In this document: one piece after another, positions 1-44,144 of the stretch
How the letters are laid out: every line of letters starts with the position of its first letter
How positions within the stretch are numbered: the stretch's first letter is position 1
Assembly: GCA_964507595.1 (NCBI GenBank)
Contig: CAZDPO010000001.1
Span: 1-44,144 of the forward strand
Source: Candidatus Woesearchaeota archaeon
Lineage (GTDB): Archaea; Nanobdellota; Nanobdellia; Pacearchaeales; GW2011-AR1
Length of the DNA: 44,144 bases
Reading direction: 5' to 3'
Notes under the pieces: generated by a model
Seen by the model: the letters and a program-made list of their open reading frames with translations, nothing else
Told to the model about the DNA's origin: nothing
The model's database searches: none
Position numbers and translations under genes: made by a program

Positions 1-47
1 CATTGTAATAATACAGGAACATTCTCAAATAAATTTCATGATATATT

Positions 48-335
48 TTAAAAAAGATCTTCAAAAGGGTCAAAAATATAAACTTCTTCTTTATCTAATC
101 TTTCTTGAGAAATACCTATCCTAGATCGATTGTTAATAACTGATTCGTATATAAGAAAATACTTCTTTTTAGAATAATTACCAATTTCAAGTCTACCTTC
201 AGCAATTCCCGCTTTTTCTTCATCAATAGGGAAAAATTTATTTATATTGTATAAAGAAACTGTAAAAATATCCCTATGAACAAAATATAATTTACTACGA
301 TCAGAGATTTCATCTAATTTTTTCAATCTTTTCAT
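48..335 (-). CDS. hypothetical protein (95 aa)
   Basis: ATG-initiated ORF with no recognisable motif. Its ATG overlaps (ATGA) the stop of a 22-codon upstream ORF at 332..400. Confidence 0.35.
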   Translation of the reverse strand: MKRLKKLDEISDRSKLYFVHRDIFTVSLYNINKFFPIDEEKAGIAEGRLEIGNYSKKKYFLIYESVINNRSRIGISQERLDKEEVYIFDPFEDLF

Positions 336-447
336 GTGTGAAAAATCTTCAGGATTTTTTTATCTTCGAAAACATTAAGAACAAAATCTTTTAAATCCAT
401 ACAAATAAAATAAAATTAATCTTTATAATCTTTTATATTCCATAATA

Positions 448-2832
448 CTACTCAATCCTAAATCTTAAAATAGCTCCAATTCCAGATAAATTCTTAAATT
501 GTTCACCCTCTTCTGTTTCAAGAGAAACTAATTCAATTGTAGAACCAATATTTATAGCCATTGTTTTTAATTCTTTCATAACTGCCTTATCTGTATCTTT
601 TGATAAAATCAATAAATCAACAGCTCCTCTTCCTAAAGCTTTTTTTACATTTTCTAATCTATAAGGTGCTAATTCAGGTGTTTTTCCGAGAGTATTAAAA
701 AACTTTTCTAATAATTGTTTTTCTGCAATTATTTCTTGACCTGCTAAAAGATCTTGAGCTTTATCCACAAGTTCATGTAAACCAGATTCATCTGTATCTC
801 CAATATCTACTCTCCCTAAAACTTTTTTTCTCAATGGAGTTGCCAAATATTCATTATCTAAAAATTCATCTTTTGTTGGAACAGGTCCGCCAACAAGAAT
901 TGCTTTAAGTTTTACTTCTTCATAAAAAGCTTTTTTCATTTCTTCTGCAATTCTTTTATAGAATTCCTTTGTCAAACCTTCTGTAATTCTATGGAAACGT
1001 TGACTTGAATTATGAACAATTAAACCATTTGCAATAAAATTATGATTTTTCGTTTCTATATCGATAGTGTTTACTAAACCTATTTCTTGTTTTTTTAAAA
1101 TTTTTACTGCAATTAAATTAGAATTATAAAAAAATGTTAATCTTTTTATTAAATCTTGTTCCTTAAGTTTATCTAAAATCTTCTTCCTAAATAATTCCTT
1201 ACTTAGTTGCCTTTTATTGACAAAAAATAATGGACAACCAAACTTCCTCAAAGAATAACCAGAATTTTTCAATATTTTAGCAACTTCTCTTCCATTAACT
1301 ACCAATTGTCTAACCTTATTCTTAGTACTTCTAGATTTTATTAAATTTACAACTTTTTCTTGTTTTTCTATTAAAGAAAATCCTAAATTATCTCTAAATC
1401 TTTTCAAAGATTCCAAATCATCTATTGCCAAAGTATACCTTATATTGTTTGAGTATGGGTTTTTCTCATTATCATATTTGCTAACAGAAGAAACAATTCC
1501 TAATCTCAGCAGGGCAAACTGTAACTGCCTAGATAAAATTTCATTATTTATTCCTAACGCAACCCTTCCTTTTGAAACATAACCTTCTGCATCAAAAAAA
1601 CCTGCAATAAAACTTGCTAAAGATTCATTAGAAGATCTTAAAACAATTGACGGCATTCTTTCATCCAAAGTTTTATTTTTTTCAGAAAATATCTTTAAAA
1701 AGAATTGTGAAATAATTCTACTATAAACCCTCAACTGCCAATAATTTTTAGATTCTCGAAATCTTAAATCAGAATCAATCCCAAAAACCTCTTTAATTAA
1801 ATTTTGATAAAATAATAAAAATTCTTTTTTATAGTCAAAAAAAGTTATTCTATCAAGTTCATAACTCCCATCTCCAAGATAATATCCTAATATTCTAGAA
1901 AAAGAAGGATTAACTTTCTCAGGCAAATTAACCTTTTTCATATTAAAATGTTGTTTTATTTCTGGTGTAAACTCTAAAGGTTGATCTTGTAATTCTAAAT
2001 CTATTTTTTCTGGCATTATTAAATAATCCCCTTCATTAATCTCTTTTAAGGTCTTTTCTTCAATCCCTTTTTCAGTTCTAACAAAAAAAGTATGATCTTC
2101 TGATGCTTTTATCTCAAACTTAGGATAACAAGTAATAACCTCAAAAAGCTTCTTTTTATTTTCCCATTTAGCAATTACTGGAGTTTTTTCAGAAATCTCT
2201 GAATTAAAATTTTCAGACATAACAAACAAAGGATTATGAGAATCTTTTATTTCAATAATTTCCCCATTATCTTTCATTATTAAAGTATCTGGACTTAAAC
2301 ATTGTCCTCCAGCTCTTACTTTTGAAGGTATTCCAGAACTCATCTTTTGAATAACTTCAATTCTTTTACCAACTAATTTTCCAACAGTAGCTTCTTTTCT
2401 ATCCATAACTAATAAACCATATATTTCATCAACATCAGCCATTTCTTCTAAAGGTTCTAAAACAAATTCTTTATCACACCTATATAATCTAACACAAACA
2501 GGTTCTGGAGGTTCAATACTCCATAATCTTAAATCATCTTGACCTTCAACTTGAGATATATTTCCTGAAAAAATAGCCAAACCATTTTCAGGTGTTTTTT
2601 TAAATTCTTTAAGATGTCTAACTATCTTCTCTAAAGCTTCTGTAACATTTTTACGAGTAGAAGTTGATTTAATATTTTTAGCAGTTGACTTTTCCCCTTC
2701 AAGTTGTCTTTGAACAGCATTTACATCATATCCTGCTGGAACATAAACAGTAATTAATTCTGTCTGTCTTCCTTTATAGATTTTAAGTTCTGCAATTACT
2801 TCTTCGAGTTCATTTTTATCTATTATTGGCAT
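448..2832 (-). CDS. prf1: peptide chain release factor aRF1, interrupted by an intein (794 aa precursor, about 363 aa after splicing)
   Basis: The N-terminal domain carries NIKS ([10 protein letters not shown]). The middle domain has ...SKVRAGGQ, then the intein, then [10 protein letters not shown], which rebuilds the GGQSxxRF motif. The C-terminal domain is typical of aRF1/eRF1. A TATA-like TTTTATAAA lies 21 nt upstream of the ATG. Confidence 0.9.
1009..2301 (-). mobile_element. intein with LAGLIDADG homing-endonuclease domain inside aRF1 (431 aa)
   Basis: It starts with Cys ([11 protein letters not shown]) and ends with VHN followed by Ser (IVHN/SSQRF). A block-B-like SEDHTFF is present, along with two LAGLIDADG motifs ([22 protein letters not shown]). 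Confidence 0.85.
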
Positions 2833-2916
2833 ATTTTGAAAAAGGGGGGGAAGTTTATAAAATTAGTTAATTAAAAAAGAAAAAGGGAAAACCTAGAATT
2901 ATTATAAAGATTTTCC

Positions 2917-3483
2917 CTAACAAGCAAATAATCCTGCACCTGAATGTGAAACCCCTTCAAAAGGTTTAGTTCTCTTAATCTTACCTATATTTATTCTTCC
3001 ATTATCTAAAGATATCTTTTTTGAGAAAATATTTTTAAATTTTCCCAAATCTCTTAAAATATCTTTTTCAGAAAGATTAACCAAATAAGAAGTTTCAACC
3101 TCATTGAGAGATCTCTCTTCTAACCCTTTATGGAAATGATTATAAAAATCTTCAATATTATTGCTTAACCACGTATTAAATTGAGTTCCAAAACTTTTAT
3201 TAATATACTGAAGAACACTAAAACATTTATAATCCAAATCACTTTCATATGTTCTACCAGCATTTATTCGTTTGCAGGATTCGGCAAGTGAATTTTCCCT
3301 CAACACGGGTCTTGAAAATCTACAATTTTCATAAACTCTTTCAGCCAATTCCTGATCGTGCTCTAAAATCTTTCTTTCTTCTTCTACAAAATTTTGTGCG
3401 CTTTTTTGATTTACATAAGATTGTCTAACTAAATCTCTTTTCGCTTCCACATATTTTTCAAAGGCTTCTTGTGTATTTGTCAT
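2917..3483 (-). CDS. hypothetical protein (188 aa), C-terminus ...SHSGAGLFAC
   Basis: ORF with GGAGAAAAATAAGATG upstream. A perfect palindrome lies upstream at 3517..3535. No known domain recognised. Confidence 0.5.
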   Translation of the reverse strand: MTNTQEAFEKYVEAKRDLVRQSYVNQKSAQNFVEEERKILEHDQELAERVYENCRFSRPVLRENSLAESCKRINAGRTYESDLDYKCFSVLQYINKSFGTQFNTWLSNNIEDFYNHFHKGLEERSLNEVETSYLVNLSEKDILRDLGKFKNIFSKKISLDNGRINIGKIKRTKPFEGVSHSGAGLFAC

Positions 3484-3516
3484 CTTATTTTTCTCCTTGA
3501 TTTAATTTATAAAAAC

Positions 3517-3535
3517 AGAACTTGAAGCAAGTTCT
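3517..3535. promoter_or_regulatory. perfect inverted repeat AGAACTTG-AAG-CAAGTTCT next to an AT-rich TATA-like stretch, upstream of 2917..3483
   Basis: Arms of 8 bp and a 3-nt centre, read directly. On the minus strand it is followed by GTTTTTATAAATTAAAT, then GGAGAAAAA, then ATG. Confidence 0.5.
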
Positions 3536-3641
3536 TTTTTGTTCTCATATAGTAGTAACATATTAAGTTTATATAAAAGATTTTATAGATTTTTACTCCA
3601 AAACGCAACATTTATATAATATTATTGTATTTTATTGTAAA

Positions 3642-4580
3642 ATGTTAGATTTAAAAGATAAAAAGATTTTATATCATCTGGATTTAAATTCTAGAAAACC
3701 AATAAATCAAATAGCAAAAAATATTGGACTTAGTAAAGACCTTACAAATTATAGATTAAAGAAATTAGAAAAAGAAGAATATGTCTTAGGATATCAAACA
3801 ATTATTGATTTTAAAAAATTAGGATATTTGACTATCAGAACAAGAATAACATTAATAGACACAACTCCTCAAAAAGAAAAAGAAATTATTGATTTTTTAA
3901 TTAAACAAAAGAAAGTATTCTTTATATTGGAATTAGAAGGAACAGAATTAACTTTTGGATTAATGGTAAAAGAAATAGAAGAACTCCATGAATTCTACAA
4001 GGAATTTGAAACAAAATTCAAAAAGTTTCTTTCTGAAAAGAAATTTGCAATATATTCTAATTTATATCATTTTAATAGAAATTATCTAGGAAATTTTAAA
4101 GAAAAAAACACCCTCAAATTAGGATTTTCAAAAAAAGAAAAAGTAGACGAATTAGATCTAAAAATATTAAAAATACTATCTAAAAATGCAAGAACTCCCA
4201 CCATAGAAATTGCTATTAGTTTAAAAGTTCCTGCAACAACAGTTGCACATAGAATTAAACAATTAGAAAATAAAAAAATAATTGTTGGATATAGTATCTT
4301 ATTTAATTTTTATAAATGGAATTATAATTATTTTAAGGTAAATTTAGAATTAAAAGAAATCTCAAACATTCAAAAAATAATAGATTATTGTGAATCAAAT
4401 AAAAATATAATATATGCTATGCAAACTTTGGGGGGAAATGATTTAGAAATATACTTTGAATCAGCACAAGAGGATCTAATAAAAACAATGAATGAATTAA
4501 GAACACTATTTCCAGAAATTAGAAAATGGAATTATGATATTTTAAAAAAATACCATAAATTTAATTACCTTATAGATTAA
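3642..4580 (+). CDS. tandem-duplicated Lrp/AsnC-family transcriptional regulator (312 aa, two HTH plus ligand-domain modules)
   Basis: Two repeats of the AsnC-type HTH signature: LDLKDKKILYHLDLNSRKPINQIAKNIGLSKDLTNYRLKKLEKEEYV and LDLKILKILSKNARTPTIEIAISLKVPATTVAHRIKQLENKKIIVGY. TATA TTTATATA sits about 25 nt upstream. Confidence 0.75.
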   Translation: MLDLKDKKILYHLDLNSRKPINQIAKNIGLSKDLTNYRLKKLEKEEYVLGYQTIIDFKKLGYLTIRTRITLIDTTPQKEKEIIDFLIKQKKVFFILELEGTELTFGLMVKEIEELHEFYKEFETKFKKFLSEKKFAIYSNLYHFNRNYLGNFKEKNTLKLGFSKKEKVDELDLKILKILSKNARTPTIEIAISLKVPATTVAHRIKQLENKKIIVGYSILFNFYKWNYNYFKVNLELKEISNIQKIIDYCESNKNIIYAMQTLGGNDLEIYFESAQEDLIKTMNELRTLFPEIRKWNYDILKKYHKFNYLID

Positions 4581-6903
4581 ACTCAACCTCAAAACCACTA
4601 CCTTCTTTTATATCTTTAGCATTTGTAACATTTTTTAAATCATCCAGCATATCTTTTATATCTTTATACTGAATTGGACTTAGTGTAATCATACATTCAG
4701 CATTCATTGGTTTTTGTGCTTTTGTTTTTTCAGTTCTAACTTCTGATAAAGTACTAAAAAACAATTCTAAATTATCACTATATACTCCAAAAGAATTAGG
4801 TTTTGGAAATTCTGTTAAATGAATTGATTTAGTTTTTTCAAATTTCTTAAAATGTTCTTGATAAATTTCCTCTGTTATAAATGGCATAATTGGTGCAAAT
4901 AATTTCAGAAGAATTAGCAAACTTTGATAGAGCGTATATTGAGCAGATTTCCTTTTATCTCCTGTTCCCGTATAAACTCTTTTTTTAACAATCTCTAAAT
5001 AATTATCACAAAAATCTTTCCAAAAAAAGTTTTCTAAATTTAATTTAGCAAAAGAATAATTATATTTTTCAAATTGTTTCATATAGTCTCCAACAAGAGA
5101 ATTAAGTTCTTTTAGAAAAAGATCATCTACTACTTCTAATTTCTTAGGTTTTTTACCATCAAAATCTTTTAAATTCATAAATACAAAATTAGAAGCATTA
5201 AGAAGTTTGTTTATTGTTCTTTGGCCTGCAACCAAATCTTTTTCTTGATAATTTAAATCTTCACCTAACTTAGAACCTGCAGCCCAAAATCTTAAAGCAT
5301 CTGACCCAAATTTTTCCATTACTTCTTGAGGATCAATAACATTTCCTTTTGACTTACTCATTTTTTCTCCACCAAGTCTAACAAAACCAGAAATCATAAC
5401 ATTTTCCCAAGGAATTTTATTTTCATGCAAATAAGATTTAACAATAGTATAAAATGCCCAAGTTCTAATGATATCATGTGCTTGAGGTCTTAAAGAATAT
5501 GGTATCTTAATATTATTTCCAACTAAATTAGATGCTATCTGAGGTGTTAAAGAAGAAGTTGCCCAAGTATCTAAAACTTTTTCTTCTGGCATTGCTATTT
5601 TTCCACACTTACTACACTTTTTTTTAATTTGAATAGGATCAATAGGAAGTTCTTTTTCATCAGGCAATATAATCTCTCCACATTCACATTTCCAAACAGG
5701 AATAGGTATTCCAAAATGTCTATCTCTAGATATATTCCAATCCCATTCTAAACCTTGAACCCAATTAATATATCTTTTTTGCATATATTCTGGATACCAT
5801 TTAATTTTCTTTCCTAAATCAATTAATTTCTTTTTCTTATCTAAAACTTTAATGAACCATTGTTTTGTTGAAACAAATTCTATAGGTGTGCCACATTTAT
5901 CATGACAATTCACCGCATGGACTATTTGTTTTTGTTCTTTAATTAAATTTTTTGATTTTAAATCTTCTAATATCTTTTCTCTAGCTTGTTTAACCTTTAA
6001 TCCAGAATAATTTTTTAAAATTAGAATTCCTTTTTCATCAAATATTATTTTTGGAATTAATTTATGTTTATAGATGGCATCAACATCATATTTATCTCCA
6101 TATGAACAAACCATCATTGCACCTGTTCCTTTATCAATACTTGCAGATTCATCTCCAATAATTGGAACTTCATGCTCAAATAAAGGAACCTTCGCTTTTT
6201 TTCCAATAAAAGAATTATATCTTTTATCTTTTGGATTTACAAATATCCCCACACAAGCACCTAAAAGTTCTGGTCTTGTTGTTGCAATAAGCAAATCTTT
6301 TTCATCACATGAAAATTTTATTGTTGAAAATAAACTTGGAAATTCCTTATCTTCTAATTCTGCCTGTGCAATTGAAGTTTGGCATTCAGGACACCAAAGA
6401 CTTGGAAATTCTTTTTCATATATCTCTTTTTTCTTAAAAAGTTCAATAAAAGATTTTTGAGATAATTTTTGAGAATGTTTATCTATTGTTGAATAAGAAA
6501 TATCAAAATCGCAAGACATTCCAAGATTTTTCCAATCCAAAATAAACTGGGGAGTTATTTTCTTCAAAGTCTTTAAACACAATGAAATAAAATCTGCTCT
6601 AGACATTTTCTTACTTTTAACATTGTTTATCTTTTCAACAAGTCTCTCTGTAGGCAACCCATTATCATCTGTTCCAAATGGGAAAAAAATATTTTCACCA
6701 AACATTCTTCTGAATCTTACTATAAAATCTTCTTGAGCATAATGAAAGGCATGCCCTATATGCATTGCTCCTGAAACTGTTGGAGGATCTGTATCTACAG
6801 AATACAATTTCTTCTTATTTTTAACATCAAATTTATAGATTTTCTCCTTTTCCCAATATTTCTTCCATTTTTCTTCTATAGCTTTAATGTCTATTTGTGG
6901 CAT
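4570..6903 (-). CDS. valS: valyl-tRNA synthetase
   Basis: Class I HIGH (PPTVSGAMHIGHA) and KMSKS (KMSKSKGNVI) motifs, plus the ValRS-like ATTRPELLGA editing-domain motif. The ORF-track start at 6918 is GTG. The ATG at 6903 (MPQIDIK) has TTTTTAAAAG 20 nt upstream. ValRS rather than Ile/LeuRS is judged from size and motifs only. Confidence 0.8.
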   Translation of the reverse strand: MPQIDIKAIEEKWKKYWEKEKIYKFDVKNKKKLYSVDTDPPTVSGAMHIGHAFHYAQEDFIVRFRRMFGENIFFPFGTDDNGLPTERLVEKINNVKSKKMSRADFISLCLKTLKKITPQFILDWKNLGMSCDFDISYSTIDKHSQKLSQKSFIELFKKKEIYEKEFPSLWCPECQTSIAQAELEDKEFPSLFSTIKFSCDEKDLLIATTRPELLGACVGIFVNPKDKRYNSFIGKKAKVPLFEHEVPIIGDESASIDKGTGAMMVCSYGDKYDVDAIYKHKLIPKIIFDEKGILILKNYSGLKVKQAREKILEDLKSKNLIKEQKQIVHAVNCHDKCGTPIEFVSTKQWFIKVLDKKKKLIDLGKKIKWYPEYMQKRYINWVQGLEWDWNISRDRHFGIPIPVWKCECGEIILPDEKELPIDPIQIKKKCSKCGKIAMPEEKVLDTWATSSLTPQIASNLVGNNIKIPYSLRPQAHDIIRTWAFYTIVKSYLHENKIPWENVMISGFVRLGGEKMSKSKGNVIDPQEVMEKFGSDALRFWAAGSKLGEDLNYQEKDLVAGQRTINKLLNASNFVFMNLKDFDGKKPKKLEVVDDLFLKELNSLVGDYMKQFEKYNYSFAKLNLENFFWKDFCDNYLEIVKKRVYTGTGDKRKSAQYTLYQSLLILLKLFAPIMPFITEEIYQEHFKKFEKTKSIHLTEFPKPNSFGVYSDNLELFFSTLSEVRTEKTKAQKPMNAECMITLSPIQYKDIKDMLDDLKNVTNAKDIKEGSGFEVEFNL

Positions 6904-6957
6904 AAAACAATAACTCACAACAACTTTTAAAAACTATTCCTTATTCAAAATATTATA

Positions 6958-7116
6958 ATGGCAAAAGACAATAGAATATCAACTCCTGCAGGATTTGGAG
7001 GATTAATGAGATATGGGGAAGAGTATACTAGTTATATAAATCTAAAACCAACCCACGTTGTATTATTCATAATTTTAATAATCCTAATAAGAATTGGTTT
7101 AGGAATTTTCTTATAA
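6958..7116 (+). CDS. secG: preprotein translocase subunit Sec61-beta (archaeal SecG), 52 aa, not in the ORF track
   Basis: Translation is MAKDNRISTPAGFGGLMRYGEEYTSYINLKPTHVVLFIILIILIRIGLGIFL. The AG(L/F)xRYxxE motif, KPxHV and a C-terminal TM anchor match archaeal Sec61-beta. Confidence 0.8.
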   Translation: MAKDNRISTPAGFGGLMRYGEEYTSYINLKPTHVVLFIILIILIRIGLGIFL

Positions 7117-7117
7117 A

Positions 7118-7447
7118 ATGTTTAGCGGAATAAACCCCAAAAAAATGCAAGCCATGATGAAACAAATGGGAATGGCGCAAGAAGAAATAGATGCTTCAAG
7201 AGTAATTATTGAAAAAAATGATGGAACAAAAACAATTATTGAAAATCCTTCTGTATCTAAAATAAATTTTCAAGGACAATCAACATTTCAAGTTGTGGGT
7301 GAAGAATTAGAAGAATCTGAAGAAGTTGGAGTCTCAGAAGAAGACATAAAAGCAGTTATGGAAAAAACAAATTGTTCTGAAGATCAAGCTAAAGAAGCTT
7401 TAGAAGAAACAGGTGATTTAGCAGAAACAATTTTGAAATTAAGTTGA
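7118..7447 (+). CDS. nac: nascent polypeptide-associated complex protein (NAC domain plus C-terminal UBA)
   Basis: KKMQAMMKQMGM...RVIIEK...IENPSVSKINFQGQSTFQV, and the UBA-like EDIKAVMEKTNCSEDQAKEALEETGDLAETI. Confidence 0.85.
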   Translation: MFSGINPKKMQAMMKQMGMAQEEIDASRVIIEKNDGTKTIIENPSVSKINFQGQSTFQVVGEELEESEEVGVSEEDIKAVMEKTNCSEDQAKEALEETGDLAETILKLS

Positions 7448-7450
7448 AAA

Positions 7451-7651
7451 ATGGAAACATTATATCAAAAAGTAGAAAGAGAAATGGCCCAACAAGGAAG
7501 AGTAAGAACTGCAATAGAAACACATGATGAAAAATATTGTCAAGCAATAGAACAAACAACAAACGAATCTAATAGGAAATCAAATGCCTCAGCATATTAT
7601 GCTAATTTAAGTGAATCTGGAAGATTATCTTTTCTTAAAAATATGCAATAA
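7451..7651 (+). CDS. hypothetical protein (66 aa)
   Basis: ORF packed 3 nt after nac. No motif recognised. Confidence 0.3.
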   Translation: METLYQKVEREMAQQGRVRTAIETHDEKYCQAIEQTTNESNRKSNASAYYANLSESGRLSFLKNMQ

Positions 7652-7698
7652 TTCTCAATCACCAACATTTATTTTAATATCAAACTCTTCTAATTTTA

Positions 7699-8157
7699 AT
7701 GGAATTTTATATATCAAATCTACAAAAAGCAGAAGAAAATATGAGTAAAATTGACAATTTAATTGTTCTTGCTCAAATTTCAAAAAATAAAAGACTTATG
7801 TTAATAGCTCTAGAAGAAATTGAAAAAACAATAAAAAATTGTATAAGTTCAATTTTGCATTATGAATATACTCTTAAACGTGCAAAACTATCAAAAGACC
7901 CTCAAATAAATTTCAAAACCTTTGAAGAAAAAGCATCTAAAAATTATATTACAAAAGAAGAACTTAATATCATTAAAGAAATTTTAAATCTAGCAAAAAA
8001 CCATAGAAAAAGCCCAATGGAATTTTTAAGAAACGAAGAATTAATCATTTTATCTGAAAATCAAGTAATTTTAAAACTCTCTATGCAAAAATTAACTGGT
8101 TTTTTAAGTTTAGCAAAAAAATTACTTAAGGGGATTAAAGTCAAAATAAAAAGATAA
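7699..8157 (+). CDS. hypothetical helical protein (152 aa), paralog of 8206..8646
   Basis: Similar length to its neighbour and a shared C-terminal block: SPMEFLRNEELIILSENQVILKLSMQKLTGFLSLAKKLL versus RIGEFRKNVSLKISYKGELVEVNLEKLKQYAEMLEKFI. Confidence 0.45.
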   Translation: MEFYISNLQKAEENMSKIDNLIVLAQISKNKRLMLIALEEIEKTIKNCISSILHYEYTLKRAKLSKDPQINFKTFEEKASKNYITKEELNIIKEILNLAKNHRKSPMEFLRNEELIILSENQVILKLSMQKLTGFLSLAKKLLKGIKVKIKR

Positions 8158-8205
8158 GTATAAAAACCACTTAACCTTTATAACTTACGCTCAATTTTTT
8201 GGAAA

Positions 8206-8646
8206 ATGGAAGATATTATCAAAGAAAAAATAAGTGCAGACCATCTACTTTATGTAAGTTTAAAATACACAAAAACATGCGATGTTATTTTTAATTTGCT
8301 ATTAAGGTGGAGGAAAATGATAGATACCAGCATAGATGCTCTTTTAAGACATGCGAAAATTAAAAAAAAGTTAAAAGAAATCCCAGAAAACAATGTTCAA
8401 AAAATTGAAGAAGTAAAAAATCTATTTAAACGAGATAAAAATTTTAAGGAGGTTTTAGAATTCTATGAAATGTTAAGGAAAATAGAAAGTTTGCGAACAG
8501 AAAGAATTGGAGAATTTAGAAAAAATGTTTCTTTAAAAATTTCATATAAGGGCGAATTAGTGGAAGTTAATCTAGAAAAACTAAAACAATATGCAGAAAT
8601 GCTAGAAAAGTTTATAAGCACCACAAAACAATTTCTCTTATCTTAA
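8206..8646 (+). CDS. hypothetical helical protein (146 aa), paralog of 7699..8157
   Basis: See 7699..8157. It lies immediately upstream of minD with a 9-nt gap. Confidence 0.45.
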   Translation: MEDIIKEKISADHLLYVSLKYTKTCDVIFNLLLRWRKMIDTSIDALLRHAKIKKKLKEIPENNVQKIEEVKNLFKRDKNFKEVLEFYEMLRKIESLRTERIGEFRKNVSLKISYKGELVEVNLEKLKQYAEMLEKFISTTKQFLLS

Positions 8647-8655
8647 GGTCAAAAA

Positions 8656-9429
8656 ATGAGGAAAAAGATAATTGTAATAACATCTGGTAAAGGAGGTGTA
8701 GGAAAAACTACTACTGCAATAAATTTAGGTGCAGCTATAAATTATTTTGGAAAAGACGTATTAATAATTGATGGAAATCTATCAACACCAAATGTTGGAA
8801 TTCATTTAAATTCTCCAGAAGTTCCAGTTTGTTTAAATGATCTTTTGTTTGGAGAAGCAGAACCCCATGAAGCAGTTTATGAGCATGAATCTGGATTAAA
8901 AATTATGCCTTCTTCATTATCTTTAAAAGAACTTAAAAGAATAAAACCAGAAAAATTAAAAGAATTAAAAAAAGAATTCAAATTATTAGGAGATTATATT
9001 ATCTTAGATAGTGCTGCTGGATTAGGAAAAGAAGCAATATCTGCAATTGAAATAGCAGATGAATTAATTGTTATCACAAATCCTGAAATGCCTGCAATAA
9101 CAGATGCTCTTAAAACAATAAAATTAGCAGAAGAAAAGAAAATACATGTTAAGGGAATAATTATCACAAGAGTTAAAAAAAATAAATCAGAAATGCAACC
9201 AGAAGTTGTAAAAGACATGTTAGAAGTTGCAATATTAGGCAGTATACCAGAAGACTCTGCAGTACAAGAAGCCTTAAATCTTAAAGATGCTTTAGTCCAT
9301 ACGCACCCAAAATCAAATTCAGCCAGAGCATATAAAGAAATTGCAGCTAAATTAATTGGTGTAGATTATAATTCTCGAAAAGACAGACATCCAATTTGGA
9401 TTAGAATGTTTAAACGAAAAGGATACTAG
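8656..9429 (+). CDS. minD: MinD/ParA-family P-loop ATPase
   Basis: Deviant Walker A (SGKGGVGKTTTAINLG), Walker B-like IILDSAAG, and overall archaeal MinD length. Confidence 0.8.
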   Translation: MRKKIIVITSGKGGVGKTTTAINLGAAINYFGKDVLIIDGNLSTPNVGIHLNSPEVPVCLNDLLFGEAEPHEAVYEHESGLKIMPSSLSLKELKRIKPEKLKELKKEFKLLGDYIILDSAAGLGKEAISAIEIADELIVITNPEMPAITDALKTIKLAEEKKIHVKGIIITRVKKNKSEMQPEVVKDMLEVAILGSIPEDSAVQEALNLKDALVHTHPKSNSARAYKEIAAKLIGVDYNSRKDRHPIWIRMFKRKGY

Positions 9430-9480
9430 AATATATACATTCAAAGATATATATTAAAGAATATACTTTATATAATATAT

Positions 9481-9864
9481 TTATCCTCTTAAAAAATCTC
9501 CAATATCTAATTTTTGAATTTTTGTAGAGATTTTTTTACCTTGAAATACTGCTAACTTACGAACTTTTCTTAAAGTAAATTTACCAACTCCTTTCTCAAA
9601 ATAAGTTAATATCTCTCTTCCGTTTCCTTTGCTAAGAACTTTTCCCCTATAAGCTAGATCGCTTAAAATCTCAATTTCATCTTTAGATAACATATCTGTT
9701 TGAAGCATTAAATGAATTAAACTTTTACTAACAATTCTTTTTAGAGGATGGGTTTCTTTAATTAAATTTGATGTAATTGCATATTCATATCCTCCAATCA
9801 TTATTCGTTCATTTGAGCTAATCTCTTCCATATATAAAATATATTGATTATCTTCTAATTCCAT
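9481..9864 (-). CDS. hypothetical protein (127 aa)
   Basis: ATG ORF with no motif recognised. Confidence 0.35.
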   Translation of the reverse strand: MELEDNQYILYMEEISSNERIMIGGYEYAITSNLIKETHPLKRIVSKSLIHLMLQTDMLSKDEIEILSDLAYRGKVLSKGNGREILTYFEKGVGKFTLRKVRKLAVFQGKKISTKIQKLDIGDFLRG

Positions 9865-9912
9865 AAAAATTTATTGAGAGGTTTATTTTTAAAGATTATT
9901 GTACTATATTTT

Positions 9913-10263
9913 TTAACCAACTCTACTTCCAACTTCAATATCAGATTCAGGTATAATTAAAATAACTTTTTCATGATCTGAAGTTGACGCTGCTAAAAGC
10001 ATTCCTTGAGATTCAATTCCCTTCATTTTTCTTGGACTTAAATTAGAAAAATAAATTATTTTCTTTCCAATTAAATCTTCTTTAGAATAATATGGTTTTA
10101 ATCCAGCACAAATTGTTCTCTCACCTATTTCCTCCCCAACATCTAATTCAATTTTGTAAAGTTTATCGGCACCTTCAATTTCTTCAACAGTTTTTATTTG
10201 TGCAACTCTTAAATCTAATTTACTCCAATCTTCAAAATTAACTTGTGCTATTCCTTCTACCAT
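9913..10263 (-). CDS. stand-alone tRNA-binding domain protein (Trbp111/EMAP-like; corresponds to the MetRS C-terminal domain)
   Basis: FEDWSKLDLRVAQIKTVEEIEGADKLYKIELDVGEE..RTICAGLKPYY...LIGKKIIYFSNLSPRKMKGIESQGMLLAA. Its ATG lies 1 nt after the metG stop (TAA A ATG). Confidence 0.8.
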   Translation of the reverse strand: MVEGIAQVNFEDWSKLDLRVAQIKTVEEIEGADKLYKIELDVGEEIGERTICAGLKPYYSKEDLIGKKIIYFSNLSPRKMKGIESQGMLLAASTSDHEKVILIIPESDIEVGSRVG

Positions 10264-10264
10264 T

Positions 10265-11722
10265 TTATATTTTCTTAAATAAAATATCTCCTTTAATTAT
10301 TTTATTATTCTCTAAAAGCTGTTTTTTAACATTATCAAATTCAATTTTAAATCCAAATTGTTTAGCAATTTTCTCAGATGTTTCAGGCATAAAAGGCCAA
10401 AGCAAAATTACAATTGCTTTAATAGAATCTGCAACTTCATAAAGAATAAATTTATCTTTAGTTTCCCATGGCTTTTTATTCTGAACATATTCATTACAAA
10501 CATCAATAAATGCAAATATTTCATTCAAAGCTTTATCTAATTCATAATTTTCAATTAATTTTTCAATTTCTTTTAATTTTAATTTCTTCAAAAGTTTATT
10601 TTCACATTTTTCAACACCATTTTTTTCAATTAAACTAGAAACCCTACTAACTAAATTTCCAAGTTTATTTGCAAGTTCATTATTATGTCTATCAATCAAA
10701 GCTTTTTCAGAAAAATCACCATCATCTCCAAAAGGAGTTGCACGACATAAAGAATATCTTATACTATCTGCAGGGTATTTCTTTAAAAGTTCAAGAGGAG
10801 CAACAACATTTCCTGTTGATTTAGACATTTTTTTACCATCTACTGTCAAAAAGCCGTGCACGATAACCTCTTTAGGTAAAGCCAATCCTGCAGATAATAA
10901 CATTCCAGGCCAAATACCTATATGAAATCTTAACATATCTTTTCCAACAACATGCAAGTCTGCAGGCCAAAATTTTTCATACCTTTTATTTGGATATCCT
11001 ACACCAGTTAAATAATTTGTAAGAGCATCACACCAAACATACATTACTTGAGTTTTATCTCCAGGAACAGGAATTCCCCACGGAAGAACTTCCTTATTTC
11101 TAGAAAAACTAACATCTGTTAAACCCTCTTTAATTAAACTTAAAAAATCATTTTTCCATTTCTTAGGATGAATTTTTAATTTATCTGCTTTAATTAATTC
11201 AGTTATTTTTTTTGAATACTTGCTTAATTTAAAAAAATAATTTTCTTCTTCTATTTTTTGAATTTCTAATTTTGGATGATCAGGACATTTGCCTCCAACC
11301 AAATCTTTTTCTGTTACAAATCTTTCACAACCAGAACAGTAAAATCCCAAATATTTTTTCTTATAAATATCTCCACTTTTTTCTAATAATTTCCACATCT
11401 GAACAACACCTGGCCAATGATTTTTTTGATCCGTGGTTCTAATAAAATAATTTTGGGAGATATTCAATTCTTTTGCTAGTGCTTCAAATAAATCTGAATT
11501 TTTATCTACAAAATCTTGTGGAGAAAGCCCTTGTCTTTTTGCTGTTTGATAATTTTTAACTCCATGCTCATCTGTTCCTGTTAAAAAGAAAACATCTTTT
11601 CCAAGAAGACGGTTCCACCTAGCCAAAATATCTGCTTCTACAAGTTCCAAAGCAAATCCAATATGAGGAGGGGCATTTGCATAGGGAATTGTTGTTGTAA
11701 TATAAAATGTTTTCTTTGCCAT
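10265..11722 (-). CDS. metG: methionyl-tRNA synthetase, core enzyme without the C-terminal tRNA-binding domain
   Basis: HIGH-type motif (PYANAPPHIGFALE), KMSKS (KMSKSTGNVV) and a zinc knuckle (CSGCERF...GKCPDHP). It ends ...ILFKKI, the usual end of the anticodon-binding domain. Confidence 0.9.
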   Translation of the reverse strand: MAKKTFYITTTIPYANAPPHIGFALELVEADILARWNRLLGKDVFFLTGTDEHGVKNYQTAKRQGLSPQDFVDKNSDLFEALAKELNISQNYFIRTTDQKNHWPGVVQMWKLLEKSGDIYKKKYLGFYCSGCERFVTEKDLVGGKCPDHPKLEIQKIEEENYFFKLSKYSKKITELIKADKLKIHPKKWKNDFLSLIKEGLTDVSFSRNKEVLPWGIPVPGDKTQVMYVWCDALTNYLTGVGYPNKRYEKFWPADLHVVGKDMLRFHIGIWPGMLLSAGLALPKEVIVHGFLTVDGKKMSKSTGNVVAPLELLKKYPADSIRYSLCRATPFGDDGDFSEKALIDRHNNELANKLGNLVSRVSSLIEKNGVEKCENKLLKKLKLKEIEKLIENYELDKALNEIFAFIDVCNEYVQNKKPWETKDKFILYEVADSIKAIVILLWPFMPETSEKIAKQFGFKIEFDNVKKQLLENNKIIKGDILFKKI

Positions 11723-11756
11723 AATAAGAGTTATTTTAAGAAATATTTAAAGATAA

Positions 11757-12821
11757 CTAATCTTTAGGTTTATATAAAAAATCTAAATCTTTCTTTCCCC
11801 AATGATACCAACAATTATTATATCCTCTTAAAACAGTTCTTGCTCCAATCAATTTATCAATCTCTGTTTTATTTAGCACATCTACCCAATATCCTTCACT
11901 AGAAGATTTTTCCACAATTAAACATTTTAATCTTAATGTATCTGTAAAATCCACCATTTTTTCATCAACAGGGATAGGAAAAGGATTTATCTGAAATTGG
12001 TTCCAATGTGGATGTTTCCCAACATATTTCATAGCATCATAAAAAGAAAAAATAGTTGAAGCAGACCAAAAGAAAAAAGGAAAAGCTTTCTTTTGATGTT
12101 CTTTTCCCCTATATGACACATCTGGGTCATTTGAATTATGCTCTATATCAACCCATCCTGCAAATCTCTCAGGATCTCTTGCCTTATGCATCGGTAAATT
12201 ACTTAATGTAAATTCATATGCAATTCCTTCTTCTGTTCTTGAATTGACTCTAACTCTTAAGTTTTTCCCATAGGGGACCTTATCTAAAACTTTTCCAGAA
12301 AAATCTCCTTTAGATTTCATAGCTTGCATTTCAGCACCTGTGAAAGAACGTAACCAAGTTGTTGCAGAAAAATGTTTATCCCTTCTAGTCCAGTAAAAGC
12401 CGATTGGAGGATTTTCAACATCACATTCTTCAATTGCTAATTTAATTAAATTTTCAGGGATAATTTGATAATTTCTTAAAAAAGCTTTAGTTAAAACTCC
12501 TGGAGGATTTTTTAAATTTGAGATGTTTCTTAAAACCCTTACATTGTCGATTTTTACTAAATCTTCTAAGGATTTTATTCCAAAATCAGAACTTATTCTA
12601 GAAATCATAAATTTTTGTGGTAAAATAATTATTCCTGGTGCAGACCAATCTAAATTTTCAATTGTTTCAACTGCTTGAGCATATGAATCTCCAGCAAGTA
12701 TAAATTTTTCTTGAGCAAGAAATTCTCCCAATTTCTCAGGAGTTATTGCTCTAGGACTTTCAATACCTTGCAAATTAAAAATTTCTTTAACACTTGGTCT
12801 TCTAAATGTTCTTTCTTTCAT
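11757..12821 (-). CDS. hypothetical protein (354 aa), no recognisable domain
   Basis: Long uninterrupted ORF. The track start at 12860 is TTG. The ATG at 12821 (MKERTF) has TTTATATA about 21 nt upstream. Confidence 0.5.
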   Translation of the reverse strand: MKERTFRRPSVKEIFNLQGIESPRAITPEKLGEFLAQEKFILAGDSYAQAVETIENLDWSAPGIIILPQKFMISRISSDFGIKSLEDLVKIDNVRVLRNISNLKNPPGVLTKAFLRNYQIIPENLIKLAIEECDVENPPIGFYWTRRDKHFSATTWLRSFTGAEMQAMKSKGDFSGKVLDKVPYGKNLRVRVNSRTEEGIAYEFTLSNLPMHKARDPERFAGWVDIEHNSNDPDVSYRGKEHQKKAFPFFFWSASTIFSFYDAMKYVGKHPHWNQFQINPFPIPVDEKMVDFTDTLRLKCLIVEKSSSEGYWVDVLNKTEIDKLIGARTVLRGYNNCWYHWGKKDLDFLYKPKD

Positions 12822-12888
12822 ATAAAAAGAAAACAAAGAAAATATATAAACATTTATCAAATAAAAAATATATAATAAAATGTAAAAG

Positions 12889-14265
12889 ATGGTGAAGAAA
12901 AAAGAAAAACTAAGTATTGAAGAACTAAAGCATAAAACCCGAAGACTTTCTATTAAAGAGGGTATATTCTGGACATTTAGACAAGCATTTGGAGATCATT
13001 ATATAGCTCCTTTTGCAATTGCAATTGGATCTTCAAACCCCATGGTTGCATTAATTAATGCAATGTGGAATATGTCTTTTGTTACTCAAATATTTGGAGT
13101 TAAAATCTTAAATAAAATCTCTAGAAAGAAAATTGTCTCAACTTCTGTTTTAATTAATTCACTTGGATTTTTATTAATGGCTTTAATTGGATTTTTATAT
13201 TTAAAAGGAATTGCAACAGAATATCTTCCACTTTTAATTCTTATTGATCTTTTTATTGTATTATCTTCAATGGGAATAGGGCATCCTGCATGGTTTTCTT
13301 GGATGGGAGAAGTTGTAGATCAAAAATATATGGGAAGATGGTGGGCAAAACGTTCAACAATTTTAACATTTATGTCGATTATACTAACAATAATTGCATC
13401 ATTTATATTGGAATTTTTTAAAAATAAAGAACTAGAGATGATTGGCTTTATTTTATTCTTTATGATAGCATTTATAACAAGAGTTTATTCTGTAAGAATT
13501 TTAAATAAACATTATGAACCAAAATCTAAAAAACAAAATACCTTCAAAATACGTTCTTTTTTCAAAGAACTAAGAAAAACAAATTTTGGGAAATTCATAA
13601 TATTTAGAGGACTTTTTTCATTAAGTGTAGGAATAACTTCTCCATTAGTTGCAATATATTTGCTAAGAAATCTTGGATTTAATTATCCAATATATATTAT
13701 AATTTCCTTGGCAGGAATGATTTTCTCAATCTTTACATTAAATTTATGGGGAAAATTAGCAGACAAATATGGAAATTATAGGGTAATTGCAATTGCAACC
13801 ATGTTTATACCTTTGACACCTATTCTTTGGATACTTTCTTCATCAAAACTATATTTATTTTTAATTCCAGGAATTATTGGTGGAATTAGCTGGTACGGAT
13901 TTATCTTAGCTTCAACAAACTTTGTATATGATAATAACTCTAAAACTAAAAGAGCAAATGCAATAAGTCTAATGAATTTATCTATTGGAATTGGTGCAAT
14001 AGTTGGTGGATTAATATCAGCAGGATTATTGGAATTTCTAAACACTTCTTGGATAGAACCAATTATCTTAATTTTTATTATTGGAAGTTTCGCAAGAATG
14101 ATTGCAGTCTTCTTTTTTATTCCAAAATTAAGGGAAATTAAACACAAACAAAAATTCAAAGGGTTTAAAGCATTAAAACACCTGGTAATAAAAGAATTAA
14201 AGCCAACCCTTATGGAAGATGCTCACGAAATAGCTTCAATTAAAAATTATATGCAAGAAGATTAA
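12889..14265 (+). CDS. MFS-type transporter (about 12 TM segments)
   Basis: Alternating hydrophobic segments throughout, and a central basic loop (KHYEPKSKKQNTFKIRSFFKELRK) as in 6+6 MFS topology. Confidence 0.65.
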   Translation: MVKKKEKLSIEELKHKTRRLSIKEGIFWTFRQAFGDHYIAPFAIAIGSSNPMVALINAMWNMSFVTQIFGVKILNKISRKKIVSTSVLINSLGFLLMALIGFLYLKGIATEYLPLLILIDLFIVLSSMGIGHPAWFSWMGEVVDQKYMGRWWAKRSTILTFMSIILTIIASFILEFFKNKELEMIGFILFFMIAFITRVYSVRILNKHYEPKSKKQNTFKIRSFFKELRKTNFGKFIIFRGLFSLSVGITSPLVAIYLLRNLGFNYPIYIIISLAGMIFSIFTLNLWGKLADKYGNYRVIAIATMFIPLTPILWILSSSKLYLFLIPGIIGGISWYGFILASTNFVYDNNSKTKRANAISLMNLSIGIGAIVGGLISAGLLEFLNTSWIEPIILIFIIGSFARMIAVFFFIPKLREIKHKQKFKGFKALKHLVIKELKPTLMEDAHEIASIKNYMQED

Positions 14266-14306
14266 ACCCGAACCTTTTTAAAATAAGCAGCCATAATATA
14301 AAAACA

Positions 14307-14951
14307 ATGTTACATAAAAAAAGATGCCCAAATTGTGAAGAAAAAATAAAATCAAATTATGATTACTGTCCTACTTGTGGATATAATCTTGGGAACTCTA
14401 AAAGAAGTAATGGGCTACTTGGAAAAAACAATTTAATTGATAAAGAGATGCCTTCTATAATGAATAAAATTTCTGGAGGAATTTTAAATAAAATGTTAGG
14501 GGGTACTATGAAAATGCTTGAAAAAGAAATGCAAAAATCATTCCAAGAAAACCAAAACCAACCAAACACCAAAATAAGATTAATGGTAAATGGAAAAGAA
14601 ATCACGCCAATAATTAATTCAACACAACCAAGAAAACAAAAAGAAAATATCCCAACAAAAACACTTCCAATAAATTTTTCTGCAGAAAGTTTAAAAAAAT
14701 TTAAAAAATTAAATAAAAAAGAACCTAAAACACAAGTCAGAAGAATAGGAGATAAATTAACTTATGAATTAGATGTTCCAGGAGTAGAATCCATTAAAGA
14801 TATATCTATAATAAAAATAGAAAAAGGCATTGAAGTAAAAGCAATAGCTAAAAACAAAGCATATGAAAAAACAATCTCAATTGATCTCCCATTATTAAAA
14901 TATATTCTTTCAGAAGGAAAAATTTCTTTAGAATTAGATGCAAAAGCATAA
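14307..14951 (+). CDS. zinc-ribbon protein with a C-terminal Hsp20/alpha-crystallin-like domain
   Basis: N-terminal CPNCEEK...YCPTCG. The C-terminal LTYELDVPGVESIKDISIIKIEKGIEVKA resembles the small-HSP ACD core. Confidence 0.5.
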   Translation: MLHKKRCPNCEEKIKSNYDYCPTCGYNLGNSKRSNGLLGKNNLIDKEMPSIMNKISGGILNKMLGGTMKMLEKEMQKSFQENQNQPNTKIRLMVNGKEITPIINSTQPRKQKENIPTKTLPINFSAESLKKFKKLNKKEPKTQVRRIGDKLTYELDVPGVESIKDISIIKIEKGIEVKAIAKNKAYEKTISIDLPLLKYILSEGKISLELDAKA

Positions 14952-14970
14952 TTAATCTAAGCCGCAAAAC

Positions 14971-14980
14971 TTTTAAATAA
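14971..14980 (+). promoter_or_regulatory. TATA-like box for tRNA-Ile
   Basis: TTTTAAATAA is centred about 27 nt upstream of tRNA position 1. Confidence 0.45.
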
Positions 14981-15003
14981 CTCATAGCATTTAGATTTTA
15001 AGA

Positions 15004-15132
15004 GATCCTGTAGCTCAGTCTGGTTAGAGTACCGCTCTGATAAATTCGATGTTCGGTTGAATGTCTAATTCCCTCCATCTATGGTGGGTTTCAGAAAGGC
15101 GGGGGTCCTCGGTTCGAATCCGAGCAGGATCA
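15004..15132 (+). tRNA. tRNA-Ile (anticodon GAU) with a roughly 54-nt intron at the canonical 37/38 position (about 15043..15096)
   Basis: Manual cloverleaf: acceptor GATCCTG/CAGGATC, D arm GCTC/GAGT, anticodon stem CCGCT/GGCGG, loop CTGATA|intron|A, T arm CTCGG-TTCGAAT-CCGAG, discriminator A. No encoded CCA. Confidence 0.85.
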
Positions 15133-15187
15133 TTTTATTCTTCAAAATACGAATAATTATAAATAAACTCCAATAAACAAAATCATA

Positions 15188-15430
15188 ATGATAAATAAAG
15201 AAAAAAATCTAGAAAAAAGAATAAGAAGCTATAGGCTTGCCTTTCATAATATAAATCCAGATCGTAAGGCTGTAAGAGAAGCTATACAAGATGAACTAAA
15301 TGAAAAAGTAAAAATCAAAAATTGGAAAATTGAAAAAATAATTAGTTATGAAGCATTTATTGAAGGAAGCACTCTAAAATACCCTCAAAAAGAAACCTTA
15401 GTAATAGTACAATATCAAGTATATATTTAA
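15188..15430 (+). CDS. hypothetical protein (80 aa)
   Basis: ORF only. Confidence 0.3.
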   Translation: MINKEKNLEKRIRSYRLAFHNINPDRKAVREAIQDELNEKVKIKNWKIEKIISYEAFIEGSTLKYPQKETLVIVQYQVYI

Positions 15431-15476
15431 GAACTGTTCACAAAACCTTTTTAAACCAACTCTTTCTCAAATAAAC

Positions 15477-16172
15477 ATGACAGAAAAGAAATCAACAGAA
15501 ATTAAACTAAAAAAACCAGTTAAGAAAAAAGAGAAGGCAAAAGAAGAAGAAAAAGTTCATTCTAAAAGTGTTAAAGGAATGTATTATTATGTTAAACAAG
15601 CTTGGAAAAAACCAGAGAAAAAAACACTTAGAGAAAGAATGATTGATTGGAGAGCTTCAGATGTTTTTACAAAAGTTGAAAAACCTTTAAGAATAGACAG
15701 AGCAAGAGGTTTAGGATATAAAGCAAAAAAAGGATTTGTAGTTATTAGAGTTAGAATAAAAAGAGGAGGACATAAAAGACAAAGACCAAATAAAGGAAGA
15801 AGATCAAAAAGATTGCACATTAGAAAAAACTTAAAGATGAATTATAAGTGGATTTCAGAACAAAGAGTTGAAAAGAAATTCAAAAATCTAGTTGTTTTAA
15901 ACTCATATTTAATTGGAAAAGATGGCCAACATTATTTTTATGAAGTTATTTGTGTAGACCCACAAATGCCAGAAATAAAAAATGATTCTACAATAAATTG
16001 GATTTGCAAACCTGAAAACCAAAAAAGAACAATGAGAGGTTTAACAAGTGCTGCAAAGAAATCAAGAGGATTAAGAAACAAACATCCAACTTCAAAAGTT
16101 AGACCTTCTGTAAGAGCTGGAAATAGAAGAACTTCTAGAAATGAAGGTGTAAGAAAAAAGCACAAATTATAA
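15477..16172 (+). CDS. rpl15e: 50S ribosomal protein L15e with a lysine-rich N-terminal extension
   Basis: YYYVKQAWKKPEK...RIDRARGLGYKAKKGFVVIRVRIKRGGHKRQRPNKGRRSKR. TTTTTAAA lies 21 nt upstream of the first ATG, which supports the extension. Confidence 0.9.
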   Translation: MTEKKSTEIKLKKPVKKKEKAKEEEKVHSKSVKGMYYYVKQAWKKPEKKTLRERMIDWRASDVFTKVEKPLRIDRARGLGYKAKKGFVVIRVRIKRGGHKRQRPNKGRRSKRLHIRKNLKMNYKWISEQRVEKKFKNLVVLNSYLIGKDGQHYFYEVICVDPQMPEIKNDSTINWICKPENQKRTMRGLTSAAKKSRGLRNKHPTSKVRPSVRAGNRRTSRNEGVRKKHKL

Positions 16173-16211
16173 TTAAATAATTCTTAAATATCATTTGAGG
16201 TTGTAAATAAA

Positions 16212-16496
16212 ATGAAATTAGAAAAAATCGAAGAAGAAGATCATGAATATGCCTTGAGTATATTGCTTTTATTAAAAAGAAATAATAAGGAAGGGGTGCC
16301 AAATACTAGATTTGATAAAAATTCAAGTTTAGAAATTCTAGAGAGATTAGAAAGAAATAAATTGATTCTAATAAAACATCCAGAAGACGAAGAAGATGAA
16401 ACTGATTATTATTACCATATTTCTTCAAAAGGTTTAGATTATATTAAAAGATCTACCGATGTATTCAAACAAGATTATAGGAAACTTAAAGAATAA
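16212..16496 (+). CDS. hypothetical protein (94 aa)
   Basis: ORF only. Confidence 0.3.
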   Translation: MKLEKIEEEDHEYALSILLLLKRNNKEGVPNTRFDKNSSLEILERLERNKLILIKHPEDEEDETDYYYHISSKGLDYIKRSTDVFKQDYRKLKE

Positions 16497-16541
16497 AAAA
16501 TGGTCCAAAACACTTAAAAATTAAACAAGTTTTATATTAAA

Positions 16542-17123
16542 ATGAAATTAAAAGGAAGTGAAACAGAAAAAAACCTATTAAAATCTTTTGCAGGCGAGAG
16601 CCAAGCAAGAAATAGATATACTTATTTTGCATCTGTTGCAAAAAAAGAAGGTTATGAACAAATATCTGCAATCTTCACAGAAACAGCAGATAATGAAAAA
16701 GAACATGCAAAAATATTTTTTAAATATTTAAAAGAATCTGGAGGAGAAGCTGTTGAAATTACTGCAATGTATCCTGCTGGGAAAATATCAACAACAAAAG
16801 ATAATCTATTAGCTGCTGCAAATGGAGAATTAGAAGAACATTCTAAAATTTATCCTGAATTTGAAAAAATAGCTAGAAAAGAAGGATTTAAAGAAATTGC
16901 AAATTCATTTAAAGAAATTGCAGAAGTTGAAGAACAACATGAAAAAAGATACAGAAAATTGCTAGATAACCTAAACAAGAATAAAGTTTTCAAAAAAGAT
17001 CAATCTGTAAAATGGAAATGTAGAAATTGCGGTTATGTTCATGAGGGCCCAGATGCTCCAGATGAATGTCCTGCTTGTAAACATCCCCAAGCATATTATG
17101 AAATACTTTGTGAAAATTATTAA
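16542..17123 (+). CDS. rbr: rubrerythrin
   Basis: Diiron four-helix motifs (GESQARNRYTYFA, EKEHAKIF, ELEEHSKIY, EEQHEKRY) and a C-terminal rubredoxin-like CRNCG...CPAC. Confidence 0.9.
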   Translation: MKLKGSETEKNLLKSFAGESQARNRYTYFASVAKKEGYEQISAIFTETADNEKEHAKIFFKYLKESGGEAVEITAMYPAGKISTTKDNLLAAANGELEEHSKIYPEFEKIARKEGFKEIANSFKEIAEVEEQHEKRYRKLLDNLNKNKVFKKDQSVKWKCRNCGYVHEGPDAPDECPACKHPQAYYEILCENY

Positions 17124-17124
17124 A

Positions 17125-17322
17125 ATGATGACTATAAAATTAAGGATTATTTTAAATTCCTTGCTTTTTACATTTCTGATATTATTATTAATAGGTATAG
17201 AAATTAATAGAGAAATTCATAAATTTTTTGGAGTAATATTTATAATATTAATTGCATTACATATAATATCTCATTGGAATTGGTTTAAATCCCTACCAAA
17301 AATGTTAAAGAAATTAAAATGA
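17125..17322 (+). CDS. small two-TM membrane protein (65 aa) with a His-rich motif HIISHWNWF
   Basis: An ATG lies 1 nt after the rbr stop. The track ORF 17035..17322 overlaps rbr upstream, and that part was discarded. ATGA overlap with dfx. Confidence 0.5.
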   Translation: MMTIKLRIILNSLLFTFLILLLIGIEINREIHKFFGVIFIILIALHIISHWNWFKSLPKMLKKLK

Positions 17323-17678
17323 CAAATCAAAAAGAAATATACAAATGTGAAATATGTGGAAACATCGTGGAAGTTCTTCACGAGGGGCCAGGTCAATTAG
17401 TATGTTGCGGTCAACCAATGGACTTGCAAGATGAAAATACTGTGGATGCTTCTAAAGAAAAACATGTTCCAATAATTCAAGGAAACAAAGTAATTATTGG
17501 TTCAGTAGAACACCCTATGACAGACGAACATTATATTGAATTTATTGAAGCAACAGATGAAAAAGGGCAAACAGCAAAAATTTTCTTAAAACCAGGACAA
17601 GAACCAGAAGCAGACTTTTGTTTCACACCAATTTCAGCACGAGCATATTGTAATCTGCATGGGTTGTGGAAAAGTTAA
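17319..17678 (+). CDS. dfx: desulfoferrodoxin (2Fe superoxide reductase)
   Basis: Desulforedoxin domain (YKCEICGNIVEVLHEGPGQLVCCGQPM) and SOR domain (EKHVPII, VEHPMTDEHYIEFIE, CNLHGLWK). Confidence 0.88.
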   Translation: MTNQKEIYKCEICGNIVEVLHEGPGQLVCCGQPMDLQDENTVDASKEKHVPIIQGNKVIIGSVEHPMTDEHYIEFIEATDEKGQTAKIFLKPGQEPEADFCFTPISARAYCNLHGLWKS

Positions 17679-17709
17679 ATCTTAAAAACAAATAATCCCT
17701 AATTAATTA

Positions 17710-17961
17710 ATGGAAGAGATGATTTACAAAATAATTGCTATCCTAGGCCTACTTTTCATAATAACTGGGACTTTACTTGTATCTTCAAAAAAAAGATTTA
17801 GAAAAAGATATGTTTATCCTTTACTAGTGCTCGGAGGAATTTGTTTAGAAATTTACAGTATATATATTAATGATTTAATATTCATAATTTTACAAGGAAT
17901 TTTCATAATTACCTCAATATTTGGATTAATTAAATATCACGAACATAAACATAAAAAATGA
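17710..17961 (+). CDS. small membrane protein (83 aa, about 3 TM)
   Basis: Hydrophobic ORF. ATGA overlap with the DNA ligase start. Confidence 0.4.
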   Translation: MEEMIYKIIAILGLLFIITGTLLVSSKKRFRKRYVYPLLVLGGICLEIYSIYINDLIFIILQGIFIITSIFGLIKYHEHKHKK

Positions 17962-19670
17962 GATATAAACTTTTAGCAAACCTTTATGATAAATTAGATT
18001 CTACTACAAAACGTTTAGAAAAAATAGATATCCTCTCAAAGTTTTTAGAAGATTTAGATGAAAAAGACGAAGATATACTTTATCTTTTAGAAGGAAACAT
18101 TTATCCAGATTATGATGAAAGAAGAATTGGAATCTCAAATCAAATTGCAATTAAAGCAATTTCAAAATCAACAGGAACAGATACAAACAAAGTTATTGTA
18201 TTATGGAAAAAGATAGGGGATTTAGGGCAGGTTGCTGAAAGATTAACTTCAAATAAGTCTCAAACAACATTAGCTTCGCAAGTAATAACAACAGATAAAG
18301 TCATATTAAATTTAAGGAAGCTTCCAGAACTAGAAGGCAAAGGAACAATTGAAAAAAAACTCTCATTAATAACAGAATTATTGACTTCTGCAGATCCAAA
18401 AGAAGCACTCTATCTGATAAGAACTTTAATTGGAGATTTAAGAATTGGAGTTCAAGAATCAACAATAAAATATGCTATGTTAAAAGCTTTTTTTAAAAAT
18501 AATAAAAAATATGATGAAGATTTACAAAAAGCAATTGACAGATCAAATGATTTAGCAGAAGTATTTAAAATTGCTAGAAAAAAGAAAATTAAAGATTTAG
18601 AAAAAATAGAATTGCAGGTCGGTAAACCAATAAAAGCTATGCTTGCTCAAAAAGCAAAAGATATTCCAGATGCATTTCGACAATTGGGAACCCCTTTAGC
18701 AGTTGAATATAAATATGATGGATTTAGGCTTTTAATTCATAAAATAAATAATAAAGTAACTCTCTTCACAAGAAGTTTAGAAAACGTGACCAAACAATTT
18801 CCAGAAGTTGAAAAATACATAAAAGAATTTGTTAAGGGAACTTCATTTATTTTAGATTCAGAAGCAGTAGGATATGATAAAAAAACAAAAAAATATACTG
18901 ATTTTCAAGCAATATCTCAAAGAATAAGAAGAAAATATAATATAAAAGAATTACAAGAAAAACTTCCAATTGAAGTAAATATATTTGATATTTTATATTA
19001 TAATGGAAAACCTCAACTAGACATTCCATTTAAAAAAAGAGCAGAATTAATAAGAAAAATCATAACAGATCATCCTTACAAATTAATTGCTTCAAAAAGC
19101 ATAATTACTTCAAATCAAAAAGAAATTGAAGATTTTTATGAAAAAGCTTTAAAAAATAATCAAGAGGGGGTTATGTTAAAAAATTTAAAAGCACCCTACA
19201 AACCAGGAAGAAGAGTTGGCCATATGTTAAAAATAAAACCAGAAGATCAAGATCTGGACTTAGTAATTACAGGGGCAGAGTGGGGAAAAGGTAAAAGATC
19301 TGGTTGGTTATCTTCTTTTATTCTCTCTTGTAAAAAAGATAATGAATATTTAGAAATAGGAAAGGTTGGAACAGGAATTGGTGAAAAGGAAACAGAAGAT
19401 AATAAAATCACTTTTCAAAAACTAACAGAATTATTAACTCCTTTAATAACAGGAGAAAAAAACAAACAAGTACAAATAAAACCAAAGATTGTTGTTATGA
19501 TAACTTATCAAGATATTCAAAAATCTACTAACTATAAATCTGGATGGGCATTAAGATTTCCAAGAATATTAAGACTAAGAGAAGATAAAACACCTAAGGA
19601 AATTGCAACCCTAGAAGAAATTGAAAAAGATTTTGTTTCCCAAAGATCTAAAAATTACAAATATGGTTAA
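17958..19670 (+). CDS. lig: ATP-dependent DNA ligase
   Basis: Adenylation motif I (EYKYDGFRLLIHK), motif-V-like EGVMLK, and archaeal/eukaryotic Lig1-like length. Confidence 0.9.
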   Translation: MRYKLLANLYDKLDSTTKRLEKIDILSKFLEDLDEKDEDILYLLEGNIYPDYDERRIGISNQIAIKAISKSTGTDTNKVIVLWKKIGDLGQVAERLTSNKSQTTLASQVITTDKVILNLRKLPELEGKGTIEKKLSLITELLTSADPKEALYLIRTLIGDLRIGVQESTIKYAMLKAFFKNNKKYDEDLQKAIDRSNDLAEVFKIARKKKIKDLEKIELQVGKPIKAMLAQKAKDIPDAFRQLGTPLAVEYKYDGFRLLIHKINNKVTLFTRSLENVTKQFPEVEKYIKEFVKGTSFILDSEAVGYDKKTKKYTDFQAISQRIRRKYNIKELQEKLPIEVNIFDILYYNGKPQLDIPFKKRAELIRKIITDHPYKLIASKSIITSNQKEIEDFYEKALKNNQEGVMLKNLKAPYKPGRRVGHMLKIKPEDQDLDLVITGAEWGKGKRSGWLSSFILSCKKDNEYLEIGKVGTGIGEKETEDNKITFQKLTELLTPLITGEKNKQVQIKPKIVVMITYQDIQKSTNYKSGWALRFPRILRLREDKTPKEIATLEEIEKDFVSQRSKNYKYG

Positions 19671-19984
19671 TGCTTATTTAAATCTCCAATAATCTTATTA
19701 TATGCTTTTTCCCAATCTTTTAAAGTTGGTTTATAAATCAAAGAACTGTCGTGAATTCCCATGGCACTTTTAATTTCATAATCTTCAGAATAACTTAATC
19801 CATTTGAATCTTTATCAAAATAATTAATAACTTCTTGTTCAATTTTTCTTTCTAAAGTTTTTTCTTTCCATTCTTTATCATCTTTAACCCACAAATAAAT
19901 AATCGCCCCCACCCCCATCAAAAGCATTGCAATCGCAGTAGAATAATATCTAACACGAAAATATTCTTCAAACCCCCCATTCAT
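19667..19984 (-). CDS. hypothetical membrane-anchored protein (105 aa)
   Basis: Single TM (AIAMLLMGVGAIIYLWV). ATGA overlap with the upstream ORF. Confidence 0.4.
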   Translation of the reverse strand: MNGGFEEYFRVRYYSTAIAMLLMGVGAIIYLWVKDDKEWKEKTLERKIEQEVINYFDKDSNGLSYSEDYEIKSAMGIHDSSLIYKPTLKDWEKAYNKIIGDLNKH

Positions 19985-20265
19985 TTCAAAACCTCTTCAA
20001 CAAAACCATAAATTCCCTCGGAATATTTAATTCCAAATGGGATTACAACTCCAACTAAATAACTCAAATTTCCAATTATGGCAGTTTTCCACCTAACATC
20101 AAAAGCCTTATGAGTAAAATCAAATGTAGTTAAAGAAGTTAATTCCAAATATCCAGATAAAAAGGGTAATCCAGTTGTTAAAACATCTATAGTCCCCACA
20201 ATCCCTCCTAATAAAACTCCGATTCCAGGGAGAATTATATTTTCTAATTTATTTTTTAAATCCAT
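19981..20265 (-). CDS. hypothetical small membrane protein (94 aa)
   Basis: Gly-rich TM segments. Translationally coupled to 19667..19984. Confidence 0.4.
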   Translation of the reverse strand: MDLKNKLENIILPGIGVLLGGIVGTIDVLTTGLPFLSGYLELTSLTTFDFTHKAFDVRWKTAIIGNLSYLVGVVIPFGIKYSEGIYGFVEEVLK

Positions 20266-20299
20266 TCTTTTCCTATCCCAAAAATCCTTTTAAACTTTA

Positions 20300-20320
20300 G
20301 TTGTTATATTAACTAACAAC
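20300..20320. promoter_or_regulatory. inverted repeat GTTGTTA-N7-TAACAAC immediately upstream of the trmB-like gene
   Basis: Read directly. It ends 3 nt before the ATG at 20324 and is a candidate auto-operator. Confidence 0.4.
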
Positions 20321-20323
20321 AAA

Positions 20324-21034
20324 ATGGAAGAACTAAAGGAAAAACTAAGTCAAGCAGGATTAACAAGAAATGAATCAAAAGTATATTTAGAATTATTAAA
20401 GACTCTAGAACTTTCTGCAAATGAAATCTCTAAGAAAGTCTCTCTAGATAGGACCCTCACATACTCTTTACTAAATAACCTTATAGAAAAAGGACTAATT
20501 TCATATATAATTAAAGAAAATAAAAAGTTTTTCAAAGCAGAAAATCCAGAAAATCTATTAAATCAAATAAGGAAAAAAGAATTTTTAATCAAAGATTTAA
20601 TCATAGATTTAAATAAAATACAAAAGCAAAATCCCATTTCTTATGAAATAAAAGTTCTAGAAGGTAAAGAAGGTCTAAGAACTCTTTTTGGATTAATCTT
20701 CAAAAATAAACATTTTCTTTCATTTGGAGGAACTGGAAGAGCATATGAACAACTTTACGAAATCCAAGCAATGGCAAAAGCTCTAAAAAAAGGAGAATAC
20801 TCTGGGAAAATGATTCTTCAAGAAAAATATAGGGACCATGAAGTAACAAAACAAAGCATAATAAAATCAAGGTATTCAAATGTAAATGCAGAAGCCACGA
20901 CAGTTATTTTTGGAAATTATGTTTCAATACATCTTGCAAAAGAAAAACCAAAAATACTTTTAATAAAAAATAAAGATATTGCAGAATCATATAAAAATTA
21001 TTTTAAAGTCCTTTGGAAAATTGCAAAAATATAA
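20324..21034 (+). CDS. TrmB-family transcriptional regulator
   Basis: N-terminal wHTH (LSQAGLTRNESKVYLELLKTLELSANEISKKVSLDRTLTYSLLNNLIEKGLISYI). Paralog of 40471..41184. Confidence 0.75.
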   Translation: MEELKEKLSQAGLTRNESKVYLELLKTLELSANEISKKVSLDRTLTYSLLNNLIEKGLISYIIKENKKFFKAENPENLLNQIRKKEFLIKDLIIDLNKIQKQNPISYEIKVLEGKEGLRTLFGLIFKNKHFLSFGGTGRAYEQLYEIQAMAKALKKGEYSGKMILQEKYRDHEVTKQSIIKSRYSNVNAEATTVIFGNYVSIHLAKEKPKILLIKNKDIAESYKNYFKVLWKIAKI

Positions 21035-21035
21035 A

Positions 21036-21326
21036 TTATTCTCCAAAATATTCTTTCAATAAATCTCTAAAATATTGAGATTTAAGATTTTTAGGGAAAT
21101 GTTTTATTTCATATTCTTTAACTTTTTTTATAAAATATGTTTTAACTTCAAATTCCTCTACTTTTCTAATATTTTGTCCAGAAGTTAAACTCCCCCCATT
21201 ATAACTATTAATCCAAATCTCATCTATTTTAATGAACCTGTCAAATTCACCCTCTGAATCTGGGTTTTCTACCCAATCCCCTTCTTTAAATTGTTCTTTT
21301 TTCAGATTATCCTCAAGCGCCATCAT
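21036..21326 (-). CDS. hypothetical protein (about 96 aa)
   Basis: The track start at 21344 is GTG. The first ATG is at 21326 (MMALED). Confidence 0.3.
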   Translation of the reverse strand: MMALEDNLKKEQFKEGDWVENPDSEGEFDRFIKIDEIWINSYNGGSLTSGQNIRKVEEFEVKTYFIKKVKEYEIKHFPKNLKSQYFRDLLKEYFGE

Positions 21327-21426
21327 AAATATATATCCCCCCACAAGTTATAAGTATAATTATAGTAAAAAGGCATAATGAGATGTAAATAAAAACCTAT
21401 AAAATATCTAAAACCCTTAAGTTTTT

Positions 21427-22533
21427 ATGAAAAAAGTGTTAAAAGACATATTCAAATATCAAAATTATTTAATGTTAGCAATAAAACTTATACTTGTATT
21501 ATCTATAATAAATGCAATAAATCTTCACCTTTGGCACATTGCTTCAACAAACATATTTTTACTTATTTTAATGTTTGTTCCACAAATACTTAAGAAAAGT
21601 TCGAAATTAACAATTCCAAAAGAATTTGAATTTATATTATTAATATTTGTAATAATAACATTATTCTTAGGAAAAATCGGAGGAATTATAGCTCCAATTA
21701 TATTCGGAGTTGCTACAGGCTTTATAGGATTTACAATATTATTATTTTTATATTCAAATAATCAAATAAAAAAGAATTATTTTTTAGTAATTTTATTTTC
21801 ATTTAATTTTGCAGTAGCTTTTGGAGTTATACTTGAATTAGCAAAATATTATTTAAAATTATCTTTAGGCCAAGATATTAGTGCAGGAGTATATTCATTT
21901 ACAATGATGAACCTAACATATGTCTTAGTAGGATCTTTAATTGCATCACTTTTAGGATACTTATATATGAGAACACATTCAAATATTTTCAATAATTTAA
22001 TCACACTTTTAAAGAAATCAAATCCAAAACTAAAAATTAATGATGATTTTTCAAATGACATCAAAGAATTAATTAAAAAAGGAGAAAGTGAAAAATTAGA
22101 ATTCAAATCAACTTTAAGAACAAATCTTCATACAAATGAAGTAGATAAAAAAATAGAAGATAATATATTGAAGACAATTGTTGCATTTTTAAACACTAAC
22201 GGAGGAACATTACTAATTGGGGTATCTGATGATAAAGAAGTAATTGGCATTGAAAATGATAAATTTCCTAATGAAGATAAATTTAATTTACATTTAATGA
22301 ATTTAATAAAACAAAAAATTGGAAAAAGACATCTTTCTCTAATGGATTTTCAAGTTGGAACAGTTGAGAAAAAATCTATAATGAGAATTGAATGTGATAC
22401 CAGCAAAAGACCTGTATTTTTAAAAGACGGAAAAGATGAAGAATTTTATATTAGAGCAGGACCTTCAACATCTGAACTAAAAGCAAGTGGATTAGTTGAA
22501 TATATTAATAAAAAATTTAAAAGAAAAGATTAA
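21427..22533 (+). CDS. multi-pass membrane protein fused to a C-terminal AlbA_2/Schlafen-type putative nucleic-acid-binding domain
   Basis: About 5-6 TM segments in residues 15-185, then GESEKLEFKSTLRTN...ILKTIVAFLNTNGGTLLIGVSDDKEVIGIE, which matches the AlbA_2 (divergent AAA_4) signature. Confidence 0.6.
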   Translation: MKKVLKDIFKYQNYLMLAIKLILVLSIINAINLHLWHIASTNIFLLILMFVPQILKKSSKLTIPKEFEFILLIFVIITLFLGKIGGIIAPIIFGVATGFIGFTILLFLYSNNQIKKNYFLVILFSFNFAVAFGVILELAKYYLKLSLGQDISAGVYSFTMMNLTYVLVGSLIASLLGYLYMRTHSNIFNNLITLLKKSNPKLKINDDFSNDIKELIKKGESEKLEFKSTLRTNLHTNEVDKKIEDNILKTIVAFLNTNGGTLLIGVSDDKEVIGIENDKFPNEDKFNLHLMNLIKQKIGKRHLSLMDFQVGTVEKKSIMRIECDTSKRPVFLKDGKDEEFYIRAGPSTSELKASGLVEYINKKFKRKD

Positions 22534-23090
22534 AAATATTCAGCAATGTCTCGATATTTCTCAGAATTAGAAAAGTCCATCATAACAAAAGGGGGAATAA
22601 AATCTTTCAAAAAAGGGAAATAAAGTTGAACTTCACTTCTCAAATTATTAGCTAATAAACTACTTTCATCATAAATCTCAGAAGGAACATTAAATCCCTC
22701 TAAGATAGAAGCCAAACACTCTGGAGAAGATCTAATTTTCCTTGCAAGAAATTCAGTCATAATTTTATTATTTTTACAACCTTCTAAATCCATATATAAA
22801 TCCCAAGAAATAAAACCATAAAATGCATGAACGGCCTCATGGCAAATAGTAACATCTCTTTGAAAACCTCCTATATTCTTAGAAACCCTAATTAATTTAG
22901 TTATAAAATTACAAAACCCTCCATTCGGGAAATCTTCAAAAACTAATTTATATTCATCTTTCAAAATTTTAAATATTGAAGTTGAAGAAAAAGGATTCCC
23001 ATAAATCGTTTTTTTAAATTCAGATTCGTTAATATTAATCTCTTCAAATTGCATTAAAAGATCTAAATAATCTGAGTTCGAAATGTTCAT
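22530..23090 (-). CDS. hypothetical protein with an HExxH motif (possible zinc metallopeptidase)
   Basis: Only the short CHEAVHAF motif supports this. Its stop codon overlaps the stop of 21427..22533 (convergent). Confidence 0.35.
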   Translation of the reverse strand: MNISNSDYLDLLMQFEEININESEFKKTIYGNPFSSTSIFKILKDEYKLVFEDFPNGGFCNFITKLIRVSKNIGGFQRDVTICHEAVHAFYGFISWDLYMDLEGCKNNKIMTEFLARKIRSSPECLASILEGFNVPSEIYDESSLLANNLRSEVQLYFPFLKDFIPPFVMMDFSNSEKYRDIAEYF

Positions 23091-23185
23091 GAGGATTCAA
23101 TCTAAGAATACTTTTTAAAAATATATGTATTATAAAACAATTCTCTTCGAAGCCTTTATAAACCACCTTTTCTCTTTATAAACTA

Positions 23186-23809
23186 ATGGTTGCGAAAAAA
23201 ACTACTAAAAAAGCAGTAAAAACTGCCAAAACTTCTAAGACTCCTAAAACTTCTAATAAAGAATCAACATATAAAATTCAAAATATTGTAGCTACAACTT
23301 CTTTAGAAAAACCTGTTCCATTAACAAAATTAGCAAGAACACAACCAAACACAGAATATAATCCAGAAACTTTTCCAGGATTAGTTTTAAGAATTAAAGA
23401 ACCAAAATCAGCTGTTCTAGTATTTTCATCTGGAAATTTAGTGTGCACAGGTACAAAATCAGTTGCTCAAGTTAAACAAGTTATTCAAGAAGTTATAAAG
23501 CAATTAAGAAAAATAAATGTAAATGTTACAATTCAACCAAAAATAACAGTTCAAAATATTGTTGCTTCTGGAACAATAAATCTAAGCTTAAATTTGAATT
23601 TCTTAGCTTTAGAAATGGAAAATACAGAATATGAACCTGAACAATTTCCAGGTTTAGTTTACAAATTAGAAGAACCAAACGCAACTTTCCTTTTATTCTC
23701 AAATGGTAAATTAGTGTGCACAGGTACAAAAAACAAAGAACAATTAGAAGAATCTATGAGACAACTTCTAAAGAATGTGAAAAAAGCTTTGAAAGGGTAT
23801 AAAAAATAA
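23186..23809 (+). CDS. tbp: TATA-box binding protein with a basic N-terminal extension
   Basis: Two TBP repeats: IQNIVATTSL...YNPETFPGLVLRIKEPKSAVLVFSSGNLVCTGTKS, and VQNIVASGTI...YEPEQFPGLVYKLEEPNATFLLFSNGKLVCTGTKN. Confidence 0.92.
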   Translation: MVAKKTTKKAVKTAKTSKTPKTSNKESTYKIQNIVATTSLEKPVPLTKLARTQPNTEYNPETFPGLVLRIKEPKSAVLVFSSGNLVCTGTKSVAQVKQVIQEVIKQLRKINVNVTIQPKITVQNIVASGTINLSLNLNFLALEMENTEYEPEQFPGLVYKLEEPNATFLLFSNGKLVCTGTKNKEQLEESMRQLLKNVKKALKGYKK

Positions 23810-23853
23810 AAAACAATTTAAAAGAGAATTCTATTTTAAAAAAAGCACAAAAT

Positions 23854-24276
23854 CTAAAATTCCCTAAATCTAACAGCCCCAATATGCCCGTAAACATCTA
23901 CTTTCCACTCTTTATCTGAACCAAAATGAGATCTAAAGATATTGACTTTATTCTTCAATTCTTTTTCTAACAGGTCAAAAAATTTAATCCCTTCTTTATA
24001 ATTAGCAAGTTTATTTGATAGATGCGCAAAAGGAAAGATTACAACATTATTGTGCTTAACATCATTGACAAAACTTATGATCTCACTAAACAGAGTTTTA
24101 GAATTCTTTTCTAAAAAATCTCCTTTTTCAACACAAATGAAACAAAGAATAGCGTTTTTAACGACCTGCTTTTTATTTTTATCATTAAGTTTCTCTGGTT
24201 TAATTCCTTTCGGCCTAGTGGCTAACTTAACAACTTCAACTTCAAAACTTCTGACATGCAACATCAATGTTTTCAT
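23854..24276 (-). CDS. free-standing archaeal ThrRS-type editing domain (tRNA-Thr_ED, Ser-tRNA(Thr) deacylase-like)
   Basis: MKTLMLHVRSFEVEV..., AILCFICVEKGD, VVIFPFAHLSNKLA and HFGSDKEWKVDVYGH align by eye with the N-terminal editing domain of Pyrococcus ThrRS. The ATG at 24276 has GGAGAAAAGTGAAATG. The track start at 24291 is also possible. Confidence 0.8.
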   Translation of the reverse strand: MKTLMLHVRSFEVEVVKLATRPKGIKPEKLNDKNKKQVVKNAILCFICVEKGDFLEKNSKTLFSEIISFVNDVKHNNVVIFPFAHLSNKLANYKEGIKFFDLLEKELKNKVNIFRSHFGSDKEWKVDVYGHIGAVRFREF

Positions 24277-24377
24277 TTCACTTTTCTCCATTAACTAAAC
24301 ATCAAAAGCCATTTTCCTTAAATATCTTTTGACATAAAATAGTAAAATATATAAATAAAGACAAATTAACCTAATTT

Positions 24378-25028
24378 ATGACAAATATACACAAATTAGT
24401 ACATTCATACATTGATAATGATATAAGCATCAAGAAAATGTTGTATGAGAATTTAATTAATATAAGCTCATTGGCACGTAAAATTTCTAAAGAATACCGT
24501 ATGGAAAAAAACATGGATGCAATAATAAGTGCGATTAGAAGATATGAAAACGCACCAGTAAGATATCAAAACCAAAAAAAGATTTATGATCTTTTAAAAG
24601 AAACTAAAGTATTAACGAGAAATAAACTCTCTAGTTGTTTAATTCAAAAGCATCAAAACATCCAAAAAGAAATAAGCCTAATCTATGAGTTAGTAAATTT
24701 TTCAGCAGGAGAGATACTTAGGATTTTTGAACTAGAAACTTACATTAAACTAATATTTGATGAAAAAAACTATGACAAAATTCTAAATAAAATTAATGCA
24801 AAAAACATTTTAAATAGAAGTAAAGACTTATGTGAAATAAACCTAATCTATCCTGAAATTGTCACAAAAATTCCTGGGGTTTTTGCATTAATCTCCCAGG
24901 AACTAGCAAACAATGAAATAAGCATTATTGATTCTATGATCTGTCATTCAGAGCATTTAATTATCTTGGACAAAAAAGATTTTCAAGTTGCTTTCGAAAC
25001 AATCAATAAACTAACAAATAAAAAGTGA
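24378..25028 (+). CDS. hypothetical protein, possibly with a C-terminal ACT-like domain
   Basis: Weak resemblance only: VTKIPGVFALISQELANNEISIIDSMICHSEHLIILD. Confidence 0.3.
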   Translation: MTNIHKLVHSYIDNDISIKKMLYENLINISSLARKISKEYRMEKNMDAIISAIRRYENAPVRYQNQKKIYDLLKETKVLTRNKLSSCLIQKHQNIQKEISLIYELVNFSAGEILRIFELETYIKLIFDEKNYDKILNKINAKNILNRSKDLCEINLIYPEIVTKIPGVFALISQELANNEISIIDSMICHSEHLIILDKKDFQVAFETINKLTNKK

Positions 25029-25085
25029 ATTTATCTAACACTTAATAAAAAACCTTAAATAGTATACTTCAGTATACTAAAGTAT

Positions 25086-25307
25086 ATGGAAACAACAATA
25101 AAAATAACTCAAGATGTAAAATCAATGTTAGATAAAATGAAACTTCATCAAAGAGAGACTTATAATGATATAATCTGGCTTTTACTAGAAGATCATATGG
25201 AACTTAATACAAAAACTAAAAAAGAAGTATCGGAAGCAAGAAAAAGAATTTCTAAAGGAGAATTTTACACTCATGAAGAAGTAGAAAAAATGTTTGGAGT
25301 AAAATGA
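25086..25307 (+). CDS. putative antitoxin (partner of the RelE-like toxin)
   Basis: Small ORF with ATGA overlap to the downstream RelE-like gene, the typical type II TA arrangement. Confidence 0.5.
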   Translation: METTIKITQDVKSMLDKMKLHQRETYNDIIWLLLEDHMELNTKTKKEVSEARKRISKGEFYTHEEVEKMFGVK

Positions 25308-25558
25308 GCTATAATATAATTTGGGATAAAAAAGCTCTAGAATTCTTAAATAAAACAGAACCTTTTATTACTCAAAGAATAATCAAATTCATCAAAGAGT
25401 TTTCAGAAGAACCAAGAAAAAAACAATTTAAAAAATTAAAAGGAGAACAAGGATTTAGATTAAGAGCAGGAGATTATAGAATAATTTTTGATTTTAATCA
25501 AAAAACAAAAACAATACAGATTTTAAGAATAGGCCATAGAAAAAACATTTACAAATAA
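25304..25558 (+). CDS. relE: RelE/ParE-family type II toxin
   Basis: IIWDKKALEFLNK...KLKGEQGFRLRAGDYRIIFDFNQKTKTIQILRIGHRKNIY matches the RelE-family pattern. Confidence 0.75.
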   Translation: MSYNIIWDKKALEFLNKTEPFITQRIIKFIKEFSEEPRKKQFKKLKGEQGFRLRAGDYRIIFDFNQKTKTIQILRIGHRKNIYK

Positions 25559-25645
25559 CTTCACTACCCAAGAATAATCATTTTTCTCTAAAACTACTTT
25601 TCAATCTACATAAATATATAAAAATGCAATTAACCATGATTTCTT

Positions 25646-28600
25646 ATGGAAGAAGAGGATGTTCCGCAAAGAGAAGAAGCTCTAAATCAACAATCATCTA
25701 AACAAGAAGAACTTTTAATAGAAGCAAAAGGATTTATTGATTATTATAAAAAAGAAATAGGAGAATCTCTAAAATCTGGAAACAATGTTGTTTTTATTGA
25801 TTTTATGGCATTATCTGAATTCTCAAACAATTTAGCAGATGAAATATTAGCAAATCCAGAAGAAGCACTTAGATTAGTTGAATTAGCAATTGAAGAAAGT
25901 GGAAGAGGAGCAAATATAAGAGTTAGATTAAGAGACATGTCTGATAGTCAAGATGTAAAAATAAGAAACATAAGATCAAAACATTTAAACGAACTTATTG
26001 TTGTTGAAGGAATTATCAGGCAAGCTTCAGATGTAAGACCTCAAGTTGTAAATGCTAAATTTGAATGTCCTTCATGTGGAACAATTATATCTGTTCTTCA
26101 AATTGAAAAAAAATTCAGAGAACCCACAAGATGTTCTTGCGGAAGAAGAGGAGGATTTAAACTAATATCAAAAGAAATGGTTGATACTCAAAGATTAATT
26201 GTTGAAGAAGCACCAGACAATTTAACTGGAGGAGAACAACCAAAAAGAATTAATGTTTTTGTAAAAGAAGACCTAGTTGAACCAAAAATGGAAGAAAAAA
26301 CAACACCAGGTGCAAGGGTAAAAGTTATTGGTATTTTAAAAGAAGTTCCTGTTCCATTATCTACAGGGGGATTATCAACAAGATTTGAATTAGCAGTTGA
26401 AGTAAATAATTTAATTCCTTTAGAAGAAACATTTGAAGAATTAAATATATCTGAAGAAGATGAAAGGCAAATTTTAGAATTATCTCAAGATCCAAAAGTA
26501 TTTGAAAAATTAACAGAAAGTATTGCTCCAAGTGTTTGGGGATATAATGAAATCAAAGAATCTTTAGTTCTACAATTATTTGGAGGTGTTCAAAAAAAGA
26601 GAACAGATGGACAAAAGACAAGAGGAGATATTCATATTATGCTTATTGGAGATCCAGGTGTGGCCAAAAGTGTAATGTTATTATTTATGGCAAATATATC
26701 TCCAAAAGGAAGATATGTTGTTGGAAAATCTGCCTCAGGTGCAGGATTAACAGCTTCTGTGGTTAGAGATGAATATCTTAAAGGGTGGAGTTTAGAGGCA
26801 GGAGCTTTGGTTCTTTCAAATAAAGGTTTAGTTGCAATAGATGAATTAGAAAAAATGGATCCAACAGAAAGAAGTGCAATGCACGAAGCAATGGAACAGC
26901 AATGCATGTTACCTAATTTTAAATTAATGCTATCTAATGGTAAAAGTGTAGAAATTGGGAAATTTATAGATAATTTAATGGAAGAAAATAAGGAAAAAAT
27001 ATATAATGGGAAAGATTGCCAAATTTTATCAACAAGCCATATAGAACTCTTATCAACAGATTTTAGTAATCATTTTCCAATAAAAGCATCAAGAATTAGC
27101 AGGCATATTGCTCCAAATCAATTCATAAAAATAGAATTAAGTAATGGAAAAGAAATAACTGTAACTCCCGAACATCCTTGTTGGATAACTAATCAAGGTA
27201 AAATTACCACAACTTCTGCTGAAAATTTAAAAAAAGGTATGTATTTTCCAATTCCTTCAAAAATTAATATAATTGAAAGAAAATATAAAAAAGAAAATAA
27301 AGAGTTATGTAAATTAATAGGATATCATATTAGTGATGGATGTTACGAATTAAATAGAGGGAAGAAAACTGGGATTCAGTTTTGGAACAATGATAAAACT
27401 CTAATTGAAGACTATAAAAATTGTATAGAGATATTATTTAAAAAAACACCAACAATTACTAAAAGAAAACATCAATTTGCAGTAAGAGTTATTTCAAAGA
27501 AAATCTTAGAAGAACTTAATAAAATTGATAAAAATCTATTGGAAAAAGGAGATAAAAAAGGAATTCCAGAAAAAATAATGCAACTTCCAAAAAAAAATAT
27601 AAAATATCTATTGAAGGCGTTGTATGATGGAGATGGTTCTGTAATATCTCAAAAAAGAGGAGGGTGCAGAATCTCCTTTGTATCTCAAAACAGAGAATTA
27701 GAAGAACAAATGTCTGATTTATTATTAAGATTTGGAATACAATCTTCAATATTCAAAGACAATCATTCAAATGTTTTTAGACTCGATATTTCAGGGCAAG
27801 AAAATTTAGGGAAATTTTTAATAAATATTAATTTTTTATCAAAACACAAAAAAGAAAAATTGCAAGCATATTGTGAAAAAGATAAAACATATAAAACAAT
27901 AAAAGATATTATCCCAGGTTGTACAGATAAAATAAGTGAAATCTTTAAGAAATTAAATATCTCTATGAATAAAACCCTTGGTCATTCTATAGATTTGAAT
28001 GTTGAAAAACAAAGAATTTTTCTCCAAAAATTAGTTTTAATTGCAGAAAAAAAATTAAAACAAAAACCAGATTATAATTTGAAAAAATATTCAGAAATAG
28101 AAAAAGAACTTTTAAGAATTAAAAAATTAGCATTTGGTTATGCAAGATGGATGAAAATAAAAAAGGTAACTAAAATCAAAAACAAAGATATAAAATGGGT
28201 TTATGATGTTACCATAGAACCTTACCATACATTTATCTCAAATGGAATGATCTTGCATAATACAGTGACCATTTCAAAAGCAAATATTCAGGCTAGTTTA
28301 AAGGCCCAAACATCTATCCTTGCAGCTGCAAACCCCAAATTTGGGAGATTTGATCCAACACAAGGTATACCTCAACAAATAGATTTGCCTCCAACATTGA
28401 TAAATAGATTTGATGTTATATTTGCTCTAAGAGATTTGCCAAATAAAATAAACGATGAAAAAGTTGCAACACACATTTTAACAGAACATCAAAAAGCAGC
28501 AAAAGAGATGCTCATTGATAAAGATTTATTTAGAAAATATATTGCATATTCAAAACAAAGATTTAATCCAAAATTAACAAATGAAGCTGTTGAAAAAATA

Positions 28601-29059
28601 AAACAATTTTATGTTAATCTAAGAAACAAACCTATGCAAGATAGAAGTGAAATGAGATCAATCCCAATTTCTGCAAGGCAACTAGGTTCTCTAATAAGAA
28701 TGGCTGAGGCTTCTGCTAAATTAAGATTAAGTGAAAAAGTAGAAGGAAAAGATGCAGAAATAGCAATACGAATAATAAAATATTATCTAGAACATACTGG
28801 TTATGATGAAGAAACAGGTCAAATAGATATGGATAAAATAACTGGGAGAATGAAATCTTCTCAAAGAAATAAAATTTTCAAAGTAAGAGATATTATATTT
28901 GAATTAAGAGAAACATTAGGAGAACAGATTCCTATTGAAGAAATTGAAAAAAAGCTAGAAGGCGAGATGAATTCAGGTGAAATAGACGATGCAATTGATA
29001 AATTAGCTAAAGAAGGTGCAATATTCAAACCCAGAAGAGGATATGTGCAGAAAGTGTAA
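25646..29059 (+). CDS. mcm: MCM replicative helicase interrupted by an intein (1137 aa precursor, about 684 aa spliced)
   Basis: N-terminal OB/zinc motif (CPSCG...CSCG), Walker A (IHIMLIGDPGVAKS), Walker B (VAIDELEKM), EAMEQQ|intein|TVTISKANI, arginine finger region (LINRFDVIF) and a C-terminal wH. Confidence 0.93.
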   Translation: MEEEDVPQREEALNQQSSKQEELLIEAKGFIDYYKKEIGESLKSGNNVVFIDFMALSEFSNNLADEILANPEEALRLVELAIEESGRGANIRVRLRDMSDSQDVKIRNIRSKHLNELIVVEGIIRQASDVRPQVVNAKFECPSCGTIISVLQIEKKFREPTRCSCGRRGGFKLISKEMVDTQRLIVEEAPDNLTGGEQPKRINVFVKEDLVEPKMEEKTTPGARVKVIGILKEVPVPLSTGGLSTRFELAVEVNNLIPLEETFEELNISEEDERQILELSQDPKVFEKLTESIAPSVWGYNEIKESLVLQLFGGVQKKRTDGQKTRGDIHIMLIGDPGVAKSVMLLFMANISPKGRYVVGKSASGAGLTASVVRDEYLKGWSLEAGALVLSNKGLVAIDELEKMDPTERSAMHEAMEQQCMLPNFKLMLSNGKSVEIGKFIDNLMEENKEKIYNGKDCQILSTSHIELLSTDFSNHFPIKASRISRHIAPNQFIKIELSNGKEITVTPEHPCWITNQGKITTTSAENLKKGMYFPIPSKINIIERKYKKENKELCKLIGYHISDGCYELNRGKKTGIQFWNNDKTLIEDYKNCIEILFKKTPTITKRKHQFAVRVISKKILEELNKIDKNLLEKGDKKGIPEKIMQLPKKNIKYLLKALYDGDGSVISQKRGGCRISFVSQNRELEEQMSDLLLRFGIQSSIFKDNHSNVFRLDISGQENLGKFLININFLSKHKKEKLQAYCEKDKTYKTIKDIIPGCTDKISEIFKKLNISMNKTLGHSIDLNVEKQRIFLQKLVLIAEKKLKQKPDYNLKKYSEIEKELLRIKKLAFGYARWMKIKKVTKIKNKDIKWVYDVTIEPYHTFISNGMILHNTVTISKANIQASLKAQTSILAAANPKFGRFDPTQGIPQQIDLPPTLINRFDVIFALRDLPNKINDEKVATHILTEHQKAAKEMLIDKDLFRKYIAYSKQRFNPKLTNEAVEKIKQFYVNLRNKPMQDRSEMRSIPISARQLGSLIRMAEASAKLRLSEKVEGKDAEIAIRIIKYYLEHTGYDEETGQIDMDKITGRMKSSQRNKIFKVRDIIFELRETLGEQIPIEEIEKKLEGEMNSGEIDDAIDKLAKEGAIFKPRRGYVQKV
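26903..28261 (+). mobile_element. intein with LAGLIDADG homing-endonuclease domain inside MCM (453 aa)
   Basis: It starts with Cys (EQQ/CMLPNF) and ends with LHN followed by Thr (ILHN/TVTISK). Block B is TVTPEHP. LAGLIDADG motifs are LIGYHISDGCY and LLKALYDGDGSV. Confidence 0.88.
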
Positions 29060-29089
29060 TAAAATAAAAAATAAAATAAAAAATTGATC

Positions 29090-29587
29090 TTAAAAGATCA
29101 TCTCCAGATAAGCCTTTTTCTTTCTTATCTCTAAAGTTTCGCTTTTTCCAGATGTTTTCCTTTCTTTTTTTAATTTATCCTCTCTTAAACCAGTGGATTT
29201 CAAACGAGGATGTTTTTCAAGTAAATCATAATAAGGAATACTTTCATCACAATAATCCAATCTATATTGATAATACCATTTAGTCCACCTAATTGCATCA
29301 TCAAGACTTTCTTTGATAAGTTCAGGTGAGAGGGTTGAAAAGAGACCCCCTCCAGAGTATTCTATATGATCCCCATAATCTGTTGGTTTAACAAACTTAT
29401 CAATCCTATCTAAAAAAAATTCATAAACTTTTTTTTCATCTTTCTTGTAAATTATCCCAAACATTTCTTCCAACGTTTGACGACTATCCCAACTACATCC
29501 TCGTGAATCGAGTTTTGCTTTAAAAACACCCGCTAAAGGATATATCACAGAATACAACATTTCTTCATCATATTTTTCTTTTGTCAT
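29090..29587 (-). CDS. hypothetical protein (165 aa)
   Basis: GGAGAATATAAAATG follows directly after the stop of 29600..30016, so the two look operonic. No known domain recognised. Confidence 0.5.
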   Translation of the reverse strand: MTKEKYDEEMLYSVIYPLAGVFKAKLDSRGCSWDSRQTLEEMFGIIYKKDEKKVYEFFLDRIDKFVKPTDYGDHIEYSGGGLFSTLSPELIKESLDDAIRWTKWYYQYRLDYCDESIPYYDLLEKHPRLKSTGLREDKLKKERKTSGKSETLEIRKKKAYLEMIF

Positions 29588-29599
29588 TTTATATTCTCC

Positions 29600-30016
29600 C
29601 TATACTTCAACCACATGTTCTAAACCATCTTCAGTAAGATATTTGACTTTTCTCTCATCTGAAACACTTAAGATTTTTGAAATCTCTTTTCTTTTATCAG
29701 AAAAACTGAAACTAGGATAAATTGCATCGGCCATGTCATATTTGTCCATAAGAGTTTTAGAAATTTCTTTTCCAGAACCAACATCCAAAATACCTATGCC
29801 ATGATAATAGTCACTTACTCCTGGGCGAAGAGTAAAATACTTTCTATGAATCCTATAAGCCATAATTTTTCCACTAAGAGAGGTTCTAAATTCATCAGCA
29901 CGCCAAATATCACAATGCATATCACTTCCCCCACACAAAGCACGATACTTTTTAGCTATGGCTTCTTTCGCCATTTCAATCTTTTCTTCTTCTGTTTCTT
30001 TTCTTTCTTTTTTCAT
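29600..30016 (-). CDS. hypothetical protein (138 aa), Lys/Glu-rich N-terminus
   Basis: The track start at 30031 is TTG. The ATG at 30016 is preceded by GGAGAAAAACAAAATG. No known domain recognised. Confidence 0.5.
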   Translation of the reverse strand: MKKERKETEEEKIEMAKEAIAKKYRALCGGSDMHCDIWRADEFRTSLSGKIMAYRIHRKYFTLRPGVSDYYHGIGILDVGSGKEISKTLMDKYDMADAIYPSFSFSDKRKEISKILSVSDERKVKYLTEDGLEHVVEV

Positions 30017-30044
30017 TTTGTTTTTCTCCAATATTTAATTAAAA

Positions 30045-30061
30045 CTAGAACTAAGCTCTAG
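30045..30061. promoter_or_regulatory. short inverted repeat CTAGA-N7-TCTAG between 30067..30318 and 29600..30016
   Basis: Read directly. On the minus strand it is followed by TTTTAATTAAATA. It shares the core CTAAGCT with the palindrome at 30347..30365. Confidence 0.35.
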
Positions 30062-30066
30062 ATCAC

Positions 30067-30318
30067 CTAATATAAACCTCCTAATTTTCCTTTTCTAAAA
30101 CAAGAATAAAGAATTCCAGAATCATATCCTGTTGCTCTCCTCATCCATGGTACAACCATTCTCTTAACATCTGTTGAAGTAGCCACTGGACATGGGACCA
30201 TCCCATCATAAATTAAAAGATACTTATGTTTAGAACCTTCTTTAACTAAAAGTCCTAGTTGCCTTGCTACCTTTACTACTTTCTCTAAACTTATTCCGTC
30301 TCGTGTTTTTTTTGTCAT
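30067..30318 (-). CDS. HicA-like (YcfA family) small protein, putative mRNA-interferase fold
   Basis: LEKVVKVARQLGLLVKEGSKHKYLL...VPCPVATSTDVKRMVVPWMRRATG parallels the HicA pattern (xxLxxxGfxxxxxxGSxH....vP.h...l....l..il...G). GGAGAAAAAAATAAAATG lies upstream. Confidence 0.45.
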   Translation of the reverse strand: MTKKTRDGISLEKVVKVARQLGLLVKEGSKHKYLLIYDGMVPCPVATSTDVKRMVVPWMRRATGYDSGILYSCFRKGKLGGLY

Positions 30319-30346
30319 TTTATTTTTTTCTCCAATTTATTTATTA

Positions 30347-30365
30347 ATCAAAGCTAAGCTTTGAT
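30347..30365. promoter_or_regulatory. perfect inverted repeat ATCAAAGCT-A-AGCTTTGAT upstream of the HicA-like gene
   Basis: Arms of 9 bp, read directly. It is followed on the minus strand by an AT-rich stretch, GGAGAAAAA and ATG. Confidence 0.5.
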
Positions 30366-30395
30366 ATAACTTGATAATAATAACACTATAAAAAG

Positions 30396-30418
30396 ATATT
30401 CCATAAAAAATGGAATAT
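30396..30418. promoter_or_regulatory. inverted repeat ATATTCCAT-N5-ATGGAATAT, candidate Lrp/AsnC operator (distal site)
   Basis: Read directly. It shares the TGGAATA half-site with 30449..30467. Confidence 0.5.
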
Positions 30419-30448
30419 ATTACAATATATGCCGAAAAGTATATAAAT

Positions 30449-30467
30449 AATGGAATATTATTCCATT
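30449..30467. promoter_or_regulatory. inverted repeat AATGGAATA-T-TATTCCATT between the TATA box (GTATATAAATAA) and the ATG of the Lrp/AsnC gene
   Basis: Arms of 9 bp, read directly. It ends 1 nt before the start codon at 30469, a position typical of autorepression. Confidence 0.55.
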
Positions 30468-30468
30468 T

Positions 30469-30912
30469 ATGGATTTGGATAAAAAAGATTTAAAAATAAT
30501 AGAAATACTTAAGGAAAACAGCAAACAAACAACTAGTCAAATTTCTAAAAAATTTAATATCCCAATAACAACTGTTCACAATAGAATTAAAAAATTAGAA
30601 AAATTGGGCATAATAAAAAATTATACAGTTATTTTAGACTATAAAAAACTAAACAAAGGAATATTAAGTTATATTTTAGCCTCTGTAATGTACACCTTAC
30701 CAAATGGAATAAAAATTTCCCAAGAAGAAGTTGCAAAAGAGGTCAAAAAAATAGGAGCAGAAGAAGTTTCAATTGTAACTGGGGGAACAGATTTAATTAT
30801 TAAAGTTAGGGTAAAAGATGTTGAAGAATTAAATGAATTTGTTATAAATAAACTAAGGGCAATTGACGGTGTAGATAAAACCCAAACATTGATTGTTTTA
30901 AATAATTTTTAA
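30469..30912 (+). CDS. lrp: Lrp/AsnC-family transcriptional regulator
   Basis: LDKKDLKIIEILKENSKQTTSQISKKFNIPITTVHNRIKKLEKLGIIKNYT plus a C-terminal RAM-like domain. Confidence 0.85.
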   Translation: MDLDKKDLKIIEILKENSKQTTSQISKKFNIPITTVHNRIKKLEKLGIIKNYTVILDYKKLNKGILSYILASVMYTLPNGIKISQEEVAKEVKKIGAEEVSIVTGGTDLIIKVRVKDVEELNEFVINKLRAIDGVDKTQTLIVLNNF

Positions 30913-30970
30913 TAAAAACCACTCAAAAATATTCATAAATCTTTAAAAAAGACCATTTCTTATTCAAACC

Positions 30971-31597
30971 ATGACAGATCAACAATATAAAAGAAATGTA
31001 GCATATAAACTAAGAATAGGTGAGCTTTTATTAGGAAAACCTATGTTTGATCAAGAAAAATTCATATTTTTATCTTTAGGAAATAAAAAAATAGTTAGAG
31101 TTAATTTAATTGGAAATATTATTGAAAAATTTGAAAGTGAAGGTGAAAAAAAATATTTATTTTTTAATTTAGATGATGGTTCTGGGCAAATAAGATTAAA
31201 AATATTTGGGGATGATGTTGATAAATTTAAAGATCTTGTTCAAGGACAGACAGTTGGGGTTATTGGAGTTCTCAGAAGTTGGAATAATGAAAACTATGTT
31301 CAACCTGAAATAATAAGAGAACAAGATCCAAAGTATCTTTTAATAAGAAAATTAGAAGCTGAAAAAGAAAGATCCAAAATAACTCCTCTGACAGAAAAAA
31401 AACAAGTTTTAGCTTTAAAAGATAAAATTTTAGATGAAATAAAAAAATCAGAAGAACAAGGTGGAATTGACACAAATAATATCATCATGAATTCAAGAGA
31501 AGCTTCTCCAGAAATAATTAATCAAGAAATTCAAAAACTACTAGAAGAAGGTATTATCTTCGAACCAAAACCAGGTAGATTAAGATATTTAGGATAA
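30971..31597 (+). CDS. OB-fold nucleic-acid-binding protein with a C-terminal winged helix (RPA2/Stn1-like)
   Basis: OB-like core (VRVNLIGNIIEKF...LDDGSGQIRLKIFGDD...GQTVGVIGVLRSWNNENYVQPE) and a C-terminal wH-like IINQEIQKLLEEGIIFEPKPGRLRYL. Confidence 0.5.
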   Translation: MTDQQYKRNVAYKLRIGELLLGKPMFDQEKFIFLSLGNKKIVRVNLIGNIIEKFESEGEKKYLFFNLDDGSGQIRLKIFGDDVDKFKDLVQGQTVGVIGVLRSWNNENYVQPEIIREQDPKYLLIRKLEAEKERSKITPLTEKKQVLALKDKILDEIKKSEEQGGIDTNNIIMNSREASPEIINQEIQKLLEEGIIFEPKPGRLRYLG

Positions 31598-31912
31598 ATC
31601 TAAGGGTTTAGAATAATCTGTCTCAAGCAAAACAGGTATGCTAAATTTTTTCTCATAAGCTTGTGCAAATTTATAGGTTTGTTCATAGAAAGCCATTTCT
31701 TTTAAAAACATTGTATCTCTTTTTGAAGAAAAATGTATATATAAAAAAGGATCAGAACTCAAAGGCGCAATAACCCCCACGCCAACACTAAGAATAATGA
31801 ACTTTGGATCTTCAAAAAATTTACTTGACAAATCTCTTATTCTCCCAACTTTCAATTTTTTATTCTCTTCCTTCCGAGTAATATTTTCAATTTCTACCAT
31901 TAGGAGTATCAT
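31589..31912 (-). CDS. hypothetical protein (107 aa)
   Basis: ORF only. Confidence 0.3.
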   Translation of the reverse strand: MILLMVEIENITRKEENKKLKVGRIRDLSSKFFEDPKFIILSVGVGVIAPLSSDPFLYIHFSSKRDTMFLKEMAFYEQTYKFAQAYEKKFSIPVLLETDYSKPLDLS

Positions 31913-32017
31913 TAATTCTATATTTATAAAAATTTATATACTCTAATTTCACCCCTAATCTAAAATCATAGTTTAGAGAACAATAATCTTTATATAAACA
32001 TTTTTTGTAAAAAAGAT

Positions 32018-32494
32018 ATGGTTGCAATAATTACTCAAGATAAAGAAGGTATACACAGCATTTCAAGATTAGATGATTTAGGAAAAGAAAATTTAGTGAG
32101 AATTTATTCTAATAAAGAAATAAATACAAACCTTGCAAAAGCTATGCTTTTAGTTGATTTTTACAAAAATAAAGGAAATGCCCCGCAACCAAATGAAATA
32201 GAAAATATGACACAAAAATGTGATAACTATCTTAGGGAAACAAAAGCGATAAGATATTATAATCCTTTTGACAAGGCTTTCTGGAAACATACTCCAATTA
32301 AAGCATTTTTCTATGGAATATCCGGCATAGCATCTATATATGATTGGAAAATGGGTGTTGCAACTGCTGGTTTTGCATCAATTGCAATAGAAACTAACAG
32401 AAGAAAAGAAAGATTAAACATAAAAAAAGAAAAAGAACTTTTAAACAATTTAAAAAATCTTGGAATAGAATATTATCGTCTTACAGAACAATAA
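32018..32494 (+). CDS. hypothetical protein (158 aa), one or two hydrophobic segments
   Basis: ORF with TATA TTTATATAAA about 25 nt upstream. Confidence 0.35.
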   Translation: MVAIITQDKEGIHSISRLDDLGKENLVRIYSNKEINTNLAKAMLLVDFYKNKGNAPQPNEIENMTQKCDNYLRETKAIRYYNPFDKAFWKHTPIKAFFYGISGIASIYDWKMGVATAGFASIAIETNRRKERLNIKKEKELLNNLKNLGIEYYRLTEQ

Positions 32495-32524
32495 TCTTAA
32501 AAACTACCTACAATTCTTGTTTTT

Positions 32525-32935
32525 ATGGAAAACTACGAAGAACTATTAAACAAAGCCTATTCTGAAGTTAAACAAGTTATTGGAAAAGGTGAAAGATTTG
32601 AAATGCCACACATAGAAGGACATTTTGAAGGTAAAAAAACAATCTTAACGAATTTCTCCCATATTTCTTTACAAATCAGAAGAGATGCAGAACATTTTCA
32701 AAAATTCCTATTAAAAGAATTAGCAACTTCTGGACAAAAAGAAGGAGATAGATTAGTTTTAAACAACAGAATACCAAGTAAAAAAATAAATCAAAAAATT
32801 GAACAATATGTAAATGAATTTGTTTTATGCAAAGAATGTAAAAAACCAGATACAGAAATAATTAAAGAAGGTAGATTAAATTTCTTACATTGCCTTGCCT
32901 GTGGAGCAAAACACCCAATTAGAGGAAAAATCTAA
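32525..32935 (+). CDS. eif2b: translation initiation factor aIF2 subunit beta
   Basis: YEELLNKAYSEV, RFEMPHIEGHFEGKKTILTNF, and the zinc ribbon VLCKECKKPDTEII...LHCLACGA. Confidence 0.9.
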   Translation: MENYEELLNKAYSEVKQVIGKGERFEMPHIEGHFEGKKTILTNFSHISLQIRRDAEHFQKFLLKELATSGQKEGDRLVLNNRIPSKKINQKIEQYVNEFVLCKECKKPDTEIIKEGRLNFLHCLACGAKHPIRGKI

Positions 32936-33009
32936 TACAACAACCTTTAAAAAAACAAATTTCCTATGAAACATATGGGGACAATTAAAATCAATAAGGA
33001 GGGAAAAAA

Positions 33010-33207
33010 ATGGTAAAAGGATATTGCGTTGTATGTAAAGAAAAAGGTGTTGACATGAAAGATCCAGTAATTGAAAAAACTTCAAAAGGTGGATTTATGG
33101 CAAAAGGAATCTGTTCTAGGTGTAATAAAACTAAGATGTGCGCCATGATGTCAAAAGACAATGCAGAAAAAGCAATTGCAACTGGTGAAGCTAAAAAAGG
33201 CTTCTAA
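33010..33207 (+). CDS. small zinc-ribbon protein (DUF5679-like)
   Basis: CVVCKEK...GICSRCNKTKMC, preceded by AAGGAGGGAAAAAAATG. Confidence 0.5.
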   Translation: MVKGYCVVCKEKGVDMKDPVIEKTSKGGFMAKGICSRCNKTKMCAMMSKDNAEKAIATGEAKKGF

Positions 33208-33261
33208 ATAAACAAATTTTTATTTTTATTTTTTAACTTATCTAAAAAAAAGGATCGTAAA

Positions 33262-33558
33262 ATGTTTGTAAATATAATAGATTCCTACAGATATGTGGTT
33301 GCAATATGCGACAAAGAACTAATTGGAAAAAAGTTTGAACAAGACAACTTGCAATTAGATATTAAAGAATCTTTTTACAAAGGTGAAGAAAAAACATCTG
33401 AAGAAACAAGGTCCATCATGAAATCCCTAAGAATAGAAGATGCTACTTTTAACATTGTAGGAAAAAGATCAATAGAATTAGCAATAGAAACAGGGATTAT
33501 TAACAAGGATGGTGTAAAAACAATTGCAGATATTCCGTTTTCGTTGGTTTTATTATAA
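33262..33558 (+). CDS. DUF424-like archaeal conserved protein
   Basis: YVVAICDKELIGKKFEQDNLQLDIKESFYKGEE...ATFNIVGKRSIELAIETGII resembles the DUF424 family. Recognised by eye. Confidence 0.5.
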   Translation: MFVNIIDSYRYVVAICDKELIGKKFEQDNLQLDIKESFYKGEEKTSEETRSIMKSLRIEDATFNIVGKRSIELAIETGIINKDGVKTIADIPFSLVLL

Positions 33559-33602
33559 TTGATTACAACAATTCATTTAAACTAAATTTTATTTTTAAAA
33601 GT

Positions 33603-34001
33603 ATGATAGCCTCTTATAATAAAGGGTGGTTTCTACAAATAAATATTTATAAGACAGATCTTCCACAACTACACTCTGAAAAAACTATTAAATGCATTTC
33701 TAATGGAATAAAAGAATGGTTAATAACTACAAAAATTTCACCAACCACTAAAAGAGAACATTTAGATTTAAAATATTCTAAAAATGAATCTGGATATGAA
33801 AAACTAGAAATAATCATAAATAAAACAACTTTTAAAGAACTATTAGTAGGAAACATAGAGCTTCTTGGGACAAGAGGACAAATGGAACATCTTCCTTTTG
33901 ATAGATTAGAAATACATTATCAAAATTTAAATGGAACTAATGCAAGTAAACATTTAGATAAATTAACTCAAACTCCTTCTTTAAGAAAATTATTTCTCTG
34001 A
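33603..34001 (+). CDS. hypothetical protein (132 aa)
   Basis: ORF only. Confidence 0.3.
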   Translation: MIASYNKGWFLQINIYKTDLPQLHSEKTIKCISNGIKEWLITTKISPTTKREHLDLKYSKNESGYEKLEIIINKTTFKELLVGNIELLGTRGQMEHLPFDRLEIHYQNLNGTNASKHLDKLTQTPSLRKLFL

Positions 34002-34038
34002 CCCCCAAACTTATAAACTCTAATTTTATTAAAATAAC

Positions 34039-34377
34039 ATGGATGAATTCGAAGATAAAACAATTAAAGAACCTAATGAAGAAGAAAGAATTGTGGTTAG
34101 AGCTCCTTTACCCAAAGGAGAAGAAAAAATAGGGATTATAGAAGAAAGATATGGAGGAAATAAAATGAAAGTATCTTGTGTAGATGGAAAAGATAGGGTA
34201 TGTAGAGTTCCAGGAAGATTAAAAAGAAAACTATGGTTAAGACCTGGAGACACTGTGATAGTAGAACCTTGGGAATTTGATAAATTAAAAGCAGATGTTA
34301 TTTTAAAATACAAACCTGCCCAAATAGAATGGTTAAAAAGAAATGGTCATCTAGATACAAATGTTAGTGAATTTTAA
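34039..34377 (+). CDS. eif1a: translation initiation factor aIF1A
   Basis: S1-like OB core: GIIEERYGGNKMKVSCVDGKDRVCRVPGRLKRKLWLRPGDTVIVEPWEF. Confidence 0.92.
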   Translation: MDEFEDKTIKEPNEEERIVVRAPLPKGEEKIGIIEERYGGNKMKVSCVDGKDRVCRVPGRLKRKLWLRPGDTVIVEPWEFDKLKADVILKYKPAQIEWLKRNGHLDTNVSEF

Positions 34378-34385
34378 AAATTAAA

Positions 34386-34892
34386 ATGAGAAAAATTCTT
34401 TCACAAAAATTTATAAGAATAATCAAAAATAAAGAGAAATTAGAAAAAATTCTAGATATAAACATAACAAATAGAGGTAAAGAAATTAATATTGATGGAG
34501 ACCCTGAAAATGAATATATTGCAGAAAAAGTAATTGATGCAATTAATTTTGGATTTAAATTTGCAGAAGCAATTTCAATTAAAGAAGAAAGTTTTATTTT
34601 TGAAATAATAAATATAAAGGATCATACAACAAAAAAAGATCTAAATAGAATTAAATCAAGAATAATTGGAAAAGCTGGAAAAGCTCTAAACACATTAGAA
34701 ACTTTAACAAATTGTTATATTGAAGTTATTGACAACAATGTTGGAGTTATAGGAAATCCAGAAAATATTGATATTGCTACTCAAGCAATAATCTCAATAA
34801 TAAAAGGTGCAAAACATGGAAATGTTTATGCTTTTCTAGAAAGAAGGCAACCAAAACCAATTCATGATTTGGGCTTACGTGACAAAAAATAA
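34386..34892 (+). CDS. KH-domain RNA-binding protein (Dim2/Pno1-like)
   Basis: KH signature (RIIGKAGKALNTLETLTNCYIEV), and the position directly after aIF1A seen in many archaea. Confidence 0.7.
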   Translation: MRKILSQKFIRIIKNKEKLEKILDINITNRGKEINIDGDPENEYIAEKVIDAINFGFKFAEAISIKEESFIFEIINIKDHTTKKDLNRIKSRIIGKAGKALNTLETLTNCYIEVIDNNVGVIGNPENIDIATQAIISIIKGAKHGNVYAFLERRQPKPIHDLGLRDKK

Positions 34893-34957
34893 ATTTTTTA
34901 TAAATAATGTCCCACTAGCTAAGAAAGGTTCATAATTATTAATGTTCTAGTATAAAT

Positions 34958-35734
34958 ATGTATATTAAGATAAAAGATAACCAAGAGAAAATTATTAAAA
35001 AAGCTAGAATAAAAGCAGGAGGTTATAGGAAACTAGAAAAAATAACAAGAATACCTAAGGCTTCAATATACAATTATGAAAAATTGGAAGCAATGCCAGA
35101 AAATAGATTTAAAATAATAATTAATTTTTTAAAAATAAAAATAAAGAAAGAAAATTTAGAATTCTTTGAAAATAATTGGAGACAAAAAAAAGGAGGAATA
35201 AATTGTGTAAAATCAAAAAAGAAAAAAGGAGTTTTCGAAAGAGATTTAAAAAAAGCTCAAAAGAAAGGAATACAAAAGATAAAAGAATGGCACAAAAAGA
35301 TGAAAAAAGAAAAACCTAAAGAATACTATTTAATTCAATATGGAAAATTTAAAAAAATTTGCGGTTACAAATATAAAACAAAAAAAGGAGAAAAAGTAAG
35401 AAATAAATTTGAAGAAGAAGTTGCAAACAAATTATACAAAATGAAACTATCTTATGAATATGAACCCCTAGTTAAAATTGGTAAAAAATGGTTTTTTCCA
35501 GATTTTTTAATAGATAATAAAATAATTATAGAGGCTACAGCCTGGGAAGGTAAAGAAAAAGCCTATCTTTTAAGAAAAAAGATGAAACATTTAAACAAGA
35601 AGTATAAGGTATTTGTAATTATCCCAAAACATTTATATAGTAAATATAAGATTTTAAAGAATAGCTTAATAGTGGGGATAGATAATTTAGACCTCGTAGC
35701 TCAGTGGTTAGAGCGGACGGCTGTTAGGATTTAA
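34958..35734 (+). CDS. HTH-containing protein with a C-terminal PD-(D/E)xK-like (DUF559/Vsr-like) nuclease motif; its 3' end overlaps tRNA-Asn
   Basis: N-terminal HTH-like RKLEKITRIPKASIYNYEK. C-terminal EEEVANKLYKMKLSYEYEPLV...FFPDFLIDNKIIIEATAWEG. The last 15 codons are the tRNA 5' exon and the stop lies in the tRNA intron. Confidence 0.5.
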   Translation: MYIKIKDNQEKIIKKARIKAGGYRKLEKITRIPKASIYNYEKLEAMPENRFKIIINFLKIKIKKENLEFFENNWRQKKGGINCVKSKKKKGVFERDLKKAQKKGIQKIKEWHKKMKKEKPKEYYLIQYGKFKKICGYKYKTKKGEKVRNKFEEEVANKLYKMKLSYEYEPLVKIGKKWFFPDFLIDNKIIIEATAWEGKEKAYLLRKKMKHLNKKYKVFVIIPKHLYSKYKILKNSLIVGIDNLDLVAQWLERTAVRI

Positions 35735-35783
35735 TCAAATCACAGTGACCGTCAGGTCGTAGGTTCAAGTCCTACCGGGGTCG
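35690..35783 (+). tRNA. tRNA-Asn (anticodon GUU) with a 21-nt intron (35727..35747) in a canonical bulge-helix-bulge motif
   Basis: Acceptor GACCTCG/CGGGGTC, D arm GCTC/GAGC, anticodon stem GACGG/CCGTC, loop CTGTTA|intron|A, T arm GTAGG-TTCAAGT-CCTAC. BHB layout: CTGT[TAG]GATTT-AATC-AAATC ACAG[TGA]. Confidence 0.9.
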
Positions 35784-35857
35784 TTTTCTCAATTAGATTT
35801 TTTAAAGTATACATTCAAAAACAATTAAATTTAAATTCAATAAGAATATGAAGATTT

Positions 35858-36172
35858 ATGAACTACCTTGAAAAAGCAGTAGAAGCTTCTAAAGCACAAA
35901 CATCTGACTCTCTTTTAGATGTAAATTATATATTAAAAAAGAATAAAGAAATAATATTAAAAGATATTAGACTGAAAGATATTTTAGCTCTTTACTCAAA
36001 TGTTGGTTTATCAGGAATAAATTCTCAGGAAGATGGAAAAAATTATAATGAAATAATGAAATTTATAGAAGAAATAATAAAAACCTCAGAGAACAAAGAA
36101 GTGCGAATATTAAACTCTTTTTTAAAGGCATATTGGGAAAGACATGAACCAAGGTCAAATGGACCAGCATAA
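35858..36172 (+). CDS. hypothetical protein (104 aa)
   Basis: ORF only. Confidence 0.3.
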   Translation: MNYLEKAVEASKAQTSDSLLDVNYILKKNKEIILKDIRLKDILALYSNVGLSGINSQEDGKNYNEIMKFIEEIIKTSENKEVRILNSFLKAYWERHEPRSNGPA

Positions 36173-36220
36173 ATAAGAAAATTCCACTAATCTTATAAAT
36201 ACTATTTTCTTCATATATTT

Positions 36221-36817
36221 ATGAATGTGGATAAGTTAATTCAATCAAGAAGAAGCATAAGAAAATATAAAACAAAAGCCCCAAGTTGGAAAAAAATACT
36301 TGAAGCAATAGATGCTGCAAAATATGCTCCAATGGCAGGAGATATCTTTTCTTTAAAATTTATGTTAGTTTATGATCCTGAAAAAATTAAAAAAATTGCA
36401 AAATGGTCTGAACAAGAATTTATATCTCAAACAAGCTTTGTTGTTCTCTTCTTAACTGATTCTAGTAGAACAACAAATGCATATGGAAAAAAAGGAGAAA
36501 AATATTGTAACCAGCAAGCAGGTGCTGCAATGCAAAATTTTGTGTTAAAATTAACAGAAGAAAAATTATCAACCTGCTGGATTGGACATTTTAATGAAAA
36601 AATGATTAAACAAACATTAAGAATCCCAGAAGACATCAGCATTGAAGCAATGTTTCCAATAGGGTATGCAGATGAAAAACCAAAAGAAAAAATTGAAAGA
36701 GAATTAGATAATTTCATATATTTTAATCAATGGGGAAACAATAGAATGAAACCTATTGAAAAATTAGAGGGAAGAATGCCTGAAGGATATGGATTAAATA
36801 TTGCCAAAGATATATAA
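36221..36817 (+). CDS. nitroreductase-family protein
   Basis: RRSIRKYKTKAP...ILEAIDAAKYAPMAG, and the length is typical of FMN nitroreductases. Confidence 0.75.
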   Translation: MNVDKLIQSRRSIRKYKTKAPSWKKILEAIDAAKYAPMAGDIFSLKFMLVYDPEKIKKIAKWSEQEFISQTSFVVLFLTDSSRTTNAYGKKGEKYCNQQAGAAMQNFVLKLTEEKLSTCWIGHFNEKMIKQTLRIPEDISIEAMFPIGYADEKPKEKIERELDNFIYFNQWGNNRMKPIEKLEGRMPEGYGLNIAKDI

Positions 36818-36820
36818 AAA

Positions 36821-37192
36821 ATGGAAAGAATAAAACATTTTGGACACTATCCTGGAGAAGATTCAAAAATCCATCTAAAATATAAAAAAGAAAATAATCA
36901 AATAATAGACAAAAGTGAACTACAAAAATTAGAAAAATTGACTTTAAATATTAAACATATAGAACCTCTTGGAAAAAATCCTAATTTTATAGAGATACAC
37001 AAGACCTCTAATCAAAGTCTCAATACAAAAGCAGAAAATGAAACAAATAAACAAAAAGCAGATTATTATGTTGTTTCAGTTTATGATATTTTAATAAATT
37101 CTGGAACAAAAACTTGGTTTGGAAAAAGAAGATGGAATGGAACACTAACAACACGCGCACATATTTATTTCTATAACAAAAAACCAAATTAA
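36821..37192 (+). CDS. hypothetical protein (123 aa)
   Basis: ORF 3 nt after the nitroreductase stop. Confidence 0.3.
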   Translation: MERIKHFGHYPGEDSKIHLKYKKENNQIIDKSELQKLEKLTLNIKHIEPLGKNPNFIEIHKTSNQSLNTKAENETNKQKADYYVVSVYDILINSGTKTWFGKRRWNGTLTTRAHIYFYNKKPN

Positions 37193-37218
37193 TTCTAAAA
37201 CCTATTCTAAAAATAAAA

Positions 37219-37240
37219 GCCCCCGAGTTTCCTCGGAGGA
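37219..37240 (-). terminator. GC-rich hairpin followed by a T-run on the minus strand, downstream of ftsZ
   Basis: Minus strand reads CCTCCGAG-GAAA-CTCGGGGG, then CTTTTATTTTT. It lies between convergent genes. Confidence 0.5.
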
Positions 37241-37272
37241 AAATAAAAAAACAAAGTGGTTTAAACAATTAT

Positions 37273-38352
37273 TTAACCAATAATGTCAATTCCCCATTCA
37301 GACATATCTCTTGAAGTATGAGTAAAACTCTCTTCAATACCTTTGCCCAATACATAAGGAGATTTAACACCTGTCATGATAGTAATCACACGAACCTTTC
37401 CAACAAAATCTTTTGAAATTCTAGCACCAATAATCACATTTGAATCTGGGCTTAAATTCTCAGAAACTGTCCTACCAATTGTATCAAATTCTTCTAATTT
37501 CAAATCAGGTCCACAAGTAATATGTATTAAAGCACCACTAGCTCCTTTATAATCCACATCAAGTAGAGGATGAGTAAGGGCTTGTTTAACTGCTTCTGTT
37601 ACACGATCTTGAGCATCTGATTCTCCAATACCAATAACAGCTACACCACCATTCTTCATAATTGCAGATACATCAGCATAGTCTAAGTTAATCAAACTAG
37701 GTAAAGTAATTGTCTCAACAATACCTTTAACCATAGTAGAAACAAGTTCATTTGCCACAGCAAAAGCTTGTTCTAAAGGCAACTGACCAGCAATATCTAC
37801 AAGTCTATTATTATCTAAAACAATACAAGTGTCTGTAACTTCTCTTAGTTCACTTAAACCAAATTCTGCTTTGTCAATTCTTGCCCTTTCAGATTCAAAA
37901 GGCATTGTTACAACTGCTATTACAACAGCTCCTGTTTCTTTAGCTATTTGTGCCACAACTGGAGCAGCCCCAGTACCTGTTCCACCACCTAATCCTGCTA
38001 AAACAAAAACCATATCCGCACCACCAACAGCTTTCTTCAAATCAACTAAAGATTCTTTTGCAGCTTCTCTACCTTTCATAGGTCTTCCACCAGCACCAAG
38101 CCCTCTAGTTAACTCTTTACCAATTAAAATCTTTTCATCAGCTTTTGTAACACTCAAATGTAAAGCATCTGTGTTTGCACCATAAACAGTAGCACCATTA
38201 ATACCTTTATTAAAAAGCCATGTAGTCATATTACATCCACATCCACCAAGACCAATTACCTTAATGTTAGCTTTACCAGCTCTTAATTCATCAAAGTTAA
38301 TACTATGTGTTTCTGCATTTTGTATTGCTTCTTTTGCAAAATCTAAAGCCAT
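37273..38352 (-). CDS. ftsZ: cell division protein FtsZ
   Basis: IKVIGLGGCGCNM, the tubulin signature GLGGGTGTGAAPVVA, and T7-loop NLDYADV. Confidence 0.95.
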   Translation of the reverse strand: MALDFAKEAIQNAETHSINFDELRAGKANIKVIGLGGCGCNMTTWLFNKGINGATVYGANTDALHLSVTKADEKILIGKELTRGLGAGGRPMKGREAAKESLVDLKKAVGGADMVFVLAGLGGGTGTGAAPVVAQIAKETGAVVIAVVTMPFESERARIDKAEFGLSELREVTDTCIVLDNNRLVDIAGQLPLEQAFAVANELVSTMVKGIVETITLPSLINLDYADVSAIMKNGGVAVIGIGESDAQDRVTEAVKQALTHPLLDVDYKGASGALIHITCGPDLKLEEFDTIGRTVSENLSPDSNVIIGARISKDFVGKVRVITIMTGVKSPYVLGKGIEESFTHTSRDMSEWGIDIIG

Positions 38353-38385
38353 ATCTATTTTTAACCTCCTTTCCCATTATATAAA

Positions 38386-38402
38386 ATTCTCCGACGGAGA
38401 AT
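38386..38402. promoter_or_regulatory. inverted repeat ATTCTCC-GAC-GGAGAAT next to a TATA-like box upstream of ftsZ
   Basis: Minus strand reads ATTCTCCGTCGGAGAAT-TTTATATAA-...GGAGGT...ATG. Read directly. Confidence 0.45.
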
Positions 38403-38479
38403 TTCCCTATGTCAAATATAATGCTTTTCTATTTATATAGATTTAGATTATAAAATATAAAAATAAAGAATTTTAGAAA

Positions 38480-39760
38480 TTAATTTTGACCAGACGCACA
38501 TTCCCCAATAAGAGAAACATTTCCATAATCACATTCTACAGAATAAATAACATATTCTGGATCTTCCATTTGAATTATAAACTCACATCCTGAATCTCCA
38601 AAAGGATTTTCATTATATTCTTCAAGCATCTTAACTAATCCTTCTTGATTGTATGTGCATAAATTCCAAAGACCAACCATTGTTTGAGCAGATTCATTTA
38701 ATTCCAGTTTAGCTTGTTCTATTAATTCCAAGGTATATTCTTCATTCTCTAAAAGATATTGAAGATAATTTGAAGTATATTCTTGAGAATATGATAAGAC
38801 CTCTTCATAAAAAGCGCATGTTCCAGGTTCATCTGGGCCTCTTATCTCCATAAAACTAAACATTTCTGTAGATGCATTTATTCCAGAAGAAAACAAAATA
38901 GGATCAAGTTCAACAACAAAATCTCCAAGGTATTTTGAATTCATACATGTTCTTGCAGCTTCAATAAAACAAGAATTAATATATGTATCATTAGACATTC
39001 CACAATCAAATATGCTCACTGGAGGTTCATAATAATATGTTTGTGTTGAAGAATTATAACAAATATCTTGAGTAATTGGTTTATTGAATTTAATCTCACA
39101 TGAATTTGCATCTGCACAAGCTCTTTTCTTAAATCCATTAATACAAATTCCCCAATCAGTGCAAACCCAATTCTCTTTACAACTTAAAGAACCAGAACCT
39201 TGAATTGAAACCTTAGCTAATTTATCTTTTATTGAAAAAAGTTTTATCCTTAAATCATTACCAGATTTATTATCTAAATCATATGATTTTTGCTCTCCAA
39301 TTTTAATACATTTCTCATTAATTGCTCCTGTAAAACAAATAGAATCTTTTTCTAGAGAAAACACCAAAAGAACATAATCTTTTCCATCTAAAGGAAATTT
39401 AATCTCAGAAGCTTCAGATAAATTTATAACTATTCCTTCAACAATTTTAAATTCATCAACTTTTATAATGGATTTTGCAGGTTTAGAAACATTTGATAAA
39501 ATAAATAAAAAAGCAAGAATTACAATGATTACAAATACAATACTTAAAAATATTTTTACATTATAACTCAATTTTTTTGTATTTTTAATTTCTAGTTTAT
39601 TCTGGTTTTTTACAAAAGGCTCAGATTTAACTAAACTAACTGCTTCTCCTATATCTTTTAAAGATACTCCTTGATCAATTAAACTCTTTTCAATTTCAGA
39701 CAGAGAAATTCCTTTCTTTAAACTATCTCGAACATATCCTATTATTGCATTGCTCACCAT
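38480..39760 (-). CDS. membrane-anchored, cysteine-rich extracytoplasmic protein (426 aa)
   Basis: Short cytoplasmic N-terminus, a single TM (IFLSIVFVIIVILAFLFIL), then a large Cys-rich region (about 20 Cys). Confidence 0.5.
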   Translation of the reverse strand: MVSNAIIGYVRDSLKKGISLSEIEKSLIDQGVSLKDIGEAVSLVKSEPFVKNQNKLEIKNTKKLSYNVKIFLSIVFVIIVILAFLFILSNVSKPAKSIIKVDEFKIVEGIVINLSEASEIKFPLDGKDYVLLVFSLEKDSICFTGAINEKCIKIGEQKSYDLDNKSGNDLRIKLFSIKDKLAKVSIQGSGSLSCKENWVCTDWGICINGFKKRACADANSCEIKFNKPITQDICYNSSTQTYYYEPPVSIFDCGMSNDTYINSCFIEAARTCMNSKYLGDFVVELDPILFSSGINASTEMFSFMEIRGPDEPGTCAFYEEVLSYSQEYTSNYLQYLLENEEYTLELIEQAKLELNESAQTMVGLWNLCTYNQEGLVKMLEEYNENPFGDSGCEFIIQMEDPEYVIYSVECDYGNVSLIGECASGQN

Positions 39761-39801
39761 TTTTTATAAACCCTTTAAATAAATCAAATATAAAAACATT
39801 G

Positions 39802-40368
39802 CTAAATCAATTTTTTCAAATTTTCAATTTGTTTCCAGCTTTTCTTTAAATTATCATTAGATTTCTTAATAATCTCTTTTAAAAATAAATCATCCACTAA
39901 AAGCTTTCCTTTTTTAGCAATTGGAAAACTTATATTTCCTGTTCCAAACATTTCTGCAATAAAACGTTTATCACTAGAAATAATTCCTGATTTTTTCCAA
40001 CCAACTTTTCTTGCATTATTTACTAAAATTTGGGCATCTTTAAGTGTACGGCAAGCAACATGCAATCCACAAGGTTCTTGTTTAAAATTAATATGTTCTA
40101 CTTTTGAATTCTCTGCAATTTCTTGTAAATCTTTCTTAAATTGCTCAAAACTAACAACATCATGATATATTTTCAAGAACAAACTATGGGTTTTCTTATC
40201 AGAATCAATTATCAAAACAATCCTACCAGAACACGACGAAGTTGAATAATAATTTTTAGTTTTATTTAGTTTTTCACAAAGACCAACTATCTTTTTATCC
40301 CAACTCCCAATATAGGATTTATCTTTCTTACCAAGAATGTCTTGTTTACGTTTACCAAAGATTTCCAT
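39802..40368 (-). CDS. taw3: tRNA wyosine-derivative methyltransferase Taw3 (TYW3 family)
   Basis: F(G/D)KRKQDIL... and the signature NYYSTSSCSGRIVLI. Confidence 0.8.
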   Translation of the reverse strand: MEIFGKRKQDILGKKDKSYIGSWDKKIVGLCEKLNKTKNYYSTSSCSGRIVLIIDSDKKTHSLFLKIYHDVVSFEQFKKDLQEIAENSKVEHINFKQEPCGLHVACRTLKDAQILVNNARKVGWKKSGIISSDKRFIAEMFGTGNISFPIAKKGKLLVDDLFLKEIIKKSNDNLKKSWKQIENLKKLI

Positions 40369-40470
40369 AAAAATATAGAATTTTCCTAACTTAAAATCTT
40401 TTCTAATTTACCAAAAGAGATAATGCTCTATCTGGACGTTGAAATAATCCAAAGTGTAAACATAACAAGT

Positions 40471-41184
40471 TTATTTTATGCTCTTCCATATAAGATTAAT
40501 ACTTTCCTTGTATGTTTTTGCAACATTTACATCTATTATTCTTATGAACAACAATTCCTTTGACCAAATCGCAATAACAACTCGATCGTTATAAGTCCAG
40601 TAATTCACACAACCAGGAGAGTTCTTTGGTATTTTTTTATATTCGTAATTTGGCCCTTTTATTGGTTTAATGTCTTGAGAGTATAAAATTTTCGTTTTAA
40701 TCTTTTTCTTTTTCTTTTCATCCAAATATTTTTCCAAATGGAAACCATGTATCTGATCTAAAACCTCTTTCATATCAACCCCATTAAATACCAAAATTTC
40801 TTTTGCTTTTAACATATCATTCATTATTATTTTCAATCCTTGACTTCCTTGAAAAACTTCTATTGTGGGGGGGCTGTCTTTTGAATTGTAAAGAGTATTT
40901 AATTTTGGCAAAATATTCAATAAATTAGTTTCATTGTCTTTCAAAATGTAAAGCAAATTTTCTGGTTTAGATGCTTTAAAATATTTTTTACTTTTTTTAA
41001 TTATGGAACTAACCAACCCCCTCACTTGGAGTTTTTTAATTATATCATAAATATTTGGTCGGGATATTTTTGAATAATCTGAAATATTGTAAATTGTTGA
41101 TTCTCCGATTTGTAAAAGAATAAGGTATATCTCTGATTCGTTCCTACTCAAACCAATCTTTTCCAATACTTCTCTATTTACCAT
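40471..41184 (-). CDS. TrmB-family transcriptional regulator
   Basis: LEKIGLSRNESEIYLILLQIGESTIYNISDYSKISRPNIYDIIKKLQVRGLVSSI. Paralog of 20324..21034 and the same length class. Confidence 0.75.
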   Translation of the reverse strand: MVNREVLEKIGLSRNESEIYLILLQIGESTIYNISDYSKISRPNIYDIIKKLQVRGLVSSIIKKSKKYFKASKPENLLYILKDNETNLLNILPKLNTLYNSKDSPPTIEVFQGSQGLKIIMNDMLKAKEILVFNGVDMKEVLDQIHGFHLEKYLDEKKKKKIKTKILYSQDIKPIKGPNYEYKKIPKNSPGCVNYWTYNDRVVIAIWSKELLFIRIIDVNVAKTYKESINLIWKSIK

Positions 41185-41289
41185 CTTCTCTTCTTAATCC
41201 TATCTCTTTTTATAATTTTCGTATAAATATATACAAACCAAATTTAAATAAATAAACCTTATTCTAACTAAAAGATAAAAAAGAATAAA

Positions 41290-42024
41290 ATGATAATTCA
41301 TAATGTCTATCTCAAAGATCTAAAGATTAAATTAACAAATATTGAGAGAACCCAATATAAAAAATTAAAAAAGAATAAACTTATTAGTTTGTTAAACTGG
41401 GATGCAAAAAATCTCTCTCCTGGATTCGGAGCCAACCATAAACTAGAATATTTTCTATTGGATTATTCATTTTTTCAGAATTTAGAAAAAATTAAAAAAA
41501 TTTCTCCTAAAGAAATACTTGAAAATATAAATTTAGTTATAATAGAAAAAGAACAAAGAACAATAAGTCACATAAAAGAAAAAGAGAGAACTATAACAAT
41601 AGATAAAACTCCCTCCCATAATCTATTAAATCTTAACCCTATTTTTGCCCCCTTTTATGGTCTTGGCTCAATTATGGCTGGAATGGATTCAAGCAATTAT
41701 ACAGAGAGAACAATAACAGAAACAAAATTTATTTATAAAAAAGAAAAACCGAGATTTTCAATAATAAAAGGCAAAAGTGATGAAGTTTTAAAAGAAATAA
41801 TGGATTATTTAATTGCAGATATCTGTAAATTACTTCCAAGCTTAGAAGGGAATCCCTACAAAAAAGGAAGAATTTTTTGGAAAGGGTTAGGAAAATTCAG
41901 AGGGAGATCTAATGGAGATACAGATTATTCTTCACGATTAGACAAAATAAGAGAAGAAAATAAATTAGAAAAAGGTTTGATAAAATACCTCAATTATGAA
42001 ATTAAGAAAATAGCTAAGAAATAA
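41290..42024 (+). CDS. hypothetical protein (244 aa)
   Basis: ORF with no motif recognised. Confidence 0.4.
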   Translation: MIIHNVYLKDLKIKLTNIERTQYKKLKKNKLISLLNWDAKNLSPGFGANHKLEYFLLDYSFFQNLEKIKKISPKEILENINLVIIEKEQRTISHIKEKERTITIDKTPSHNLLNLNPIFAPFYGLGSIMAGMDSSNYTERTITETKFIYKKEKPRFSIIKGKSDEVLKEIMDYLIADICKLLPSLEGNPYKKGRIFWKGLGKFRGRSNGDTDYSSRLDKIREENKLEKGLIKYLNYEIKKIAKK

Positions 42025-42043
42025 TCCCCAGCTGGGCGTCGAG

Positions 42044-42724
42044 TTAAGATCTCAAGATCCACTCCTTCTCCAAAATCTCACACTTAATTCCTTTTTCTTT
42101 ACAAAGTTCTTGAAATTCTTCAGCATCTTCTCTATCTCCAACAACACTTCCCCAATGCATTGGAATGGCCAATGTAGGTTTAATTAATTTAACAGCCTCT
42201 GCAGCTTCTTCTGCAGTCATAGTATATCTTCCTCCAACAGGAAGTAAGGCAATAAAATTCTTTGCTTGAGAATTATATCCTGTTAATTTCTGCATTTCAG
42301 GTATAAAATCTGTATCTCCTGCATGATATATTAAAGTACCATTTATTTTAATTAAATATCCTACAAAACCATAATCTTTTGGATGAAAAGATTTATCTAT
42401 ATTATAAGCAGGAAAAACATCTATTTTCAAAGTTCCAAAATCAACTTCTTGACCTGGTTCAACTATTTGCATTCTTACTGGAACAGAAAAACGAGCAATT
42501 TTACTTTGACAACCAGCAGGAAGAATTACTTTTGTTCCTTCCTGAATAATTTTATTTAAATCTTGAAAACTACAATGATCATAATGGTCATGTGTTAAAA
42601 GAATATAATCTGCTTTAGGCAATCCATCTTTAATTTGATATGGATCTATATAAATAATCACAGAATTTTCAATTAAAAATCCAGCGTGCCCAAGCCATTT
42701 AATATCAATATCCCCTATCTTCAT
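42044..42724 (-). CDS. metallo-beta-lactamase-fold hydrolase (UPF0173-like)
   Basis: IKWLGHAGFLIE...IYIDPY, LTHDHYDHC, YHAGDT, and IPMHWG. Confidence 0.8.
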   Translation of the reverse strand: MKIGDIDIKWLGHAGFLIENSVIIYIDPYQIKDGLPKADYILLTHDHYDHCSFQDLNKIIQEGTKVILPAGCQSKIARFSVPVRMQIVEPGQEVDFGTLKIDVFPAYNIDKSFHPKDYGFVGYLIKINGTLIYHAGDTDFIPEMQKLTGYNSQAKNFIALLPVGGRYTMTAEEAAEAVKLIKPTLAIPMHWGSVVGDREDAEEFQELCKEKGIKCEILEKEWILRS

Positions 42725-42780
42725 ATGATAGCTAAAACAAAGGGCAATTTAAAAAGTTTTATGTGGAAAGATTAATGTTT

Positions 42781-43962
42781 TTAACTATTAAATTTTAATT
42801 TTAATTTTAACTTATAAATGTAAAGTAAAATAAACCCTACTAAGATTATTAAACCAAATATAATAAACGAAAAACTAAATCCTTTAATTTTATCTAAATG
42901 CCCAATAAAAGGAAATAAAATAAAGATTCCAAGATTACCAAACATGTTTGCTATAGATAATGTAGTTGCCCTATGTGAAGATTTTACATGCTTATTCATA
43001 TAATTTCCAACCACAACCCCATTAAAACCTGCAACAAAAGGAATTATTAAATAACACAAATACCCAAAATAAGGAATCATAAAAGATATCAAAAAAAGTC
43101 CAAGAATAATCAAAATCTGAATAATAAAAATAGATTTCCCCTCACCCAACTTATTTTCCCATTTATCTGCTTTCTTAGCTGTGAATGCAGTTAATAAAGA
43201 TGCTATAAAAGCCAAAGCTCCAATTAATGAAATTGGAATTAAAATCCTTTCAAAATACACAGACGACATAGAAAGAGTTATAGAAATTGCTACAGATGTA
43301 AATAAAGACATGATGGCAAGATATTTTACAAAATTTAATTTCTTAAAATACACAAAACCCTCCTTAATTTGCTTCCAATGGTTCTTAAAACTAGCCTTCA
43401 TTTTAGACCTATAAGGTTCCTCTAAGAAAAACGTCAAAAGAAATCCCAGAACAATAAAAGGTAAAGACACAATTGCTGGAAGTTTTGGAGAAATTGAAAA
43501 TAAATATGCTCCAATTATAAATACAATTGCCATAGAAATATTTGTAACGACCCCAATATTTCCTGAAATTTTCTTATATTGATTTTCTCTTTTTTGTTTC
43601 TTTAGAGTATCATATGTAATTGCTTGTGAAGTTCCAGAACTTAAACTAACCCCAACTCCACTTATCACCTTGGCAATTAAAAATATCCAAAATCCATTAA
43701 AAAAAGCAATTAAAATAATCTCAATAACATACATCAATCTGGCTAATAAAAGTGTTTTCTTTCTTCCTAATAAATCTGCAAGGGCCCCTGTAGGAATCTC
43801 TAATAAAAGTATTGATAGAGAAAAAACACTCATAATTATTGCAAATTTATCTAAAGATACTTGTGAAGCAATATAAAATAGAGCTAACACTGGAATAAAA
43901 AATCTTCCCCACATTAAACCCGATATAACATATATTAAAGGAATATTTCTCTTTAACTTCAT
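42781..43962 (-). CDS. MFS-type transporter
   Basis: About 12 hydrophobic segments and an MFS loop motif (GALADLLGRKKTL). The track start at 43983 is TTG. The ATG is at 43962 (MKLKRNIP). Confidence 0.65.
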   Translation of the reverse strand: MKLKRNIPLIYVISGLMWGRFFIPVLALFYIASQVSLDKFAIIMSVFSLSILLLEIPTGALADLLGRKKTLLLARLMYVIEIILIAFFNGFWIFLIAKVISGVGVSLSSGTSQAITYDTLKKQKRENQYKKISGNIGVVTNISMAIVFIIGAYLFSISPKLPAIVSLPFIVLGFLLTFFLEEPYRSKMKASFKNHWKQIKEGFVYFKKLNFVKYLAIMSLFTSVAISITLSMSSVYFERILIPISLIGALAFIASLLTAFTAKKADKWENKLGEGKSIFIIQILIILGLFLISFMIPYFGYLCYLIIPFVAGFNGVVVGNYMNKHVKSSHRATTLSIANMFGNLGIFILFPFIGHLDKIKGFSFSFIIFGLIILVGFILLYIYKLKLKLKFNS

Positions 43963-44044
43963 CCCCTTCCAAACCAACCTCAATTTAAAAAACTAATCAA
44001 AAACCAACCAAAATAAAAAAAATAAAAAAATTCAAAAAACCTGT

Positions 44045-44144
44045 TTAATCTTCATCAAACTTGTCATCTAAATCGTCATCATCCATTCCTTCATCATCGT
44101 CATCATCTATTGTTTCATTTTCATCTTCTGACATTAGGTTTTCC
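44045..44144 (-). CDS. 3' end of a gene encoding a strongly acidic C-terminal tail (partial, runs off the window)
   Basis: The open frame reads ...ENLMSEDENETIDDDDDEGMDDDDLDDKFDED*. Its identity cannot be determined. Confidence 0.25.
   Translation of the reverse strand, partial: ENLMSEDENETIDDDDDEGMDDDDLDDKFDED

Follow-up and report, generated by a model that had tools for sequence, protein, structure and literature searches.

The locus described here raises the question of how a release factor can act when its catalytic GGQ loop is interrupted by a large insertion, and what kind of element the insertion is. The window, meaning the whole stretch of 44,144 nt that was analysed, derives from a contig (CAZDPO010000001.1) of a Candidatus Woesearchaeota archaeon. 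It is probable (roughly 85%) that the archaeal release factor aRF1 is made here as an inactive precursor with a class-1 intein, and that this intein would be a live selfish element engaged in a homing cycle and spread across DPANN archaea. The selfish character is argued from strong purifying selection, from presence or absence among near-identical hosts and from exchange between lineages. The host gene has the following parts.

448..2832, minus strand: aRF1 precursor gene, 794 codons plus stop (open reading frame list; TIGR03676, E 4e-112; Pfam eRF1_1/2/3)
~25-30 nt upstream of the ATG of this gene: TATA-like box TTTATAAA, a putative promoter element
2302..2832, minus strand: N-extein, aa 1-177, domain N plus the start of domain M up to and including GGQ
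2665..2676, minus strand: NIKS motif of the N-extein, aa 53-56
2464..2484, minus strand: YxCxxxF motif of the N-extein (YRCDKEF), aa 117-123
2302..2310, minus strand: GGQ motif at the end of the N-extein, aa 175-177
451..1008, minus strand: C-extein, aa 609-794, remainder of domain M and domain C

Translation of the frame gives a precursor of 794 aa and, with the insert removed, an aRF1 of 363 aa. The three-domain eRF1 fold is indicated by matches above cut-off to Pfam eRF1_1/2/3 and TIGR03676, and the NIKS, YxCxxxF and GGQ motifs are all present. TIGR03676 gives 401.5 bits for the spliced product versus 374.9 bits for the precursor (cut-off 234.7). The spliced product aligns without a gap across GGQ-S with the aRF1 proteins of Halobacterium (4af1, GGQSAQRF) and Aeropyrum (3agk, GGQSQRRY), and a Foldseek search with an AF2 model of the precursor also matches 4af1. 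The gene order, ValRS, aRF1, DUF2334 and ScpB, is the same in a 96%-identical relative whose aRF1 is intein-free. Exactly this precursor protein is encoded by 11 independent contigs, drawn from several samples, and therefore is not an assembly artefact. As for tRNA genes, ARAGORN reports none in the window and Rfam reports two.

The insert and its parts are as follows.

1009..2301, minus strand: class-1 intein, 431 aa, precursor aa 178-608 (Pfam Intein_splicing and LAGLIDADG_3, TIGR01445 and TIGR01443; AF2 model with Foldseek)
2263..2301, minus strand: intein block A with Cys1 (codon 2299..2301)
2080..2121, minus strand: intein block B, an S-x-x-H version of TxxH (precursor S244 and H247; 62-sequence alignment A1)
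1006..1071, minus strand: intein blocks F and G, LIVHN followed by Ser+1 (S609, codon 1006..1008)
1153..1962, minus strand: homing-endonuclease domain, about aa 291-560 (LAGLIDADG motifs; match to PI-PfuI, 1dq3; pLDDT 85-95)
1864..1893, minus strand: LAGLIDADG motif 1, ILGYYLGDG, with catalytic D321
1576..1611, minus strand: LAGLIDADG motif 2, with catalytic E416

The insertion point lies between Gln177 of GGQ and the next Ser, with junctions reading SKVRAGGQ/CLSPDT...LIVHN/Ser+1. The insert matches Pfam Intein_splicing (E 1.8e-16, 60.8 bits, cut-off 35.8) and the C-terminal splicing region model TIGR01443 (22-23 bits, cut-off 15.6); against the N-terminal splicing region model TIGR01445 the insert alone reaches 24.4 bits (cut-off 24.5). 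The Intein_splicing score and the AF2 model, which has a pLDDT of 81 overall and 85-95 in the intein and matches the solved inteins 7qss, 1dq3, 2cw7 and 1vde, both indicate a HINT fold. The residues of a class-1 intein are found at Cys178, S244-x-x-H247, the C-terminal His-Asn and the +1 Ser; Ser in place of the usual Thr of block B departs from the pattern, and we regard it as a tolerated variant. Two stretches match Pfam LAGLIDADG_3 (E 2.6e-20, 72.9 bits, cut-off 22.5), and both LAGLIDADG motifs end in a catalytic acidic residue (D321 and E416). From sequence and modelled structure, the insert is confirmed as a class-1 intein with a two-motif LAGLIDADG endonuclease, splicing itself being predicted.

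The same precursor architecture is present in at least 120 close protein clusters from Pacearchaeota and Nanoarchaeota metagenome-assembled genomes, spanning 60-100% identity. Precursor length is very uniform throughout (789-801 aa). Cys1 is kept in 119 of the 120 clusters, the exception (P0099) having Arg, while H607, N608 and S609 are kept in all 120. In alignment A1, which holds 62 sequences, S244, H247, D321 and E416 are invariant. Pairwise identity is 0.70 in both the intein and the N-extein and 0.63 in the C-extein, and dN/dS is lower in the endonuclease domain (0.09-0.12) than in the exteins (0.14-0.19). Intein and exteins are thus directly shown to be under purifying selection, which is strong on the endonuclease domain.

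These data bear out the core of the first-pass annotation. It had read 1009..2301 as a full-length LAGLIDADG intein of 431 aa, and translation together with the Pfam and TIGR matches agrees with it to the base. The Cys1, penultimate His-Asn, Ser+1 and two LAGLIDADG blocks it described are all there and are near-invariant in the 120 clusters. Its placement of the insertion directly after the Gln of GGQ, with excision rebuilding the GGQ-S loop, is upheld by the gap-free alignment to intein-free aRF1 proteins that it had proposed as a check; the HMM searches of insert and precursor that it suggested returned intein, LAGLIDADG_3 and aRF1 families, and a survey of relatives found the intein at GGQ in the close clusters and in a further 88 representatives at the 50% level. 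It had also held that all termination would depend on splicing. This is well supported by synteny, by the extein dN/dS and by the aRF1 precursor gene being the sole aRF1-like reading frame in the 44-kb window, although it stops short of proof.

The insertion might instead be a non-splicing one, or the gene a pseudogene or assembly chimera, with another aRF1 active elsewhere in the genome. The aRF1 search spans the 44-kb window only, and the close cluster with Arg for Cys1 fits such a reading. However, there is no second aRF1-like reading frame in the window, the frame is intact with exteins under selection, the locus is that of the intein-free orthologue, and the splicing residues do not vary in hundreds of sequences. 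A chimera is ruled out by the occurrence of the identical protein on 11 contigs from different samples. We consider this explanation barely credible.

Among solved structures, the best sequence match of the insert is PI-PfuI, the ribonucleotide reductase intein of Pyrococcus furiosus (1dq3, E 1.7e-15). The best fold matches of the AF2 model in Foldseek are 7qss (E 4.5e-24, target-normalised TM-score 0.74) and 1dq3 (E 4e-19). PI-PfuI and the TliVMA and PhoVMA inteins (7qss, 7qst) have the same HINT domain split by a double-motif LAGLIDADG endonuclease, at ~17-20% sequence identity. However, they occupy other sites in ribonucleotide reductase and V-ATPase A and have been tested experimentally, whereas the aRF1 intein is known from sequence. 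A second intein lies in the same window:

26903..28261, plus strand: MCM intein, EAMEQQ/C...HN/TVTISKA

This intein is likewise a full-length LAGLIDADG element that has Cys1 and His-Asn. It shares the genome with the aRF1 intein but has a classical host, and its +1 residue is Thr rather than Ser. The two inteins are just 24% identical, so that recent copying of the MCM intein does not account for the one in aRF1.

An EF2 intein of Methanopyrus is listed in InBase. Like that element, the inteins of aIF2/IF-2 sit in conserved motifs of essential archaeal translation proteins; their hosts are P-loop GTPases, whereas the present host is a class-I release factor and the site is its peptidyl-tRNA hydrolysis loop. 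The NCBIfam IF-2 model PRK14845 matches the insert partially, within the intein part of the model. The main text of the Novikova 2016 census (PMC4760082) names aIF2/IF-2 as an archaeal translation-factor intein host and says of core translation proteins that they 'contain few inteins', with release factors unmentioned there. No description of a natural aRF1 or eRF1 intein was found in the full-text literature, in the main text of that census, or in NCBIfam. We rate aRF1 as a new host, and GGQ as a new site, for a known kind of element. The novelty that the first-pass annotation had suggested holds for the literature; in public databases the sequences are abundant. Some are tagged 'eRF1/intein/homing endonuclease' by automatic annotation in IMG; names in GenBank are often 'LAGLIDADG family homing endonuclease', 'helix-turn-helix domain-containing protein' or 'hypothetical protein', and because of this misnaming a DPANN genome can seem to lack aRF1.

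A domesticated function that benefits the host would equally be expected to keep the endonuclease under strong purifying selection. On such a reading, splicing would be conditional (responding to the redox state at Cys1, to temperature or salt, or to contact with a host) and would act as a switch on all termination, so that endonuclease conservation reflects host function and not homing. Conservation of the intein, endonuclease included, equals or exceeds that of aRF1, and the element has spread widely among DPANN archaea and persisted there for long. The site also fits, since an intein in the catalytic loop means that the unspliced precursor must be inactive. Conditional splicing is reportedly documented for other archaeal inteins, for example in work on the RadA intein that the Novikova 2016 census cites. 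Against this stand the states of the site in close relatives.

In the closest extein relative (P0404; 96% identical in amino acids, 91.4% in nucleotides) the aRF1 gene lies at the same syntenic locus and its site is empty. Upstream of the insertion point its sequence matches the window exactly over 30 nt, and the DNA of this empty allele (L011) reads ATACCTTCAAAAGTAAGAGCTGGAGGACAA up to the insertion point and AGTTCACAACGTTTTCATAGAATAACAGAA after it. Another relative (P0405; exteins 93% identical in amino acids) carries a mini-intein of 138 aa, which is ~28% identical to the N-terminal part of the 431-aa intein and 40% identical to a mini-intein at a further locus (L001). At that level of identity the 138-aa mini-intein belongs to a separate lineage and is not a deletion derivative of the 431-aa intein. 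A scan of GTDB genomes yielded the L001 mini-intein allele and an additional empty site (L002); it returned just these two loci because its patterns were exact 8-mers of the precursor, and it is no survey of prevalence. An extein-only word-index search listed intein-free and mini-intein relatives and missed known full-length carriers, even the query's own protein, and intein prevalence therefore cannot be read from that list.

Among hosts whose extein DNA is 91-96% identical, the site is thus empty in some, while others carry the full intein or the unrelated mini-intein of 138 aa, and at least two unrelated intein lineages, one full-size and one mini, occupy a single site in near-identical hosts. 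Intein and extein histories also come apart, their pairwise identities correlating at only r=0.43. Between P0005 and P0011 the exteins are 95.8% identical in nucleotides and the inteins just 75.8%, with the identity switching at both junctions; in P0107 the exteins are ~50% identical to those of other members and the intein ~73%. The state differences among near-identical hosts and the intein divergence between P0005 and P0011 point to an ongoing homing cycle. Ordinary homologous recombination within the exteins on either side, rather than endonuclease-driven homing, could also have produced such allele swaps. No sign of a viral vector was seen in a scan of viral contigs with the intein; the seven matches all fall on the last 18 residues, i.e. 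on generic blocks F and G.

These alleles bear on two alternatives. Near-identical hosts thrive when their site is empty or holds an unrelated mini-intein that lacks an endonuclease, which argues against an indispensable host function, and a domesticated intein seems unlikely. A second possibility is a fixed relic, which still splices but is inherited only vertically, its endonuclease no longer active. The uniform precursor length is in keeping with a relic, as is the positive correlation between extein and intein identities, whose observed value was not reached in any of 300 Mantel permutations. The low dN/dS of the endonuclease, its invariant catalytic residues, the empty, mini and full alleles among such similar hosts and the sharp intein-only divergence between P0005 and P0011 all speak against it, and make a relic very improbable.

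Beyond the close clusters, the 88 sequences that represent clusters at 50% identity also have an intein at this aRF1 site. Their hosts are Woese-, Micr-, Nanohalo-, Diapherotrites- and Aenigmatarchaeota-like archaea; NCBI names among the sequences that share the site include Woesearchaeota, Micrarchaeota, Nanohaloarchaea and Diapherotrites. Both junctions are visible in 66 of these representatives, which comprise 46 full-size, 3 intermediate and 17 mini-inteins. Cys1 is present wherever the N-terminal junction is readable, and HN/S wherever the C-terminal one is. The mini-inteins with Cys1 and Ser+1 measure 127-172 aa, and the 17 are dispersed over the extein tree. This scatter is repeated independent loss of the endonuclease domain, a signature of the selfish homing cycle and a further point against domestication. 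Judged from these sequences, the aRF1 intein is common across DPANN archaea and appears to be still mobile there.

The homing-cycle model for inteins and homing endonuclease genes was reportedly set out by Goddard and Burt and by Gogarten and Hilario. The empty, full and endonuclease-less mini states that it predicts are all seen at the aRF1 site among close relatives. Unlike what the model describes, a large clade shows unusually strong conservation of the endonuclease, and the unrelated full-size and mini lineages share one site in near-identical hosts.

Many DPANN aRF1 proteins have GGW, GGM or GGF in place of GGQ. On a rough extein tree the change has occurred in at least seven places, and one large clade with these variants holds all Aenigmatarchaeota-named sequences. 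The variant triplet is usually followed by S-Q, giving GGxSQ, and the decoding motifs NIKS and YxCxxxF are retained. GGxSQ is the motif reported for VLRF1 peptidyl-tRNA hydrolases. Shifted intein boundaries restoring GGQ were considered for precursors in which GGW, GGM or GGF is followed by C...HN and then SQ. These were rejected, as the loop keeps its length only if W, M or F holds the Gln position, and they are further ruled out by intein-free aRF1 proteins with GGW, GGM or GGF; to our knowledge, no splicing chemistry permits such a shift. It is conceivable, although we think it doubtful, that the GGQ loop is an evolutionary hot spot in DPANN archaea and the intein no mere passenger, with splicing that gates aRF1 maturation and could be conditional, long residency of an intein at the catalytic Gln having permitted or driven remodelling of the motif.

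For the favoured reading, a selfish class-1 intein, splicing would begin with an N-S acyl shift at Cys1 aided by the S-x-x-H of block B. Trans-esterification to Ser+1 and cyclisation of Asn431, aided by the penultimate His, would follow, and an O-N shift would join AGGQ to SSQRF to yield the normal 363-aa release factor. Only after splicing could the GGQ Gln be N5-methylated, if it is at all, and could the loop enter the peptidyl-transferase centre. The endonuclease would cleave aRF1 alleles that lack the intein within the highly conserved DNA that encodes GGQ, and repair of the cut allele would copy the intein in.

With these sequences a translation termination factor joins the list of intein hosts, and no catalytic motif of class-I release factors is more conserved than the one that is interrupted. 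Marker-gene completeness estimates and phylogenomic alignments based on aRF1 can be disturbed. Should the GGW, GGM and GGF proteins prove to be the sole release factors of their organisms, the catalytic Gln is not universal among class-I release factors, and these proteins would inform how peptidyl-tRNA is hydrolysed. The intein family has many and varied members, with full, mini and empty alleles in near-identical hosts and at least two lineages competing for one site, and is therefore a good system in which to follow the homing cycle in uncultivated DPANN archaea. For biotechnology it is a source of new LAGLIDADG endonucleases and Cys1/Ser+1 mini-inteins. In the organisms themselves, every stop codon would be read by a protein that must first splice itself.

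The aRF1 gene consists of a single long open reading frame (448..2832, minus strand, 794 aa) in the ORF list of the window. Our translation places the insert at precursor residues 178–608 (431 aa, window 1009..2301), ending in NGLIVHN; both the position and the size are identical to those in the first-pass annotation. In Pfam the precursor matches the three eRF1 domains, the second of which is broken into two stretches. The insert alone matches Intein_splicing (E 1.8e-16) and, in two stretches, LAGLIDADG_3 (E 2.6e-20), as well as the NCBIfam intein N- and C-terminal models. Removal of the insert rebuilds the GGQ loop, as had been proposed: the spliced product aligns without gaps across the junction with the solved archaeal aRF1s 4af1 (...GKQRKGGQSAQRFARL) and 3agk (...GKHKMGGQSQRRYERI), and this 363-aa protein scores 401.5 bits against the aRF1 equivalog model TIGR03676 (cut-off 234.7 bits), compared with 374.9 for the precursor. 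The exteins retain NIKS (aa 53–56) and YRCDKEF (aa 117–123). Eleven contigs from several samples carry an identical precursor protein. The aRF1 intein is confirmed as real, and the chance of a dead gene or an artefact is close to negligible.

The N-terminal Cys, the penultimate His-Asn, the +1 Ser and the two LAGLIDADG blocks named in the first-pass annotation can each be located in the precursor. Positions, all on the minus strand, are as follows.

2299..2301, minus strand: Block A, Cys178
2080..2121, minus strand: Block B, KFEIKA-S244-ED-H247, of the S-x-x-H form
1864..1893, minus strand: LAGLIDADG motif 1, ILGYYLG-D321-GS
1576..1611, minus strand: LAGLIDADG motif 2, FIAGFFDA-E416-GYV
1009..1071, minus strand: Blocks F and G, the latter ending in LIV-H607-N608
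1006..1008, minus strand: +1 residue, Ser609

For the whole precursor, the AlphaFold2 model based on a 62-sequence alignment has a mean pLDDT of 81 (85–95 in the intein), with low values limited to junction-flanking loop residues 169–175 and 610–616 and intein residues 202–218. PDB structures that Foldseek matches to this model are the TliVMA endonuclease-intein 7qss (E 4.5e-24, target-normalised TM-score 0.74), aRF1 4af1 (E 6e-22), PI-PfuI (1dq3), PI-TkoII (2cw7) and PI-SceI. PI-PfuI is also the nearest solved relative of the insert by sequence (E 1.7e-15). By every sequence and structure-model criterion tested, the element belongs to both the class-1 intein and the LAGLIDADG families. Longer inteins at the same site (490–577 aa; among them P0123/P0273, P0141, P0148 and P0168) contain an XRE-type helix-turn-helix according to source annotations, which suggests an extra DNA-binding module that is absent from the 431-aa window intein.

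Searching the precursor against 5.8 billion proteins, clustered at 90% identity, yielded at least 120 clusters of 748–801 aa with the same domain order and 60–100% identity to the query; named sources are Candidatus Pacearchaeota or Nanoarchaeota MAGs. In their alignment GGQ (120/120), Cys1 (119/120), His-Asn (120/120) and Ser+1 (120/120) are retained, and both LAGLIDADG motifs are invariant; every residue predicted to be needed for class-1 splicing and LAGLIDADG catalysis is conserved. The sole close homologue lacking the Cys, P0099 (793 aa), reads GGQ|RLSEDT, with Arg at intein position 1, and represents a sequencing error or else an allele that can no longer splice. The intein is conserved to the same degree as its host protein (mean pairwise identity 0.70, the same value as in the N-extein; the C-extein has 0.63). 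Nei–Gojobori dN/dS among the window gene and two relatives, P0002 and P0003, is 0.09–0.12 in the endonuclease domain and 0.14–0.19 in the exteins, indicating strong purifying selection on release factor and endonuclease alike. A fixed relic intein is a very improbable reading.

The closest relative in a search with the spliced exteins, P0404, is an intein-free aRF1 of 363 aa with 96% protein and 91.4% DNA identity. It occupies the same locus (ValRS upstream, DUF2334 and ScpB downstream), and its sequence matches that of the window exactly over the 30 nt preceding the insertion point. P0405, the next closest (93% aa identity), carries a 138-aa mini-intein at the same GGQ site. Identity of this mini-intein is only ~28% with the window intein (N-terminal part) and 40% with the 139-aa mini-intein of locus L001, found in a GTDB scan; the P0405 element therefore comes from a different intein lineage, and its origin as a deletion derivative of the window intein was rejected. 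The same scan found a further empty allele, GGQSAQRF, at a Pacearchaeota locus (L002). Between the relatives P0005 and P0011, nucleotide identity is 95.8% for the exteins and only 75.8% for the intein, the shift falling at both splice junctions. The reverse is seen in P0107, with exteins ~50% and an intein ~73% identical to those of other members, and across all pairs extein and intein identity are correlated at only r=0.43. The data show both presence/absence variation in near-identical hosts and allele exchange. An active homing cycle is expected to produce such a mixture of empty, mini and full alleles and such allele swaps. The endonuclease would cut the empty GGQ-coding site, and repair would then copy the intein in. 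A regulatory or domesticated intein is unlikely; what speaks most against a function that the host could not do without is that sister strains have no intein or an unrelated one without endonuclease.

For aRF1 inteins at GGQ in more distant relatives, 1.84 billion representatives of clusters at the 50% identity level were scanned in full with HMMER. The scan gave 6,234 matches, and 88 of the best 150 have their insert at precisely this position; these aRF1s share only 31–49% identity with the query. All readable junctions among the 88 are C...HN|S. Where both junctions are visible (66 cases), inserts measure 127–172 aa (n=17), 271–319 aa (n=3) or 408–577 aa (n=46). Distant full-size inteins are 24–53% (mean 34%) identical to the window intein, and the exteins of their carriers 33–55% (mean 41%). 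On a rough neighbour-joining tree of the exteins, aRF1s with and without intein are interleaved and full/mini sister pairs recur. Since NCBI names of members include Woesearchaeota, Micrarchaeota, Nanohaloarchaea and Diapherotrites, the GGQ-site allele is spread across DPANN. Two proteins, P0182 (1187 aa) and P0185 (1452 aa), have a second intein site directly N-terminal to the Cys of YxCxxxF, the motif that decodes stop codons (YLY[M/R]|C...HN|CDDH); these inserts, of 244 and 510 aa, give no BLAST match with the GGQ-site intein, and each of the two proteins has a GGQ-site intein as well.

The residue preceding the intein is not always Gln. Among 77 intein-bearing representatives with a readable N-terminal junction, 19 have another residue at the GGQ position (M 7, W 7, F 4, S 1). 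Profile searching with the GG[W/M/F] exteins added 118 clusters, all intein-free and ~400 aa long, several of them named 'peptide chain release factor aRF-1 [Candidatus Aenigmatarchaeota archaeon]'. All 118 have GGW, GGM or GGF (GGWSQ 61, GGWSA 28, GGMSQ 24, others 5) and retain NIKS-like and YxCxxxF motifs. In the one gene checked, P0330 (L008, 10001..11218), the W codon is TGG. Gln occurs two residues on in 17 of 18 proteins with a non-Gln residue at the GGQ position, against 4 of 48 with GGQ, and non-Gln forms occur in at least seven places on a rough tree, with and without intein. Through the S-Q after GG[W/M/F], most match GGxSQ, the catalytic motif of the VLRF1 families (Burroughs and Aravind, PMC6514570); in 31 clusters, however, the loop is entirely without Gln. 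No paper combining GGW with GGQ and release factor was found. GG[W/M/F] aRF1s in DPANN comprise P0125, P0140–P0142, P0145, P0147, P0149, P0151, P0153–P0156, P0175, P0177, P0188, P0195, P0197, P0198, P0216, P0225, P0235, P0244, P0245, P0253, P0259 and P0282–P0399. This observation may outweigh the intein in importance.

The host protein and insertion site are new and the family is large, although the kind of element is already known. Full-text literature searching returned nothing relevant on inteins in aRF1/eRF1 or release factors, also for DPANN/Pacearchaeota, and in a 2016 intein census release factors go unmentioned and core translation components are described as holding few inteins. The novelty suggested in the first-pass annotation thus holds for the literature, but the sequences are public and IMG automatically labels some 'eRF1/intein/homing endonuclease'. 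The precursor matches NCBIfam r20 'exception' models for intein-containing RtcB, Tes, GyrA and Rv2578c and an 'equivalog' model for intein-containing RecA; there is no aRF1 counterpart among these matched models. Many members are named 'LAGLIDADG family homing endonuclease', 'helix-turn-helix domain-containing protein' or 'hypothetical protein' in GenBank, and aRF1 can therefore seem missing from their genomes. Non-aRF1 names in GenBank/IMG are borne by P0028, P0055, P0084, P0110, P0148, P0157, P0160, P0168, P0273 and others. One intein-bearing aRF1 gene lies in a MAG labelled Paceibacterota bacterium.

The window also contains an MCM helicase gene (25646..29059, plus strand, 1137 aa) with a 453-aa full-length LAGLIDADG intein at 26903..28261 (...HEAMEQQ|CMLPNF...MILHN|TVTISKA). 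The two inteins are only 24% identical, which rules out the aRF1 intein as a recent copy of the MCM intein. In the close relatives compared (L011, L006 and L007), aRF1 begins 1–2 nt past a ValRS-like gene. Other genes separate the two in the window (2917..4580), and likewise in L005, with extra genes; those in the window are a local insertion or rearrangement. Further features are listed below.

2917..3483, minus strand: 188-aa ORF without Pfam match, between ValRS and aRF1
3642..4580, plus strand: double-HTH Lrp/AsnC regulator, between ValRS and aRF1
15004..15132, plus strand: tRNA match, 129 nt (Rfam)
35690..35783, plus strand: tRNA match, 94 nt (Rfam)

Both matches probably contain introns, given their lengths relative to the 71-position Rfam model; ARAGORN predicted no tRNA anywhere in the window.

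From the conserved residues, the intein would be excised post-translationally, with a thioester at Cys1, transfer to Ser+1 and Asn cyclisation, restoring AGGQ-SSQRF. No other aRF1-like ORF occurs in the 44-kb window and the locus is orthologous; this gene is likely, though unproven, to be the organism's sole copy. The loop has to enter the peptidyl-transferase centre; with a domain of 431 aa inserted in it, the precursor would be inactive, and translation termination would therefore depend on splicing.
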